DNA from: Vicinamibacteria bacterium
GTDB taxonomy: Bacteria > Acidobacteriota > Vicinamibacteria > Marinacidobacterales > Marinacidobacteraceae
Assembly (NCBI GenBank): GCA_964291235.2
Contig: OZ219816.1
Location: 1,600,001 to 1,664,000 of the forward strand
Direction of reading: 5' to 3'
DNA length: 64,000 nt
The translations under genes and the position numbers were made by a program. Under the pieces are notes generated by a model. It worked only from the letters and a program-made list of their open reading frames with translations. It did not search any database and was not told where the DNA came from. Shown here piece by piece: positions 1 through 64,000 of this stretch; the stretch's first letter is position 1, and every line of letters starts with the position of its first letter.

Positions 1-1127
1 CCCACCGCGGTGCCGTCCGCGCTTACCGTCGAGACCGAAAGCATGTGGTTCCCGGAGCTGACCGGCCGGACCTCTCCCTCGAGCGGAGCGAGATAGAGGT
101 TGTTCGTGCCGCGTACCTGGGCGCCGAAATAGATGCCGCTCCCATCGGCAGCCCACCCCACGATGCCCGGTCGCCGGCCCATCTCGGTGGCGATCACCCT
201 CGGGCTGCCGCCGTCGGCGTCCATCACGTAAAGCCCCTCCTCCCGGTAGGTGTCCGTGGTCTGGTCCATTCCGGTGTAGGCGATCAGGCTGCCGTCCGGC
301 GAGGGAACGGCTCCCGAGTCCGGGCCGCTGCGGGTCGTGAGCGCGGTGATCCGGCCGCTGGCCACCTCCACCCGGTAAATCTCCGACTCCCGCCAGGCAT
401 GTTCGGCGTCCGCGGAACGCAGCGAGGTGAAGACGATCGACGAACCGTCGCCCAGATAGCGCGGACCGTCGTGATGGAAGTCACCGCTCGTGAGCTGACG
501 TGGCGTGCCGCCGTCGGCGCTCACCACGAAGATGTGCCGGTAGCCGGCCGGGTGGTACCCCTGCCCGTCGCGCCGGTAGTTGAGACGGGTGACGATCCGG
601 GGGGGCTTCGTCCACTCAGCTCCCGCGGGCGGTTTCGGCAGGTCGATGGCCCACATCGGGTCCGGGCCCGGATCCACGACAGCCCGAAACGCGATGGAGC
701 CGCTGCCGGGCGCCCAGACGATCTGTGACGGGGGGCTGTCGAGCCGCGTCACCTGGCTCTCCGCTCCCTCGGCGTCCATCCAGCGAACGAAGATCTGGCG
801 GTCGCGCAGGAAGGCGATCCGGGTGCCATCTGGCGACCAGCGCGGCGTACCGCCCTCGGTGAGAAAGCGGTTCCGCGAACCGTCGGCGCCGATCTGCCAG
901 AGCTCCGTCTTCCAGCGGTCCTTCATGGCGTCCACGAAACGCCGCTCGTACACCACACTCTTGCCGTCGGGCGAGATCTGCGGGTTGCGGACTGACTCCC
1001 AGGAGAGATAGTCGCCGAGTTCGAGCGGCCGCATCCCGTCCTGGGCCACCGCGCCGGCCCCGAAGAGGAGCAGGATCGCCGCGAGCATCCCGCCAACAGG
1101 CAAAGTCTTCATTCCGTGGATCCGCAT
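1..1127 (-). CDS. S9-family (acylaminoacyl/prolyl oligo) peptidase, N-terminal beta-propeller part; runs off the window edge
   Basis: Manual minus-strand translation: MRIHGMKTLPVGGMLAAILLLFGAGAVAQDGMRPLELGDYLSWESVRNPQISPDGKSVVY...PRWSPDGTRIAF. Signal peptide plus PD40/WD40-like SPDG repeats; GGAGG upstream of ATG 1127. Catalytic domain lies outside the window, so S9 is inferred from the N-terminus. Confidence 0.8.
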   Translation of the reverse strand, partial: MRIHGMKTLPVGGMLAAILLLFGAGAVAQDGMRPLELGDYLSWESVRNPQISPDGKSVVYERRFVDAMKDRWKTELWQIGADGSRNRFLTEGGTPRWSPDGTRIAFLRDRQIFVRWMDAEGAESQVTRLDSPPSQIVWAPGSGSIAFRAVVDPGPDPMWAIDLPKPPAGAEWTKPPRIVTRLNYRRDGQGYHPAGYRHIFVVSADGGTPRQLTSGDFHHDGPRYLGDGSSIVFTSLRSADAEHAWRESEIYRVEVASGRITALTTRSGPDSGAVPSPDGSLIAYTGMDQTTDTYREEGLYVMDADGGSPRVIATEMGRRPGIVGWAADGSGIYFGAQVRGTNNLYLAPLEGEVRPVSSGNHMLSVSTVSADGTAV

Positions 1128-1332
1128 TCGGACACCTCCGCTGGAGCGACGCCGCACCGTAGGGCGTCACCGGGCGAGTTTACGGGACACAGCCGGTCGG
1201 TGTCGGGCCACCATTGCCCCACCCGGGCTGGCTCTGGAAGCCGGCTGTCTTAGTATCGAAGGCGTGCGGCGATTGCGGGGAGTCGTGTCTCCAGACCGGA
1301 GGTCGTCCCTGGGGCGCGCGGGAGAAGCAACC

Positions 1333-2451
1333 ATGGTGAACCGGAAAACCAAAACAGGTTCGATCCTGAGAGCACCCACTCGGTGGCTGCCGACGCTGCT
1401 CTTCGCGCTCGCCGCGGGGTTCGGCTGCTCGCAACAGGCGGTCGAGACGGCGCCGGAGGCCGTCTATCCGGACGCGTCATGGGCACGCATCGCAGATCCC
1501 GCCTCCGCCGGGTTCTCGGCCGAGGCGCTGGACGCGATCCACCCGTACGTGGACGGGATCAACACCACCGCGGTGATGGCCGTGGTCGGGGGGCGCGTCC
1601 TCTTCGAGCACGGACCCGTGGATTCGATCAGCTACCTGGCCTCGGTCCGGAAGAGCATCCTCGCCATGCTGTACGGCCGCTACGTGGAGGACGGGACGAT
1701 CGATCTCGAACGCACGCTCGACGATCTGGGCATGGACGATGTCCAGGGCCTCCTCCCGATCGAGAAACGGGCGCGGGTGCTGGATCTCGTCACCGCGCGC
1801 TCCGGGGTCTATCACCCGGCCTCGAACGCGGGGGACAACCTCGCGGACGCCCCGCCCCGCGGCTCGCAGGAGCCCGGCACCTACTACCTGTACAGCAATT
1901 GGGACTTCAACGCGGCGGGTGCGGTGTTCGAACAGCTTACGGGGCAGAACATCTACGACGCGCTCGAAACCGACCTCGCACTCCCCCTCGGATTCGAGGA
2001 CTGGCACCGCTGGATCCACCGCAAGTCGGGAGACGCGACGCGCTCCCACAACCTCGCCTACCACATGAACCTCTCGGCCCGTGACATGGCCCGGATCGGC
2101 TACCTGATGCTGCGGGGCGGCGTCTGGCGCGGGGAGCGGGTACTGCCGCCGGGATGGGCCGAACGGATCTCGAGCGTGGTCACGCCGTCGGAGGAGATGA
2201 ATCCCCAGAGCCGGCGAGGCGGCGAGTTCGGCTACGGGTACATGTGGTGGGTGTGGGACGGCCCGGCGGTGCCGGAGGGGTTCCAGGGCGCCTATACCGG
2301 ACGCGGAGCCTGGGGCCAGTTCATCACGGTCATCCCGTCGCTCGACATGGTCGTCGCCCACAAGACGGTGCCGGAAGTCGCCACGCCGTGGGACGACTAC
2401 CTGGGGATCCTCACCCGCCTCGCCGCCGCCCACTGCGGCGCCGACTGCTGA
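1333..2451 (+). CDS. Serine hydrolase, beta-lactamase class C-like (probable lipoprotein)
   Basis: SxxK (ASVRKS), YSN (YLYSNWDF), GYGYMWW, GAWGQ; lipobox-like AGFGC; GGAG upstream of ATG 1333. Confidence 0.88.
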
Positions 2452-2477
2452 CGGGCTTGACGCAAGCGGGCCGCACT

Positions 2478-3401
2478 GTGACGGCGGACGCGACCCCGTC
2501 GGAGTACGGCCCGATCCTCGGAACCCTCGAATCCGAGGCGATCGAAATCCTCCGCGAGGGAGTGGCGACCGCAGAGCGACCGGTGATGCTGTATTCGATC
2601 GGCAAGGACTCGTCGGTCCTGCTCCACCTCGCCCGCAAGGCCTTCTGGCCGGCGCCCGTCCCCGTCCCCCTCCTCCATATCGACACGACCTGGAAGTTCC
2701 GGGAAATGATCGCCTTCCGGGACCGGCTCGCGGCAGAGCCGGACATCGACCTGCGGGTCCATACCCACGAAGAGGGACTCCGGGCCGGCGTCAACCCCTT
2801 CGACCACGGGTCCGCGCACTACACGGACGTGATGAAGACCCAGGCGCTGCGCCAGGCGCTCGACGCCGGCCGCCACGACGTGATCTTCGGGGGCGCCCGG
2901 CGCGACGAGGAGCGGTCCCGCGCCAAGGAGCGCGTCTTCTCGCTGCGGAACCGGGCCCACCAGTGGGAACCGCGGACGCAACGCCCCGAGATCTGGAACC
3001 TCTACAACACCCGGGTCCGGCCGGGCGAGTCGCTTCGGGTCTCGCCGCTCTCCAACTGGACCGAGGGGGACGTCTGGCGCTACATCGCCGCGGAGGGGAT
3101 CCCCGTCGTCCCGCTCTATTTCGCGAAGGAGCGCCCGGTCGTCGAACGTGACGGCGGGCTCATCCTGGTGGACGACGACCGGCTGCGCCTTCGGCCCGGC
3201 GAAACACCGGACGTGCGGCGCGTCCGCTTCCGGACACTCGGCTGCTATCCGCTGACCGCCGCAGTCGAAAGCGACGCCGACACCGTGGAGAAGATTCTTC
3301 TCGAGACGCTCGCCGCGGAGCGGTCGGAACGCCAGGGACGCTTGATTGACCACGACGGCGAAGCGTCGATGGAACGCAAGAAGCGGGAGGGCTACTTTTG
3401 A
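2478..3401 (+). CDS. cysD: Sulfate adenylyltransferase subunit 2
   Basis: [44 protein letters not shown]-terminal [11 protein letters not shown]; GTG start approximate. Confidence 0.97.
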
Positions 3402-5224
3402 TGCCGCCCCCGTTGCGCCTCGTAATCTGCGGCAGCGTGGACGACGGCAAGAGCACCCTGATCGGCAGGCTGCTCCACGAGCGCCAGGCGGTTTTTGCAG
3501 ACCAGATGCAAGCGGTGGAGCAGGCCTCACGTCGCTACGGCACCCAGGGCGACAACACCGATCTGGCGCTCCTCATGGACGGCCTGCAGGCCGAACGCGA
3601 GCAGGGAATCACCATCGACGTCGCCTACCGTCGCTTCGAAACGGCCCGGCGCCAGTTCTTCGTTGCCGACGGACCCGGTCACGAGCAGTACACCCGCAAC
3701 ATGGCGACTGCCGCATCCGTCGCTGATCTCGCGATCGTTCTGGTGGATGCGGAGAAGGGGGTCCTGCCGCAGACCGCCCGGCACAGCCGGATCGCCGCCA
3801 TGTTCGGCATTCGGCAGGTGGTTCTCGCCGTCAACAAGCTGGACCTGATCGGCTGGGAGGAGTCCCGGTTCGACGCCATCGTCAGCGCCTACGAGGAAGT
3901 CATCGCCAACACCGGAATCGCTGAGATACGGGCGATTCCGATATCGGCGCTCGGCGGCGAAAACCTGATGCGGCGGGGGGCGCACTCGCCGTGGTATTCG
4001 GGCCCCACCCTCCTCGAGCACCTGGAGACGGTGGACGTCGAACGGTTCGCCGGAGCGGAGCCGTTTCGGATGCCGGTGCAGTACGTGAACCGGCCGAATT
4101 CGGAGTTTCGCGGGTATTGCGGCCGGATCGCCGCCGGCGCGGTCGCGGCCGGCGACCAGGTGCGGATTGCGCCTTCCGGAGTCCGGAGCGAGGTCGAGCG
4201 GATCGTCGTCTGGCAGGGTGACCGCGAGCGGGCGGCGCGCGGCGACTCGGTGACGCTGACCCTGAAGGATGATGTGGACATCGGGCGCGGCGACCTCATC
4301 GCGGCCGCGGACCATCCGGTCGAAGCGGCGGACCAATTCCAGGCTCAACTGCTCTGGATGGGAGACGACCCCCTCGTCGCGGGCCGCGCCTACCGGCTGA
4401 AGCTGCACACGAAGGAGGTTGGCGCCACCGTAACCAGGATCAAGCATCGGCTGGACGTGCTGGACGGGCGCACCCGGCCGGCGGCCACCCTCGGCCTGAA
4501 CGACATCGGTTGCCTCAATCTGGCAACCGACCGTCCGGTCCCCTTCGCACCCTACGACCAGAACGCCCGCCTCGGCGGCTTCGTTCTTCTGGACCGGCAG
4601 ACCCAAGCGACGGTTGGAGCCGGCATGATCCGTTTCGCCCTCATGCGGGCGGCCAATCTCCGCTGGCAGGATTTCGAGATCACGAAGGAACTCCGGGCTC
4701 GAACGAAATTGCAGCGTCCCCGCTGCCTGTGGTTGACCGGGCTCTCCGGGTCCGGAAAGTCCACGATCGCAAACCTCGTCGAAAAACGCCTCGCTTCCGA
4801 GGGCCGGCACACCTATGTGCTCGACGGGGACAACGTCCGCCACGGACTGAACCAGGATCTCGGTTTCACCGAAGCGGACCGGGTGGAGAACATCCGGAGG
4901 GTCGCCGAGGTGGCCCGCCTCATGGTGGATGCCGGCCTGATCGTGATCGTCGCTTTCATCAGTCCCTTCCGCTCGGAACGAGAGCGGGCCCGAGCCCTGT
5001 TCGGAGCGGGTGAATTCCGGGAGATCTTCGTAGATGCTCCGCTCTCCGTCTGCGAGGCGAGGGACCGGAAGGGCCTCTACGCCCGCGCCCGCCGGGGCGA
5101 GGTGAAGAACTTCACCGGGATCAGCAGCCCCTACGAACCCCCCGAACACCCGGACCTGCAGCTGGATACCGGCACCGAATCACCGGAGCGCTGCGTGGAA
5201 CGGATCCTGGACTCGCTCGCGTAG
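3401..5224 (+). CDS. cysNC: Bifunctional sulfate adenylyltransferase subunit 1 / adenylylsulfate kinase (NodQ-like)
   Basis: [40 protein letters not shown]; C-terminal APS kinase [31 protein letters not shown]; TGATG overlap with cysD. Confidence 0.96.
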
Positions 5225-5241
5225 GCCGGAAGCGCCGTACA

Positions 5242-6507
5242 TCAGGTCACCGGGTTCCGGCGCTGGAAGCGGGAACTTTGGTACTCCCCCCCTGCCAACA
5301 CCTCCCGAAGCGCTTCAACGGCGTCCCAGACGTCCCGGTAGCGGACATAGAGCGGGGCAAAGCCGAACCGGAGGAGGTCGGGTTCGCGGAAGTCCCCGAC
5401 GATCCCCCGGGCGATAAGGGCCTGCATGACCGGATAGCCCTCCGGGTGTCGGAGGGAGACCTGGCTTCCCCGCTCGGCCGCGTTTGGCGGGCTCACCGCC
5501 TCGACACCGAACTCCCGGAGCCGCTCGTCGGCGAGACGCAAGAGGAGATCTCCGAGCGCCGCGCTCTTTTCCCGGAGCGCGACCATCTCGACTCCGTCGA
5601 ACGTCCGCAGTCCCTCTTCCAGCGTGATCATCGACACGATTCCCGGGGTCCCGGTGAGAAAGCGCCGCATTCCGGCCGCCGGCCGGTAACGTGTCTCGAA
5701 CTCGAAGGGGCTGCGGTGACCCATCCAGCCGGAAAGGGGCGTCTCCAATCCCTGCTGGAGTTCGCGCGCCACGTAGAGAAAACCGGGGGCGCCGGGGCCG
5801 CCGTTCAGGTACTTGTAGCCGCAGCCCACCGCGTATTCGACCCCGTCCTCGTTCAGCTCGAGGGGGAAAGCTCCGGCGCTGTGGCTCAGGTCCCAAACGA
5901 TGGGAACGCCGGCCGCCCGGGCGGCCGCGGTCAGGCGGCGGAGGTCGTGCTTCTTGCCCGTCCGGAAGTCCACCTGGGTCAGCGTGGCGACGGCCACCTC
6001 GGGCCCGAGCGCCGCCTCGAAATTCTGCGGGGCGACCAGCCGGAGTTCCGCTCCGCGCTCCCCTAGCAACCCGACAAGCCCCTCGGCCATGTAGAGATCG
6101 GTCGGGAAGTTGGTCTCCTCGGCCAGCACCACCCGCCGCGGACCGGGCCGGACAAGGAGCGCCCCGAGCAGTTTGAAGAGGTTCAGCGAGACCGAGTCGG
6201 CGGCGATCACCTCGTCCTCGCCGGCGCCGAGCAGCGGGGCGAGGCGCGCGCCGACCCGCTCGGGGAGCCGGAACCACCCGTGGCGGTTCCAGGAGGCGAT
6301 GAGATCGCCTCCCCATTCCTCGGCAATGAAGGCCGCGACCCGGGCTCGCATGGTTCGCGACGGAGGTCCCAGGGAGTTGCCGTCGAGGTAAACCACGCCC
6401 TCCGGGAGTTGAAAGCGTTCCCGAAACGAGCCGAGCCGGTCGGTCCGGTCCCGCTCCACGAAGTCCTCGCGGACGAGCGGCCTGCCGGCCGGCGGGTTCG
6501 AATCCAT
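5242..6507 (-). CDS. kynU: Kynureninase
   Basis: YLDGNSLG, NFPTDLY, WDLSHSAG, GCGYKYLNGGPGAP, GWMGH, RGSQVS, GDFREPD.LRFGFAPLY. Real start MDSNPP at 6507; the rest of the 1603-aa ORF is the antisense shadow of lhr. Confidence 0.95.
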   Translation of the reverse strand: MDSNPPAGRPLVREDFVERDRTDRLGSFRERFQLPEGVVYLDGNSLGPPSRTMRARVAAFIAEEWGGDLIASWNRHGWFRLPERVGARLAPLLGAGEDEVIAADSVSLNLFKLLGALLVRPGPRRVVLAEETNFPTDLYMAEGLVGLLGERGAELRLVAPQNFEAALGPEVAVATLTQVDFRTGKKHDLRRLTAAARAAGVPIVWDLSHSAGAFPLELNEDGVEYAVGCGYKYLNGGPGAPGFLYVARELQQGLETPLSGWMGHRSPFEFETRYRPAAGMRRFLTGTPGIVSMITLEEGLRTFDGVEMVALREKSAALGDLLLRLADERLREFGVEAVSPPNAAERGSQVSLRHPEGYPVMQALIARGIVGDFREPDLLRFGFAPLYVRYRDVWDAVEALREVLAGGEYQSSRFQRRNPVT

Positions 6508-6570
6508 GCGGGGATTATTCCGCCGGGAGGATCGTTCCCGACTACATTCACATCCCTTGGACCATTCCCG

Positions 6571-9500
6571 GTGACCTCTCCGCTCTCCCGTTTCGATCCC
6601 GCCGTCGCCGGCTGGTTCCGGGAGCGGTTCGAGGCGCCCACCGAGCCGCAGGCCCGGGGCTGGCCCGCGATCGCCCGGGGTGAGGACGTGCTGATAACGG
6701 CGCCGACCGGGTCGGGGAAGACGCTCGCCGCCTTTCTCTTCGCGGTGGACCGACTCACCCGCGAGGCGCGAAAGGGGCTTTTGTCCGACGAAACGCGCGT
6801 CATCTACGTCTCGCCGCTGAAGGCGCTGAGCGCCGACATCCGCCGAAACCTCGATGTTCCGCTCGCCGAAATCGCCGCCCGGGCCGAAACCGGCGGCGAA
6901 CCCCTCCCCCCGGTCCGCGCCGAGCTCCGCACCGGCGACACCCCCGCCGCCGAACGGGCCCGGATGACCCGGAAACCACCCCACATCCTGGTCACTACGC
7001 CGGAATCGCTCTACCTCCTGCTCACCGCCGCTCGCGGCCGCGCCCTGCTCCAAACCGCCGACACCGTGATCGTTGACGAGATCCACGCGCTCGCCCGCGA
7101 CAAGCGGGGGACGCACCTCGCGCTCTCGCTCGAACGCCTGGACCGCCTCGCCGGGCGCCGCCTCCAGCGCATCGGCCTCTCGGCGACGGTCCGGCCGGTG
7201 GCCGAGGTCGCCCGGTTCCTCAGCCCGCGGCTGCCGGAAGGGCCGACGGTGGTTCCGGTCGGACACCGGCGGGAAATGGACCTGGCGGTGGAGGTTCCGG
7301 ACACCGAGCTCGGGGCGGTCGCCACCCACGAGGTCATGGAGGACATCCGCGACCGCATCGCCGCGCTCATCGAAGCGCACGACACCACTCTGGTCTTCGT
7401 CAACACCCGGCGGATGGCGGAACGGCTGACCCACGTGCTGAGCGAACGCCTGCCCGAAGACGCGGTGCTCGCCCACCACGGGAGTCTCGCCAGGGAGGTT
7501 CGGCTCGAGGCCGAGCGCCGGCTCCACTCGGGTGCGGTGCGGGCCATCGTGGCGACCGCCTCGCTCGAACTCGGAATCGACATCGGCTCGGTGAACCTCG
7601 TGTGCCAGCTCGGCTCGCCCCGCTCCATCGCGGTCGCCCTCCAGCGGGTGGGCCGCTCCGGTCACTGGCTCGGCGCGATCCCGAAGGGACGCTTTTTCCC
7701 CGCGACCCGCGACGAGCTGGTCGAGTGCGCGGCGGTGCTGGCGGCGGTGGAGGCCGGCGACCTCGACCGGATCCGCATCCCCGACGCTCCGCTCGACATC
7801 CTCGCCCAGCAACTCGTGGCCGAGGCGGGCGCGGCGCCCGAAGACCGGCACGACCTCGACGGGTTGTTCGCCTTCGTGCGCGGCGCCTACCCCTACCGCA
7901 ACCTCGAACGCACGGCCTTCGACGAGGTGATCGGCATGCTCGCTGAAGGCGTCGCCACCGAGCGCGGACGGCGCGGCGCGTACCTGCACCGGGACTCGGT
8001 TTCCGGCACCGTGCGCGCTCGGCGGAACGCCCGGCTGGCAGCGCTCCAGAACGGCGGCGCGATTCCGGAAACGGCCCAGTACCAGGTGGTCGCCGAACCC
8101 GACGACCGCGTCGTCGGTCAGCTCGACGAGGATTTCGCCATCGAAAGCTACGCGGGCGACGTGTTCTTGTTGGGGACCACCTCGTGGCGCATCCGTCGGA
8201 TCGCCCAGGGGCAGGTCCGGGTGGAGGACGCCCAGGGCGCCGCGCCCACCATCCCCTTCTGGCGTGGCGAGGCGCCCGGGCGGACCGCCGAACTGAGCGC
8301 CCGGGTCGCGGGACTGCGCACCCGGGTGGACGAACTCCCACCGGCGGAGGCGCGAACGGAACTCGCAAACACATCCGGTCTTGGTTCCGCCGGCGCCGAC
8401 CAGGTCGTCCGCTACCTGGCTGCCGGGCGGGCCGCGCTCGGCGCGATGCCGAGTCAGCGGACGGTGGTCGCCGAGCGGTTCTTCGATGACTCGGGCGGCA
8501 TGCAACTCGTCATCCACGCCCCTTTCGGGAGCCGGATCAACCGGGCCTGGGGCCTCGCGCTCCGAAAGCGCTTCTGCCGCTCCTTCAACCTGGAACTGCA
8601 GGCGGCGGCCACCGACGACGGCATCGTGATTTCGCTCACCGATCTCCACTCCTTCCCGCTGGAGTCGGTCTTCTCGTTCCTGAAGCCGGAGACCCTGGAA
8701 CCGGTGCTGACCCAGGCGGTGCTCGGCGTGCCGCTCTTCGGCGCCCGCTGGCGCTGGACCGCTTCGCGGGCGCTCGCCGTCCCCCGCCGCCGGCACGGCC
8801 AGCGGGTGCCGCCGCCGATCCAGCGGATGCTCACCGATGACCTGCTGGCCGCGGTCTTTCCCGACCAGGCCGCCTGCGCGGAGAACCTGGCCGGGGAGGT
8901 CCGGGTCCCGAAGCATCCCCTGGTGGACGAGGCGCTCGCCGATTCGCTGCACGACGCGATGGACGTGGGCGGCCTCCGCCGGCTCCTCGAAGACATCCGG
9001 GAAGGCCGCGTGCGCACCGTGGCGGTGGACACCCCCGAGGCGTCGCCCTTCGCCGCCGAGATCCTGAACGCCAACCCGTTCGCCTTCCTCGACCCGGCGC
9101 CGCTCGAGGAGCGCCGTTCCCGGGCCGTGCGCATGCGCCGCTCGCTCCCGCCCGAACTCGATTCCGAGGCGGTCCTCGACCCGGAGGCCATCGAGCAGGC
9201 CCGCGCGGAAGCGGCGCCGCTGGTCCGGGACGCCGACGAACTCCACGACGCGCTGCTCACTCTGGGCGCCGCGCGGGAGACACCGGAATGGGCGACCTGG
9301 TTCTCCGAACTCGAGGCCGGCCGCCGCGCCGCCTCGTTCCCGGCAGGCGGGACTCGGCTCTGGGTGGCCATCGAGAGGGCGGATCTCGCCCGGGCGGTCT
9401 GGCCGGAGGCTTCCCTGCCCGCGGCCGAAGGGGGGGAGCCTTCCGGGATCCCGGACACCCGCGCCGGCGCGGCCGCGGCGGTGCTGCGCGGCGTGATGGA

Positions 9501-10818
9501 CTGCTCGGGGCCTCTCACCGCGGAGGCCCTCGCCGAGCGGCTCCTGATCCCCGAGCGCACGGTCACCGCGGCCCTCCAACTCCTCGAGGCCGAAGGGCTG
9601 CTGCTGCAGGGGCGTTTCGCGGGCGCGCCGGCGGGAACCGGATCCGTGGAGTGGTGCCACCGGCGGGTGCTGGCGCGCATCCACCGCCTCACCCTGGCGC
9701 GCCTTCGCCGTGAGTCGGCCCCGGTGAGCGCCGCCGCCTTCCTCGAATTCCTGGCCGGGTGGCAGCACGCGACGGCCGAGACCCGCCTCCACGGACCGCG
9801 CGGGGTCCGGGAGGTGGTCGCCCAGCTCCAGGGGCTCGAAGCGCCGGCGGCGGCGTGGGAATCCCAGCTCCTGCCGCTCAGGGTCGCCGGCTACCGCCGC
9901 GACTGGCTGGACGAGAACTGTTTTTCGGGCGAGGTCGTCTGGGGCCGGACCTCGGTTCCGGAAACATCCGCGAACGGGAATCCCACAACCCGCCTCCCCA
10001 CCCGGCCCACCCGGGCGGCCCCCATCGGACTGCTGCTGCGGAGCGACCTCCACCGCTGGCTGCCGGCGCGCCCCGAGGACCGCTCCGGCCTCTCTGCGGC
10101 GGCGGCCAAGGTCCTCGAACTCCTCGAACGCGGCGGAGCGCAGTTCTTCACCGAACTGCGGGAACGCGCCGGACTCCTGCCCGCGGCGGTCGAGGACGCG
10201 CTCTGGGAGCTGACTGCCGGCGGCTGGGTGACCGCGGACGGCTTTGACAACCTGCGGGCGCTGATGGACCCGCGGCGGCGCACCGCCTACGGGCGCTACC
10301 GGCGGCGGAAGGCGCGCTACTCAGCGGGCCGCTGGGCGGTGCTGGCGCCGCCCGCCCGCGAGGGGGGAAAACCCTCGGATCACGAAGCAGTTGCACGCCA
10401 ACTCCTCCGGCGCTGGGGGGTGGTGTTCCGTGACCTGCTGAAGCGGGAGCGAATCGCTTCGCGCTGGCGCGACCTCCAACTCGTCCTGCGCCGGCTCGAG
10501 ATGCGCGGAGAGGTGTTAGGAGGCCAGTTCGTCTCCACGTTCCCCGGCGAGCAGTTCGCCCTCGAGGAAGCCGTCGCTCCGCTGCGCCGCGCGGGCAAGA
10601 GCGGGAGCGAGCCGGCGCCGGGACTGACCATCGGCGCCGCCGACCCGCTGAACCTGTCCGGAATCCTGATCCCCGGCGCCCGGATTCCCATCACTTCCTC
10701 CGACAATCTCGTTCTTGAAAACGGCGTGGTGACGCCGGCGGGAAAGGCCCCGATTCGGGCCGAGGCCGAACGGCGCTCGACCGGAAGCTCCGGAACCCGG
10801 GCGGCGCCGCCGAACTGA
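6571..10818 (+). CDS. lhr: Lhr-family ATP-dependent DEAD/H helicase (long form with C-terminal domain)
   Basis: APTGSGKTLAAF, YVSPLKAL, TTPESLYLLL, DEIH, LSAT, HHGSL, SLELGIDIG, QRVGRSGH; C-terminal RGEVLGG.FV...GEQFA and AADPLNL. Confidence 0.94.
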   Translation: MTSPLSRFDPAVAGWFRERFEAPTEPQARGWPAIARGEDVLITAPTGSGKTLAAFLFAVDRLTREARKGLLSDETRVIYVSPLKALSADIRRNLDVPLAEIAARAETGGEPLPPVRAELRTGDTPAAERARMTRKPPHILVTTPESLYLLLTAARGRALLQTADTVIVDEIHALARDKRGTHLALSLERLDRLAGRRLQRIGLSATVRPVAEVARFLSPRLPEGPTVVPVGHRREMDLAVEVPDTELGAVATHEVMEDIRDRIAALIEAHDTTLVFVNTRRMAERLTHVLSERLPEDAVLAHHGSLAREVRLEAERRLHSGAVRAIVATASLELGIDIGSVNLVCQLGSPRSIAVALQRVGRSGHWLGAIPKGRFFPATRDELVECAAVLAAVEAGDLDRIRIPDAPLDILAQQLVAEAGAAPEDRHDLDGLFAFVRGAYPYRNLERTAFDEVIGMLAEGVATERGRRGAYLHRDSVSGTVRARRNARLAALQNGGAIPETAQYQVVAEPDDRVVGQLDEDFAIESYAGDVFLLGTTSWRIRRIAQGQVRVEDAQGAAPTIPFWRGEAPGRTAELSARVAGLRTRVDELPPAEARTELANTSGLGSAGADQVVRYLAAGRAALGAMPSQRTVVAERFFDDSGGMQLVIHAPFGSRINRAWGLALRKRFCRSFNLELQAAATDDGIVISLTDLHSFPLESVFSFLKPETLEPVLTQAVLGVPLFGARWRWTASRALAVPRRRHGQRVPPPIQRMLTDDLLAAVFPDQAACAENLAGEVRVPKHPLVDEALADSLHDAMDVGGLRRLLEDIREGRVRTVAVDTPEASPFAAEILNANPFAFLDPAPLEERRSRAVRMRRSLPPELDSEAVLDPEAIEQARAEAAPLVRDADELHDALLTLGAARETPEWATWFSELEAGRRAASFPAGGTRLWVAIERADLARAVWPEASLPAAEGGEPSGIPDTRAGAAAAVLRGVMDCSGPLTAEALAERLLIPERTVTAALQLLEAEGLLLQGRFAGAPAGTGSVEWCHRRVLARIHRLTLARLRRESAPVSAAAFLEFLAGWQHATAETRLHGPRGVREVVAQLQGLEAPAAAWESQLLPLRVAGYRRDWLDENCFSGEVVWGRTSVPETSANGNPTTRLPTRPTRAAPIGLLLRSDLHRWLPARPEDRSGLSAAAAKVLELLERGGAQFFTELRERAGLLPAAVEDALWELTAGGWVTADGFDNLRALMDPRRRTAYGRYRRRKARYSAGRWAVLAPPAREGGKPSDHEAVARQLLRRWGVVFRDLLKRERIASRWRDLQLVLRRLEMRGEVLGGQFVSTFPGEQFALEEAVAPLRRAGKSGSEPAPGLTIGAADPLNLSGILIPGARIPITSSDNLVLENGVVTPAGKAPIRAEAERRSTGSSGTRAAPPN

Positions 10819-10824
10819 GGTGCC

Positions 10825-12048
10825 GTGAAGCTGCCTCCCGTGGATCAGGCCCGGGGGGCCTTCCGGCAACGTTTCGGCCGCTCGCCCGAGGGAGTCGCCT
10901 TCGCACCGGGCCGGGTGAACCTCATCGGGGAGCACGTGGACTACTGCGGGCTACCGGTGCTGCCGGCGGCGCTCGGCCGCGGGGTCGCGCTCGCCTTCGC
11001 ACCGCGGATGGACGCCCGGATCCGCTGTCTGAGCACCGCGTCCGAATACGGCGAAGTTGATTTCCCGCTGGAGTCCGATCCCCCTCGCCAGGGCTTCGGC
11101 CGCTACCTCAGCGCCGCGGCGGACGGCCTCACCGCCGGCGGCTGGACCGCCGCACACGCTGGATTCGACGGCGTGCTGGCGTCCGACCTGCCAGCCGCAG
11201 CGGGACTCTCCTCCTCGTCGGCGCTGGTGATCGCCGGCGCGTTCGCGCTGCTCGCCGTCCGCGGCCGTCTCGCTGCCGGGGAAACACTGTCGCGCGAGGA
11301 AGCGATGCGCCTGGCGCTCGACCTCGCGGAAGCGGAGCACGGCGTCGCCATCCAGGGCGGCGCGATGGACCAGTCCATCTGCCTGGGCGGCGTCCCCGGA
11401 CACGCGCTCCACATCGCCTTCGATCCGCCGCAATGGACTTCGGTTTCCGTGGACCCGGACCGTTTCCGCCTGCTGGTCGCCTACAGCGGCGAGCGGGCCG
11501 ACAAGGGCGCGGCGGCGGGGCGTATCTTCGACGAACGGGTCCGGCAGGCGCGCGAGGCGCTCCTGGCCGCCCGGGAGTTCTTCCCGGATGCGGCGGGTTG
11601 TCCGGCGCTCGTCGCGAATCACTCCCCGGAGGAGTTGGCGGCCGCGGCGGACCGGCTGCCCCCGCCGCTCGACGGCCGGTTCCGCCACGTCACCAGCGAG
11701 GCGCATCGAACGACCGCCGCGATCCGTTGCCTTCAAACGGGTGACGCCGCGGCTCTCGGAGCCCTGCTCGACGCGTCTCACCAGAGCCTCCGGCGCGACT
11801 ACGGAGTGAGCACGCCAGATCTCGACGCCCTGGTGGAAGGGGCGCGGGCGGGCGGCGCACTCGGAGCCCGGCTCACCGGCGCCGGACTCGGGGGGTCCAC
11901 GGTGATCCTCGCGCCGCCCGGCCGGGAGGAGACCATCCGGCAGCACCTCACCGAGCGCTACTACCGCCCGCGCGGCATCTCTGCCCCCGGGGACACCCAC
12001 CTGGTGGACGGCACGCCCTCCGGGCCGGCCGCCCTGCTCCCGGCCTGA
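10825..12048 (+). CDS. galK: Galactokinase / N-acetylgalactosamine kinase family (GHMP kinase)
   Basis: APGRVNLIGEHVDY, GLSSSSA, MDQ, SH.SLR.DY.VS, GARLTGAG.GG. Confidence 0.85.
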   Translation: MKLPPVDQARGAFRQRFGRSPEGVAFAPGRVNLIGEHVDYCGLPVLPAALGRGVALAFAPRMDARIRCLSTASEYGEVDFPLESDPPRQGFGRYLSAAADGLTAGGWTAAHAGFDGVLASDLPAAAGLSSSSALVIAGAFALLAVRGRLAAGETLSREEAMRLALDLAEAEHGVAIQGGAMDQSICLGGVPGHALHIAFDPPQWTSVSVDPDRFRLLVAYSGERADKGAAAGRIFDERVRQAREALLAAREFFPDAAGCPALVANHSPEELAAAADRLPPPLDGRFRHVTSEAHRTTAAIRCLQTGDAAALGALLDASHQSLRRDYGVSTPDLDALVEGARAGGALGARLTGAGLGGSTVILAPPGREETIRQHLTERYYRPRGISAPGDTHLVDGTPSGPAALLPA

Positions 12049-12052
12049 GCGA

Positions 12053-15000
12053 TCAGGCGGCCGAGCCGCGCCGTGCCAGCGTCCCGGTCAGGTCGCTCGC
12101 CAGGCTGTAGAGGACCGGAACCAGAAACAGCGTGACGAGCGTGGCGAAGGCCACCCCAAAAGCCAGCGACACCGCCATCGGGATCAACAGGGCCGCCTGG
12201 TAGCTCCGTTCGGCGAGCAACGGAGTCACGCCCGCACAGGTGGTCACCGAAGTGAGGATGATGGCCCGGAAGCGCGCCGGTCCCGAGGCGAACGCCGCTT
12301 CGCGCGCCGAAAGCCCCCGAGCCCGGTCCCGGTTGCTGAAATCGAGCATCACGAGAGCGTCGTTGACCACGATCCCGATCAGCGGCGCCATTCCGAAGAA
12401 GCTCATCATGTCGAGATTGATGCCCATGATGAAGTGCCCGAACACGGCACCGGCGAGCCCGAACGGGATCGCCGCCAGGATGACGAACGGCTGGGTCCAC
12501 GACCCCAGCGGAATCGCAAGCAGCACGAAAATGAGAATCACCGCCAACAACCCGCTGCGTCCGAGGGCTGCCTGGCTTTCCTCGGCCTCCGCCGCCAACC
12601 CCGCCACCGCGAATTCGTATCCCGGAAAGCGCTCGCGAAGCTCGGGCAACACGTCGTTCCGGACTCGCGCGATGACGGCGTCCGGAGTCGCCACCCGTCC
12701 GTCCACACTGGCGAGGACCGTAACCGCCCGCAACGAGTCCACCCGGCGAATGACGGATTGTCCACTCGTCCGGGAGACCTCGGCGATCTCGCCGAGGGAG
12801 GTCACCCGGCCGTCCGGCCGGCGGACGGGCAGTTCGGCTATTCCCAGGACTCCCCCGGACTCGGCGCGTGGATAGCGGAGCACCACCCGCACCTCGTCGC
12901 GGCCGCGATGCAACCGCGCGACGTCCTCACCGTGAAAGGCCTGCCGGACCTGGCGGCCCGCGGTCCCGGCATCGATTCCGGTTCCGGCTCCACCGGGCCG
13001 AACCCGAGCCACCAACCCCGGGGCCTCACCCTCGAAGTCGTCGAGAACGAGCGTCACCCCGGGTTGTTCGCCGAGCCGGGCCTGGAGCGCTTCCGACGCC
13101 TCCACCAGCCCCTCGAAATCAGGGCCGCGGATCCGGAAGGAAACATCCGCCGCCTGGCCGAAGGCGTCGCTGATCACGGACACCTCGGCGTCCACCGGCG
13201 CCGACCGCAGCCGTTCCCTGACCCGGTCCGCAACACCGCGGGTCGGTATTCCCGCGCGGTCCTCCTGGGGGCTGAGACGCCAGACGACCTGGCCGATCGC
13301 CGGGCCCACCGCACCGGACTGCCCACCGAAGGACTCGCCGACCCCGATCGGAAAACGCTGGCCCACCAGCACCACCCGGTGACGCTGCACATCCACTCCG
13401 GACTCCTGCCGAATGTCCTCGCGCACCCGGTCAACCACCGCGTCCAGCGAAGCAACGACGTTGCGGGTGGTGTCCGACGTCGCCTCCGCCGGCAGCGTCA
13501 CCTGCAGATTGACGATGTTGTTGTCCATGGGTGAGCTCGTCACGACCTGCACCCAACCGCCCGCCGTCAGTCCGAAGGCGAGGAATATCGCGAAGACGCC
13601 CAGCATCAGGGTCGCCAGCCGGTTGCCGAGGGCCCAACCGAGCGCCGGGCGGTAGATCGTGTCCACGGTCCAGTCGAATCCCGACTGGATTGCGCCGCGG
13701 ATCCGGGCCAGCCGGCGGCTCGGTCGCACGGCCACGCCACCGTGCGCCAGGTGGTGCGGGAGGATCAGGGCCGCTTCGATGAGGGAAAACGCCAGGATCG
13801 GAAGCACCATGCGCGGTACGTCGCCGATGAGTTCGCCAAAGACACCCGGGATTCCGAGGAGCGGGGCAACGGCGGCCATCGTGGTCAGCACCCCGAACGC
13901 CGCCGGGAAGAAGACGCGCCGGGTGCCGCGGATCGCCGCCTCTTCCGGGCTCACTCCGCCCCTCCCCACCCGCCGCTGGATGTCCTCGCCGACCACGATC
14001 GCATCGTCCACCACGATGCCGAGGGCCATGATGAACCCGAACATGCTCATCAGGTTCACCGTGACCCCGAGCCAGGGCATCAACAGGAAGGCGCCAAAGA
14101 AGGTGAACGGAAGTCCAGCGGCGGTCCAGACCGCCAGGCGGGTCGAGAGAGTGAAGAAGAGGACGACAAAGATGAGCCCCAGGCCGGCGATCCCGTTCCG
14201 GATCATGAGGTCGAGCCGGTCCTGGAAGTCGTCGGACGCGAAGTACCAGGGCGTCGCCCGGATGCCTTCCGGAAGCGGGATCTCCCGGATGGCCTCGCGA
14301 GCCCTCTCGGTGGTCTCCGCCAGGCGGCCACTGTCCCTCAGACCCACGGTCAGAAAGACCGCCGGCTCCCCGTTCATCGAGGCTTCCCGATCCGATTCAT
14401 CCAGGCCGTCGGTCACTGTCGCCACCTGACCCAGGCGGACGCTTCCGCCCCCCGGGACGGCGATGAGCGGGATCCTCCCGAAGTCTTCGGCGGTCACCGC
14501 CGCGCCTTCGGTCCTCAGCCGCAGTTCGTGAGCCCCGCTGCGGGCCGTGCCGGCGGGAATCTCCGCCGAGCCCGCGCGCACCGCGGCCGCCACCTGATCG
14601 AACGTCAGCCCGAAACGGGTCAGGTTCGCCTCAGGGATCTCGATCCTGAGTTCCCGATCCCACCCGGTCAGGCGCTCCACACTGGAGACCCCGCGGACTC
14701 CGGCAACGGCGTCCTGGACCCGGCGGGCCGCCTCGTGGAGATCCCGGGCGCCCGCCATGCCGTGCACGGCGATCCGGAATATCTCCTGGTACTCGGCGAT
14801 TTCGGACACCACGGGGTCCTCGACATCGCTCGGCAGGATGGTGAGCGATCCCACCCGCTCCCGCACCGTGTCCCCGATCGGGCGGATATCCGCCCCGGCT
14901 TCCAGGACGAGCGTCAGCGCCGCCACATCGTCCATGGCGAGGCCCGTCGTTTCGCGCACGCCCTCGATGCCCCGCAGTCCCTCTTCGAGCGGGACCAGGA

Positions 15001-15214
15001 CCCGAGACTCCACCACGTCTGCCTCGGCTCCCGGCAGCACTACCCGCACCACGATGGCGGGGGAAGAGGTCTCCGGCAGGAGTTGCTGCGGGACCCCGCC
15101 AAGCGCGATGTACCCGGCCAGACAGACGCCGAAGAAGATCAGGTTCGCGGCGACCCGGTTCCGCACGAACCAGGCGATGACGCCGGTGGAGCCACCGTCA
15201 CCGACCCGAATCAC
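12053..15214 (-). CDS. RND efflux transporter permease subunit (AcrB/AcrD/AcrF family)
   Basis: 1053 aa; NRVAANL start, GIVVDDAIVVGE, GIVVNDALV, RFRAIILTSVTT; two large periplasmic loops. Confidence 0.93.
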   Translation of the reverse strand: MIRVGDGGSTGVIAWFVRNRVAANLIFFGVCLAGYIALGGVPQQLLPETSSPAIVVRVVLPGAEADVVESRVLVPLEEGLRGIEGVRETTGLAMDDVAALTLVLEAGADIRPIGDTVRERVGSLTILPSDVEDPVVSEIAEYQEIFRIAVHGMAGARDLHEAARRVQDAVAGVRGVSSVERLTGWDRELRIEIPEANLTRFGLTFDQVAAAVRAGSAEIPAGTARSGAHELRLRTEGAAVTAEDFGRIPLIAVPGGGSVRLGQVATVTDGLDESDREASMNGEPAVFLTVGLRDSGRLAETTERAREAIREIPLPEGIRATPWYFASDDFQDRLDLMIRNGIAGLGLIFVVLFFTLSTRLAVWTAAGLPFTFFGAFLLMPWLGVTVNLMSMFGFIMALGIVVDDAIVVGEDIQRRVGRGGVSPEEAAIRGTRRVFFPAAFGVLTTMAAVAPLLGIPGVFGELIGDVPRMVLPILAFSLIEAALILPHHLAHGGVAVRPSRRLARIRGAIQSGFDWTVDTIYRPALGWALGNRLATLMLGVFAIFLAFGLTAGGWVQVVTSSPMDNNIVNLQVTLPAEATSDTTRNVVASLDAVVDRVREDIRQESGVDVQRHRVVLVGQRFPIGVGESFGGQSGAVGPAIGQVVWRLSPQEDRAGIPTRGVADRVRERLRSAPVDAEVSVISDAFGQAADVSFRIRGPDFEGLVEASEALQARLGEQPGVTLVLDDFEGEAPGLVARVRPGGAGTGIDAGTAGRQVRQAFHGEDVARLHRGRDEVRVVLRYPRAESGGVLGIAELPVRRPDGRVTSLGEIAEVSRTSGQSVIRRVDSLRAVTVLASVDGRVATPDAVIARVRNDVLPELRERFPGYEFAVAGLAAEAEESQAALGRSGLLAVILIFVLLAIPLGSWTQPFVILAAIPFGLAGAVFGHFIMGINLDMMSFFGMAPLIGIVVNDALVMLDFSNRDRARGLSAREAAFASGPARFRAIILTSVTTCAGVTPLLAERSYQAALLIPMAVSLAFGVAFATLVTLFLVPVLYSLASDLTGTLARRGSAA

Positions 15215-15235
15215 GGCAGCCAGAGGAACGTTTCC

Positions 15236-16432
15236 TCAGCGGTCCGGCCCGGGGACCTCGGTAGCGGCGGATCCGGCCGGTGCCGTTGTTTCCAGCACCG
15301 TTACCCGCATCCCGTCGGCAGCCAGCGAAGGCGGAGAAACCACGAACCGCTCTCCATCCCCGAGGCCGGACCGCACCAGCAGCGCGGCATCTCCCGAAGG
15401 CCAGAGGACTTCCACTTCCCGGATTCGGACCCGATCCTCGTCATCCACCACCAGCACGGTTCCGTCAGCGCGGAAGGCGCTCCGCGGCACGACCGCGATG
15501 CCCGGGAACTCCTTTCCCTGGATCTGCGCCTGCACGAACATGCCGGCGATGAGGGGCGGCCGGCCATCGGCAGTCTCCTGGTAGGGATGGGGAACTTCGA
15601 TCACCGCCGGAAAGAACCGGGTCGCCGGGTCCACCTCCCCCTCCATCCGAGTGAGCCGTCCCTCCCAGGTCCAACGCACCACCGCGGTCGGCGGACCGAG
15701 CATCGCGGTCACCCGGACCGCAGGTCCCTGCTCGACCCGGCCCCGAAACGGCAGATCCACGAGCGCCAGCGCCGCGTCCGGCAGAGCGACGCGCACCTCG
15801 GATACATCCAGGGAAAGCAGTTCCGCCATTTGCATTCCCGGCGTAACCCACTCCCCGACTTCGGCGTCGCGGGACGAAACCAGGCCGGCATGCGGGGCCC
15901 GGACCTCGGTGCTCGCCAGGTCCTCTTCGGCGCGGTCCACAGCGGACCGCGCCGCCGCCACGGCCTCCGCCGCCGCCGCCAACTGCGGCACCCGCAGCGC
16001 GAGCGGATCGGGCTCAGGTTCGGTCTGGTCCCATTCAGCGCGGGCCAGGCCGGCCGAAGCCTCCTCCCGGAGCACCCGAAGCTCGGCTTCGGCGAGGCGG
16101 CTCCGCGCCGCGGCCAGCGCCTCCTCGTAGGCTCCGGGGCGGATGCGGAAGAGGGGAGCACCCTCGGCAACCCGGGCTCCGACATCCAGCCCGTCCGCCG
16201 CCCAGGTCACCTCCCCGGTGGCCCGCGCGGCGACGGTGGTTCGTCTGGCCGATCTGGCCGTACCGTCGGCGGTGACCACCACCCGCTGCATTCCCAGGCG
16301 CACGGTCGCCACTTCAACCTCGGGCAACCGGGTCTCGATCTCCTGGGCCTCCGGTTTCGGGCCGAGAGCCACCAGGAGGGCAACGACAGCGACCGATACC
16401 AGCAGGATCGGAAGAAACAGAAGACGCCGCAT
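15236..16432 (-). CDS. RND efflux periplasmic adaptor (membrane fusion protein)
   Basis: N-terminal TM anchor, lipoyl-like GEV/VRAPHAG halves flanking an alpha-hairpin, GMFVQAQI; directly upstream of the RND permease; GGAGG upstream. Confidence 0.9.
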   Translation of the reverse strand: MRRLLFLPILLVSVAVVALLVALGPKPEAQEIETRLPEVEVATVRLGMQRVVVTADGTARSARRTTVAARATGEVTWAADGLDVGARVAEGAPLFRIRPGAYEEALAAARSRLAEAELRVLREEASAGLARAEWDQTEPEPDPLALRVPQLAAAAEAVAAARSAVDRAEEDLASTEVRAPHAGLVSSRDAEVGEWVTPGMQMAELLSLDVSEVRVALPDAALALVDLPFRGRVEQGPAVRVTAMLGPPTAVVRWTWEGRLTRMEGEVDPATRFFPAVIEVPHPYQETADGRPPLIAGMFVQAQIQGKEFPGIAVVPRSAFRADGTVLVVDDEDRVRIREVEVLWPSGDAALLVRSGLGDGERFVVSPPSLAADGMRVTVLETTAPAGSAATEVPGPDR

Positions 16433-16640
16433 CACAAGCTGGACACCTCCCGCCAGGCGGTCAAGTCGCCGGACGCCAAGCATCCCCACATCACGGAGGC
16501 ACAGTGTACGGCGAAGCGAGCCGCCCCATGCACAGCCGGTGCACTCGCACGCGCCCGGGGAGCGCGGCCGCGACCCCGGACCACCTACACTTCGCCGCGA
16601 ACACCCATGTCGTCCATACGTTGTAGCCGGAGATAGTCCG

Positions 16641-17477
16641 TTGCGTTTGTGGGCGCTGTCGGATCTCCACGTCTCCCATCCGGCAAACCGGGACGCGCTG
16701 GAGGATTTTCCTTCCCACCCCGACGACTGGCTGATCCTGCCAGGAGACGTCACGGACGGTGCACAACGGTTCGACTGGCTCCTCCGGCAGTTGACCCCGA
16801 AGTTTCGCCGGGTCGTCTGGACACCGGGGAACCACGAGTTGTGGACGGTCCCGGGCGAGAATTCGGAGCTGCGCGGGGTCGCGCTCTACGAACGACTGGT
16901 CGCCATCGCCCGCAGTCACGGCGTCCTGACCCCGGAGGATCCCTATCCGGTCGTCGAGCACCGGGACGGGAACGTCCTGATCGCACCCCTGTTCCTGCTC
17001 TACGACTACAGCTTCCGGCCGCGGCACGTTGCCCGTGATCAGGTCATTCGCTGGGCTCGCGAAACCCGGGCGGTCTGTTCCGACGAGTACCTGCTGCATC
17101 CCGACCCATTCCCCGATCGGGACTCCTGGTGCGCGGCGCGCTGCACCGCCGCCGCCTCCCGGCTCGCGTCCGCTCCCGCGGAAATCCCCAAGGTCCTGAT
17201 CAATCATTTCCCGCTGGAGGAGGAACACGCAGTGCTCCCCCGGGTACCCCGTTTCACACCGTGGTGCGGAACCCGCAGGACGAGCGGCTGGCACCGGCGC
17301 TTTGGCGCCTGCGCGGTGGTGTATGGCCACCTGCACATCCGGGGGACTCGCTGGTTGGACGGCGTTCCCTTCCAGGAGGTTTCGCTCGGCTACCCGCGGC
17401 AATGGGACCGCGTTCGCGGGGTCGGCGCCTACCTGCGGGAGGTGCAACTGGCGCCGGTGGGCGCCGGCCCCCGATGA
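16641..17477 (+). CDS. Calcineurin-like metallophosphoesterase, PptH/ACP-phosphodiesterase-like
   Basis: SDLH, GD, PGNHELW, LFLLYDYSF, NHFPL, WCGT, YGHLHI, EVSLGYPRQW; ATGA-coupled to a PPTase; TTG start with GGAG upstream. Confidence 0.85.
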   Translation: MRLWALSDLHVSHPANRDALEDFPSHPDDWLILPGDVTDGAQRFDWLLRQLTPKFRRVVWTPGNHELWTVPGENSELRGVALYERLVAIARSHGVLTPEDPYPVVEHRDGNVLIAPLFLLYDYSFRPRHVARDQVIRWARETRAVCSDEYLLHPDPFPDRDSWCAARCTAAASRLASAPAEIPKVLINHFPLEEEHAVLPRVPRFTPWCGTRRTSGWHRRFGACAVVYGHLHIRGTRWLDGVPFQEVSLGYPRQWDRVRGVGAYLREVQLAPVGAGPR

Positions 17478-18214
17478 CAAGCCGGCACGACCCGTGGTGG
17501 AGCCCGTGGCGCGAGTCCGCAGACACGCTCATCCTCCACGTGAACCTCCGGCCCGACGAGGAGCGGGAGAAGCGGGCGCTCGATCTGCTCGATGAAAGCG
17601 AACGGCATCGGTGGGACCGTTTCGTGGTGCAACGCGCCAAGCGTCAGTTCTCCCTCTGCCGCGCGGCGCTTCGGATCCACCTGTGCGAACGGTTGGGCTG
17701 CCAGAACCACGAACTCTCGTTCGGCTATCTGGAACACGGCAAGCCGTTCGCCCAGGTGAACGGGGCTCCCTCGCCGGTCAGCTTCAACGTGAGCCATAGC
17801 GGCAGCCACGGCCTCATCGCGTTCGCCGAGCACGATGGTCTCGGCATCGACCTGGAGGAGCGCGCCCCGGGCCGGAACTTCGACGGCATCGGGAGCAGCG
17901 TTTACGGCCCGGCGGAACAGCGGGCGCTCACCGCGGCTGAAGGCCGGGAGAAGGCCGACCTCTTCTACCGCCTCTGGAGCCTCAAGGAAGCCCTGATTAA
18001 GGCGCTCGGCACGGGCTTCTCGCTGAACCCGTCCCGGTTCGAGGTTCCGCGGTCCATACTCGAAGGCGGGCGCGCGTCCATGTTCCGCTTCCCGGACCGA
18101 TCACCCAACCCCTTCTGGCTGGAAGATCTGGGAGAGGCCCGATTCGCGGCCGCGATCGCCTACCGCCTGCCTTCAGGGCACACCGGCTCCAACCTCCGCG
18201 TCAGCGCGAGCTGA
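17474..18214 (+). CDS. 4'-phosphopantetheinyl transferase (Sfp type)
   Basis: HGKP, FNVSHS, GIDLE, WSLKEALIKALGTG. Confidence 0.93.
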   Translation: MTSRHDPWWSPWRESADTLILHVNLRPDEEREKRALDLLDESERHRWDRFVVQRAKRQFSLCRAALRIHLCERLGCQNHELSFGYLEHGKPFAQVNGAPSPVSFNVSHSGSHGLIAFAEHDGLGIDLEERAPGRNFDGIGSSVYGPAEQRALTAAEGREKADLFYRLWSLKEALIKALGTGFSLNPSRFEVPRSILEGGRASMFRFPDRSPNPFWLEDLGEARFAAAIAYRLPSGHTGSNLRVSAS

Positions 18215-19109
18215 AGCCACTCCGGTCGAGAAACTCCACCGTCAGCCGGGCGCATTCCTCGGGCCGCTCGAGCTGGGCCAGGTGGGTCGTCCCCTCCACG
18301 ACCCGAAAGTCCACCGACGCCACTCCGCTCAGATCGCACGGCGGGACAAAGTAGTGCGGGAGATTCGGGTCGGCTCCGACCACGAGGACCGGCAGCGGCA
18401 GCGAGTCCGGGGCTACCAGGCGTGCGAAATCGGGTGTCGAAGTCAGGATTCTCGCCTCGTAGTCGGGTGGGCACCGGAGTTCCCAGCCTCCGCCGGGTGC
18501 GCTGCGGAGCGTCGTCTGCGCCATCAGCCGTAGTGCCATCGGGCCAAGGCGCGCCATCGCCGGCTGGGCGGCCATGAGGTCGATGAACTCTTCCCGGCTC
18601 CGGAACCGAAACCCACGGATCCGGGTTCGCGCCGCCGCCCGCCGGCAGGCCAGGCTCAGGGCCCGCAGGGCGCCCGTCCCGTGCGAGAGCGGCGGTTCAA
18701 AGAGAACGAGGGTCGCATACGAGGCGCCGAGGGAAGGCGACAGGAGGGCCGCCAGACACGAAAGCGAGTGGAACACGCCGGCCCGGGGCCGCATCCCGAA
18801 GGCCTGGTCCACGGCCCTTCCGACGGCCTCGACGTCGCGGCAGAGGGTCGGGATGGTGTGCCTCGCGATGGCTGCCCGCGGGCCCTCGCCGTGATTCCGG
18901 AGGTCGAACAGGACGAGATCGAACTCGTCCAGCAGCAGCGACCAGTAGGGGTGGTAGAGATCGATGGCAAGTCCGTTGCCATGGCTCAGCAGCAGCCGGG
19001 GACCGTTCGGATTGCCATACCGCCGCACCGGCATCGTGATCCCGCCATCCAGCCGGGCCTCGATGGTGGACGCCGGAGGCGGCAGCGCCGGGGATGCAAG
19101 GGTCTCCAT
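18201..19109 (-). CDS. Alpha/beta hydrolase
   Basis: SHGNG oxyanion motif, DLRNHG, atypical nucleophile elbow GVFHSLS, C-terminal GTTHLAQLERP. Confidence 0.85.
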   Translation of the reverse strand: METLASPALPPPASTIEARLDGGITMPVRRYGNPNGPRLLLSHGNGLAIDLYHPYWSLLLDEFDLVLFDLRNHGEGPRAAIARHTIPTLCRDVEAVGRAVDQAFGMRPRAGVFHSLSCLAALLSPSLGASYATLVLFEPPLSHGTGALRALSLACRRAAARTRIRGFRFRSREEFIDLMAAQPAMARLGPMALRLMAQTTLRSAPGGGWELRCPPDYEARILTSTPDFARLVAPDSLPLPVLVVGADPNLPHYFVPPCDLSGVASVDFRVVEGTTHLAQLERPEECARLTVEFLDRSGFSSR

Positions 19110-19177
19110 GGGAGGTTCGACCGCTACCCCGGCCGCCCCGGGGCATGGTGGTGCCGCGCCCCGGTCCGCTCAGGGAG

Positions 19178-21250
19178 TCAGTTCCCTTCGGCCTCCGGCA
19201 GCGCCAGCGCCACGTAGGACTCCGGCACCCGGCCCTGCTGGCCGGTCTGCACCACGATGTACTGCTTTCCCTCGTGCATGTAGGTCATCATCCCGTACAT
19301 CCCGGGCGCCGGCAGCTCCACCGAACCGACCCGTTCGCCAGTCCGCTTGTTGTGAGCATGCACCACCGGCTTGCCCCGCATGCCCTCGGTCGTCAGCAGT
19401 AGATCGCCGCTCACCATGAGGATGGAGCGGCCCTGGCCGCCGACCGTGGAGAGATCCTTCCCCTCGAGCGCGGGATGGTTCTTGATCCGGTCGTTGGGCT
19501 CGCCGACGGGAATCCACCAGAGGTGTTCGCCGGTGTTCATGTCGATTGCGGTCACCCGGCTATAGGGCGGCTTGTAGATGGGCAGCCCCTCCGGACCCGC
19601 GATCCCGATCGCCCGGTAGTTGACCCAGTCCGCGACCATCTCACCGATGGTGGTGCACTTGCCGCTCGGCGAGGTGCACTCGTGCTCCGGCCGGTCGGCG
19701 TCCACCCCTGGCTGCACGATACGTCCCGAGCAGGCCGGGCCGGAGGACTGGTAGAGGATCCCGGTCGCGGGGTCGAGCGCGGCCGGGTGGGTGATGTTGA
19801 CCGCGGAGTGGACGCCGCAGGCGATCCACCCCTTGTTCTCGTCGTATCCCTTGGGAATCGGAGGCATGTAGGGGCCGCCGACCGTGTACTGGGAGACGAT
19901 CTCGATGGCCTTTTGCCGCAGTTCCGGGGTGTAGTCGATCAGGTTGTCCTCGCTGAGGTCGAGCATCTCGACCGGTGCGGGCTTCGTCGGGACCGGCTGG
20001 GTCGGAGACAGCTTTTCGCCCGGCACGATGGACTGCGGAACCGGCTGCTCTTCAATGGGCCACACCGGCTCGCCCGTCTCCCGGTTGAATGCGAAGGTGT
20101 AACCCTGCTTGGTGGTCTGGATCGCCATCGGCACCTTCTCGCCGTTCACCTCCACATCCACCAGGATCGGGACGTTCGGGAGATCGTGGTTCCAGATCGG
20201 GTGGTGGGTGGTCTGGAAGTGCCAGACCCGCTCCCCGGTCTGCGCGTTGAGCGCGATCACACTGGTCCCGAACAGGTTGTCCCCGGGCCGGAACCCGCCG
20301 TAGAAGTCGATGGTCGGCGCGTTGGTGGGGATGTACACGATGTCCCGCTCGAGGTCGGCCGACAGCGGAGCCCACGAGGAGACGTCCCCGGTCCACTTCC
20401 AGGCGTCGTTCTCCCAGGTGCTGGCGGCGAAGTCGTCCTCCGAGCGCGGGGTGACGTTGAACTTCCACTTGAAGTCGCCGGTGCGGGCGTCGAACGCGAG
20501 GATGTCGCCGGGAACGTTCTCGATGCGGGTCTGGTGGTATCCCTGCGCGTGGGAGTTCCCCACCACGATGGTCCCGTTCACCACGATCGGGGGCGAGGAA
20601 TTCGTGATGTACCCGACGGTGGGGGCCAAACCCTCGTAGGGGTCGTAGTTGTAGCCGAAGTGGGCGAGGAGGTCCACGACGCCGGTCTTCGGGAATCCCG
20701 GGATGTCCACCGGGGCGCCGAAGCCTTCGATGTGTTCCCCGGTCTCGCCGTCGAACGCGTGCAGGAAGAACCCTGGCGAGACCACGTAAATGACGACCTT
20801 CCCGTCGATCTCGGCGTAGGCGACGCCCTTGCCGTAGCTCGAGCGCATCGACTCCTCCCAGCGCCGCGTGGTGGGTTCGGTGTAGGTCCACAGGGTCTCA
20901 CCGCTCACCGGGTCCATCGAAACCACCGCCCGCCGGTAGCCCACCACGGTGTAGAGCTTGCCGTTGATGTAGCTCGGGGTGGACTTCGAGAGAAAGCTCG
21001 GCTTCGGCCCGAAGTTGTCGCCCCGCCACATCCAGGCGACCTCCAGGTCGCTGAAATTGTCCGCGTTGATGTCGTTGAGCGGCGAGGAGCGGGTTCCCCA
21101 GGCGTCTCCACTCTGGTAACGCCATTCCCCCTCGGGCATATCGCGGTTTTGCGCCACGAGGGGCACCGCCAGCAGCAGCGCGACGGCCAGGATGCCGGCG
21201 ATCCGCGCGGGGCGTTTCCGGGGCGCGCAAACAGGGCTCAATCGGGTCAT
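19178..21250 (-). CDS. Secreted PQQ-binding beta-propeller protein, quinoprotein glucose dehydrogenase-like
   Basis: Signal peptide, Trp-docking repeats (SGETLW, TGDFKWKF, TGERVWHFQ, TGEHLW), PGDNLF, KPPYSRVTAIDMNTG, MTYMHEGKQYIVV; GGAGG upstream of ATG 21250. Confidence 0.88.
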   Translation of the reverse strand: MTRLSPVCAPRKRPARIAGILAVALLLAVPLVAQNRDMPEGEWRYQSGDAWGTRSSPLNDINADNFSDLEVAWMWRGDNFGPKPSFLSKSTPSYINGKLYTVVGYRRAVVSMDPVSGETLWTYTEPTTRRWEESMRSSYGKGVAYAEIDGKVVIYVVSPGFFLHAFDGETGEHIEGFGAPVDIPGFPKTGVVDLLAHFGYNYDPYEGLAPTVGYITNSSPPIVVNGTIVVGNSHAQGYHQTRIENVPGDILAFDARTGDFKWKFNVTPRSEDDFAASTWENDAWKWTGDVSSWAPLSADLERDIVYIPTNAPTIDFYGGFRPGDNLFGTSVIALNAQTGERVWHFQTTHHPIWNHDLPNVPILVDVEVNGEKVPMAIQTTKQGYTFAFNRETGEPVWPIEEQPVPQSIVPGEKLSPTQPVPTKPAPVEMLDLSEDNLIDYTPELRQKAIEIVSQYTVGGPYMPPIPKGYDENKGWIACGVHSAVNITHPAALDPATGILYQSSGPACSGRIVQPGVDADRPEHECTSPSGKCTTIGEMVADWVNYRAIGIAGPEGLPIYKPPYSRVTAIDMNTGEHLWWIPVGEPNDRIKNHPALEGKDLSTVGGQGRSILMVSGDLLLTTEGMRGKPVVHAHNKRTGERVGSVELPAPGMYGMMTYMHEGKQYIVVQTGQQGRVPESYVALALPEAEGN

Positions 21251-21329
21251 CTGGATCCTCCCGAGGTTGTGAGAACGGTGAATCGTAAGGCTTTCACCAA
21301 CGCGCCGAAAGTCTGGAAGTTCCCCTCGG

Positions 21330-23396
21330 CTACCGCAGGACGTCCAGCAGATTCGAATGGTCATCGGTCCAGAGGAACCGGCTGCCGGGTTCGGCAGCCT
21401 CCCCGGTCCAGGGTTCCGCCCGCCCGAGCAGACTCGGATCGGTGATGAGATCGGCGTTCAGACTCAGCACGACCCAGGTCGCGGTGTAACGGAACGCTTC
21501 CGGTTCGGGATCGCTCACGGTCAGCAGCGACAGCAGGTCCAGGCGAAGACCCTGAGCGCGGATCACCGGGGCGAGATCCACGTGACGGTTCGAAATGTGG
21601 ACCGCGATCGTGCCCCCGGGAGCCAGTCGGCTCCGGTAGAGGTCGAACGCCTCGGCGGTGAGCAGATGGACCGGGATGGCGTCCCCCGCAAAGGCGTCGA
21701 GCACGATCACGTCGAACTCCGGTTCCCCGGCCTCATCTTCCCGCGCCAGACTCAGCCGGCCGTCGCCGAGTTCCACCTCCACCTCCGCCAGCGTATCGGT
21801 GAGGAAGGTGAAGAACCCGTGCGCCGCGTCCACCACCTGCGGATCGATCTCGTAAAAGCGGAACAGATCCCCGCGCCGCCCGTGGACCGCGATGGAACCG
21901 GTCCCGAGGCCGACGACCGCCACCCGGAGCGGCCGCACCAGCCGCCGGTGCGGATGCCGGTTCAGGACCGCCTCGATGCCGGTGCCCTCGTAGTAATAGA
22001 GAGTCGGTTCGCGGCGGCGGCCGGGAGCGAACCACTGGGAACCGTGGGCGATCCCGCCGTGCCACATGTCGCGCCGCCACTCCGGGGTGCCCGGATAGGC
22101 CTCCATCACCCGAACCACGCCGAAGAAGTTCCGGGTCGCGGTCAGCGGACGCCGGTGCTCGAGCGCGCTGATCGCGATGGCGATCCCGAGCGTCGCCGCG
22201 GGAACCGCCTTCCACGCGAAAGCCCCCCGCCCCTTCACGGTGGGCCGGCCGACGACAAAGCCGACCACTACGGCGAGCACCAGCGCGAGCGGGTACTCCC
22301 AGACGTTCGGGAACAACAACGGACTGGCAACCGAGGCGAAGAGTCCGCCGAGAGCTCCCCCGGCGGTCATGGACAGATAAAAGCCGGTGAGCCGGGACGG
22401 CTCCGGCTTCCGGCGGGCGATTTCGCCGTGGATGACCCAGCAGCCGGTGAACAGGAACGCGAGCGCGGCGGCCGCGTGCGCGAGCAGGGCGCTGTCCAGG
22501 CCGTAGGTGATGTCCTGGAACCACACGTAAAAGCACGCCGCCACCGAGATGAGCAGGAGCGGCACGAGGAACCGCCGGGGATAGGGGTCTCCGCCCCGGA
22601 AGGCGAGGATGAACGTCAGCAGGTAGAGGGCGAGGGGCGCGATCCAGAGGAACGGAACCGCCGCGACGTCCCGGGTCAGATGCGTCGTAACCGCAACCAG
22701 CGCCAGGGAGCCGGCAGCCGCGAGCAGGCACGGTGAGACCTGGAAGCGCGCGGGGCCGACCCGGTCGGGCGCCGCCGCACCTTGTCCCCGCGCGGAGAGC
22801 AGGCCCGCGAGGATCGTGACGGTAGCCAGGATGAGGAACCCGCCGGACCACAACCTCGCCTGTCCGACCAGGCCCAGAAGAGGCTCGAGCAGCAGCGGAT
22901 AGAGGAGGAGACCAATGAGGGATCCGGCGTTCGAGAGCGCATAGAGCCGGTAAACATCCGGCGGCGCCTGACCGGTTGCTTCCCTACCGACCCCCCGAGC
23001 CACCCACGCGGACACCAGCGGGGTGGTCGCGGCGAGCGCGAAGAAACCCGGTCCCAGCGTCACCAGCAGAGTGAGGAGAATCCAGCCCGCGGGAGCTTCT
23101 CCACCCTCCGGAGCCCAGCCCGCCGCGGGGAGGGGCGGCAGACAGAGCAGGGCGGCGACGGCCAGCACGACGGCGTGCACCGCGGCCTGAAGCCGGGGCG
23201 TCAGTCGGGTCACCAGCAGGTGCGCATACAGGTACCCGCCCAGCAGCACCGTCTGAAAGAAGAAGAGCGCGACCGCCCACACCATCGGCGCCCCGCCGTA
23301 CCAGGGGAGGAGGCTCCGCGCCGAAAGCGGCTGGACCAGGAAGAGCAGCAGCGCGCCCAGAAAGACGGCGGCGCCGGAGAGCCAGATTCTGCCCAT
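21330..23396 (-). CDS. Fused MFS-like membrane domain / spermidine synthase-like SAM-dependent transferase
   Basis: LLFLVQPL, LPWYGG, YRLYALSNAGS, RNFFG, VVGLGTGS, YEIDP, GDGRLSL, DAFAGDAIPVHLLT, WTDDHSNL. Confidence 0.9.
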   Translation of the reverse strand: MGRIWLSGAAVFLGALLLFLVQPLSARSLLPWYGGAPMVWAVALFFFQTVLLGGYLYAHLLVTRLTPRLQAAVHAVVLAVAALLCLPPLPAAGWAPEGGEAPAGWILLTLLVTLGPGFFALAATTPLVSAWVARGVGREATGQAPPDVYRLYALSNAGSLIGLLLYPLLLEPLLGLVGQARLWSGGFLILATVTILAGLLSARGQGAAAPDRVGPARFQVSPCLLAAAGSLALVAVTTHLTRDVAAVPFLWIAPLALYLLTFILAFRGGDPYPRRFLVPLLLISVAACFYVWFQDITYGLDSALLAHAAAALAFLFTGCWVIHGEIARRKPEPSRLTGFYLSMTAGGALGGLFASVASPLLFPNVWEYPLALVLAVVVGFVVGRPTVKGRGAFAWKAVPAATLGIAIAISALEHRRPLTATRNFFGVVRVMEAYPGTPEWRRDMWHGGIAHGSQWFAPGRRREPTLYYYEGTGIEAVLNRHPHRRLVRPLRVAVVGLGTGSIAVHGRRGDLFRFYEIDPQVVDAAHGFFTFLTDTLAEVEVELGDGRLSLAREDEAGEPEFDVIVLDAFAGDAIPVHLLTAEAFDLYRSRLAPGGTIAVHISNRHVDLAPVIRAQGLRLDLLSLLTVSDPEPEAFRYTATWVVLSLNADLITDPSLLGRAEPWTGEAAEPGSRFLWTDDHSNLLDVLR

Positions 23397-23403
23397 GGGA
23401 AGG

Positions 23404-23490
23404 GTCAACAGCCTGTGGTGAAGCGCACGCGAGCACCGAGGCACCCACCGGGAGAACCAAGCCACGTGACTTTGTCCACAGGCTGCTTAA
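23404..23490 (-). repeat. MITE/REP-like element copy 1 (degenerate), terminal inverted repeats
   Basis: CAGCCTGTGG (23409-23418) and CCACAGGCTG (23476-23485) are inverted; the reverse complement aligns with the element at 24136-24207. Confidence 0.6.
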
Positions 23491-23503
23491 AATACGGGCT
23501 GTT

Positions 23504-24094
23504 ATGAAGAAGCGTCGATCGCCCCGCTCCTCCGGAGCTTCTCGTCCCGGCAACCCTCCGGCCTCCCCGCCAACCATCAAACCGGCTGTGGCGCAGAAGG
23601 GATGGGGCGCTGCCCCGATCCTCGCGATCGGCCTGCTGGTGGCCGGCGCCGCGGTGTTTTTCGTCGCCACCTTCGAGGACTCCACGGTGGAGAGCAGCCT
23701 GCAGCCGGCCTCGGACCTGTCCGCTTCCGCCTACAACCTCGGAAACCAGGCCGCGAAACCCTTTCCCTACTACGACTCGGTGGAGGAGGCGCGCCCCTTC
23801 CCGGTGACGCTCCCGCCGAACACGTACACGAACGAGACGCTGCAGACGACCTACCAGATCGCCAAGGAGATTCCCGAAGTACTGGTTCAGTTGCCGTGCC
23901 TTTGCGGGTGCCACGGCGCCTCCGAGGATCACGGGAGCCTCCTCGACTGCTACGTGGACAACCACGCGGCCACTTGAAGCACCTGTCTCCAGGAGGTCCT
24001 CCTGGCTGAGCAGATGCACGAAGACGGAGCGAGTGCCGACGAAATCCGCGAGGCGATCTACGAACACGAGTTCACGGAAATCCCGCTGAGGTAG
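23504..24094 (+). CDS. PCYCGC/CYCXC-family membrane-anchored protein, probable selenoprotein (TGA 23975-23977 read as Sec)
   Basis: TM anchor, LPCLCGC, HGSLLDCY, then HAAT-TGA-STCLQE; frame stays open with family-like sequence (LQEVLLAEQMHEDGASADEIREAI) to TAG 24092-24094; SECIS-like hairpin 11 nt after TGA. Confidence 0.85.
23989..24005 (+). promoter_or_regulatory. Putative bacterial SECIS element
   Basis: CCAGGAG-GTC-CTCCTGG perfect 7-bp stem starting 11 nt after the in-frame UGA, G at the start of the apical loop. Confidence 0.7.
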
Positions 24095-24135
24095 CGCGAA
24101 CCGCCGGGAGGCACGGCGTTTCGGCCCCGCTTTCG

Positions 24136-24207
24136 GCTAGCAGCCGGCGGACAAGGTCACGCGGCGCAGTTCTCGGTGGTCACGCCCCTTGGCCACCGGC
24201 TGCTAGC
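24136..24207 (+). repeat. MITE/REP-like element copy 2 with 21-bp terminal inverted repeats and CTAG ends
   Basis: GCTAGCAGCCGGCGGACAAGG ... CCTTGGCCACCGGCTGCTAGC (19/21 match); CTAG at 24137-24140 and 24203-24206. Confidence 0.7.
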
Positions 24208-24628
24208 GCTCCCGCCAGTAGAGCGGATTCGGCCGGTACCGGGGGTACGCCCAGGGCAGTTCGTCCATGAGATCGTCCGCGCCGGGAACGGACGCCGCGT
24301 CGCCGGCGGGCGCACCCGCCGAGTTTCCCGAAGGAGCACGCGGGCCGTGCTCTTCCTCAAGGTAGTCGAGCACCTTCTCCTGAACATCGGACTCGAGCGG
24401 CGGCATTCCCATACCGATCATCATGTCGAGAACCTCTTCCCACTGCTCGCGGTCGAGGCGTGCGGACCGGATGTAACTGTCGTCGTGACAGAAAAAACAG
24501 TTCTCTTCAACGAGTGCCCGGCCTTCGTCCTGCTGGCCGAAGGCGCGCGGAGTGCTGCGGTCGTCCGGTTCGGCGAAGGCGAGGAGCGGCAGTGCCGCGA
24601 ACACGACAGCGAGCAGCGGACGTTTCAT
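24203..24628 (-). CDS. Monoheme cytochrome c (SorB-like partner of the sulfite dehydrogenase)
   Basis: Signal peptide, CFFCH, W...LDMMIGMGM; starts 1 nt after the Mo-enzyme stop. Confidence 0.85.
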   Translation of the reverse strand: MKRPLLAVVFAALPLLAFAEPDDRSTPRAFGQQDEGRALVEENCFFCHDDSYIRSARLDREQWEEVLDMMIGMGMPPLESDVQEKVLDYLEEEHGPRAPSGNSAGAPAGDAASVPGADDLMDELPWAYPRYRPNPLYWRER

Positions 24629-24629
24629 T

Positions 24630-25829
24630 TCACGAAACCGTGACCGCAATGCGATGCATCGCGTTGTTCAGGTAACCGCGCGGGTTCCAGCCCGGCACGA
24701 CCATCGGTTGCTGGCGTCCCCGGTGGTCCGTCGCTCGCGCCCAGACCTCGTAGTGTCCTGGAATGTCAAACGCTACGGAACCCTCAAAACGCTGCCAGGC
24801 GAACGGGTTCTCGGGTTCCTCCAGCCGGCATTCGAGCCACGTCGCCCCGAAATCGACGCTCAGGTGCATCGCGTTCACCGGGCCGTCGCCGGCCCAGGCC
24901 CAGCCGCGCAGAGCGAGCGAACTCGCGACCGCGTGGCGGACGCCGGTCTGGGGCCGGGTGATGATGGATTTCACCGGCATGGGGCCGATGATTTCCATGT
25001 CCTCCTCCGGCACGTCGGTCCCGGGGGCCACCGGATACCGGGGTACGCGGTAGGAAAAGCCCGTCATTTTCGGACCATCGTGCACTTGATCGCGAACCCA
25101 GAGCCGCCGTAGCCACTTGCCGCTCGCTGACGCGGGGTAGCCCGGCGCCACGACTCGCAGCGGGAAGCCGTGGTGGGGCGGCAACGGTTCGCCGTTCATT
25201 TCCCACGCGAGCAGGGTGGAGTCGTCCATTGCCTTGGACAGCGGAACCCCTCGGGAGATCGGAACGTCTTCGGGATTTCCGCTCAGATGCGGATCCTCGC
25301 CGTAGTACGCGACAAAGACAGCGGTGTCGAGCACTCCGGCGGCAGCAAGCACGTCCCGGAGACGAACCCCGGTGTAGCGCGCACAGCCCACGGCGCCGAG
25401 CCACCACTGATTGCCCGCCGCTCCCGGCTCGAAGGCCGCCCGCCCGTTTCCCGCGCATTCGAGGACGAGGGACCGGGTCACGTTCTCGAAGCGCGACTTG
25501 AGATCGTCGAGCGACAGGTCCAGCACTTTTCCGACCTCGCCGTCGATCGTGAGCGACCAGCCTTCGAGATTGCCGGACCGCGCCCGCTCCGGCAGCGCGC
25601 CGTTGTTGCGGACGAAGTGCTTGTCGTTGGGCGTGTTGCGCGGGTCGAGATCGGCCACCAGGGTCTCGGCATTGACCGGACGCTCGCTCAGAATGCGGAG
25701 GCCACTCTTCCCGAAGACCGTGCCGCCACCCTGGGCGGCCGCCCGCTCGAGGGCGAGGGCGCTCGCGCCGGCGGCTCCCGGAACCGACCCGAGGAACCGC
25801 CGTCTCGACAGGAGATGGAGAGGTTTCAT
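24630..25829 (-). CDS. Tat-exported sulfite oxidase-family molybdoenzyme (SorA/SorT-like sulfite dehydrogenase)
   Basis: SRRRFL Tat motif, FVRNNG, LECAGNGR (Mo-ligand Cys), MNGEPLPPHHGFPLR, SGKWL, C-terminal dimerisation domain WNPRGYLNN. Confidence 0.92.
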   Translation of the reverse strand: MKPLHLLSRRRFLGSVPGAAGASALALERAAAQGGGTVFGKSGLRILSERPVNAETLVADLDPRNTPNDKHFVRNNGALPERARSGNLEGWSLTIDGEVGKVLDLSLDDLKSRFENVTRSLVLECAGNGRAAFEPGAAGNQWWLGAVGCARYTGVRLRDVLAAAGVLDTAVFVAYYGEDPHLSGNPEDVPISRGVPLSKAMDDSTLLAWEMNGEPLPPHHGFPLRVVAPGYPASASGKWLRRLWVRDQVHDGPKMTGFSYRVPRYPVAPGTDVPEEDMEIIGPMPVKSIITRPQTGVRHAVASSLALRGWAWAGDGPVNAMHLSVDFGATWLECRLEEPENPFAWQRFEGSVAFDIPGHYEVWARATDHRGRQQPMVVPGWNPRGYLNNAMHRIAVTVS

Positions 25830-26190
25830 GGGCCGGGGATGCTAACCGACGCCCGGGCCTTCCCGGAGGAATCCCGCCGGTATCCCTCCGGGTCGGAGAC
25901 GATCGCCTTCTGCCTGCGTGCGCTACACTGGTTTCCGGTTCGTTTCGCGAGGCGCGCGGGACGTCCCGACCAGTTCCGATTTCGGTCGGAGCCGGCCCTG
26001 CAGTCGGGTGGCTTCCATAACGCAGATCGCTCTGGTCCTTTTGCTTGTTTCGCCGTAAGGCCTTGACGGCCCGGCGCAGACGACGCCGCAAGCCGGGAAG
26101 CTGACACAGCCTCGCTTCCCGCCGACCTTTCGGGGCGGACCTTGGTTCGCCCCGAACCTCCTCTCGGACCGTTGAACAACGCCATTTCCC

Positions 26191-26757
26191 ATGCCCACAC
26201 CGCCGAACGGCTACGCCGTCACGGACTCCAAGCCGGCGGGAGAGGTGTACCTGGAAAGCGCGCGCTTCGAATTCACACGGCTGCGCCGCCTCGCTGAGGC
26301 GGCCATTCGGCAGGTTCCGGAAGGCGCCGCGCTGCATCGGCGGTCGTCCGAGGAAGCCAACTCCATCGGAATCCTGATCCGCCACCTGGCCGGCAACATT
26401 CGGTCTCGCTGGACGGATTTTCTGACCACGGACGGGGAAAAGCCGGATCGCAATCGCGACTCGGAGTTCGAGCCCTGCGACCACCTGAGCAGGGAGGACC
26501 TGCTCTCCGAATGGGACGGCGCGTTCGCGCTCATCGACGAGGTGCTGTCCGGGCTCCGGCCTTCAGACCTTGGACGAACCGTCTTCGTCCGCGGCGAGGC
26601 GTTCCTCGCCCAGGAAGCTATCCAGAGGCAGGTCATCCACCTTGCCTACCACGTTGGCCAGATCGTCCTGCTGGCTCGCGCAGCTACTCCGGAATGGATT
26701 TCGCTTTCCATTCCGCGCGGAGCAAGCCCCGACTTCCGGAGGCAGTACAAGAAATGA
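26191..26757 (+). CDS. DUF1572 / DinB-superfamily protein
   Basis: NSIGILIRHLAGN..SRWTDFLTTDGEKPDRNRDSEF, HLAYHVGQIV. Confidence 0.9.
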   Translation: MPTPPNGYAVTDSKPAGEVYLESARFEFTRLRRLAEAAIRQVPEGAALHRRSSEEANSIGILIRHLAGNIRSRWTDFLTTDGEKPDRNRDSEFEPCDHLSREDLLSEWDGAFALIDEVLSGLRPSDLGRTVFVRGEAFLAQEAIQRQVIHLAYHVGQIVLLARAATPEWISLSIPRGASPDFRRQYKK

Positions 26758-27404
26758 GATTCCCGGCCCCCGACACTCCCCCACCGATCCGTCCGGCGCG
26801 CCCTGCGGCGCTCGTCGTTTTGGGCCTCCTCGCGGGCGGCTGCGCCGGTACCAACCGGCCGGCGGCCACGCCGCCGGACCTCGCCGAGGTCGGTGAGGCG
26901 TCCTGGTACGGAATCGAAGAGCGCGGCCGTCCCACTGCCAGCGGCGAACCCATGGATCCCGCGGCGCTCACCGCCGCGCATCGGACCCTGCCGTTCGGCA
27001 CCATCGTGGAAGTGATGAACGTCGAAACGGGCGCCACCGTCCACGTTCGCATCAACGACCGCGGCCCCTTCGTAGGGTCGCGTGTAATCGACCTGTCCCA
27101 CGAGGCCGCGCGCCGCCTCGGTATGCTGAGGATGGGCGTCGCGGAGGTGCGGCTGAGTATTCAGAGCGTTCCGCCGCGGACGCCGTTCACCGTACAGGTT
27201 GCCGCTTTCGGCCGGCGCCAGGCCGCGGAGGATTTCTCCAGGAAACTCCGCGCCGACGGGTATTCGGGAGTTGAGATTACCCGCGGGGAGGGCGTTCACC
27301 GGGTCCGGGTCGGCCGCTTCCTGAAGCGCTCGGATGCTGAACTGACGGCGCGGGCGCTGAAGGGCAATGGGTACGAGGCCCTGGTGGTTCAGGTCCAGCT
27401 CTGA
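26754..27404 (+). CDS. rlpA: Septal ring lytic transglycosylase RlpA (DPBB + SPOR), lipoprotein
   Basis: Lipobox LAGGC, GEASWYG, TASGE, TAAHRTLPFG, VRINDRGPF, IDLS; C-terminal SPOR (VQVAAF, HRVRVGRF). Confidence 0.93.
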   Translation: MRFPAPDTPPPIRPARPAALVVLGLLAGGCAGTNRPAATPPDLAEVGEASWYGIEERGRPTASGEPMDPAALTAAHRTLPFGTIVEVMNVETGATVHVRINDRGPFVGSRVIDLSHEAARRLGMLRMGVAEVRLSIQSVPPRTPFTVQVAAFGRRQAAEDFSRKLRADGYSGVEITRGEGVHRVRVGRFLKRSDAELTARALKGNGYEALVVQVQL

Positions 27405-27444
27405 TCGAGTTCCAGGTCGAATCCCGAATCGTCGTCTCGCCCGT

Positions 27445-27472
27445 CGTTTTCCACCTCCGCGCCGGGAAAACG
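27445..27472. terminator. Possible terminator hairpin between convergent genes
   Basis: CGTTTTCC ... GGAAAACG 8-bp inverted repeat between the rlpA stop and the stop at 27474; no clear U tract. Confidence 0.3.
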
Positions 27473-27473
27473 G

Positions 27474-28049
27474 TCATCCCGCCGGCGCGATGAGTACCTC
27501 GATTTCCTCCTCGGCGACCGTGCCATCCCCCGTTTCCAGGCGGGCCCGCACCAGCCAGCGGAAGCGACCCTCGAAGGACCGATAGGAAAAGCGGGCGTCT
27601 TCCGGCACGGGAACCTGCGACGCGCGCTCCCAGCGTTCCGCCACCGCGAGCGACTGCTCGCCGGAGAGTTCGTGATCGACGGACAGCACTTTCCGACTGC
27701 TCCCGTCCGCGTCCCGCTGCTCGGCGGTCAGGGTGATCACGAGCGCCTTGATCTCGACCGGCCGCCTTGTCACGATGCGGACCGCGCAGTGGATCGCGCC
27801 CCCGGGCACGGCCGACTCGCTGAGGCCGAGATCACACACCGAAAAGGGATGCCGCCCGAGAAACCACCCGGTCGCCCCCAAGGAGCGAATGACGAACAAA
27901 GCCACCAGCACCGTGCCGAGGAGCCACGGCAACGTCCAGCCGTAGAAGTTCGCCAGGTGGACAACGAAGAGCGCGCCCAGGACGGTGCCCGAGAGCGAAA
28001 GCAGCGTGCGCCGCTTGTCACGGGCGATGAGCGAGGTCCAGACCAGCAT
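27474..28049 (-). CDS. Hypothetical membrane protein (2 TM plus beta-rich, arrestin/SpoOM-like C-domain)
   Basis: Two hydrophobic segments then VP...FSY..FEGRFRWLVRARLE; fills the gap between rlpA and the PfkB gene. Confidence 0.6.
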   Translation of the reverse strand: MLVWTSLIARDKRRTLLSLSGTVLGALFVVHLANFYGWTLPWLLGTVLVALFVIRSLGATGWFLGRHPFSVCDLGLSESAVPGGAIHCAVRIVTRRPVEIKALVITLTAEQRDADGSSRKVLSVDHELSGEQSLAVAERWERASQVPVPEDARFSYRSFEGRFRWLVRARLETGDGTVAEEEIEVLIAPAG

Positions 28050-28103
28050 TGCCGGCCGTCAACCCCCGGAGAGAACCCGAATCCGCCGGCGGCGGCGCGG
28101 AGG

Positions 28104-28991
28104 ATGAACGGTGAACCGGATTCTAGGCCCCGCATTCTCGTCGTGGGTCACCTGACCGAAGATCTGACCCCTCAGGGACCCCGGCTCGGCGGCGCCGCCG
28201 CCTTTGCCGGGTTGCTGGCTCACCGCTTCGGCGCCCTGGTCACGATCCTGACCGCAGCCGACGCCGCCTTCCCGTATCGCGCACCGTTCGCCGGCATCCC
28301 GCTCCGCCGGCTGCCCTCCCGGGAGCGGACCCGCTTCCAGAACCGTTACCTGCCGGACGGCTCGCGCCGGCAGACGATCCTGACCCGGGCGGCAACCATC
28401 CCGGAAGAGGCCATCCGCCGCTCGGTTCAGGAACTTCCTCCGGGATCGGCGGTGTTCTACTGCCCGGTGGCAGATGAGCTCGGAGGGTCGGGTTCCCTGC
28501 CCCGGCCGCGCGGCGCCGGCGTTTTCGCGGGCGCCGCGCCCCAGGGCCTGCTCCGGCACTGGGACTCCGCGGGCCGGGTTTCGATTCGCTGGTCGTCGAG
28601 AGTTCCCGAGCGACTCGCCGGTCTCGACCTCGTATCGCTCTCGGAGGCCGAGTTCCCTGAGGGAGCTCGCCTCACCGCCCCCTGCGTGGCGGTGACCCGG
28701 GGCCGCCGGGGGGCAACCCTTCATCGGCCGGGTCTTCCGCCTCTCGAGATCCCGGTTGTGCCCGGGAGCGAGGCCGATCCCACCGGGGCGGGTGACGTAT
28801 TCGCCGCCGCCCTGCTGGTCGGGCTCTGGCGCGAAGTGCCGGTCGAACGGGCCACTCAACTGGCCGCCGCGGCGGCGGCCATCACGGTCGAGTCCTTCGG
28901 TACCGACGGCATCCCTACGCTTGCCGAAGCGAGCGTCCGGCTCAGCGCGTCAGCATCGGGATCGCGTCCGGACTCACCCGGGCGCCGGTGA
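28104..28991 (+). CDS. PfkB-family carbohydrate kinase
   Basis: VVGHLTED, GGAAAF, VTRGRRG, DPTGAGDVFAAA signature. Confidence 0.88.
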   Translation: MNGEPDSRPRILVVGHLTEDLTPQGPRLGGAAAFAGLLAHRFGALVTILTAADAAFPYRAPFAGIPLRRLPSRERTRFQNRYLPDGSRRQTILTRAATIPEEAIRRSVQELPPGSAVFYCPVADELGGSGSLPRPRGAGVFAGAAPQGLLRHWDSAGRVSIRWSSRVPERLAGLDLVSLSEAEFPEGARLTAPCVAVTRGRRGATLHRPGLPPLEIPVVPGSEADPTGAGDVFAAALLVGLWREVPVERATQLAAAAAAITVESFGTDGIPTLAEASVRLSASASGSRPDSPGRR

Positions 28992-29571
28992 CCCGCCAGG
29001 CCCAGATGCCGCGACGCTCGAAGAGAATGTCGGCCCATAGCGGGTTCTCTTCAGGAGAATCGCGTTCGACTCCCAGCCGGACGGCGAAATCGCTCCACCC
29101 CTCGTAGCCGGCACTCACGGACACCCCGCCGGCCTCGTCGGATGCGGGCTCGGCATCTCCACCGAGATCGAGGAAGGCGGACCACCCCTGCGCGGCCGCG
29201 GGCCCTTCCCGAAGCGCCCGGTCCACGCCTTCCGGCGACGCGAACTGGTCGATCATCGCCTCGCCGACCGCCACCGCCAGTTGCGAGCCGAGATCGGGCG
29301 CGGGTTCGGGGGTAGCGGCTCCGCCGTCCTCCGCAGGGGTGCTCTGCCGGCTCTGCGCCCGCCGGGACGCTCCGACCGTGCGGCGGAGTTCGCCCTTCAG
29401 ATTCTCACGCACTGCCTCGAAATCCACGAAGTCGTGGAGGGTTTCCGCGTCGCCGGCCGCCACCGCCTTGCGGATCTGCCAAGCCGCGAAGTACGGCCCG
29501 AGATAGATGCTGGCGCCGACGCCCAGAAAGACCGCCCAGCCGATCAGCAGATAAAGACGCCAGCGGCTCAC
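28942..29571 (-). CDS. DUF2939-family protein
   Basis: TM then GPYFAAWQIRKAVAAGDAETLHDFVDFEAVRENLK; C-terminal FERRGIWAWRV; GTG start approximate. Confidence 0.78.
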   Translation of the reverse strand: MSRWRLYLLIGWAVFLGVGASIYLGPYFAAWQIRKAVAAGDAETLHDFVDFEAVRENLKGELRRTVGASRRAQSRQSTPAEDGGAATPEPAPDLGSQLAVAVGEAMIDQFASPEGVDRALREGPAAAQGWSAFLDLGGDAEPASDEAGGVSVSAGYEGWSDFAVRLGVERDSPEENPLWADILFERRGIWAWRVTGARVSPDAIPMLTR

Positions 29572-29644
29572 TTGGGCAATACTAACGGCCGGGAACGTCC
29601 GGGGTTCCCGGGCAACCGCCGCGCACCGGAACTTCGGCAAAACA

Positions 29645-30610
29645 GTGGGAAAACTCGTCGCTCCTCCGGTCGAATCGATCGAATCCACCATCCACTTCCC
29701 GCTCTGCGGGGAATACTTCGGGGGACCCACCGAGGCGCACCTGGACCGCGCCATTACGCCGGACGAATGGGCGACCTTCGACCGTGACGGTTATCTCGTC
29801 ATTCCAAGGGCCCTCGGCGAGAGCGCACTGATCCGCCTCCTCGAGTCGGTGGACCGCCTCGATGAACGCGAGCGGAGGAGACTGCGGCTGGCCCCGGGCG
29901 ACATGATGTCCCGTTTCTCGGTCATCCGCTTCGATCCGGCCTTCCTCGAACTCGTCGCCTGGGCCCACACCTTTCCCAAGGTCTGGGACATCCTCGGCTG
30001 GAACATCCAGCTCTACATCTCGCACCTCGTGGTGTACCCGCCGGAAACCTGGGGCGGTGAGCAGTGCCGGGCGCCCGTGTGGCATCAGGACAGCGGGCGC
30101 CCGGTCCTCGAGCTGGAGCGTCCCGCTCCCCGGTTGTCGGTCAAGGTCGCCTACTGGCTCACCGACACCCACGGACCGGACCGCGGGGCCATGGAGGTCA
30201 TCCCGGGGAGCCACCGGCTCGACGCCCCGCCGCCCCAGAGCGAAGACCCCGCCTGGGACGGCAAGCGTTTGCTCGAAGCCTCTCCCGGGGATGCCGTGGT
30301 CTTCGATCGCCGGATCTGGCATCGCCACGGCAAGAACACTTCCGATGTCGTTCGCAAGGCGCTCTTCTTCGGATACAGCTATCGCTGGCTCCGCCCGCTC
30401 GACTATTCGGCGATGCCGGCCGATCTGCTCGAGCGGTGCGATCCGGTAGTCCGGCAGCTCCTGGGAGACGGACGGACAGAGGTCGGGTGGTACCAGCCGC
30501 AGCCCGAGGACGTTCCCCTGCGCTCGTGGCTCGCCGCCCGGGTGGGGGAAGCCGGGCTCTGGCGGCCACCCTCCTCACAGCCGCAGCAGGAGCTGGAGTC
30601 TCCCGAATGA
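29645..30610 (+). CDS. Phytanoyl-CoA dioxygenase (PhyH) family Fe(II)/2OG oxygenase
   Basis: [32 protein letters not shown]; start uncertain. Confidence 0.9.
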
Positions 30611-31050
30611 TCCAGCGAACCCTGGGCGCCGCTGCTCTCGGCTCGGCGCTGGTCCTCGCGACGGTCAGCCTCCCATCGGAATCGCCGGCGCAGCCAGCCG
30701 CAACACCCGGATCGATCGGCGAGCTGCGCGAGCGGGCCCGCGAGATCCTCGCCGGGGTTCAGGAACGCGAGGTCCCGCTCGTCGAGGCCCGCCGGCAGGT
30801 CGAAGAGTTGTTGCGCGACCTGAAGGCCGTGGGCGAGGCGGAAGGCTGGGCCCCGGCGAACCGGCGGCTCGAAATGACCATCGCCCGTCCCGAAGACCTC
30901 CGGCCGACACTCACGGAAAACTGTCCGCTGTTCTTCGAGGAGGAGCTGATCCGGTTGTGCCCGCTCGATCAGTCGCGTTCCGAGATCTGGGGCAACCAGG
31001 TGCTGGTCTGCGAGTTCGCCTGCGCGCCGGAATCGAATCCGGCCCGGTGA
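30607..31050 (+). CDS. Hypothetical secreted protein with four C-terminal Cys
   Basis: ATGA overlap with the PhyH stop and GTGA overlap with the MCM start; signal peptide [18 protein letters not shown]. Confidence 0.65.
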
Positions 31051-32618
31051 CGGTGGGTAGCGGACGCTCTCGCCGGGCGCTGAGGCCGCTCTATCGGCCG
31101 GACGACGCGCCGAACAGCGAAGAACGCGCCGGGCTTCCCGGCGAATCGCCGTTCACGCGCGGCATCCGCTCCGGCGGATATCGCGACCGACTCTGGACCA
31201 TGCGCCAGTACGCGGGGTACGCAACCGCGGCGGAGTCCAACCGCCGCTACCGGTACCTGCTCGAAAGCGGACAGACGGGCCTGTCGGTGGCCTTCGATCT
31301 ACCGACCCAGATCGGCTACGACTCCGATCACCCGTTGGCAGCGGGTGAGGTAGGCCGGGTCGGGGTCGCCATCGATTCGCTCGATGACATGGAAACGCTC
31401 TTCCGGGACATCGCCCTCGACGGCGTTTCGACCTCGATGACCATCAACGCGACGGCTCCCATTCTGGTCGCGCTCTACGTGGCGGCTGCCCGGCGCCAGG
31501 GCGTTCCGCTCCCCAAGGTCGCCGGAACGGTGCAAAACGACATCCTCAAGGAGTACGCCGCTCGCGGCACCTGGATCTATCCGCCCGAACCCTCCATGCG
31601 GCTCGCCACCGACCTGATCGAGTGGTGCCGGCGCGAACTGCCGCGCTTCCAGCCGGTAAGCGTGAGCGGGTACCACATGCGGGAGGCCGGGTGTACCGCC
31701 GCCCAGGAGGTGGGATTCACGCTGGCCAACGGGCTCGCCTACGTCGAATGGACCGTGGAACGGGGACTGTCGGCCGACGAGGTGGCGACGCGCGTTTCGT
31801 TCTTCTTCAATGCCCACCGGGACTTTCTGGAAGAGATCGCCAAATTCCGCGCCGCCCGCCGACTCTGGGCGAGGCTGTTGCGCGAACGGTTCGGCTCTCA
31901 GAGCCCGCGGGCCCAGATGCTCCGGTTTCACGCTCAGACCGCCGGGTCCACCCTCACCCCCCTCGAGCCGCAGGTGAACGTGGTCCGAACGACGCTGGAG
32001 GCGCTCGCCGCGGTGTTGGGCGGAACGCAGTCACTCCACACGAACGCGCTCGACGAGGCGCTCGGCCTCCCGACCGAGGAAACCGCCGAACTGGCGCTCC
32101 GCACGCAGCAGGTGATCGCCTTCGAAAGCGGGGTGGCGGCCACCGTCGATCCGCTCGGGGGCTCCTGGGCGATCGAGGCGCTCACCGACCAGATCGAGGC
32201 AGAGGCGCTCGACTGGATCGAACAGGTGGATCGCCTGGGCGGCGCGGTCGCGGCCATCGACGCCGGTTTCGTCCAGGCGCGCATCCAGGAGGCGGCCTAC
32301 GCCTACCAGCAGGATGTGGAAGCCGGCGACGAGATCGTCGTCGGGGTGAACCGCTTCCGGCGCGAGGGGGAAAGAAGCAGGGTCGAACCCTTCGAGCTGG
32401 ATGCCCGGACCGAAGCCTCGCAGGTGGCGCGCGTCCGGGCGGTGCGAGCCCGGCGGGACGGAGCGGCGGTGGACGCCGCACTTCGGGACATCGGCAGCGT
32501 GGCGTCGCGCGGCGGCAATCTGATGCCCGCCATCCTGGACGCCGTTTCCGCGCTGGCCACCGTCGGGGAGATCAGCGACGCACTGAGGGCGGTCTTCGGC
32601 GAGCACCGGGGACGCTGA
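31047..32618 (+). CDS. Methylmalonyl-CoA mutase, substrate-binding (N-terminal) subunit
   Basis: [54 protein letters not shown]; no DxHxxG B12-binding domain. Confidence 0.95.
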
Positions 32619-32623
32619 TCCCG

Positions 32624-33241
32624 GTGCCCGACCCGCCGGTGGATCCCCTGCCGGCCGTCGTTGCCGCCCACCGGTATTCCGATTTCCGGCAACGGCTCCG
32701 CGACAGCGGTTGTACGCGGTGCGGGCTGTCGGCCGACAGGACCCACATCGTGGTGGACCGCGGAAGTCCGGATGCCGCCATCCTGGCGGTGGGGGAGGCG
32801 CCCGGGGCGTCGGAGGACGCTCGGGGCATGGCGTTTTGCGGCCGCGCCGGCAAGATGCTCGACGAGTTGTTCCGAAAGGCGGGCCTCGCGACCGACGAGC
32901 ACCTGCTCATCGTGAACGTGGTGAAGTGCCGCCCGCCCGGCAACCGGGCGCCGCGGGTGGAGGAGGCAGCGAGCTGCCGGCCGTTTCTGGAACGCCAGCT
33001 CGAATTGTCGCCGGCCCGGATCGTCGCGCTCATGGGAGCAACCGCGCTGAAACACTTCTCCCCGGAACGCGCGCGGGGGCCGCTCTCCGCCCGGGTGGGC
33101 CGGTTTTTCTCCCTGCCGGCGTGGCCTGACCGTGACTTCGTGACCCTCTACCACCCGGCAGCCATTCTGTACAACCGCTCACTCGAACCGCTGGCGCAGC
33201 GGCACATCCAGGCGGTTGCGGCGCGGGCCGGGCTCCCCTGA
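32624..33241 (+). CDS. Uracil-DNA glycosylase family 4 (Fe-S)
   Basis: CxxC (CTRC), VGEAPG, NVVKCRPPGNR, LYHPAAIL. Confidence 0.93.
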   Translation: MPDPPVDPLPAVVAAHRYSDFRQRLRDSGCTRCGLSADRTHIVVDRGSPDAAILAVGEAPGASEDARGMAFCGRAGKMLDELFRKAGLATDEHLLIVNVVKCRPPGNRAPRVEEAASCRPFLERQLELSPARIVALMGATALKHFSPERARGPLSARVGRFFSLPAWPDRDFVTLYHPAAILYNRSLEPLAQRHIQAVAARAGLP

Positions 33242-33282
33242 CCGGAATACCCCGACGCCGCCGGCCCGCGACCGCTGCCGCC

Positions 33283-33969
33283 CTACGGCGGAAAAAGAGT
33301 CGGGTCGCCACGGAGTTCCCGAATCACTTCCCAACTCCAGCTCAGCCGGGTCTCCGCCGGCAACCCGCCGGTTTGGCGGTGGTAGCGACGCAGGAACCGC
33401 TCGGTCGCCGCGTTGACGTAGCCCCCGCCCTTCACTGCCCCGTACTCGGCAACGTATTTCTCCATCAGGGAGCCAATCAGGGCGTCCCGGCGGTCCTTGG
33501 CGATCACGCTCGCCGCCGCGACCGCCACGTGGTGCGATTCCCCGTCGTCCACCGCCTCCAGGTGCGGATAGCGCGGGCGAAGCGCTTCGAAAAGGCGCCT
33601 TCCATCCGCCACCACCCGATGCACGGTTCCCGCTTCGCGCACGATTTCATCGGCGGCGCGGCGTTCCAGGACGTTCAGGTCCCCGGCGGCGGCGTAGCGA
33701 TCCACCTCGGCGGCATCGAGCACCCGGACCACAATGTTCTCCGCCAGGCGCTCGATGTGGGCGGTCAGCGCCCGGCGGTGCGTGCGGGCGGCGTCGCCGG
33801 CGCCGAACCGCTTGGAGTCCCGCACCCCCAGCCGGGTCAAGGCGCCAGCCTTCAGGGGATCCACAACGACGCCGGCCACCACCAGCGGTCCAAGCACCGC
33901 GCCGCGTCCCGCCTCGTCGAGGCCGAGGACCTGGCGACCCCGCAAAGCGGGTCCCGGCTCACGCGACAT
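33283..33969 (-). CDS. rnhB: Ribonuclease HII (archaeal/eukaryotic-like sequence)
   Basis: GLDEAGRG.VLGPLVV, GVRDSK, VAAASVIAK..RD. Confidence 0.88.
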   Translation of the reverse strand: MSREPGPALRGRQVLGLDEAGRGAVLGPLVVAGVVVDPLKAGALTRLGVRDSKRFGAGDAARTHRRALTAHIERLAENIVVRVLDAAEVDRYAAAGDLNVLERRAADEIVREAGTVHRVVADGRRLFEALRPRYPHLEAVDDGESHHVAVAAASVIAKDRRDALIGSLMEKYVAEYGAVKGGGYVNAATERFLRRYHRQTGGLPAETRLSWSWEVIRELRGDPTLFPP

Positions 33970-34082
33970 CGGCTGCGGCCCGGGCAATCCACCGGCCGGC
34001 GGCGGCAGGCGCGGAGACCGGCTCGCCGAAATAAAGTTCCGTTCGTAACATGAATAATCAGCGCATCAGAAGTAAGCAGGGC

Positions 34083-35525
34083 ATGGGCCGCTACAACGTC
34101 GTAATCATCGGGGCGGGGACCGCAGGTCTCGTGACCGCTGCCGGCACCGCCGGGCTCGGGGGACGGGTCGCACTGGTGGAAGCCGCCAAGATGGGTGGCG
34201 ATTGTCTCAACTACGGGTGCGTCCCTTCCAAGGCGCTCGTCTCGACCTCGAAACTGATCCAGGGCATCCGCAACGCCGAAGCCCACGGCCTCGATGCCAT
34301 GGAACCCCGTTTCCGCTTCGAGCGGGTCTTCGAACACATGCGCGAACGCCGCGCCCGGATCGCTCCCAACGACTCGGTGGAAAGGTTCACCGGACTAGGG
34401 GTGGATGTCTTCGAGGCGCGCGCCAAGTTTGTCAGCCCGCACGAAGTCGAACTCGACGACGGAACACGTCTCGAGGGAGCCCACTTCGTGATCGCTACCG
34501 GCACGAAGCCCTTCGTGCCGCCCATTCCGGGCCTTGACGGCGTCCCCTTCCTCACCAACGAAACCTTCTTCGACGAGCAGGAGCAGGCACCCGAATCACT
34601 GATCGTCCTGGGTGGCGGCCCCATCGGCTGCGAGATGGGCCAGGTGATGAACCGACTCGGGGTGCGGGTCACCATCCTCACCGACGTCCGCCGCCTCCTG
34701 CCCCGGGATGACCACGAGGCCTCGGCAGTCGTACACGACGCCTTCGCCGACGAAGGCATCGAGATCGTCACCGGCTGCCGGGTCACGTCCTTCCGGCAGG
34801 AGGCAAGCGGCGGGATCACCGCGGAGATGGACGGCGACTGCGGGTTCCGGACCGTCACCGCATCCCGGGTGCTGGTCGCCACCGGGCGATCCCCCAACGT
34901 GCAGGGTCTCGGCCTCGAGGCTGCCGGAGTCCGCTTCGACGCCCGCGCCGGAGTTCCGGTGGACGCCGGCCTGCGAACGAACGTCGCCCACATCTACGCC
35001 TGCGGCGATGTCGCCGGGCCCTACCGCTTCACCCATACCGCCGACTACCAGGCGCGCCTGGCGGTGCGGAACATCCTGCTGCCGCCTCCCCTCCCCCGGG
35101 CGAAGGCCGACTACCGGTACGTCCCGTGGGTGACCTACGTGGACCCGGAAGTCGCCCACTTCGGGCTCCGGGAAGAGGACGCCGCTGCGCAGGGGATTGC
35201 GGTGGACGTCCACCGGCACCACAACGACGACCTCGACCGGGCGATCACCGAGTCCGCCACGCGCGGGTTCGTGAAGGTCGTAACCCGGAAGGGCAAGGAC
35301 ACCATTCTCGGCGCCACCGTCTGCGGGCCGCGCGGGGGTGAGATCCTTCACGAGATCATGGTGGCGGCCAAACACGGTGTCGGCCTCGCGGCGCTCTCTT
35401 CGACGATCCACGGTTACCCGACCTGGGCACAGGCGGCCCAGCGGGTCGCCGATGCCTACCAGCGCACCCGGCTCACCCCGCGGGCGAAAGCGATCTTCGA
35501 GTGGCTCTACCGGAGGCGGCGATGA
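34083..35525 (+). CDS. Flavoprotein disulfide reductase (LpdA/MerA-like, DedA-associated)
   Basis: GAGTAG, GGDCLNYGCVPSK, GGGPIGCE, YACGDV..PYRFTH; lacks the MerA C-terminal CC. Confidence 0.9.
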   Translation: MGRYNVVIIGAGTAGLVTAAGTAGLGGRVALVEAAKMGGDCLNYGCVPSKALVSTSKLIQGIRNAEAHGLDAMEPRFRFERVFEHMRERRARIAPNDSVERFTGLGVDVFEARAKFVSPHEVELDDGTRLEGAHFVIATGTKPFVPPIPGLDGVPFLTNETFFDEQEQAPESLIVLGGGPIGCEMGQVMNRLGVRVTILTDVRRLLPRDDHEASAVVHDAFADEGIEIVTGCRVTSFRQEASGGITAEMDGDCGFRTVTASRVLVATGRSPNVQGLGLEAAGVRFDARAGVPVDAGLRTNVAHIYACGDVAGPYRFTHTADYQARLAVRNILLPPPLPRAKADYRYVPWVTYVDPEVAHFGLREEDAAAQGIAVDVHRHHNDDLDRAITESATRGFVKVVTRKGKDTILGATVCGPRGGEILHEIMVAAKHGVGLAALSSTIHGYPTWAQAAQRVADAYQRTRLTPRAKAIFEWLYRRRR

Positions 35526-36199
35526 GCAGGAACCTCAAGTTGGGCGCGATCCTCGTCCTGATCGTCGCCCTGGTGGTCGTCTTCCCGATCGGCGACTGGA
35601 TCCAGGCGGGCGCCGAATGGGCCCAGGAACAGGGAACGCTGGGTCTGGTGGCCTTTGCGGCCCTCTACGCGGTCGCCACCGTGTTCGCCGTCCCCGGATC
35701 GGCGCTCACCCTGATCGCGGGAGGCGCCTTCGGGGTGGCTTCCGGGACGATCGCGGTCTGGTTCGGAGCGACGGCGGGACTCGCGCTCGCCTTCCTGGCC
35801 GCCCGGCGATTGGCCCGGGACCGGGTGGCTCGCTGGCTCTCGGCCAAACCTTCGTTCGCCGCGGTGGACCGGGCGGTCGCCGCCGAAGGCTGGAAGATCG
35901 TCTTCCTCACCCGGCTCACTCCGGTCTTCCCGTTTACCGTCCTGAACTACGCCTACGGCCTGACGGGCGTGAGCTTCGGCGGCTACCTGCTGGCCTCGGC
36001 GACGGGGATCCTCCCCGGAACCCTGCTCTACATCTACCTCGGGAGCAGCGTCGCCCGGACCGTCGCCGGCGAATCGGACCCGCTCGAGACCCTGTTGCGG
36101 GTCGTCGGGCTGGCGGCCTTCGTGCTCGTGACGATCCTCATCACCCGCGTCGCCCGCCGGGCGCTCCGCGAAGCCGGTGTCGAATCCGAAGGTTCCTGA
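35522..36199 (+). CDS. TVP38/TMEM64 (DedA/SNARE-associated) membrane protein
   Basis: PGSALTLIAG..FG, RLTPVFPF..LNYAYGLT, GILPGT; ATGA-coupled to the reductase. Confidence 0.92.
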   Translation: MSRNLKLGAILVLIVALVVVFPIGDWIQAGAEWAQEQGTLGLVAFAALYAVATVFAVPGSALTLIAGGAFGVASGTIAVWFGATAGLALAFLAARRLARDRVARWLSAKPSFAAVDRAVAAEGWKIVFLTRLTPVFPFTVLNYAYGLTGVSFGGYLLASATGILPGTLLYIYLGSSVARTVAGESDPLETLLRVVGLAAFVLVTILITRVARRALREAGVESEGS

Positions 36200-36203
36200 A
36201 CGG

Positions 36204-38949
36204 ATGCGGCTCCCGAACCGGCTTCTGGTCGGCGTCGCGGCGCTCCTGCTCATCAACTCCGGCTACCTGATCGCGGCCCGGGGGGCGACCCTCTTCCACG
36301 CCGCCCAGATCCTCCTGCATCCGGTCCTCGGGATCGCCGCTCTGAAGCTCATCCTGTGGGGCTGGAAGACGATCGCCCCGGCGCTCCGGAGCGATCCACT
36401 GCGCCGCTGGTTCTGGATCTCGGGGGGGCTGCTCGCGGTCAGCGGTCTCGGACTGTTCGTCTTCGGCGCCCTGCCCGAGACCCGGCCCCTGCTCTACCTC
36501 CACCTCGCCAGCGCCGCCGGGTTCGCGGGGCTGCTCGCCCGGCGGCGGGTACTGCTCGCTCCGCTCCTGCTGGCCGTTGCCGTTCCGGCGGGAGGGTTTC
36601 TTCGACCACTGCTGCCCGATCCCGGACCCGTGCTGAACGCCGGCCTGCCCCCGGCAACCATGACCGGCGAGGCCATGGGAGGCGCCGAAGGGCCGTTTTT
36701 TCCCTTCCTCAGCCGAAACGGAGCACGGTGGCCTCATTCCCGAGGAGTTCTTCCTCGAGAGCGGCAAGTGCGCCCGCTGCCACGCCGACATCACCCACCA
36801 GTGGAGCGAGTCGGCGCACCGCTTCGCGTCGTTCAACAACCCCTGGTACCGGCGCTCCATCGAATACATGCAGGACGTGGTGGGGGTGACCCCCTCCAAG
36901 TGGTGCGCCGGCTGCCACGACCACGCGGTCCTCTTCAGCGGTCAGATGGACCGCCCGGTCGCCGAGATCGTGGACCGTCCCTCGGCGAGCGCCGGACTTG
37001 GCTGCGTCTCCTGTCACGCCATCACCCGCGTAAAGGACACCATGGGGAACGCCGGCTTCGTCATCGAGTACCCCGAGATGCACGACCTGGCAGCTTCCGA
37101 CGACCCGCTGGTCCGTTCGCTCCACGACCTGGTGATCCACCTCGACCCCCAACCCCACATCCAGGCGTTCCTGAAACCGCTCCACACCGGCGACAGCTCG
37201 GCGTTTTGTTCGACCTGCCACAAGGTCCACCTCGACCAGCCGGTGAACGACTACCGCTGGCTTCGCGGCTTCAACAGCTACGACAACTGGCAGGCGAGCG
37301 GGGTCTCGGGAGAGGGCGCGCGGTCGTTCTACTACCCCGATTCTCCGAAGACCTGCGCCGACTGCCACATGCCGCCGGTCGCCGGCGAGGATCCGGCGGC
37401 CCGGAACGGCCTGCTCCGTTCCCACCGTTTCGCAACCGCAAACACCGCGCTTCCCACCCACTTCGGCCTCGACGAGCAGCTCCAGGCGGTTCGCGACTTC
37501 CTGCGCGCCGGTCAGGTGACGGTGGACATCTTCGGCCTGGTGCGCGACGACGCGGGGGAAGCGGCGGGCGCGGGGAGCCTCTCGGGCGGCGCGGATCCCC
37601 TGGTTCTCGCGTCCACCTTCGCGGTCGGCGAGGAAGCGGCGGCGCCAACCGGGCGCTATGCCCCTTCGGGGCCCCTTGGCGCGCTAAGCGCCCCGCTGGA
37701 CGAAGCGCTGCCCGCCCTGGTCCCCGGGGAAACGGTGCGGGTGGACGTCGTGGTGCGCACCAGGAACGTGGGGCACTTCTTTCCGAGCGGCACGATCGAT
37801 GCCCAGGAGGTCTGGCTCGAGTTCCGCGCCGAAGACGCCGCCGGAAGACCCTTCTTCTGGAGCGGGTTCACCGGCGAAGCGGGCGAGGCCACGAACGCCC
37901 CGGTGGATCGCTCCGCTCACTTCTTCCGCTCGCTGCTCCTCGACGCCCAAGGCAATCCCATCAACAAGCGAAACGCCTGGTCGGCGCGCAGCGTGCTCTA
38001 CGTCTCTCCCATTCCTCCCGGCGCGGCGCACACCGTGCGCTACCGGCTCCGGGTTCCGGAAGACGTCGAGGGGCCGGTCACCCTCAACGCGCGGTTGAAC
38101 TACCGAAAGTTCGACTGGTGGCACACCCAGTGGACCTTCCGGGGCGAACTCGACGAGAGCGGCGCAGTGGCCTCCGGGTACGACAATCGGGAGGTTCGGT
38201 TCGACGAGGCCATCCCGGCGCCGGACATCCCGATCGTCGAGATGGCCACCGATTCGCTGCGACTTCCGGTCGCCGCCGAGGCGAGTCCCACTGCCGAACC
38301 GGCCGGCGGCGATCTGCCCCGGGCGCTCCGCTTCAACGACTACGGGATCGGCTTGCTGCTCCAGGGCGATCTCCGGGGTGCCGAGGCGGCGTTCTCGACG
38401 GTCGCCGGGCTCGCCCCCGAATACGCGGACGCTCCGGTGAACCTCGCCCGGGTTCGTCTTCAGGAGGGTGATCCCGAGGGCGCCCAGGAGGCGGCGGAAC
38501 GGGCGCTGGCGCTCGCTCCCGGCCTCCCTCGGGCACTCTTCTTCCGGGCGATGGCGCTGAAGGCGCTCGGGCGCTACGACGAGGCGCTGTCCGACCTCCG
38601 CGCCGTGCAAGAAACCTATCCCCGGGACCGCGTGGTCAACAACCAGGTCGGGCGGCTGCTCTTCCTCAAGCGGGAATACGCCGAAGCGGTCGCGGTGCTC
38701 GAGAAGACGCTTTCCATCGATCCCGAGGACCTCGAGGCCCACTACAACCTGATGCTCGCCTCCCAGGGGCTCCGCGATCCGGAGCGCGCCGCCCGGCACC
38801 GGGAGCTCTACATGCGCTTCAAGGCAGATGAAGCCTCCCAGTTCGTGACCGGGGAGTACCGCCGGACGCATCCGGAAGACAACAACGAGCGGCTGCCCAT
38901 CCATGAGCACCAGGACGGTCTGGGTTCGCAGGAACCGCGGCACGAATAG
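36204..38949 (+). CDS. Membrane-anchored pentaheme cytochrome c (c554-like) with C-terminal TPRs; interrupted by a +1 frameshift at T6 (36696-36701)
   Basis: N-terminal multi-TM segment in the 36177 frame; removing one T joins GPFFP to SSAETEHGGLIPEEFFLESGKCARCH in the 36868 frame. CxxCH x5 (CARCH, CAGCH, CVSCH, CSTCH, CADCH); NDYGIGLL and TPR repeats. Confidence 0.85.
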
Positions 38950-39054
38950 CCGCGCGGCAGTTCGGGGGGCGCCGGCCCCCGGGTGGCAGGTTGGCTCCCG
39001 GGCCCCGGAGGCAGTTCGCCGTGACGCCAGCCGGACAGCGCGGCATCCGGAGAA

Positions 39055-39225
39055 TGGGCGCTCCGATCTCTCCGGCGGAAGGATGAGAAATCCCGGCTAG
39101 GATTTGTCGTCATGCCCGTCGAGATTGGCCGAGCCGAAGATCCCGACGAGTACCTGAACGCTGTCGAAGACACGATGAACGAGTGGGAATCGAAGGAAGA
39201 CGAGATCGCCTGGCGTGATTCCTGA
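39055..39225 (+). pseudogene. Relic of an AbrB/MazE-type antitoxin (C-terminal part)
   Basis: ATG 39112 gives MPVEIGRAEDPDEYLNAVEDTMNEWESKEDEIAWRDS, matching from memory the acidic EW.S.EDE.A..D tail of small antitoxins; in-frame stop upstream at 39022; no toxin follows. Confidence 0.55.
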
Positions 39226-39274
39226 TGCGCGGGAAGTAGGACGAGTGCCGCGACGGGACTCGCCGTTCAGGCGG

Positions 39275-40948
39275 GTGGCCGCCCCGGGATCGGGAGCAGT
39301 CCGGCGCGCCGGGACGCTCCTCGCCGCCTTCGCCCTGGCCGGAACCGGAGCCGCGCAGGAGGCGCGCTTCGTGGACGTCACCGAGGCCGCGGGGATCCAC
39401 TTCGTGCACGAGAACGGCGCCTTCGGCGAGAAGTACCTTCCGGAGACGATGGGCAGCGGGGTCGCCTTCTTCGACGCCGACGGCGACGGGGATCAGGATC
39501 TGCTCTTCGTCAACAGCCGGCGCTGGCCGGGTCAGCGGACCGAACCCGAACCCACCTCCGCTCTCTACCGAAACCGGGGAGACGGCACCTTCGAGGACGC
39601 GACCGCCGGCTCGGGGCTGGACACTCCCGCCTACGGCATCGGCGTGGCGACCGCCGACTACGACGCCGACGGGGATCAGGATCTCTACCTGACGGTTCTC
39701 GGGCCGAACCGCCTGCTCGAGAACACCGGCGGCGGCGTGTTCCGGGAGGCGCCCCACGCGGCTTCGGTAGCCGATCCGGGGTTTTCGAGCGGCGCGACCT
39801 GGTTCGACGCCGACGGCGACGGAGATCTGGATCTGTTCGTGCTGAACTACGTGGAGTGGTCCGTCGAAGAGGACATCTACTGCGCGCTCGACGGGGTGAA
39901 CAAGAGCTACTGCACGCCCGAGTCCTATAACGGCGCGAGCGCCATCCTCTACCGGAACGACGGGCCCGGCGGATTCACCGACGTGACCGCGGAAGCGGGG
40001 CTCTTCAACCCCCGCGGCAAGGGACTGGGAGCGGCGGTTCTCGACTTCGACGGCGACGGGCTGTTCGACCTCGCGGTGGCGAACGACACGCAACCCAACT
40101 ACCTCTACCGGAATCTCGGGGAGGGGCGCTTCGAGGATACCGGGGTGCTGGCCGGAATCGCCTTCGCGGAGAATGGCGCCGCCCGGGGCGCCATGGGGAT
40201 CGACGCCTCCGACTACGACGGCGACGGCCTGCCGGATCTCGTCATCGGGAACTTCTCGAACGAGATGGTCTCGCTCTACCACAACGAGGGGGTTGGCTTC
40301 TTCATCGATCAGGCTCCGGTGTCCGAGATCGGCCGGAACAGTCTCCTCACCCTCGCGTTCGGGGCCTTCTTCTTCGACTACGACCTCGACGGCCGCCAGG
40401 ACATCTTCCTGACGAACGGCCACGTCGAAACCGACATCGCGGCCGTCCAGCAGCGCGTCAACTACCGCCAGCCGCCGCACCTCTTCCGCAACCGGGGCGA
40501 CGGCGGATTTGATGAGGTGACGGCGTCGTCGCCGGATCTGGCCCGCGCGATGGTGGGCCGCGGAGCCGCCTTCGGCGACATCGACGGTGACGGCGACCCG
40601 GACCTCGTGGTGAGCCAGAACGGGGCTCCGGCGCAGCTCTTCCGCAACGACGGGGGTGAGAGAAACGACTGGATCGGTTTCCGCCTCCGGGGACACAATT
40701 CGAACCGTGACGGAATCGGTGCGAAGATCACCGTTGTCATCGAAAACGCCGGCATGACCCGCACCGAAACCCGCGTCGTCAAAAGCGCCACCGGATACGC
40801 ATCGCAGAATCAGCTTGAAGTGATCCTCGGTCTCGGCTCCGGCGGCCGCGCCGTATCGGCCGAGGTGGTGTGGCCCTCCGGAGCCCGGAGCTCGATCGAG
40901 GCGCCCGCGGCGCGGCAGGTGCTGCTCGTGGAGGAGCCCTCGTCGTGA
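39275..40948 (+). CDS. CRTAC1 / ASPIC-UnbV FG-GAP repeat protein (secreted)
   Basis: FVDVTEAAGI, ETMGSG, several DxDxDGxxD repeats, GRGAAFGDIDGDGDPD, SNRDGIGA; start uncertain (39215-39275). Confidence 0.92.
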   Translation: MAAPGSGAVRRAGTLLAAFALAGTGAAQEARFVDVTEAAGIHFVHENGAFGEKYLPETMGSGVAFFDADGDGDQDLLFVNSRRWPGQRTEPEPTSALYRNRGDGTFEDATAGSGLDTPAYGIGVATADYDADGDQDLYLTVLGPNRLLENTGGGVFREAPHAASVADPGFSSGATWFDADGDGDLDLFVLNYVEWSVEEDIYCALDGVNKSYCTPESYNGASAILYRNDGPGGFTDVTAEAGLFNPRGKGLGAAVLDFDGDGLFDLAVANDTQPNYLYRNLGEGRFEDTGVLAGIAFAENGAARGAMGIDASDYDGDGLPDLVIGNFSNEMVSLYHNEGVGFFIDQAPVSEIGRNSLLTLAFGAFFFDYDLDGRQDIFLTNGHVETDIAAVQQRVNYRQPPHLFRNRGDGGFDEVTASSPDLARAMVGRGAAFGDIDGDGDPDLVVSQNGAPAQLFRNDGGERNDWIGFRLRGHNSNRDGIGAKITVVIENAGMTRTETRVVKSATGYASQNQLEVILGLGSGGRAVSAEVVWPSGARSSIEAPAARQVLLVEEPSS

Positions 40949-42960
40949 GATTCACTCTGATTTCCGCCGGCGCGGGGCTCGCGGCGGCGCTTGGGCTCTT
41001 CGCCTCCGGCGCCGGCTCGCTTCCGGCCGCCGCAAGCGCGGTGCAGACCCAACCACCGTCGCTCCCCCCGCTCGCCGAACAGCCCGCCATGATGGTGGGT
41101 TCCGCCGATTGCCTCACCTGTCACGAGCAGGCCCATGACGACTGGACATCTTCGCGCCACTCCAAGATGGTGCAGCCGGCGGTTCCGGGTCAGGTGCTGG
41201 GCGATTTCTCCCAGGAGCGGCTCACCCTCAGGGGCGAGGACTACCGGATCCGGCGGGTCGGATCGAATTACTACATCACCGAATCGTTCTTTACCGGCGA
41301 GCCAGTCGAGCATCAGGTGGACTACACGCTCGGAAACCGGCGCATCCAGCACTACCTGACCACCCTCGAAGACGGCCGGGTCATCGTGCTGCCGCCAACC
41401 TGGGACGTGCTGCGGCGCGAGTGGTTCCACAACCTGGAGATCGCCGCCCCGGATCAGGCGGAGGGAATCGTCCCGGTCCAGCTCTGGAACAAGAACTGCT
41501 TCGGCTGCCACGTCAGCGACCAGATGAAAGGCTTCCGTCCTGGTGAGAACCGTTACGACACCACCTGGCTGGATTTCGGCACCACCTGCGAGCGGTGCCA
41601 CGGCCCCGGCAGCCGGCATGTGGACAAGTACATGAACCTCGACGCCTACGGTGACGATCCCGCAAGCCACATCGTGCAGCAGACCCGGCTGGACCACCAG
41701 ACGAACTCCATGGTCTGCGGCCAGTGCCACTCGTTCCGGGACCAGATGGCCTTCGGATTCGCGGCCGGCGACAACTACTTCGACTACTTCTTCCCGATTC
41801 TCGAGTACACCCAGGAGCCTTCCGAGGATCCCACCTGGTATCCGGACGGGAAAACCCGGCGGTTCTCGACCAACACGCTGGGCATCTGGCAGAGCGAGTG
41901 TTTCGTGGTCGGCGGCGCTACCTGCACCGGCTGCCACATCGATCCGCACCGGCCCGACATCGAGAAGAACGAGCAGCTCCTGCCGACGAACAACGGCCTC
42001 TGCACCGGCTGCCACGAGGCGATCGGGAACGACCTGACCGCGCACACCTTCCATCCGGCCGAGAGCGAGGGCAGTTCCTGCGTCGAGTGCCACATGCCGC
42101 GAAGCGTCACCAGCATTCGGGCGAAGATGCGCGACCACAGCATCTCGGTTCCGTCGCCCTCGAACACCGCAAGGTTCGGGATCCCAAACGCCTGCAACGA
42201 GTGTCATACAGCGGAGACTCCGGAGTGGGCCGTGGCCCGCATGGACGAATGGTGGGGCGAGACCCCGCGCCGGCGGAAGATCGAGCGGCGGGCCGAGGCC
42301 TACACCGGGGCGCGCGAACTGAGCCGGGAGGCGCTCGATCTCCTGCTCGCGATCTCCGCGGACGAGGCCGAGGGACCGATCAACCGGGCGAACGCCGCCG
42401 GGCATCTGGGCCGCTACCTGGCCGATCCCCAGACCCGGGAACCCGCGACCGCCGCCCTCCTCGCCGCTTCCGGCGACTCCCATCCGCTGGTGCGGGCGGT
42501 CGCTTCCCTGAAACTCGGCGAGACCGGGAACGCGGATTCGGCCGAAATTCGGGACACCCTCGTCGCCCGCGTTCAGGACGAGCGGCGGTCGGTGCGAATG
42601 AACGCCGCGATCTCGCTCCTCAACCTCGGGATCCGCACCCTTCCGGGGGAAGCCGAGAACAGTTTCGAACTCGCCAAGCGGCTGCACGCCATCCGGGGCA
42701 ATTTCTTCGCCGACGACGCTCCCCAGCAACTCAACCTGGGACGTCTCCACGTGCTCGACGGGAACCCCGCGGCTGCCGGACAGGCGTTCGAACAAAGCTA
42801 CAACCTCGATCCCGAACAGCCCGGAATCCGCTTCTTCATGGCGGTCACCCGTCTCTCTCAGCAGCGCTTTCCGGAGGCCCGCGAACTGCTCCGCTCCGTG
42901 CCCGCCGAAGATCCCTTCGCCCAGGAAGCGGCGAATCTCCTCCGTCAGCTGGAACCCTGA
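40945..42960 (+). CDS. Secreted octaheme cytochrome c with HEAT/TPR C-terminus
   Basis: Signal peptide; CxxCH x8 (CLTCH, CFGCH, CERCH, CGQCH, CTGCH x2, CVECH, CNECH); helical repeat C-terminus; GTGA-coupled to the UnbV gene. Confidence 0.9.
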   Translation: MRFTLISAGAGLAAALGLFASGAGSLPAAASAVQTQPPSLPPLAEQPAMMVGSADCLTCHEQAHDDWTSSRHSKMVQPAVPGQVLGDFSQERLTLRGEDYRIRRVGSNYYITESFFTGEPVEHQVDYTLGNRRIQHYLTTLEDGRVIVLPPTWDVLRREWFHNLEIAAPDQAEGIVPVQLWNKNCFGCHVSDQMKGFRPGENRYDTTWLDFGTTCERCHGPGSRHVDKYMNLDAYGDDPASHIVQQTRLDHQTNSMVCGQCHSFRDQMAFGFAAGDNYFDYFFPILEYTQEPSEDPTWYPDGKTRRFSTNTLGIWQSECFVVGGATCTGCHIDPHRPDIEKNEQLLPTNNGLCTGCHEAIGNDLTAHTFHPAESEGSSCVECHMPRSVTSIRAKMRDHSISVPSPSNTARFGIPNACNECHTAETPEWAVARMDEWWGETPRRRKIERRAEAYTGARELSREALDLLLAISADEAEGPINRANAAGHLGRYLADPQTREPATAALLAASGDSHPLVRAVASLKLGETGNADSAEIRDTLVARVQDERRSVRMNAAISLLNLGIRTLPGEAENSFELAKRLHAIRGNFFADDAPQQLNLGRLHVLDGNPAAAGQAFEQSYNLDPEQPGIRFFMAVTRLSQQRFPEARELLRSVPAEDPFAQEAANLLRQLEP

Positions 42961-42985
42961 GAGCCGGGAGAAGGTGCGCTCCCCG

Positions 42986-43378
42986 ATGAGCCGCACCGCC
43001 GCACTGCTTGCGGCATTCATGGGTCGGGTGGCGGGAACCGGTCTGGCTGAGCCCGCCTCCGGTCAGGAACGCCGCTTCCATTTCGGGATCGGCGTCCCGG
43101 TGGAAACTCCCGGAGTCACCTACGAGAAGGCCGTGGACAACACCGACCCGGGCACCCTCGTCCCGGCCCGCGCCGCGGCCAGGTATTCGAGGAAGAAGGT
43201 TCCGCAAGCGGTTCGCTCGCCGGGTTCGCGCTACTGGCCGGTTACCGGTGGCCACTGGGCGGCGAGAGCGTGTTCCTGAGCGCCGAACTGGATGCCGTGT
43301 TCCATCGCGGCGCCCTGGAGGCCGAACTCCCGGGGCGGCGGGCCGAGTCTGTCCCTGATGCTCGTGTTCGGGCGGTAG
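42986..43378 (+). pseudogene. Degraded secreted/outer-membrane beta-barrel-like gene
   Basis: Signal-like N-terminus ...ASGQERRFHFGIG; 1-nt loss near CCC 43167-43169 moves coding to GQVFEEEGSASGSLAGFALLAGYRWPLGGESVFLSAELDAVFH; a further fragment GGPSLSLMLVFGR* ends at 43378. Confidence 0.5.
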
Positions 43379-43428
43379 CTCAACGCCGGGTTCGCCCGCT
43401 TCTCGGACCAGCGTCGCGGTCCGCGGCG

Positions 43429-46400
43429 CTATCGGTCCCGATCAGGAGCCACGGCGCGAACCTCCGGCAGCAGGTGGCCACGGAGCACGAGGCCGTACGA
43501 GGGGCCATGGAACGCGTACCGGCTCCGGTCCGCCTGGAGACTCAGCGCCCAGCGCGCGCCGACCCTCATCCGACTGCCGAAGCGGAAGCTTCGGGTGCCG
43601 GACGGCGAATAGACGAATCCGCTGAAAGGAATCACCATGGCGCCCCCTCTCAGGGTCTCGAAGCCGTAACCGATCTCCGCCTCATGGCGGCCCTGGAGCA
43701 TCCCCGGGAAGTGGTTCACGGCGCTGGTGTCGGACCACAGGTGCTGGACGGTGCTTGCCGCGGCGCCGTGTACCGAGTGCAACCGGACCGCCAGTCCCAG
43801 GTAGTCGGGCCCCGGGTCGAGCCGCAGGGATCCGCCGAGGCCCCACTCGCGATAGCGCTCATCCTCGTGGGACACGAGGGAACGGCCGGTCATCTCCATG
43901 GACAACCCGCGGTCCCGGTTGCGATACCGGAGGCCCGACGCGACTTCGAGGCCCTGTCCCGATTCGGCGTCGCCGGCGTCCTGGCGGAAGCCCGCCTCGA
44001 CCAGCGGGCTGAGTTCCCCGCCCCCGATGGACGCGAGCTGAAACGAACCCTCCAGCAAGAGCCGGGTTCGCTGGGCTTCGGCGACGGAAGCCCGGCGGAC
44101 ATGCGTGGCATCGGACTCCAGCTCCACCCAGAAGATGTCGGACTTCACCGCCAGCCCGATTCCCGATCCGGAAAGAAGCGGCAGGTCGCCGCGGCCGCCG
44201 AACGCCCACATTCTCATGTGGAGATCGGCGTCCTGTTCGCCGCCCGAGATCCGGAGCGTGCCCGCACCGATTCCGCCGAGCCCCCACACCCGGAGCCACT
44301 CGGCGAGCGAGACGTGCACGTACGGATGAGCACTGCCGAGGATGCTCCAGATCTTCCCCATCCGTTCCGACTGGACCGCGGTCCCGCCCACGTGGTAGTC
44401 GCCGGTTCCAACGCTGCCGGCGAGCGCCAGGCCGCCAGTCAACCGGCCGCTCTGGACGTCGAATCCGGCGGTGACGCTTGACACCTCGCCGCTGAGCCCC
44501 ACGCCCGGATCGAGGCCGTCGAACTCCGTGTAGGAACCCCGGCCCCAGGCCGTCCAGCGTCCCCCGAATCCCCCTCCCGACGGGCCCTCCTGACTCTGGA
44601 CGACGAACGACGATCCGGAGAGGATCCGTCCCGCATCGAACCCGAGGGATGTCGCCTCCCGGCGATCGGGCGACGCCTCCGTCCCATGGGGCATCCACCG
44701 GCGGTAGCGCTCCACGCCGCCGAAGCCGAGGCTCGAGCGCATGGGACCGGATCCCAGAACGAAGTGGGAGCCCGGACCATCCGGGTTCGCGAAGCGGTCG
44801 CCGACGGCGTCCACGACCTGACTCGCCACTGTGCGGCCAAAGCGGGAGACCCAGGCGTCGGCCACGATCGCGTTGTCGTCGTCGTCCACGATCACGGCCG
44901 TGGCCTCGACTGCCGGGGAACCGGGTTCCCGCGGATTCGTCAGGCGGAGGTGGAAGTCTTCGTCCGCCTCGTCCAGGACGTCGTTCACGATCGCGACCGG
45001 GAGGGTGTCGCGGGTCTCGCCGGGCTCGAAGGTCAGGGTGCCGGTCAGTCCATCGAAGTCCTCGCCGGCGGTCGCCGTCCCATCCACCGTCCGGTAGTCC
45101 CAGGTGACCCGCTTGCCGGAAATGGTGTCAAGCGTCACCACGAATTCCATGCCGCCGGACCGCTCGGCCACCGTAACGTCCGGCACCCCCGGTTGCGGTT
45201 CCGCATCGTCGTCCTCGATGGTCCCAACGGCGAGCAGATCCCCCGCCACCGCGTAGCGGAGCCGGCTCAGCACCATTTCGACGGTCTCGTGCCCTTCGTC
45301 GAGCGCGTCGTCGAGGACCGTCACCCAGATCCGCTCTCCGTCGCTTCCCGGCGGGATCGTGAGCGTTCCGGAAGTGGGCCGGTAGTCGGTGTCCGCGATG
45401 GCCGAGACGGCCCGAGTCGCATAGTTCACGCTGACCGTCCGCCCGCTATCCGAGGCGAGGAAGACGAGGAAGCCGATGCGTCCGTCACCCTCCGGGGCGC
45501 TCACGTCCTCGATGAACAGTTGTGTTTCGCCGTCATCGTCCTCGATGGTCCCGACCGCTTCGGTGGAGGCGAGTCCGGCTCCCGAAGGCCGGTCGAAGCG
45601 GACGAGAAAGGTCTCGTCGTGCTCGTCGAGGAGATCGTTCAGAATCGGGACTTCGAACTCCCCCGACGCGGCGCCCGCGGGGATCGTGAGGGTACCGCTG
45701 GCCGCCGTGTAGTCGGCCCCCGCGGTGGCGGTGCGGTCGGCGGTGGTCCAGCGCACGCTCACCGGACCGGTGCTGGTCCCGGAGAGGTCGACCGTGAACA
45801 CCATGTTCCCGGTGTTTTCCGGGGCACGGGCGTTCCGCGGCTGCATTTCCAGGCCGCCGCTCCCCGCGGCCCGGGTCTGGGTCCCGGTGCCGCCGCCGGT
45901 GCCGCCGCCGGTGACACTGCCGCTGCCGGTGCCGGTGCCGCCGCTGCTGTCGTTGTCCTCGATGACGAGGAACACCGACGTCACCATTGTGGCGCCCGCC
46001 GTTCCGGCAACTTCAACGCTCTCATCGCGCTCAACAACCTCGTCGTCCACCGGCACGAGGGTGAACGAGCTCTGCGCGCTGGTTTGAGTGGTCGGAATCG
46101 TGAGTCTGAACCCCGAAACCGGGTCGAAATCGGTTCCCTCCTGGGCGGTCCCCGAGACCACCCTGACATCAACGTCGGTGTTTGACGTTCGTGTCGGACC
46201 ATTCCAGGCAGCGGTCACCGCAACGGAAATGCCGACAGAACCGACCCCCTCGGAGACCCGTCCGGGACTGACGCTCAGCTCGATGAACGGCGCGTCGTTG
46301 TCGGTGATCGTCACCTCCAGGAAGTCGGACACGCCGTCGTATCCCCCGCCGCTCGCATCATGATTCAGGCGCACGACCGGATCCTGGTTGGAGTCGTCGT

Positions 46401-47193
46401 CGTCCACCGCCGTCACCCTCACGGTCTGCGACTGATTCCAGTTGTTTCCCGTGAACGTCAGGGCGGATCGGTCAACCCGGACATCGGTACCCGAATGACC
46501 CGAGATCCTCACCCTCACGTTCCCGGTTGGCCGTTCGTCGAGCTCCACGGTATAGGTCTTCCCGGAAGTGTCGTCCTCGACCACGTCCAACGATTTGGTG
46601 GAAAGGGTGATGCCGGGGTTGTGAACCGTGCGAGTCGCACCTCCGTCACCCTCGTCGTCCACGACGCGGACGGTCACCCGGGCGATGCCGTGCAGGCGGG
46701 GCGGGCAATTGCTGCTCTCATCCCAAACCTCGTGGGTGAAGGTCACGAACTCGTCGTCGCTGTCATCGTCCTGAATGGCCGTGATGTTGATCCCGCGCCA
46801 CGGGGTCGGTTCCGCCGTGTCGCTGTTGTCGCTGGGAAATTCCCAGCCGGTGGACGGCGTCCAGCGAAGACCCACTTCTTCCTGCTGTTCTCGGTCGTTG
46901 CGCACTTGTCCGTTCGCGTGGACCCGAACCCACCATCCGACCTGACTGCTGGGATCGATCACGGGTTGCTGGCTGAGCCTCAGGTAGTAGGTAACGGCGT
47001 CTCCTTCGTTGATCTCGATCCGCACCGTACTGGTGGCGGGCGCATCCCCGTTCCGCGAGACCTCCACCGTCCCGCCCCAGTCGAAGATCGGGGAGTCCTC
47101 CTGGGCATGGGCCAGAGGGGCCAGCATCCCGAACGGCAGGATCCCTACTCCGAACGCGAGGGACTTCAACACCGTCCGGCGCTTACCTGTCAA
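43429..47193 (-). CDS. Calx-beta repeat adhesin with C-terminal autotransporter-like beta-barrel
   Basis: Repeated TATAGADY...SGTLTI...NDLLDE.DETF...GTIEDDD Calx-beta units; AWVSRFGRTVASQVVDAV helix then barrel (WTAWGRG, RQDAGDAESGQGLEV, AEIGYG); start uncertain (47172-47202). Confidence 0.85.
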   Translation of the reverse strand: MTGKRRTVLKSLAFGVGILPFGMLAPLAHAQEDSPIFDWGGTVEVSRNGDAPATSTVRIEINEGDAVTYYLRLSQQPVIDPSSQVGWWVRVHANGQVRNDREQQEEVGLRWTPSTGWEFPSDNSDTAEPTPWRGINITAIQDDDSDDEFVTFTHEVWDESSNCPPRLHGIARVTVRVVDDEGDGGATRTVHNPGITLSTKSLDVVEDDTSGKTYTVELDERPTGNVRVRISGHSGTDVRVDRSALTFTGNNWNQSQTVRVTAVDDDDSNQDPVVRLNHDASGGGYDGVSDFLEVTITDNDAPFIELSVSPGRVSEGVGSVGISVAVTAAWNGPTRTSNTDVDVRVVSGTAQEGTDFDPVSGFRLTIPTTQTSAQSSFTLVPVDDEVVERDESVEVAGTAGATMVTSVFLVIEDNDSSGGTGTGSGSVTGGGTGGGTGTQTRAAGSGGLEMQPRNARAPENTGNMVFTVDLSGTSTGPVSVRWTTADRTATAGADYTAASGTLTIPAGAASGEFEVPILNDLLDEHDETFLVRFDRPSGAGLASTEAVGTIEDDDGETQLFIEDVSAPEGDGRIGFLVFLASDSGRTVSVNYATRAVSAIADTDYRPTSGTLTIPPGSDGERIWVTVLDDALDEGHETVEMVLSRLRYAVAGDLLAVGTIEDDDAEPQPGVPDVTVAERSGGMEFVVTLDTISGKRVTWDYRTVDGTATAGEDFDGLTGTLTFEPGETRDTLPVAIVNDVLDEADEDFHLRLTNPREPGSPAVEATAVIVDDDDNAIVADAWVSRFGRTVASQVVDAVGDRFANPDGPGSHFVLGSGPMRSSLGFGGVERYRRWMPHGTEASPDRREATSLGFDAGRILSGSSFVVQSQEGPSGGGFGGRWTAWGRGSYTEFDGLDPGVGLSGEVSSVTAGFDVQSGRLTGGLALAGSVGTGDYHVGGTAVQSERMGKIWSILGSAHPYVHVSLAEWLRVWGLGGIGAGTLRISGGEQDADLHMRMWAFGGRGDLPLLSGSGIGLAVKSDIFWVELESDATHVRRASVAEAQRTRLLLEGSFQLASIGGGELSPLVEAGFRQDAGDAESGQGLEVASGLRYRNRDRGLSMEMTGRSLVSHEDERYREWGLGGSLRLDPGPDYLGLAVRLHSVHGAAASTVQHLWSDTSAVNHFPGMLQGRHEAEIGYGFETLRGGAMVIPFSGFVYSPSGTRSFRFGSRMRVGARWALSLQADRSRYAFHGPSYGLVLRGHLLPEVRAVAPDRDR
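45880..45948 (-). repeat. Gly/Thr/Ser low-complexity linker in the adhesin
   Basis: Imperfect GCCG/GCCGGT tandem array encoding SSGGTGTGSGSVTGGGTGGGTGT. Confidence 0.7.
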
Positions 47194-47370
47194 CCAGTCC
47201 AACGTCCCCCGCAGGGTTCCGGATCGCAGCCGATGGCGACCCGCAGCGCGGCGCCGACCTTGCCGAATTCCTCCTCCTTGAGACGACCTGCGGCTTCGCC
47301 CAGCCGGAAGCGCGAGACGGTCATCACCGCGTCCAGGTTCGCCGCCGCCTGATTTCGGACCGAGGTGCTG
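47190..47370 (-). pseudogene. Relic of a PemK/MazF-type toxin (C-terminal half)
   Basis: Minus-strand AANLDAVMTVSRFRLGEAAGRLKEEEFGKVGAALRVAIGCD, preceded in another frame by HLGPKSG; no N-terminal RP motif or start codon. Confidence 0.6.
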
Positions 47371-47529
47371 CGCCCAGGCGCCGGCTGGCAGGTGCGGCTT
47401 ACGCCCCAAGGGGTCGTAGTTCCGGGGCGGCGGGCCTTCGTTCAGCGCGGCGGGCCACCGAAGGCACGGTGGGGCCAAGGAGGTCTGCTGCGGACCGGCG
47501 GCTCCGCCGAGGGCGGCGGAAGCGGGTCG

Positions 47530-47579
47530 TTACAAGTGTCACATTACACACTTTACACCCGTGTGACGCTCGCGTGCAA
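47530..47579 (-). promoter_or_regulatory. Putative sigma70 promoter and repeated operator boxes upstream of the adhesin
   Basis: Minus strand TTGCAC-N18-TAAAGT; TTACA at 47530, 47544 and 47553; GTCAC...GTGAC inverted repeat; AT-rich patch in GC-rich DNA. Confidence 0.4.
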
Positions 47580-47705
47580 TGCCTTGCGGAAGCCGCCGCC
47601 GGACAAGCCGCGGCCCGAACCGCGCGGGGGATCACCCCCCGAAAGGACTCCCACCCGCGGATTGACGCCGGCCGGGTGGGTGGCTGCCCGGCCGGCGGAG
47701 CGGCG

Positions 47706-48203
47706 CTATCCGATCGCGGCCTGGAGGTGCATGTTGCCGAAGTGGATCGTGAGCACCGGCTTCCCGGCGAAGTCTCCGCTTCCGGCGGTGATGTCGATCA
47801 GCATGTGGTCGGCGGTCCCCATCTGGTCGGAATAGCGGGAATCCAGCTTCATGACCTTGCCCATGTCGGGCATCTCGCCCCGGGGGATCCGGCCCTCATG
47901 GAGCGCCATCGACCAGGAACCGTCGTCGCCCATGACAACCCCGATGGTGTATTCGCCGGCGGCGATCGTCATATCGCCCGCCATGACATCGGCTGAGATA
48001 TTCAGGCGCGGGCCCCGGGGGCTGACGAAAGTGCCCGCCGCGATGGCCTCGACGTGGTCCATGTTGGCGTCGGTGGAGTTGTAGGAGACGGAAACCTCCG
48101 TCTCACCGATGGTGGTGGACACCGTCTTGTTGAAATGGGGATGCGCGAACGCCAGCGCCGAAACGGCGAGGGCGGCAAGCGTCAAGGTGGCAATGCGGGT
48201 CAT
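47706..48203 (-). CDS. DUF2911-like secreted protein
   Basis: Signal peptide (ALAFA-HPH), EVSVSY, DVMAGDMTIAAGEYTI, LTIHFG. Confidence 0.65.
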   Translation of the reverse strand: MTRIATLTLAALAVSALAFAHPHFNKTVSTTIGETEVSVSYNSTDANMDHVEAIAAGTFVSPRGPRLNISADVMAGDMTIAAGEYTIGVVMGDDGSWSMALHEGRIPRGEMPDMGKVMKLDSRYSDQMGTADHMLIDITAGSGDFAGKPVLTIHFGNMHLQAAIG

Positions 48204-48265
48204 GAGTCTTTCTCCGATTGGAAGGAACAGGCCGTCCGCCGGCCGTGATTGCGTTCGCGGAAATC

Positions 48266-49489
48266 TTAGGCCACGCCGCTGAGGACGGCCGGAGAATGAT
48301 CCCGGCGCCACGCGCGCGCCACCTCGAGTACCCGGTCGATGTCGGTCTCGTCGTTGTGAATGAAACAGGAAAAGCGCAAGACCGCGCGGCGCACGGACAT
48401 CACCACGTCGGCGGCCTTCAGCCGGGCCCAGAGATCGGCAAGCGCCGGATCCTTCACCGTCCTTTCTCCCTGACGGCCAAGTTCCCCGACGGTCACGATG
48501 TGGGAAAGCCACGGGCCCGGCGCACCGCCGGTCAGCGGCAGATCCAGATCGGCGAGTCCGTTTGCGAGGCGCCGCGCCAACCCCAGGCTCCGTTCCTCGA
48601 TCGCCGCCGCCCCGAACGATTCCAACATCTCCAGGGCGCGGTCCGCGGCGACCGCGCCCAGGTAGTTGTAGTTGCCGAGATCGAAGCGGCGCGCTCCCGG
48701 CGCGTAGGGGATGTCGGCATCGGGAAGCGCCGTCTCGGAGGCATTGAAGAGCACCCCGTGACGGCCGAGCGCGGCGGGTTTGAGCGCCTCGGCGACGCCC
48801 CGGCGGCAGTAGAGGAAGCCGGTCCCGTAGAACGCGGAAAGCGACTTCTGGGTGGCTACCGCCAGGACATCAGCACCCATCCGGTCCACATCGGTGCGGA
48901 GCACGCCCACGGACTGCGCCGCGTCCACCACCAGATGGGCCCCGTGCAGATCCCGCGCCTCCTTCAGCGGAGCGAGATCGGCCACGTAGCCGGGTGAGTA
49001 GGACACCGCGGCGGCCGCGATCACCCGGGTACGAGGCCCCACCGCCTCCGCCATCCGCACCGACGGCAGCCGCCCGCCGTCCGCCGGCACCGCCTTCAGT
49101 CGGACACCTTGCCGGAGCGCCAGGTTGCGCCAGGGCAGCACGTTCGCCGGATGTTCGAGATCGGGGCAATAGACCACCTCGTCCCCACGGCGCCAATCGA
49201 TGGCCCCGAGGAAGAGGTTCATCCCATCGGTCACGTTCCGGGTCCAGGCCACCTCGTCCGGATGCGCTCCGATCCAGTGGGCGAAACGGGCACGCCCCCG
49301 CTCCACCGTATCGAAGAGCCCATCCTTGTCGGGTCCCCCCTCCATGGCGCCGTCCAGATACCAGTCGCAGACCTCGCGTACCGGGCGGGCGAGCAGGCTG
49401 CGCACCGCGACGTTCAGATAGGGGCGCCGGGGCGCACCCGGATAGAGGGCGCGCGCGGACCGGATGGATGCGGCTTCAGGATGCGGCAT
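48266..49489 (-). CDS. Class V PLP-dependent aminotransferase/lyase
   Basis: YLNVA, N.TDG, EHPAN, VDAAQSVG, ATQK (PLP Lys), GFLY, LRFS...HN. Confidence 0.88.
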   Translation of the reverse strand: MPHPEAASIRSARALYPGAPRRPYLNVAVRSLLARPVREVCDWYLDGAMEGGPDKDGLFDTVERGRARFAHWIGAHPDEVAWTRNVTDGMNLFLGAIDWRRGDEVVYCPDLEHPANVLPWRNLALRQGVRLKAVPADGGRLPSVRMAEAVGPRTRVIAAAAVSYSPGYVADLAPLKEARDLHGAHLVVDAAQSVGVLRTDVDRMGADVLAVATQKSLSAFYGTGFLYCRRGVAEALKPAALGRHGVLFNASETALPDADIPYAPGARRFDLGNYNYLGAVAADRALEMLESFGAAAIEERSLGLARRLANGLADLDLPLTGGAPGPWLSHIVTVGELGRQGERTVKDPALADLWARLKAADVVMSVRRAVLRFSCFIHNDETDIDRVLEVARAWRRDHSPAVLSGVA

Positions 49490-50693
49490 CGGCGGATTCC
49501 TCCTTCTCCCTTCGGGCCACGACCATCGTCCCCACGAGGTCACCCATGATGTTGGCGGTCGTCGTGGGCATATCCACCAACCGATAGACACCCGCCACCA
49601 GGACGCCGATCTCCACCGGCAGGCCAAAGGCGCGAAGCAGCAGGAACTGGTTGACGAGCCCGCCGTTCGGAACGCCCGGGGCGGCAGCCGAGAACAGGGA
49701 ACCCAAGGCGATCACCATCAGCAGTTGCCCCACCCCGAACGACACTCCCTGGGCCTGGGCGGTGAACAGGACGATTCCCGCGAGCAGTACGGCGCTCCCG
49801 TCCTTGTTGAACTGGGCGCCGAGCGGCAGGGTGAGGGCATAGGTCGGACGTGGCAATCCCATCTTTTCGGCGGCGTTCAGCGAGGCGCCGAGGCTCGCGA
49901 GACTGCTGCAGGTGGAGGCGGTGGTCGTCCACACGGTCGCCGTCCGCCGGACGAACGACAGCGGGGAGGTCGCCGCCAGAAAGCGGACAGCAACGAAATA
50001 CAGGACGAAGATCGCAAGATCCGCGATCCAGACCGCCGCAATATATACACCCAACGGACCAAAAATAGAACTCCCGTATTCGCCCACGCTCGCCGCGGCC
50101 AGCGCCGCCACCCCAACGGGTCCGAACCAGAGAACCCCCGCCACCAATTGGCGGAGGAGTGCGGTTCCCGAAGCGAAGAAGCGCGCGATGTCGGCGCGCC
50201 GTTCCCCGTCGAGGCCCCAGGCCGCGAAGCCCACCATCAGGCCGAGCACCACCACGGCCGTAACCCGGCCGTCCACGAAAACCCCGAGGGCGTTGTCGGG
50301 CACCAGCGTGAAGAGAAAATCCTGGAACCCGGGAGTCGCGGCGGATCCTTCACCGCCGCCCCCGGCCGCCTGGGCGAGACCGGCTCCGGGTCGCATGAGC
50401 CCCATCACGGCAAGCGCAACCAACTGAGCCGCCACCGTGGTGATCAGGAAAAAGGCGCCGATCCGGAGCAGGACGCGGCTCACCCCTCCCGAGGCTCCCG
50501 ATGAGGCCAGCGCCGAGATGAGGTTGAAGAAAACCAGCGGGACGGCGACGAGTGTCAGCAGGCGGATGAAGATGTCACCGAGAAACGCCAGACGGGTGGC
50601 GCTCTCCCCGAAGATCACTCCCAAGGCGACGCCAAGCCCCATGCCGATCAGCATCAGGTTCCCGAGCGAGGGAAGACGGCGGGCGTTGGTCAC
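49476..50693 (-). CDS. Dicarboxylate/amino acid:cation symporter (DAACS, GltP family)
   Basis: GDIFIRLL..VAVPLVF, TCSSLASL, LPLGAQFNKDG, PGVPNGG, DMPTTTANIMGD; start approximate. Confidence 0.92.
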   Translation of the reverse strand: MTNARRLPSLGNLMLIGMGLGVALGVIFGESATRLAFLGDIFIRLLTLVAVPLVFFNLISALASSGASGGVSRVLLRIGAFFLITTVAAQLVALAVMGLMRPGAGLAQAAGGGGEGSAATPGFQDFLFTLVPDNALGVFVDGRVTAVVVLGLMVGFAAWGLDGERRADIARFFASGTALLRQLVAGVLWFGPVGVAALAAASVGEYGSSIFGPLGVYIAAVWIADLAIFVLYFVAVRFLAATSPLSFVRRTATVWTTTASTCSSLASLGASLNAAEKMGLPRPTYALTLPLGAQFNKDGSAVLLAGIVLFTAQAQGVSFGVGQLLMVIALGSLFSAAAPGVPNGGLVNQFLLLRAFGLPVEIGVLVAGVYRLVDMPTTTANIMGDLVGTMVVARREKEESADAAS

Positions 50694-50800
50694 CAGGCTG
50701 CACCGCACGGTATCAGTGGAAACGGCGGATTCCGCAGGGAATCTCGCAGCCCTCCCGTATGATCGTTTCCACGAAAGCCACCATCCCAAGGAGTCCGTCC

Positions 50801-53218
50801 ATGAGTCTTCGCGCCCTTCGCATTTTCCTGCTGCTGGCCGCCGGCTGCCTGTGCGCCGCCGTCGCGCCGGCCCAGGACGAAACCCGCGAGGCTTCCGGGC
50901 TCCAGGCGCCCGTCGAGGTTCTCACCGACCGGTGGGGGCTCGACCACATCTACGCCGACAGCGAAGAGGACCTGTTTTTCGTCCAGGGTTACCGCGCCGC
51001 CGAAAACCGTCTGTTCCAGTTCGAGATGTGGAGGCGTCAGGCCACCGGGACGGTGGCGGAGATCCTTGGCCCCTCCGAACTCCAACGCGACATCGGCACC
51101 CGCCTCCACATGTTCCGGAAGGACATGGGCGAGGAGATGCGCTGGTACCACCCGCGCGGCGACACGATCATTCCGGCCTTCGTCCGCGGCATCAACGCCG
51201 CGGTGGAGCGTGCCCGCCAGAATCCGGACTCCCTGCCGCTCGAGTTTCGCCTGCTCGGAATCCTGCCCGAACCCTGGACCGAAGAAGTGGTGATCTCGCG
51301 CCACCAGGGACTTCTCTCCAACGTAACCCAGGAGTTGAACTACGGGATGGCGGTCGCGGCTATCGGCGCCGAGGCGCTCATGGACATCGACTGGTTCCGC
51401 CCCGGCGTGCCCCAGCTCGAACTCGATCCGGCGATTGACGAATCGCTCCTGAAGCCCGAGATCCTCGACATCTACCGCGCTTTCCGGGGCCCGGTCATCT
51501 TCAAGCCGGAGCAGATCGCCGCCGAGTACCGCAACCGGGACGCCGAGCGGCTCGCACTCCTTCAGGAAATCCCTTCCGAACTGCACCTGGTGGACCTTGG
51601 CGAACAGATCGGATCGAACAACTGGGTGGCGCACGGGGAGCGCACCTGGACCGGGCTGCCCCTCATCGTGAACGACCCGCACCGCACCATCGTCGCCCCA
51701 TCGCTGCGCTACTTCGTGCATCTGAAGGCGCCGGGCTGGGACGTCATCGGCGGCGGTGAGCCGGTCCTTCCGGGCCTTTCCATCGGGCATAACGAGAGAG
51801 GCGGCTGGGGTCTCACCGTTTTCGGGCAGGACAACGAGGACCTCATGGTGTACGACACGAATCCGGACAACCCGAATCAGTACCGCTACCTCGGCGGATG
51901 GGAGGCGATGACCGTCCGCACCGAAACCATCGCGGTCAAGGGAGCGGCCGACCACGAGGCGACTCTCAAGTACACCCGCCACGGCCCGGTGGTGTATGAG
52001 GACACCGAGAACGACAAGGCTTATGCCCTGCGCGCCGCCTGGCTCGAAATCGGGAACTCCCCCTACCTCGCCAGCTTGCGGATGGACCAGGCCCTGACCT
52101 GGGAGGAATTCGTCGAGGCCTGCAACTACAGCGGGATTCCCGCGGAGAACATGATCTGGGGCGATGTGGACGGGAACATCGGCTATCAGGCGGTGGGGGT
52201 CTCCCCGATCCGGAACGCCAACTGGAGCGGCCTCGTCCCGGTGCCCGGGGACGGCCGCTACGAGTGGCAGGGATACCTGCCGATCAAGGCCCTGCCCTCG
52301 GTCAAGAACCCGGAGAAGGGCTTTTGGGGCACCGCGAACAACCTGATGGCGCCCGCGGTGGCCTCCCACTATCCCCATCCCGAAGCGCTCCATTTCACCT
52401 GGGGCGACGAGATGCGGGGCCTGCGGGTGGACGAGCTGATGCGAAACGGCCAGCGGCACACCGTTCAGGACATGATGGCTTACCAGCACGACGAGTTGAG
52501 CGTGGTCGCCCGGAACCTGGTGCCGCTGCTCATGCTGGCCGAACCGCCCGACAGCGCCGCGAAGGCCGCCCTCGCCGACTGGGATTTCGTGATGGACAAG
52601 CAGTCGGTGGCGGCGACCATCTATCTGCACTTCGAACGGCGGGTCTCCGAGGCGATGCGCGAACTCCTGATCCCCGAAGCCGCCCGAGGCCTGGTCCGGG
52701 GGGTGAACAAGAAACGGATGTTCGACCATCTGATGGCGCCCGACGGCCGTTTCGGAGACGACCCGATCGGCGCCCGCGACGAGCTCCTGGTGAAGGCCTT
52801 CGCCGACGGGGTCCAGGACGTCACCGAACGGCTCGGCGCCGACATGGCGAACTGGCACTACGGGCAGACCGCCATGAAGCACGTTCACATCACGAACTAC
52901 ATGGCCCAGGCGGTGAACGAAGAGACCCGGCAACTGCTGGAGGTCGGGCCCTACCCGCGGGGCGGCTACGAATCCACGGTCAACAACACCGGCGGCGGCG
53001 ACAACCAGCGCTCCGGCGGCAGCTTCCGCGTGATTCTGGACCCATCGAACTGGGACAACTCGATCGCGACCAGCGCTCCGGGCCAATCGGGCGATCCGAT
53101 GAGCCCGCACTACCGCGATCTCTTCGAGCTCTGGGTGCGCCACCAGTACTTCCCGCTGGCCTACACCCGGGCGAGGGTGGAGTCGGTCACGGAACACCGC
53201 CTGGTGCTGAATCCGTAG
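50801..53218 (+). CDS. Penicillin acylase family (S45) Ntn-hydrolase
   Basis: Signal peptide, DRWGLDHIYA, RLFQFEMWRR, GSNNW, NDPHR, TRHGPV, PGQSGDP.SPHY; AAGGAG RBS. Confidence 0.95.
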   Translation: MSLRALRIFLLLAAGCLCAAVAPAQDETREASGLQAPVEVLTDRWGLDHIYADSEEDLFFVQGYRAAENRLFQFEMWRRQATGTVAEILGPSELQRDIGTRLHMFRKDMGEEMRWYHPRGDTIIPAFVRGINAAVERARQNPDSLPLEFRLLGILPEPWTEEVVISRHQGLLSNVTQELNYGMAVAAIGAEALMDIDWFRPGVPQLELDPAIDESLLKPEILDIYRAFRGPVIFKPEQIAAEYRNRDAERLALLQEIPSELHLVDLGEQIGSNNWVAHGERTWTGLPLIVNDPHRTIVAPSLRYFVHLKAPGWDVIGGGEPVLPGLSIGHNERGGWGLTVFGQDNEDLMVYDTNPDNPNQYRYLGGWEAMTVRTETIAVKGAADHEATLKYTRHGPVVYEDTENDKAYALRAAWLEIGNSPYLASLRMDQALTWEEFVEACNYSGIPAENMIWGDVDGNIGYQAVGVSPIRNANWSGLVPVPGDGRYEWQGYLPIKALPSVKNPEKGFWGTANNLMAPAVASHYPHPEALHFTWGDEMRGLRVDELMRNGQRHTVQDMMAYQHDELSVVARNLVPLLMLAEPPDSAAKAALADWDFVMDKQSVAATIYLHFERRVSEAMRELLIPEAARGLVRGVNKKRMFDHLMAPDGRFGDDPIGARDELLVKAFADGVQDVTERLGADMANWHYGQTAMKHVHITNYMAQAVNEETRQLLEVGPYPRGGYESTVNNTGGGDNQRSGGSFRVILDPSNWDNSIATSAPGQSGDPMSPHYRDLFELWVRHQYFPLAYTRARVESVTEHRLVLNP

Positions 53219-53328
53219 TCTCGGAAGCCTGTTGGCACTCCGGGCGGGGCGACGATGAGGCGATCAGGCCGGAGAATTTCGGCGTGCCATGCACGGCGAT
53301 GCCGGCCTGGAGGTCGGCGCTCCTTCGC

Positions 53329-55422
53329 ATGACGAACAGCGGCGACGCATCTCCCGGGCCGCCGCGCGCCGCCCGGCGCCCCGTCGCCTACGAGAAGTTC
53401 GGGCGGCGCTGGACGGATCCCTGGGCCTGGATCCGGGACCGCGACAACCCCGAGGTTCTCCGCCACCTCGAGGCCGAGAACGCGTGGACCGAGCGGTGTC
53501 TCGCACCCTGGTCCGGAATCCGGGACGCCGTGCTCGGCGAAATGAAGTCCCGCATCGTCCCGGACACCGCCTCTCCCCCGGTGCGGCACGGGCCGTACCT
53601 CTACTTCTCGCGGTACCGAAGGGGCGAGGAGTACCCGGTGTTCTGCCGCCGTTCGGCCCCGGCGGCGGGTCGTCCGGCGGGGAAGGAGCATCTCCTCCTC
53701 GACTCGAATGCGCTTGCCCGCGAGGCGCACGGGGAGGCGGCGGATGGCTATTTCTCGATCGGCGCCCTCGAAATCTGCCCGGAGCACCGGATCCTCGCCT
53801 TCGCGACGGACACCGTGGGGCGCCGCATTCACGAGTTCCGTTTCCTCGACACCCGGACGGGGAAGGTGCTGGAAGACCGGGTCCCGGGAGCCGCGCCGAA
53901 CCTCGTCTGGACGCGGGCCGGAGACGCGGTGGTGTACACCCGTCTCGATCCGGAGACGCTCCGCTGGAACCGCGTGATGCTCCACCGGCTCGGGGAGGCG
54001 CCCGGACGGGACCGGCTCCTCTACGAGGAGACCGACGATTCCTTCTGGGTAGCAGCCCACGAGAGCCGCTCGCGGGAGTTCGTGCTGCTCCACAGCGAGC
54101 AGACCGACCATGCGGAAGCCTGGGCCATCTCGAGTCGCGAGCCGGAAGCCGCGCCGCGCCGACTTCTTCCGAGAGGACGGCCGCACGAATTCGAAATGGA
54201 TCATTTCCGGGGCCGTTTCGTAATCCGCACAAACCGGGGCGCGCCCGACTTCCGTTTGGTGACCGCCCCGGAGGAATCTCCCGCGACCGAGTCGGCCTGG
54301 GAAGATCTCGTCCCCGCGCGGGAAGGCGTCCAGCTCGAGGGTTTCGAACTCTTCGATACCCATCTGGCCCTGTTTGAACGCGAGCAGGGTCGCCAGGAGC
54401 TTCGCCTGATGGATTGGGAGACCGGCGCGACCCGGCAGGTGCCGCTGCCGGGACCGGCCCGGGCGCTCGACGAGGAAACCAACCCGGAAACCGGCGCCGG
54501 GGAAGTTCGGGTGGTGGTGAGCACGCCGAAGACTCCGCCCACCACCCTCGCCGTCTCGCTGGCGACCGGCCGCCGACGGACCCTCAAGCGAGAGAGAGTG
54601 CCCGGCTTTCGTTCCGCCGACTACCGGGTGCGCCGTCTCTCGGCCCGGGCGCGCGACGGCGTGCGGATCCCGATCTCGCTGGTCCATCACCGCGACCATC
54701 CGCCGGGAAACGCATCGCCCCTGCTGCTCTACGGATACGGCGCCTACGGGATCTCGATGGATCCCGTGTTCTCCCGGGCCCGACCGAGCCTCCTCGACCG
54801 CGGCTTTTGCTTTGCCATCGCACACATCCGGGGCGGCCAGGAACTGGGGCGCGCCTGGTACGAGGCCGGCAGGCAGGACAACAAGACGAACACGTTTCAC
54901 GATTTCGCGGACTGCGCCCGCCACCTGCGGGCGCGCGGGATGTGCGACCCGGGTCGGATCTACGCCATGGGCGGCAGCGCCGGAGGCCTCCTGATGGGCG
55001 CGGTCCTCAACGACGAACCGGCGCTCTTCGCCGGGATCGTGGCGATGGTCCCCTTCGTGGATGTCCTGAACACGATGCTCGACGCCGACATCCCGCTCAC
55101 CACCGCCGAGTACGACGAGTGGGGCGATCCCAATCAAGAGGAGTTCTTCCAACTCCTCGCGAAATACGCGCCGTACGAGAACGTCCCGAAGGCCGCCCTG
55201 CCCCACGTCCTCGTGACCAGCGGCCTCCACGATTCCCAGGTCCAGTTCTGGGAGCCCACCAAGTGGGTGCAGCGTCTGCGGGAGCGGAACACCGATCCGG
55301 CAGCGCAGATCCTGCTCCGTACCAACCTGGACGCCGGCCACGGAGGCCGGTCGGGCCGTTACCGCGGTCTCGACGAGATCGCCGAGATCTACGCGTTCCT
55401 GATCGGGTTGAGCGGAGCGTGA
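53329..55422 (+). CDS. ptrB: Oligopeptidase B (S9A)
   Basis: DP..W...HLEAEN, LYGYGAYG, HIRGG, GGSAGGLL, VPFVD, EYDEWG, HDSQVQFWEP.KWV, AGHGG. Confidence 0.93.
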   Translation: MTNSGDASPGPPRAARRPVAYEKFGRRWTDPWAWIRDRDNPEVLRHLEAENAWTERCLAPWSGIRDAVLGEMKSRIVPDTASPPVRHGPYLYFSRYRRGEEYPVFCRRSAPAAGRPAGKEHLLLDSNALAREAHGEAADGYFSIGALEICPEHRILAFATDTVGRRIHEFRFLDTRTGKVLEDRVPGAAPNLVWTRAGDAVVYTRLDPETLRWNRVMLHRLGEAPGRDRLLYEETDDSFWVAAHESRSREFVLLHSEQTDHAEAWAISSREPEAAPRRLLPRGRPHEFEMDHFRGRFVIRTNRGAPDFRLVTAPEESPATESAWEDLVPAREGVQLEGFELFDTHLALFEREQGRQELRLMDWETGATRQVPLPGPARALDEETNPETGAGEVRVVVSTPKTPPTTLAVSLATGRRRTLKRERVPGFRSADYRVRRLSARARDGVRIPISLVHHRDHPPGNASPLLLYGYGAYGISMDPVFSRARPSLLDRGFCFAIAHIRGGQELGRAWYEAGRQDNKTNTFHDFADCARHLRARGMCDPGRIYAMGGSAGGLLMGAVLNDEPALFAGIVAMVPFVDVLNTMLDADIPLTTAEYDEWGDPNQEEFFQLLAKYAPYENVPKAALPHVLVTSGLHDSQVQFWEPTKWVQRLRERNTDPAAQILLRTNLDAGHGGRSGRYRGLDEIAEIYAFLIGLSGA

Positions 55423-55462
55423 ACGGCGCTTCCGGACACGAATTGCGCGGCCTGCGAATGGA

Positions 55463-56860
55463 TCAGACCGTCATCTTCTTCCAGCCGCCCCGTCGGAAGA
55501 CCAGTGTGCTGACCACCGCCGACAGGGAATAGGCAAGCGCCACCGCCCAGAACACGCCGTCCACCCCGAGGGCGGTGCGGGACAGCATCCATGCAACCGG
55601 GATCTCGAAGATCCAGAAACAGAGGACATCGATCCAGGTCGGCGTGCGGGTATCCCCCGCCCCGTTGAAAGCCTGTCGGGTAACCATCCCCAACGCGTAG
55701 AAGACGTAGCCGTAGCTCACCGTCCGGAGCGCGGTCGCGGCGATCTGCAGGACCTCCGGATCGTCTGTGAAGATCCGGGCGATCTCGGGCGCGAAGACCA
55801 CGAAGATGCCCGTCACGAGGCCCATGAACGCCATGTTCCAGCCGCTCGTGATCCACACCGCGCGCTCGGCGCGATCCGGCTTGCCGGCCCCGAGGTTTTG
55901 GCCCACCAGCGTCGAGGCGGCGTTCGAGAGCCCCCAGCAGGGAAGGATGACGAAGAGCGCGACCCGGATGGCGATGACCCAGCCGGCGACCGCAACGGTG
56001 CCGAAACTCGCGATGATGCGGATCAGCAGGATCCAGGGCAGCATGTCGGCCAGCATCTGCGCGATCCCGCCCACCGACACCCGGCAGAGGTTCTTGAGCA
56101 CTCCCCACTGGGTCCGGATGTCTTCGCGGCGAATCCGGAGCCGCGCTCCGCGGGTGAGGATCCAGAACTGGTAGAGGACGCCCGTTCCGCGGCCGATCGT
56201 GGTGGCGACGGCTGCCCCGGGGAGCCCGAGTTCCGGGAACGGCCCCAGCCCGAAGATCAGACAGGGATCGAGGACGATGTTGATCCCGTTGGAGAGCCAG
56301 AGCGCCCGCATCGCGGCCTGGGCGTCGCCCGCCCCGCGCAGGATCGCGTTGTTCAAAAACAGCAGGATGATGGTGGCCATCCCCGCAAACATGATCCGGG
56401 CGTGGGGGGTGCCGACGGCGATCGTCCCCGCATCCGCCCCCATGAGGTCCAACACCCGGGGAGCAAAGATCAGCCCCACGACCCCGAGCGCCAGCGAGAC
56501 CACGAGCCCGAGCCCGATCGCCTGCACCCCGGCGCCCGCCGCTCCCCGCCGGTCCCCCTCCCCGTAGCGGCGCGACACCACCGCCGTTACCGCGAACGAA
56601 AACCCGATTGCGACGGAGTACACCAGGCCGAGCGCGGTCTCGGTGATCCCCGCCGACGCGAGCGCCGCCGGCCCCAGCCGAGCGATGAAGAAAGCGTCCA
56701 CCACTGCGAAGATCGACTCCCCGACCATCTCGAGCGCCATCGGCACCGCCAGCACGAACACAACCGGGGTGAGCGGCCCGGAGGTCAGGTCGCGGTCGGA
56801 ACCCCGGAGCGCTTCGACGAGCAGCGCGAACAGGCGCCGCGTCCTTGAGCCCAGGGGCAT
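55463..56860 (-). CDS. MATE family efflux transporter
   Basis: LAVPMALE, RGAGD, NIVLDP..IFG, GAAVAT, VGQNLGA, FNGAGDT. Confidence 0.93.
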   Translation of the reverse strand: MPLGSRTRRLFALLVEALRGSDRDLTSGPLTPVVFVLAVPMALEMVGESIFAVVDAFFIARLGPAALASAGITETALGLVYSVAIGFSFAVTAVVSRRYGEGDRRGAAGAGVQAIGLGLVVSLALGVVGLIFAPRVLDLMGADAGTIAVGTPHARIMFAGMATIILLFLNNAILRGAGDAQAAMRALWLSNGINIVLDPCLIFGLGPFPELGLPGAAVATTIGRGTGVLYQFWILTRGARLRIRREDIRTQWGVLKNLCRVSVGGIAQMLADMLPWILLIRIIASFGTVAVAGWVIAIRVALFVILPCWGLSNAASTLVGQNLGAGKPDRAERAVWITSGWNMAFMGLVTGIFVVFAPEIARIFTDDPEVLQIAATALRTVSYGYVFYALGMVTRQAFNGAGDTRTPTWIDVLCFWIFEIPVAWMLSRTALGVDGVFWAVALAYSLSAVVSTLVFRRGGWKKMTV

Positions 56861-56943
56861 GAACGTCGTGGCGTCGCGCGGTCAGCGGCCGCCGTCCGTA
56901 CAGCCGGTCCTGGCGCAGGCGGGGTGCATGTGGCGGGCGCCGA

Positions 56944-57777
56944 TCAGTCCGGCGGGATCAGCGCCACGATGCGTACCGGGGCGCCGGTGCCGGCCTCGAT
57001 CTTCATCGGGAGGGCGATGAGCAGGAAGCCGGACGGCGGAAGTTCGGACAGATCGCCGACGTTTTCCAGGTTGGGAATTCCGGCGGCGCCGCCGACCTGA
57101 TGCACGATGAAGTCGGTGGACGGTCCGTAGTCCACGCTCGCCGTATCGATCCCTACGAGGCCCACCTCGCGGTCGGCCAGGAGACGCATGGCGTCCTCTG
57201 CCAGCCCCGGAAAGTGGAGGTTGTCGGCGCTACCGGCTTCGTCGTCGCCCAAGTACGAGAGCGCATCCGGCCAGCGGCTCGCCCAGCCGGTGCGGAAGAG
57301 CACGGCCGTCCCGGGAGGGATCTCGCCGTGTTCCGCCTCCCAGTTCCGGACGTCGTCGGCGCTCGCCCGGTAGTCGGGATCGGCTTCCGCCTGCCCGCTC
57401 ACATCCACGACCACACCCGGGGCGATGAGGCGACTCAGCGGAATCTGCCCCACCAGATCGGCGCCTTCGTAGAAGTGGTAGGGAGCATCCAGATGCGTCC
57501 CCCCGTGTTCGGCGGTGGCGAACTCCTTCATCGCGTAGAAAAAACCCGCCGGCGTCATGCCCTCGGCCAGAGTGTCGAGTTGAAATCCCCTGGTGTCGGT
57601 CGGCCAGTAGAGGGTGTTCTCGCCATACCCGTGACTGAGATCCACCATCTTCCATCCCGCGACGGCCTCGGGACTGAGTTCGGGACCCGGCGGCGGCGCT
57701 GCCTCCGGCGGAGCCCCGCAGGAAGCGGCGCCCAGCGCGGCGACCACGCTGGCGACGACGAAGAATCGGGCTACCAT
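56944..57777 (-). CDS. Cyclase-family metal hydrolase (kynurenine formamidase-like), probable lipoprotein
   Basis: Lipobox-like AASC, EHGGTHLDAPYH, RTGW, HFPG, GIDTASVD, LENV, GAPVRIVA. Confidence 0.9.
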   Translation of the reverse strand: MVARFFVVASVVAALGAASCGAPPEAAPPPGPELSPEAVAGWKMVDLSHGYGENTLYWPTDTRGFQLDTLAEGMTPAGFFYAMKEFATAEHGGTHLDAPYHFYEGADLVGQIPLSRLIAPGVVVDVSGQAEADPDYRASADDVRNWEAEHGEIPPGTAVLFRTGWASRWPDALSYLGDDEAGSADNLHFPGLAEDAMRLLADREVGLVGIDTASVDYGPSTDFIVHQVGGAAGIPNLENVGDLSELPPSGFLLIALPMKIEAGTGAPVRIVALIPPD

Positions 57778-57815
57778 CAAGAAAACCTGCCTGTGCAGGA
57801 ATGTTACCGAGCGAG

Positions 57816-58226
57816 ATGTCCCGAATCCTGGCGGCGTCCCTCCCCGTGGTGGCCGCGGGTGCTCTCCTCGCGCCGGGAAGCGGGGACGCGCTGCTGGCGG
57901 CCTCGGTGGTGAGCGCGGCCATCATCGCAGCGTGGAGCGTCGGCTCCGCCGACTCGCCAGGATCCCGGCGGGCGAACCCGGGGAAGCGCGCCGGCCAGAT
58001 CGCCAGCGCCGGATTCGCCCTTTCGCTCGCCGCGGGTGCGCTGGTCGCCGCGGGGGTCGCGGACGCGCCCGGCCTCTTCGGTCTGCCGCGGTCACTCTGG
58101 GGACTGCTGCTGGGCGTCTGGCTCGTGCCGCTGGTCGTAACCAGCTTCGGTTTCGCCGTCGCTTTCCGGCCCCCCGACCCGGCAGCGCTGGAACGGCTCC
58201 GCGCGGGATCGCCACCAGGCCATTGA
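57816..58226 (+). CDS. Small hydrophobic membrane protein, possible SSS accessory subunit
   Basis: Several TM segments, FGLPRS.W...GVWLVPL; TTGA overlap with the symporter start. Confidence 0.6.
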   Translation: MSRILAASLPVVAAGALLAPGSGDALLAASVVSAAIIAAWSVGSADSPGSRRANPGKRAGQIASAGFALSLAAGALVAAGVADAPGLFGLPRSLWGLLLGVWLVPLVVTSFGFAVAFRPPDPAALERLRAGSPPGH

Positions 58227-59668
58227 TCCCGGCGCTCCTGCTCCTGCTGACCCTGCTCATAGGGTTGGCATCACTGCGAAAGACCCGGGATTCGTCGGAC
58301 TTTTTCGTGGCCGGACGCCGGTTGGGGAGCTTCCGCGCCGGGGTTGCGGTGGCGGCTTCCGCGTTCAGCGGCTTCGTGTTCCTGGGAGGGCCCGGACTCA
58401 CCGCGCAAATCGGTTTCGGTTCGCTGTTCATAGTGGTCCCCGCCGGGTTTACCGCCGCTCTGCTGTGCCGCACCACCGGCCGCCGACTCGCGCTGATCGC
58501 CGAAGCGAGCGGAGCCCAGACGCTGCCGGAGTCCATCGCCTTCCGCTTCGGGGCCAAAGCGCCGGCGGCGCTGGCCGCGGTCGCGATTCTGATCGGCAGC
58601 GTCATCTATCTCGGTGTCCAGCTCTCGGCGCTCGCCCGCGCCGCCCGCTTCGCCTTCCCCGAGGTCGGGCTCGGGGTCTGCCTCGTTCTCGGGCTGGGCG
58701 TCGTCCTCGCCTACTCGCTTGCGGGAGGAATGGTGGCCTCGGTCAACACGGACGTGCTGCAGGGGGGCGTGATGGTGGCGGCGGCCGTGGCGGCGTTCTG
58801 GTGGGTCATGACCCAGGTCGGGGGGCCCGCGGGCGCCGCCGCAAGCCTGAGCGCCAGCGGTCCCGGGACCGCCGGATTTCTCGAACCGCTGGGCGTACTG
58901 GAGCCGGCGACGGGGTTCGGTTTCCTGCTGCTCTTTTCGATCGGAACCCTCGGGCAACCCCATATGCTCCACAAGTTCCTGATGCTGAAGAGCCCGGAGG
59001 CGCTCCGCTACCTGCCGGCGGTGATCGGCGGCGCCCAGAGCCTCAGCATCCTCGTCTGGATCGGCCTCGGAACCGGCGCCATCGTCCTCGCTGGCGGCGT
59101 CCCGGGAACGGCCCCGGCCCACCCGGACGATGCCGCCCTCACGGTCCTCGGTCTGCCGCAGACGCCGGACCTCCTCGCCGGGGTGGTCGCCGCGGCGGTG
59201 CTCGCCGCCATCATGTCCACGAGCGACGCGTTCTTGAACCTCGGAGCGGCGGCGCTTTGCCGAGACCTCCCGCGCGCTTTCGGGCGGCGCCCGCTTTCCG
59301 GCCTGGCCGCCGCCCGCCTCGCGGGTCTCCTCGTGGGACTCGCGGCGCTCGGGGTCGCCGCCTGGCACCTCGCCGGAGGCGGCCTGATCGCGCTGCTCGG
59401 GACCCTCGGGTTCGGCGCGTTCGCCGCCGGGCTTGCCCCCACGCTACTGCTCGGCCTTTCCTGGTCTCGCGTCACGGGGCTGGCCGCGATCCTGGCCATG
59501 GCCGCCGGGCTCGGATCCTTGCTGGCTCTCGAGATGCTCGCGCCGGAACTCGCCGTTCCGCCGGCGGTGCTGGCGATGGCCGCCGGCTTCGCTGTCCTGG
59601 TAGGGGTCAGTCTCCTCTCCCGCCCGGAGCCCGCGCCCGAGTCCGTGCGGCTCGCGATGACGCTGTGA
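58223..59668 (+). CDS. Sodium:solute symporter (PutP/PanF family)
   Basis: DFFVAGRRLG, SAFSGFVFLGGPG, GGMVASVNTDVLQG, GQPH, AAIMST. Confidence 0.9.
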   Translation: MIPALLLLLTLLIGLASLRKTRDSSDFFVAGRRLGSFRAGVAVAASAFSGFVFLGGPGLTAQIGFGSLFIVVPAGFTAALLCRTTGRRLALIAEASGAQTLPESIAFRFGAKAPAALAAVAILIGSVIYLGVQLSALARAARFAFPEVGLGVCLVLGLGVVLAYSLAGGMVASVNTDVLQGGVMVAAAVAAFWWVMTQVGGPAGAAASLSASGPGTAGFLEPLGVLEPATGFGFLLLFSIGTLGQPHMLHKFLMLKSPEALRYLPAVIGGAQSLSILVWIGLGTGAIVLAGGVPGTAPAHPDDAALTVLGLPQTPDLLAGVVAAAVLAAIMSTSDAFLNLGAAALCRDLPRAFGRRPLSGLAAARLAGLLVGLAALGVAAWHLAGGGLIALLGTLGFGAFAAGLAPTLLLGLSWSRVTGLAAILAMAAGLGSLLALEMLAPELAVPPAVLAMAAGFAVLVGVSLLSRPEPAPESVRLAMTL

Positions 59669-60726
59669 CCGACCGACCGGCCTCGGGCTTGCGCATCGCG
59701 CTGATTACCGGCGGTTCGACCCCGGAACGGGACGTTGCGCTCGCGGGAGCCGGAGAAGTCCTGCGCGCCCTGCGCGTCGCGGGACACGAGGTGACGGCGG
59801 TGGACACCGTCCACGGGGAACTGGGGCCCGAGCAGGAAGGGCAGTTCCTCGCGCTCCGGGTCGGCCGCCGGCCCCCATCGGATCAGGATCTGACCGCGGC
59901 GCGCCAGCGCGAGGACGTGCCGGCTTTGCTCCGGCTGAAGGCGGTCGGCAACGCCGACCTGGCCTTCCTGGTTCTCCACGGACTCGACGGCGAAGGCGGG
60001 CTGCTCCAGGCAGTCCTCGAACTCGGCGGATTGCCCTACACCGGAAGCGGGGTGCTGGCGAGCGCGCTCGCCATGGAGAAGGCGGCCGCGAAGCGCGTCC
60101 TGCAGGGAGCGGGAATCCCCACCCCGCGGTTCGAGATGTTCGAGCTCCAGGCGCCGGACGACCGGCGGAGCGAGATCATCTCCCTCGGTTTTCCGGTAGT
60201 GGTCAAGCCGTCGCGGGTGGGATCCTCGGTCGGGCTGCGGACCGCCAGCGACTTCGAGGACACCCGTGCGGCTATCGCGGAAGCGCGTCGGCACGATCAT
60301 TGCGTTCTGGTCGAGGAAATGCTCCCAGGTCGCGAATTCACCGTGGGCGTCGTCGGGGAACCGGACGGGGTCGGCCTCGAACCGCTCGGCGTCGGGGAGA
60401 TCGTCACCGGCTCGGGAATGTTCGACTACCACGCGAAATACACGCCGGGAATCGCCGAGGAGATTTTCCCGGCGGACATTCCGGAGCCGCTCGCGCAAAG
60501 ACTGCGGGAGTTGACAGTCGAGACCCACCGGGCGCTCGGCCTGCGCGACTTCTCGCGGGTGGATTTCCGCCTCGACGAGCACGGCGAACCCCTGGTTCTG
60601 GAAGCGAACACCCTGCCGGGCATGACCACCAGGAGCCTGCTGCCCCAGTCCGCAGCCGTCATGGGAATCAGCTTTCCGGCGCTCTGCGACCGGATCGCCC
60701 GTCTGGCCGCACGGCGGAGAAGCTGA
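59665..60726 (+). CDS. ddl: D-alanine--D-alanine ligase
   Basis: GGSTPERDV, LHGLDGEGG, PYTGSG..ASALAM, VKP..GSSVG, FDYHAKY, RVDF, EANTLPGMT. Confidence 0.93.
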   Translation: MTDRPASGLRIALITGGSTPERDVALAGAGEVLRALRVAGHEVTAVDTVHGELGPEQEGQFLALRVGRRPPSDQDLTAARQREDVPALLRLKAVGNADLAFLVLHGLDGEGGLLQAVLELGGLPYTGSGVLASALAMEKAAAKRVLQGAGIPTPRFEMFELQAPDDRRSEIISLGFPVVVKPSRVGSSVGLRTASDFEDTRAAIAEARRHDHCVLVEEMLPGREFTVGVVGEPDGVGLEPLGVGEIVTGSGMFDYHAKYTPGIAEEIFPADIPEPLAQRLRELTVETHRALGLRDFSRVDFRLDEHGEPLVLEANTLPGMTTRSLLPQSAAVMGISFPALCDRIARLAARRRS

Positions 60727-60729
60727 ACG

Positions 60730-61395
60730 ATGACCTTCAAGAGGCCGCTGCGGATTTGGGCGCTGATGAGCGCCTTCGGATGGGTGGCCGTCTCCTGCTC
60801 ACAGGCGGTATTGGTGCGGCCGGCGCCCTCCTACGAGGCATTCGCGTTCGAGGCGCCCCTGCCCGCCGCCGCCGCGGTCTTCGTGGATGCCGACCAGCTC
60901 TACCGGCAGGTCCGCATGGCGCCCGACCTGGACGACGGGGACTCTTTGTGCGACGAAGTCAGCTATCCGGTGGACGCCCGCGAAGCGCTGGCGGTGTCGG
61001 TCATCGGCACCCTGGAGCGGCTGGTGCAGGATGTGGCGCGGACCACGGTCCCGCTTGACCGGCAGGCGATGGAGGCGCGCGGTTTGGACGCCGTGATCGT
61101 CGTTCGCGCGGATACCTTCAATGTGGGTCTCACGAGCGGCGCGTTCCTGAGTTTCGAGGCCGGCGCCGACCTCACTCTGTCGGTATCGGCTTTCACGGGC
61201 GACGGCCTGGTGGTGCGGGAAGTGGTCTTCGGCAACGCCGTCCAGAACGAGAGCGGAATCTCCTGCAGCAACGGCGCCGAGGCACTCGGGGCGGCCGTCG
61301 AAATCGCGATCGAGAACACGATGACCGAGCTTGGCGAGTTGATCGCCAACTCCCCCGAGTTGCGCCTCTCCCTCGGCGATCCCGGCAGCCGGTAG
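60730..61395 (+). CDS. Hypothetical lipoprotein (paralog 1)
   Basis: Lipobox-like AVSC; strong similarity to 61544-62191. Confidence 0.75.
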   Translation: MTFKRPLRIWALMSAFGWVAVSCSQAVLVRPAPSYEAFAFEAPLPAAAAVFVDADQLYRQVRMAPDLDDGDSLCDEVSYPVDAREALAVSVIGTLERLVQDVARTTVPLDRQAMEARGLDAVIVVRADTFNVGLTSGAFLSFEAGADLTLSVSAFTGDGLVVREVVFGNAVQNESGISCSNGAEALGAAVEIAIENTMTELGELIANSPELRLSLGDPGSR

Positions 61396-61543
61396 GCGAC
61401 TCGCGCCGCACCGACGCGGTGCGTCTGCCCGAGGCGCCGGCCGGCGCTCGGGCGGCCTCTTCAACCGGCCGGTGTTTGGGAGACAATCCGGGTCCGAGAA
61501 TCGGACCTGCCGAAACCCCTACCCGGCGATCCGCAGTCAGACC

Positions 61544-62191
61544 ATGTTTCCCAAATTCCGGCGAGTTGCGCTCGCAGCAGGTTCGCTGGCGCTCAGCGCC
61601 TCCTGCTCCCACTCGATCGTGGTGCGACCCGCACCTTCGTACGACGTCCTGGCCTTCGACGCACCTCTGCCGGCCGCGGCCGCCGTCTATGTGAACGCCG
61701 CCGGGCTCCGGAGGGTCATCCGGATCGCTCCCGACGAAGCCGGCGGCTACGGCTGGTGCGGCGACTCGCAATACCCCGTGGACGGGGAGGAAGCGCTCGG
61801 GGAATCCGTCATCACCACCCTCGCGCAGGTCATGCGCGAGGTGCGCCCCACGGCGACTCCGATCGACCGGGAGGCCATGGAGGCCGGTGGTTTCGACTCC
61901 GTGATCGTGGTTCGGGTGGACGAATTCGATGGGGCAGTCACCGGCGATCCCGTGGCTGACTTCGAAGCGACAGCCCAACTGACGCTCTCGGTGTCCGCGT
62001 TTACGCGCGACGGGTTGATCCTGCGGGAGATCGTTTACGGGAGCGGGGTGCGGAACGCGAGCGGGATCACCTGCAACGGCGGAGCGGAAGCGCTCGGACT
62101 CGCTGTCGAAGCGGCCATCGAGAGCGTGATGACCGAACTCGGAGAAATCATCGCGAATTCTCCCGAGCTGCGGGACTCGCTGGGCGCTTGA
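61544..62191 (+). CDS. Hypothetical lipoprotein (paralog 2)
   Basis: Lipobox-like SASC; shares VRPAPSY, APLPAAAAV, YPVD, MTELGE.IANSPELR with the upstream gene. Confidence 0.75.
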   Translation: MFPKFRRVALAAGSLALSASCSHSIVVRPAPSYDVLAFDAPLPAAAAVYVNAAGLRRVIRIAPDEAGGYGWCGDSQYPVDGEEALGESVITTLAQVMREVRPTATPIDREAMEAGGFDSVIVVRVDEFDGAVTGDPVADFEATAQLTLSVSAFTRDGLILREIVYGSGVRNASGITCNGGAEALGLAVEAAIESVMTELGEIIANSPELRDSLGA

Positions 62192-62213
62192 GAAGCGGGT
62201 ATACGCACGGAAC

Positions 62214-63941
62214 ATGAGTTCAACTCCGGCGGGCAAGCGAACCCTCCCGGCGGCGCTGCTCGGGCTCGTCGCGGCCTGCGCGGGGTCACCCGAAGGGGGG
62301 CCGGCGGATCTGCCGGCGGATCTTGTGGTCCGCGGAGGCGCGATCTACACCGCGAGCGCCGAGAGGCCGGTGGTCGAGGCGTTTGCGGTGCGCGACGGCC
62401 GGTTCGTCTTCGTGGGGGAGGCCCGGGAAGCGGAGCGCTGGCTCGGGGCGACCACGGAGGTGATCGCACTGGAGGGACGTGCGGCAATTCCGGGCCTGAT
62501 CGACGGCCACCTGCACCTGGAATCGGGCCTCTCGCTGATTCGCGGGGTGGATCTCACCGGAATTGCGGACCGCGGCGAATGGACCCGCCGCATCGCCGCC
62601 CGGGCGGCGGAACTCGGACCCGGGGCGTGGATCGTGGGGGGACGCTGGGACCACACCCTTTCCGGAGGAGAGTTTCCGACGACGGAGGACCTCGACCCGG
62701 TGAGTCCGGAGAACCCGGTAGCGCTCTCCGACATCGACGGACACACCACCTGGGTCAACAGCCTCGCGCTGGAGATTGCGGGCCTCGACGCGGCGACTCC
62801 CGATCCGCCCGGCGGACGGATCCTCCGCTATGCCTCGGGAGAGCCCACCGGGATCCTGCTGGAGACGGCGGGGGCCCTGGTGCGGAGCCACGTTCCCCCG
62901 CTCAGCGCCGACGAGGAGCGGGACGCCATGCGGGCGACGTTTGCGACCGCCGCCAGGCTTGGACTCACCGGAGTCCACACCATGGGCGGACTGGACCGGA
63001 TTCCGGAATACGTGGAATTCGCCGCTGCCGGCGAGCTGCCGCTCAGGGTCTGGTACGGCGCGCTGGGAGCCGCGGACCGCGTTCGGGACCTCGCCCGGGC
63101 GCGCGACGAGGCGGCAAACGCCCTGGCCCCGATCACCACCGAGCGGGGCCCGACCTTCGCGGTGGGCTACGCGAAGCTGATGGCGGACGGGGTGCTCTCC
63201 GCCCGCACCGCCGCTCTCCTCGCCCCCTATGCCGATGCTCCCGAAGACTCCGGCTTCATGGTGACCGAGTCCGAGGATCTCGCTGCCCAGGTTGCGGATA
63301 TCCACGCGGCGGGTTTTCCGGTGGCAATCCACGCGATCGGGGACCGCGCGGTCCGGCTCTCACTCGACGCGTTCGAGTCGGCTGCGCGACGGGCGACCCG
63401 CCCGGCACTCGCGGACCGCATCGAACACATCGAGGTGCTGGATCCCCGGGACGCTCCCCGGTTCGAGGAACTCGGGGTCCTCGCCTCCTTCAACCCGCAC
63501 CACTGCATCACCGGGATCGGCGTTTACAACACCGACCGCCTCGGCGAGGATCGGGCCGCCTGGTCTTTCGCCTGGGGAGCAGCGCGGGACGCGGGAGCCA
63601 CCCTCGTCTTCGGCAGCGACTGGGCCACCGCCCCCCTCGATCCCCTGCGTCAACTGTACGCGGCGACCGTGCGCGAAAAACCCGGCGGCGGCCCGCCGGG
63701 CGGCTGGCATCCGCACCAGCGAGTCTCCTGGCGCGAGGCGATTGCGGCGTACACGCTGACGCCGGCCGCCGCTTCCGGGTGGGACGATGAAATCGGCTCG
63801 ATCCAGGTCGGCAAGTGGGCTGATTTCGTGATCCTGAGCGGTCCCGTCCCGGATCCGCCGGACCACTCGATTCTCGATCTTCGGGTCCAGTCCACCTGGC
63901 TCGGAGGTTCCCGCACCTACCAGGCGGAAGCGGGCCGCTGA
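62214..63941 (+). CDS. Amidohydrolase-3 (YtcJ-like) family, probable lipoprotein
   Basis: Lipobox-like VAAC, PGLIDGHLH, DGHTTWVNS.AL, K..ADG, HAIGD, RIEH, FGSDW, GSIQVGK.ADF. Confidence 0.92.
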   Translation: MSSTPAGKRTLPAALLGLVAACAGSPEGGPADLPADLVVRGGAIYTASAERPVVEAFAVRDGRFVFVGEAREAERWLGATTEVIALEGRAAIPGLIDGHLHLESGLSLIRGVDLTGIADRGEWTRRIAARAAELGPGAWIVGGRWDHTLSGGEFPTTEDLDPVSPENPVALSDIDGHTTWVNSLALEIAGLDAATPDPPGGRILRYASGEPTGILLETAGALVRSHVPPLSADEERDAMRATFATAARLGLTGVHTMGGLDRIPEYVEFAAAGELPLRVWYGALGAADRVRDLARARDEAANALAPITTERGPTFAVGYAKLMADGVLSARTAALLAPYADAPEDSGFMVTESEDLAAQVADIHAAGFPVAIHAIGDRAVRLSLDAFESAARRATRPALADRIEHIEVLDPRDAPRFEELGVLASFNPHHCITGIGVYNTDRLGEDRAAWSFAWGAARDAGATLVFGSDWATAPLDPLRQLYAATVREKPGGGPPGGWHPHQRVSWREAIAAYTLTPAAASGWDDEIGSIQVGKWADFVILSGPVPDPPDHSILDLRVQSTWLGGSRTYQAEAGR

Positions 63942-64000
63942 GGAGTCCCGCCCCCGCCGCACGATCGGGCGGCGGACGGGAGCCTTTCACCCGATAGGCT

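Follow-up and report, generated by a model that had tools for sequence, protein, structure and literature searches.

A UGA-containing gene of the CYCXC family in a member of the Vicinamibacteria very probably encodes a 196-residue selenoprotein

The DNA of a Vicinamibacteria bacterium (Acidobacteriota, order Marinacidobacterales) contains a gene that is best explained as a single reading frame with UGA recoding, whose product is a 196-residue selenoprotein and belongs to the CYCXC / OS_HP4 family. We hold this explanation, taken as a whole, to be very probable. Of its core we are nearly certain, namely that the genome's own system inserts selenocysteine (Sec) at the UGA 23975-23977 via the SECIS hairpin at 23989-24005. 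All positions refer to the window, i.e., the whole stretch of 64,000 nucleotides that was analysed (contig OZ219816.1).

The gene is a genuine Sec gene that was annotated too short, and it adds a member to an already catalogued family. Two selenoproteome reviews (one of them PMC13188914) list OS_HP4 / CYCXC as a selenoprotein family with a UxxC motif. Thus, an earlier, sequence-only reading of this DNA was right in stating that Sec-containing members had been reported, while the novelty it implied by calling the selenoprotein 'hidden' has to be given up. Since the family is already catalogued, we consider the find sound yet ordinary; its biological value is modest and the picture of selenoproteins is left unchanged. 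In the available text of the literature, including PMC13188914 and PMC1976440, Sec incorporation in the CYCXC / OS_HP4 family is a computational prediction. The designation OS_HP4 itself is absent from the main text of PMC1976440, the 2007 study of Olavius symbionts that is cited by the reviews and whose Table 2 comprises OS_HP1-3. Its original description may perhaps be found in the supplement of that study.

Reading frame, product and homologues

The open reading frame 23504-23977 closes with a TGA, after which the same frame has 38 sense codons up to a TAG (Table 1). The sequence-only reading had given the coordinates of the frame, the TGA, the 38-codon extension and the TAG, all of which are exact to the base, and its translation of the tail is identical to ours. 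The ATG at 23504 is supported as start codon, since all aligned sequences share M1 and nearly all of them share K3. The 3' edge of a promoter-like site, a consensus match only, lies 10 nt upstream of this ATG (one site, compared to a shuffle mean of 0.1).

Table 1. Positions of the features discussed in the text, in coordinates of the window.
Feature	Position	Strand	Remarks
711-aa multi-pass membrane protein, MFS/spermidine-synthase-like	21330..23465	-	divergent; NF037959
Promoter-like site	23466..23493	+	GTGACT, 16-nt spacer, TAAAAT; consensus match only
CYCXC-family selenoprotein, full CDS	23504..24094	+	196 residues + TAG; Sec = residue 158
Single transmembrane helix, predicted	23612..23674	+	residues 37-57, structure model
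P-C-L-C-G-C motif (C-x-C-x-C signature)	23894..23911	+	residues 131-136
UGA codon (Sec158)	23975..23977	+	opens the U-S-T-C (UxxC) motif, 23975-23986
Bacterial SECIS hairpin	23989..24005	+	7 Watson-Crick bp, loop GUC at 23996-23998
TAG, true stop of the read-through translation	24092..24094	+	
Small c-type cytochrome	24203-24649	-	convergent, downstream; pair with the next gene spans 24203..25829
SorA-like molybdopterin oxidoreductase	24630-25829	-	convergent, downstream

The read-through product matches the NCBIfam model NF041379, 'CYCXC family (seleno)protein' (OS_HP4), with 102.1 bits at an equivalog cut-off of 90. This match comprises residues 100-188 of the product and positions 2-88 of the 90 positions of the model, and it spans the TGA. 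In a six-frame search of the genome with the same model, the locus itself scored 99.2 bits with one TGA inside. The assignment to the PCYCGC family (Pfam PF13798), which had been proposed by the sequence-only reading, is confirmed for residues 109-188 by 43.6 bits against a gathering threshold of 25. If compared to the NF041379 / OS_HP4 family, the protein shares both the C-x-C-x-C signature and the UxxC Sec motif, and nothing essential differs.

For a residue-level comparison, the product was aligned with 18 full-length homologues, picked for high query coverage among 120 of 154 matches, and with three truncated ones. All six residues of P-C-L-C-G-C are invariant in the 22 aligned sequences, and the invariant positions include P131-C-L-C-G-C136, D142, H143, C149, H154, Sec/Cys158 and C161. 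In each of the 18 full-length homologues the TGA column holds a Cys, within the motif H-A-[A/S]-T-[U/C]-x-x-C, and the read-through tail can be aligned to their C-terminal helices up to the very end. Both the Cys at this column and the continued similarity past the TGA are what the sequence-only reading had predicted.

The protein search delivered 154 relatives. Among the matches listed, those with at least 55% identity cover 80% of the query or less, while the more distant relatives listed are 181-204 residues long and cover 85-99% of it. Since none of the listed matches with at least 55% identity exceeds 80% coverage, the close relatives are database proteins that were cut at the TGA. Their entries are 129-189 residues long, for the most part about 157, and the single entry named by its source is called 'hypothetical protein'. 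At least three Cys-form relatives from the same class (P0081, P0089 and P0116) bear the NCBI name 'CYCXC family (seleno)protein'. The practical consequence of our analysis is that the database entries of close relatives are without two of the conserved Cys/Sec ligands, and that the product, correctly read, is 196 residues long and includes Sec158.

Sec and Cys forms among relatives

To place the gene among its relatives, 61 genomes (its own and 60 related ones) were searched in six frames with NF041379. A match was obtained in 45 of the 61, the source genome included, and in 44 it was above the cut-off; 30 of the rows above the cut-off contain one TGA and 17 are without TGA. Within the family of the source organism, a match exists in 26 of the 27 other genomes, and each of the matching rows holds one TGA. 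The sister family has matches in 17 of 19 genomes, most of them free of a stop, and one of its genera possesses a TGA copy besides a Cys copy. No NF041379 match was obtained in any of the eight genomes of a third family. Thus, a Sec form throughout one family versus mostly Cys in its sister family provides a clean natural comparison of Sec and Cys.

For sequence-level analysis 40 loci were fetched, comprising 29 of the 30 TGA rows above the cut-off (G002 was left out) and 11 of the 17 Cys rows. In all 29 TGA loci the TGA is found in the same column and is followed by 38-41 open codons with a conserved translation. Over these loci, pN/pS rises from 0.29 ahead of the TGA to 0.45 behind it, and third codon positions in the tail are about twice as variable as first and second positions. 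The open and conserved frame, the pN/pS of 0.45 and the excess of third-position changes together argue that the tail is under protein-coding selection.

These results bear on the simplest objection, namely that the TGA is a real stop, and that only a 157-residue protein is made, with a conserved tail that is either a relic or a feature in its own right. The gene calls of the relatives do end at 157 residues, and read-through is a computational inference so far. However, an open frame of 38-41 codons in all 29 loci, which belong to several genera, is not what a relic would leave, nor would a relic hold a pN/pS of 0.45 together with the third-position excess. The second Cys of the UxxC motif would not persist either, and the same is true for a hairpin exclusive to the TGA forms, as described below. 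Furthermore, a 157-residue product would be without two of the six conserved Cys of the family. Consequently, we regard a true stop as very improbable.

The hairpin downstream of the UGA

The signal for the recoding of the UGA is most probably a short hairpin within the coding region. Its 5' arm begins 11 nt after the A of the TGA, the gap between UGA and loop is 18 nt, and the isolated 17-nt hairpin has a folding energy of -9.9 kcal/mol. The sequence-only reading had described the hairpin by its position, its seven base pairs, a loop beginning with GU and the distance of 11 nt past the UGA, each of which is accurate to the base. According to the legend of Fig. 2 in PMC13188914, the bSECIS model comprises a loop of 3-9 nt, a stem of 4-16 bp, an MFE of -7.5 kcal/mol or lower, a G in the first two loop positions and a distance of 16-37 nt between UGA and loop. 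The hairpin satisfies all four bSECIS rules with its loop GUC, its 7 bp, its 18 nt and its -9.9 kcal/mol.

The minimal element of E. coli fdhF is a 17-nt upper stem-loop located 11 nt after the UGA. The hairpin described here resembles the fdhF-type SECIS and the bSECIS consensus in being a coding-region hairpin right after the UGA with a 3-nt G-U loop, and its geometry is that of fdhF. The likeness concerns the geometry, and in contrast to the fdhF type the stem shows no obvious bulged U. A search of 23400-24300 against Rfam (E up to 10) gave matches at chance level only and no SECIS model among them.

Judged on comparative data, the hairpin is beyond chance, while on the single sequence alone it is not. 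Its stability in the single sequence is not significantly above that of dinucleotide shuffles (z -0.65 for 71 nt and -1.2 to -1.85 for 17-41 nt). Likewise, the window holds 1165 TGA triplets if both strands are counted, and 101 of them (8.7%) have a bSECIS-like hairpin of at least 7 bp downstream; for 23 of the 1165 (2.0%) the hairpin arm starts 9-13 nt downstream. In contrast, the comparison of loci separates the two forms completely: each of the 29 Sec-form loci has, at +11/12, a hairpin whose stem comprises 6 bp or more and whose loop starts with G, and none of the 11 Cys-form loci has it. The seven pairs are kept in 98.8% of cells over 24 distinct sequences, compared to 28.6-58.9% if the partner columns are slid. 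Two of the pairs show compensatory changes on both sides, from C-G to A-U in three sequences and from G-C to A-U in four. As these changes are confined to few lineages, they represent few independent events. Some of them replace the encoded residue in one arm of the stem, while the change in the opposite arm is synonymous. Furthermore, synonymous diversity drops to 0.18 in the hairpin codons, compared to 0.46 in the 20 codons before the TGA and 0.51 in the tail beyond the hairpin. In the proposed mechanism, the SECIS hairpin would offer its G-U loop to SelB 18 nt past the UGA.

Sequencing support and decoding system

An in-frame TGA may also be a TGC or TGT that was misread in sequencing or assembly. 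We used Logan contigs from four runs of three studies to look at the site. Across the TGA, the contigs of X1 and X3 (one study) and of X5 (a second study) do not differ from the window. The contig of X22, from an RNA library of the third study, is 289 nt long, spans 23888-24110 and has 16 differences, none of them listed at the TGA or the hairpin; it derives from a relative. Since DNA may have been carried into the RNA library, this contig is no proof of transcription and at most a hint. The sequence-only reading had suggested a look at the reads at 23977, and neither TGC nor TGT occurs there in the contigs of the four runs. Besides these contigs, including the diverged one of X22, the same-column TGA in 28 loci from other genomes speaks against an error. 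From the identical contigs and these 28 loci we conclude that a sequencing error is excluded for all practical purposes.

The source genome (3.45 Mb, 2 contigs, 90% complete) was then searched for the Sec machinery, for which the sequence-only reading had named selA, selB, selC and selD; all four were found. The tRNA-Sec scores 69.7 bits and has the anticodon UCA. SelA is matched with 406.8 bits and SelB with 285.7 bits, or 311 if its C-terminal piece is included. SelD gives 249.5 bits and is fused to an N-terminal pyridine-nucleotide-disulphide oxidoreductase (Pyr_redox_2) domain. No match for Fdh-alpha (TIGR01591) was obtained in this 90% complete genome, so that the Sec machinery may be retained for small thiol-type selenoproteins such as the CYCXC protein. 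Searches with four families delivered four further domain matches with one TGA inside, which are predicted Sec candidates. The contexts of their TGA codons are CxxU in an Rdx/SelW-like match, UxxC and TxxU in two AhpC-TSA matches, and CxxU in a CMD/AhpD-like match.

These data allow us to weigh another explanation, in which the TGA is decoded as Cys or Trp, by a near-cognate tRNA, by Cys on tRNA-Sec or by another suppressor, and selenium is not involved. Cys is tolerated at the position in 18 of 18 homologues, and SelB-dependent insertion of Cys has been described under selenium limitation, both of which count for such decoding. However, the Sec pathway is complete and intact, SelD and SelA included, a rule-conforming SECIS is located at the correct distance, and four other matches with a TGA in the active site exist in the genome. 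Nor is there a sign of genome-wide UGA reassignment, since ordinary open reading frames of the window end in TGA (table 11). We therefore consider decoding as Cys or Trp to be highly unlikely, and decoding as Sec remains our preferred explanation.

A de novo scan of the genome for TGA codons with an open frame on both sides, a GC3 of at least 0.8 and a hairpin resulted in 283 candidates, 145 of them in a redox-like context. The scan was dropped as noise-dominated in a GC-rich genome; the CYCXC gene is absent among the 80 of the 283 candidates that were listed.

Architecture and putative function

The N-terminus of the protein carries eight Lys or Arg within 35 residues and precedes the predicted transmembrane helix. 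Following the positive-inside rule, this helix is predicted to act as a signal anchor with the N-terminus in the cytoplasm. According to the structure model, it would be followed by a disordered linker and an all-helical domain of residues ~100-196, which is thus predicted to be located beyond the cytoplasmic membrane. The helical domain has a block pLDDT of 76-96 and no strands, and in the model Sec158 stands directly N-terminal to the helix 159-173.

The comparison with the PF13798 lipoproteins of Firmicutes, e.g., of Parageobacillus thermoglucosidasius, fits to this arrangement. They belong to the same Pfam family and share the extracytoplasmic location; as these members are lipoproteins, the family is placed outside the cell there as well. 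According to PMC13068155, the Firmicute lipoprotein has three further conserved cysteines besides the three of the motif, the lipobox Cys aside. The three extra cysteines fit C149, U158 and C161 of the protein described here. However, the Firmicute proteins are lipid-anchored Cys forms, whereas our protein combines an N-terminal transmembrane anchor with Sec. The available text of PMC13188914 and PMC13068155 reports no function tests on PCYCGC or CYCXC proteins.

What the domain does can be suggested from its model. The start of a helix is the usual location of the reactive residue in CxxC redox motifs. Because Sec158 stands just before a helix, and thus at this very place, we favour the idea that the UxxC motif forms an extracytoplasmic selenol/thiol-selenenylsulfide redox couple, an assignment that we regard as evenly poised. 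If so, the UxxC pair would alternate between the selenol/thiol and the selenenylsulfide state, and the domain would serve as a thiol/selenol oxidoreductase outside the cytoplasm. A metal, structural or substrate, would be bound by the CxCxC/His/Cys cluster, or the members of this cluster would be further redox centres.

Structural comparison delivered no fold assignment. The family profile gave no match in a PDB sequence search at E<=1, and Foldseek gave none against the PDB at E<=0.001. In the wide VIA-align search the best match, a designed zinc-induced dimer, reached a Z of 5.1, and since such scores are within the noise for helical models, no fold was assigned. The natural Cys form P0072, if compared against the ESM Atlas with PF13798 clusters excluded, reached 0.77 and 0.76 at best, both with unnamed clusters. 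In contrast to the thioredoxin fold with its mixed beta-sheet, the model is all-helical; the only common feature is a CxxC at a helix start, and no thioredoxin-fold chain is found among the Foldseek or VIA rows. A works-like analogy is offered by the periplasmic domain of CcmH, a CxxC thiol oxidoreductase of cytochrome c maturation, which is small, helical and membrane-anchored as well. In the VIA search CcmH appears at rank 15 (Z 3.2, rmsd 3.5 over 65 aligned residues); this score does not rise above noise, and there is no sequence match. The protein described here has extra CxCxC/His ligands if compared to CcmH. The analogy is limited to the mode of action and no membership is claimed.

Another explanation keeps the same selenoprotein and differs in its function: the Sec/Cys/His cluster might be a metal-handling site for the binding or chaperoning of Cu(I), Zn or Hg, with the residues of UxxC as metal ligands. 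The eight invariant soft ligands (C132, C134, C136, H143, C149, H154, U158 and C161) lie within ~30 residues and would fill two tetrahedral sites; such a set of ligands suits a metal site no less than a redox site. Metal-related UxxC/UxxU selenoproteins are found in tables of the reviews, namely a cation-transporting ATPase, a MerT-like protein, a putative mercuric reductase and a CopZ-like protein. According to PMC13068155, the gene of the Firmicute PF13798 lipoprotein adjoins that of an Fe3+ solute-binding protein. The zinc-induced dimer on top of the VIA results and the sensors MerR, CueR and PbrR (Z 3.1-3.5) point in the same direction, all within noise. However, these structural matches count for little at noise level, and the conserved neighbours of the gene include neither a metal-resistance nor a metal-transport gene. 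Furthermore, abstracts of the reviews place Sec in active sites and consider most families as acting in redox reactions. We thus judge a metal-handling site to be possible, though doubtful, and retain the redox couple as the favoured function of the UxxC motif.

Genomic neighbourhood

The sole new lead of this study is the divergently oriented neighbour of the CYCXC gene. Its 711-aa product matches NF037959, 'fused MFS/spermidine synthase', with 66.9 bits at a cut-off of 40 and has no match to a Pfam family. To follow this gene pair we compared 38 loci from public records, all of them from Acidobacteriota (Vicinamibacteria, Candidatus Marinacidobacterium and Marinacidobacterales); these loci overlap the 61 genomes searched above and are not independent of them. 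The codon in question is TGA in 22 of the loci and TGC or TGT in 15, and in one it was left unread by the pattern. In 31 of the 38 loci the gene for the 711-aa protein adjoins the CYCXC gene, i.e., in 21 of 22 Sec loci, in 9 of 15 Cys loci and in the unread one. The pairing persists down to ~40% identity of the 711-aa protein. However, such synteny is a lead only, since it may represent inherited gene order within one bacterial order.

One might speculate that the CYCXC protein is an extracytoplasmic partner of the 711-aa protein, acting in redox chemistry or in chalcogen/metal handling, and that both belong to an undescribed envelope module. We currently rate this idea as unlikely. If it were true, the Sec form of an envelope module would be fixed in one whole marine family of Acidobacteriota. 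The periplasmic SorA-like molybdoenzyme and the c-type cytochrome, which are often found beside the pair, would then join the module. As all scores for SorA, SorB and SorT are far below the equivalog cut-offs, the name 'sulfite dehydrogenase' expresses a likeness only. Downstream of the CYCXC gene, the SorA-like gene is present in 24 of the 38 loci and the gene for the c-type cytochrome in 21 of the 38.

Genomic neighbourhood of the CYCXC gene

The gene that adjoins the CYCXC gene divergently encodes a membrane protein of 711 aa, for which no Pfam family was matched, while comparison with NF037959 ("fused MFS/spermidine synthase") gave 66.9 bits. This divergent arrangement is kept in 31 of 38 CYCXC loci from public Acidobacteriota records, with identity of the neighbour down to about 40%. 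The enzymes encoded on both flanks of the locus are predicted to be periplasmic redox enzymes; of these, the SorA-like oxidoreductase and the small c-type cytochrome both score far under the SorA and SorB equivalog cut-offs.

Between the two divergent genes lies a 96-nt stretch with the appearance of a REP- or MITE-like element; the promoter-like site upstream of the CYCXC gene overlaps with it. The stretch has 47 matches in its own genome, itself counted, mostly 25–80 nt long and of 76–96% identity, and is bordered by an inverted repeat of 10 nt whose arms lie at 23411-23420 and 23477-23486. Among the sequencing-run contigs, many others pile up over 23405-23487, with much higher depth and loose ends on both sides.

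Features of the CYCXC locus, of its genome (G000) and of a relative's genome (G057)
Feature	Position	Strand	Remarks
PQQ-dependent dehydrogenase	window 19178-21364	-	PF01011, 510 bits; one flank
711-aa multi-pass membrane protein	window 21330-23465	-	C-terminal part spermidine-synthase-like
Short dispersed repeat	window 23400-23495		intergenic
SorA-like molybdopterin oxidoreductase and small c-type cytochrome	window 24203-25829	-	other flank
Rdx/SelW-like match	G000:C2:1709025-1709231	-	CxxU
AhpC-TSA match	G000:C2:1341210-1341599	-	UxxC
AhpC-TSA match, second	G000:C2:1804116-1804565	+	TxxU
CMD/AhpD-like match	G000:C1:714906-715127	-	CxxU
SelD fusion ORF	G000:C1:1306478-1308814 (L019, fetched stretch: 220-2556)	+	778 residues
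Weak CYCXC match	G057:C127:815-1084	-	below cut-off
Weak CYCXC match	G057:C140:4328-4591	+	below cut-off

Unusual CYCXC matches in relatives

In one relative (G053:C30:15318-15570, + strand) the CYCXC match is broken into two neighbouring pieces that lie in different frames, and one piece carries a TGA; a frameshift in this copy or a misassembly could account for the split. G057, from another family of the same class, gave two weak matches, at 65 and 55 bits, and a TGA is present in one of the two.

Other probable selenoprotein genes and SelD

Judging from domain matches with one in-frame TGA each, in the motif contexts tabulated above, the genome holding the window probably comprises four more selenoprotein genes (Rdx/SelW-like, AhpC-TSA twice, CMD/AhpD-like). 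No match to Fdh-alpha was obtained in this genome, which is 90% complete. Its SelD carries a fused N-terminal pyridine-nucleotide-disulphide oxidoreductase domain (Pyr_redox_2, residues 32-339), followed by AIRS/AIRS_C at residues 473-770.
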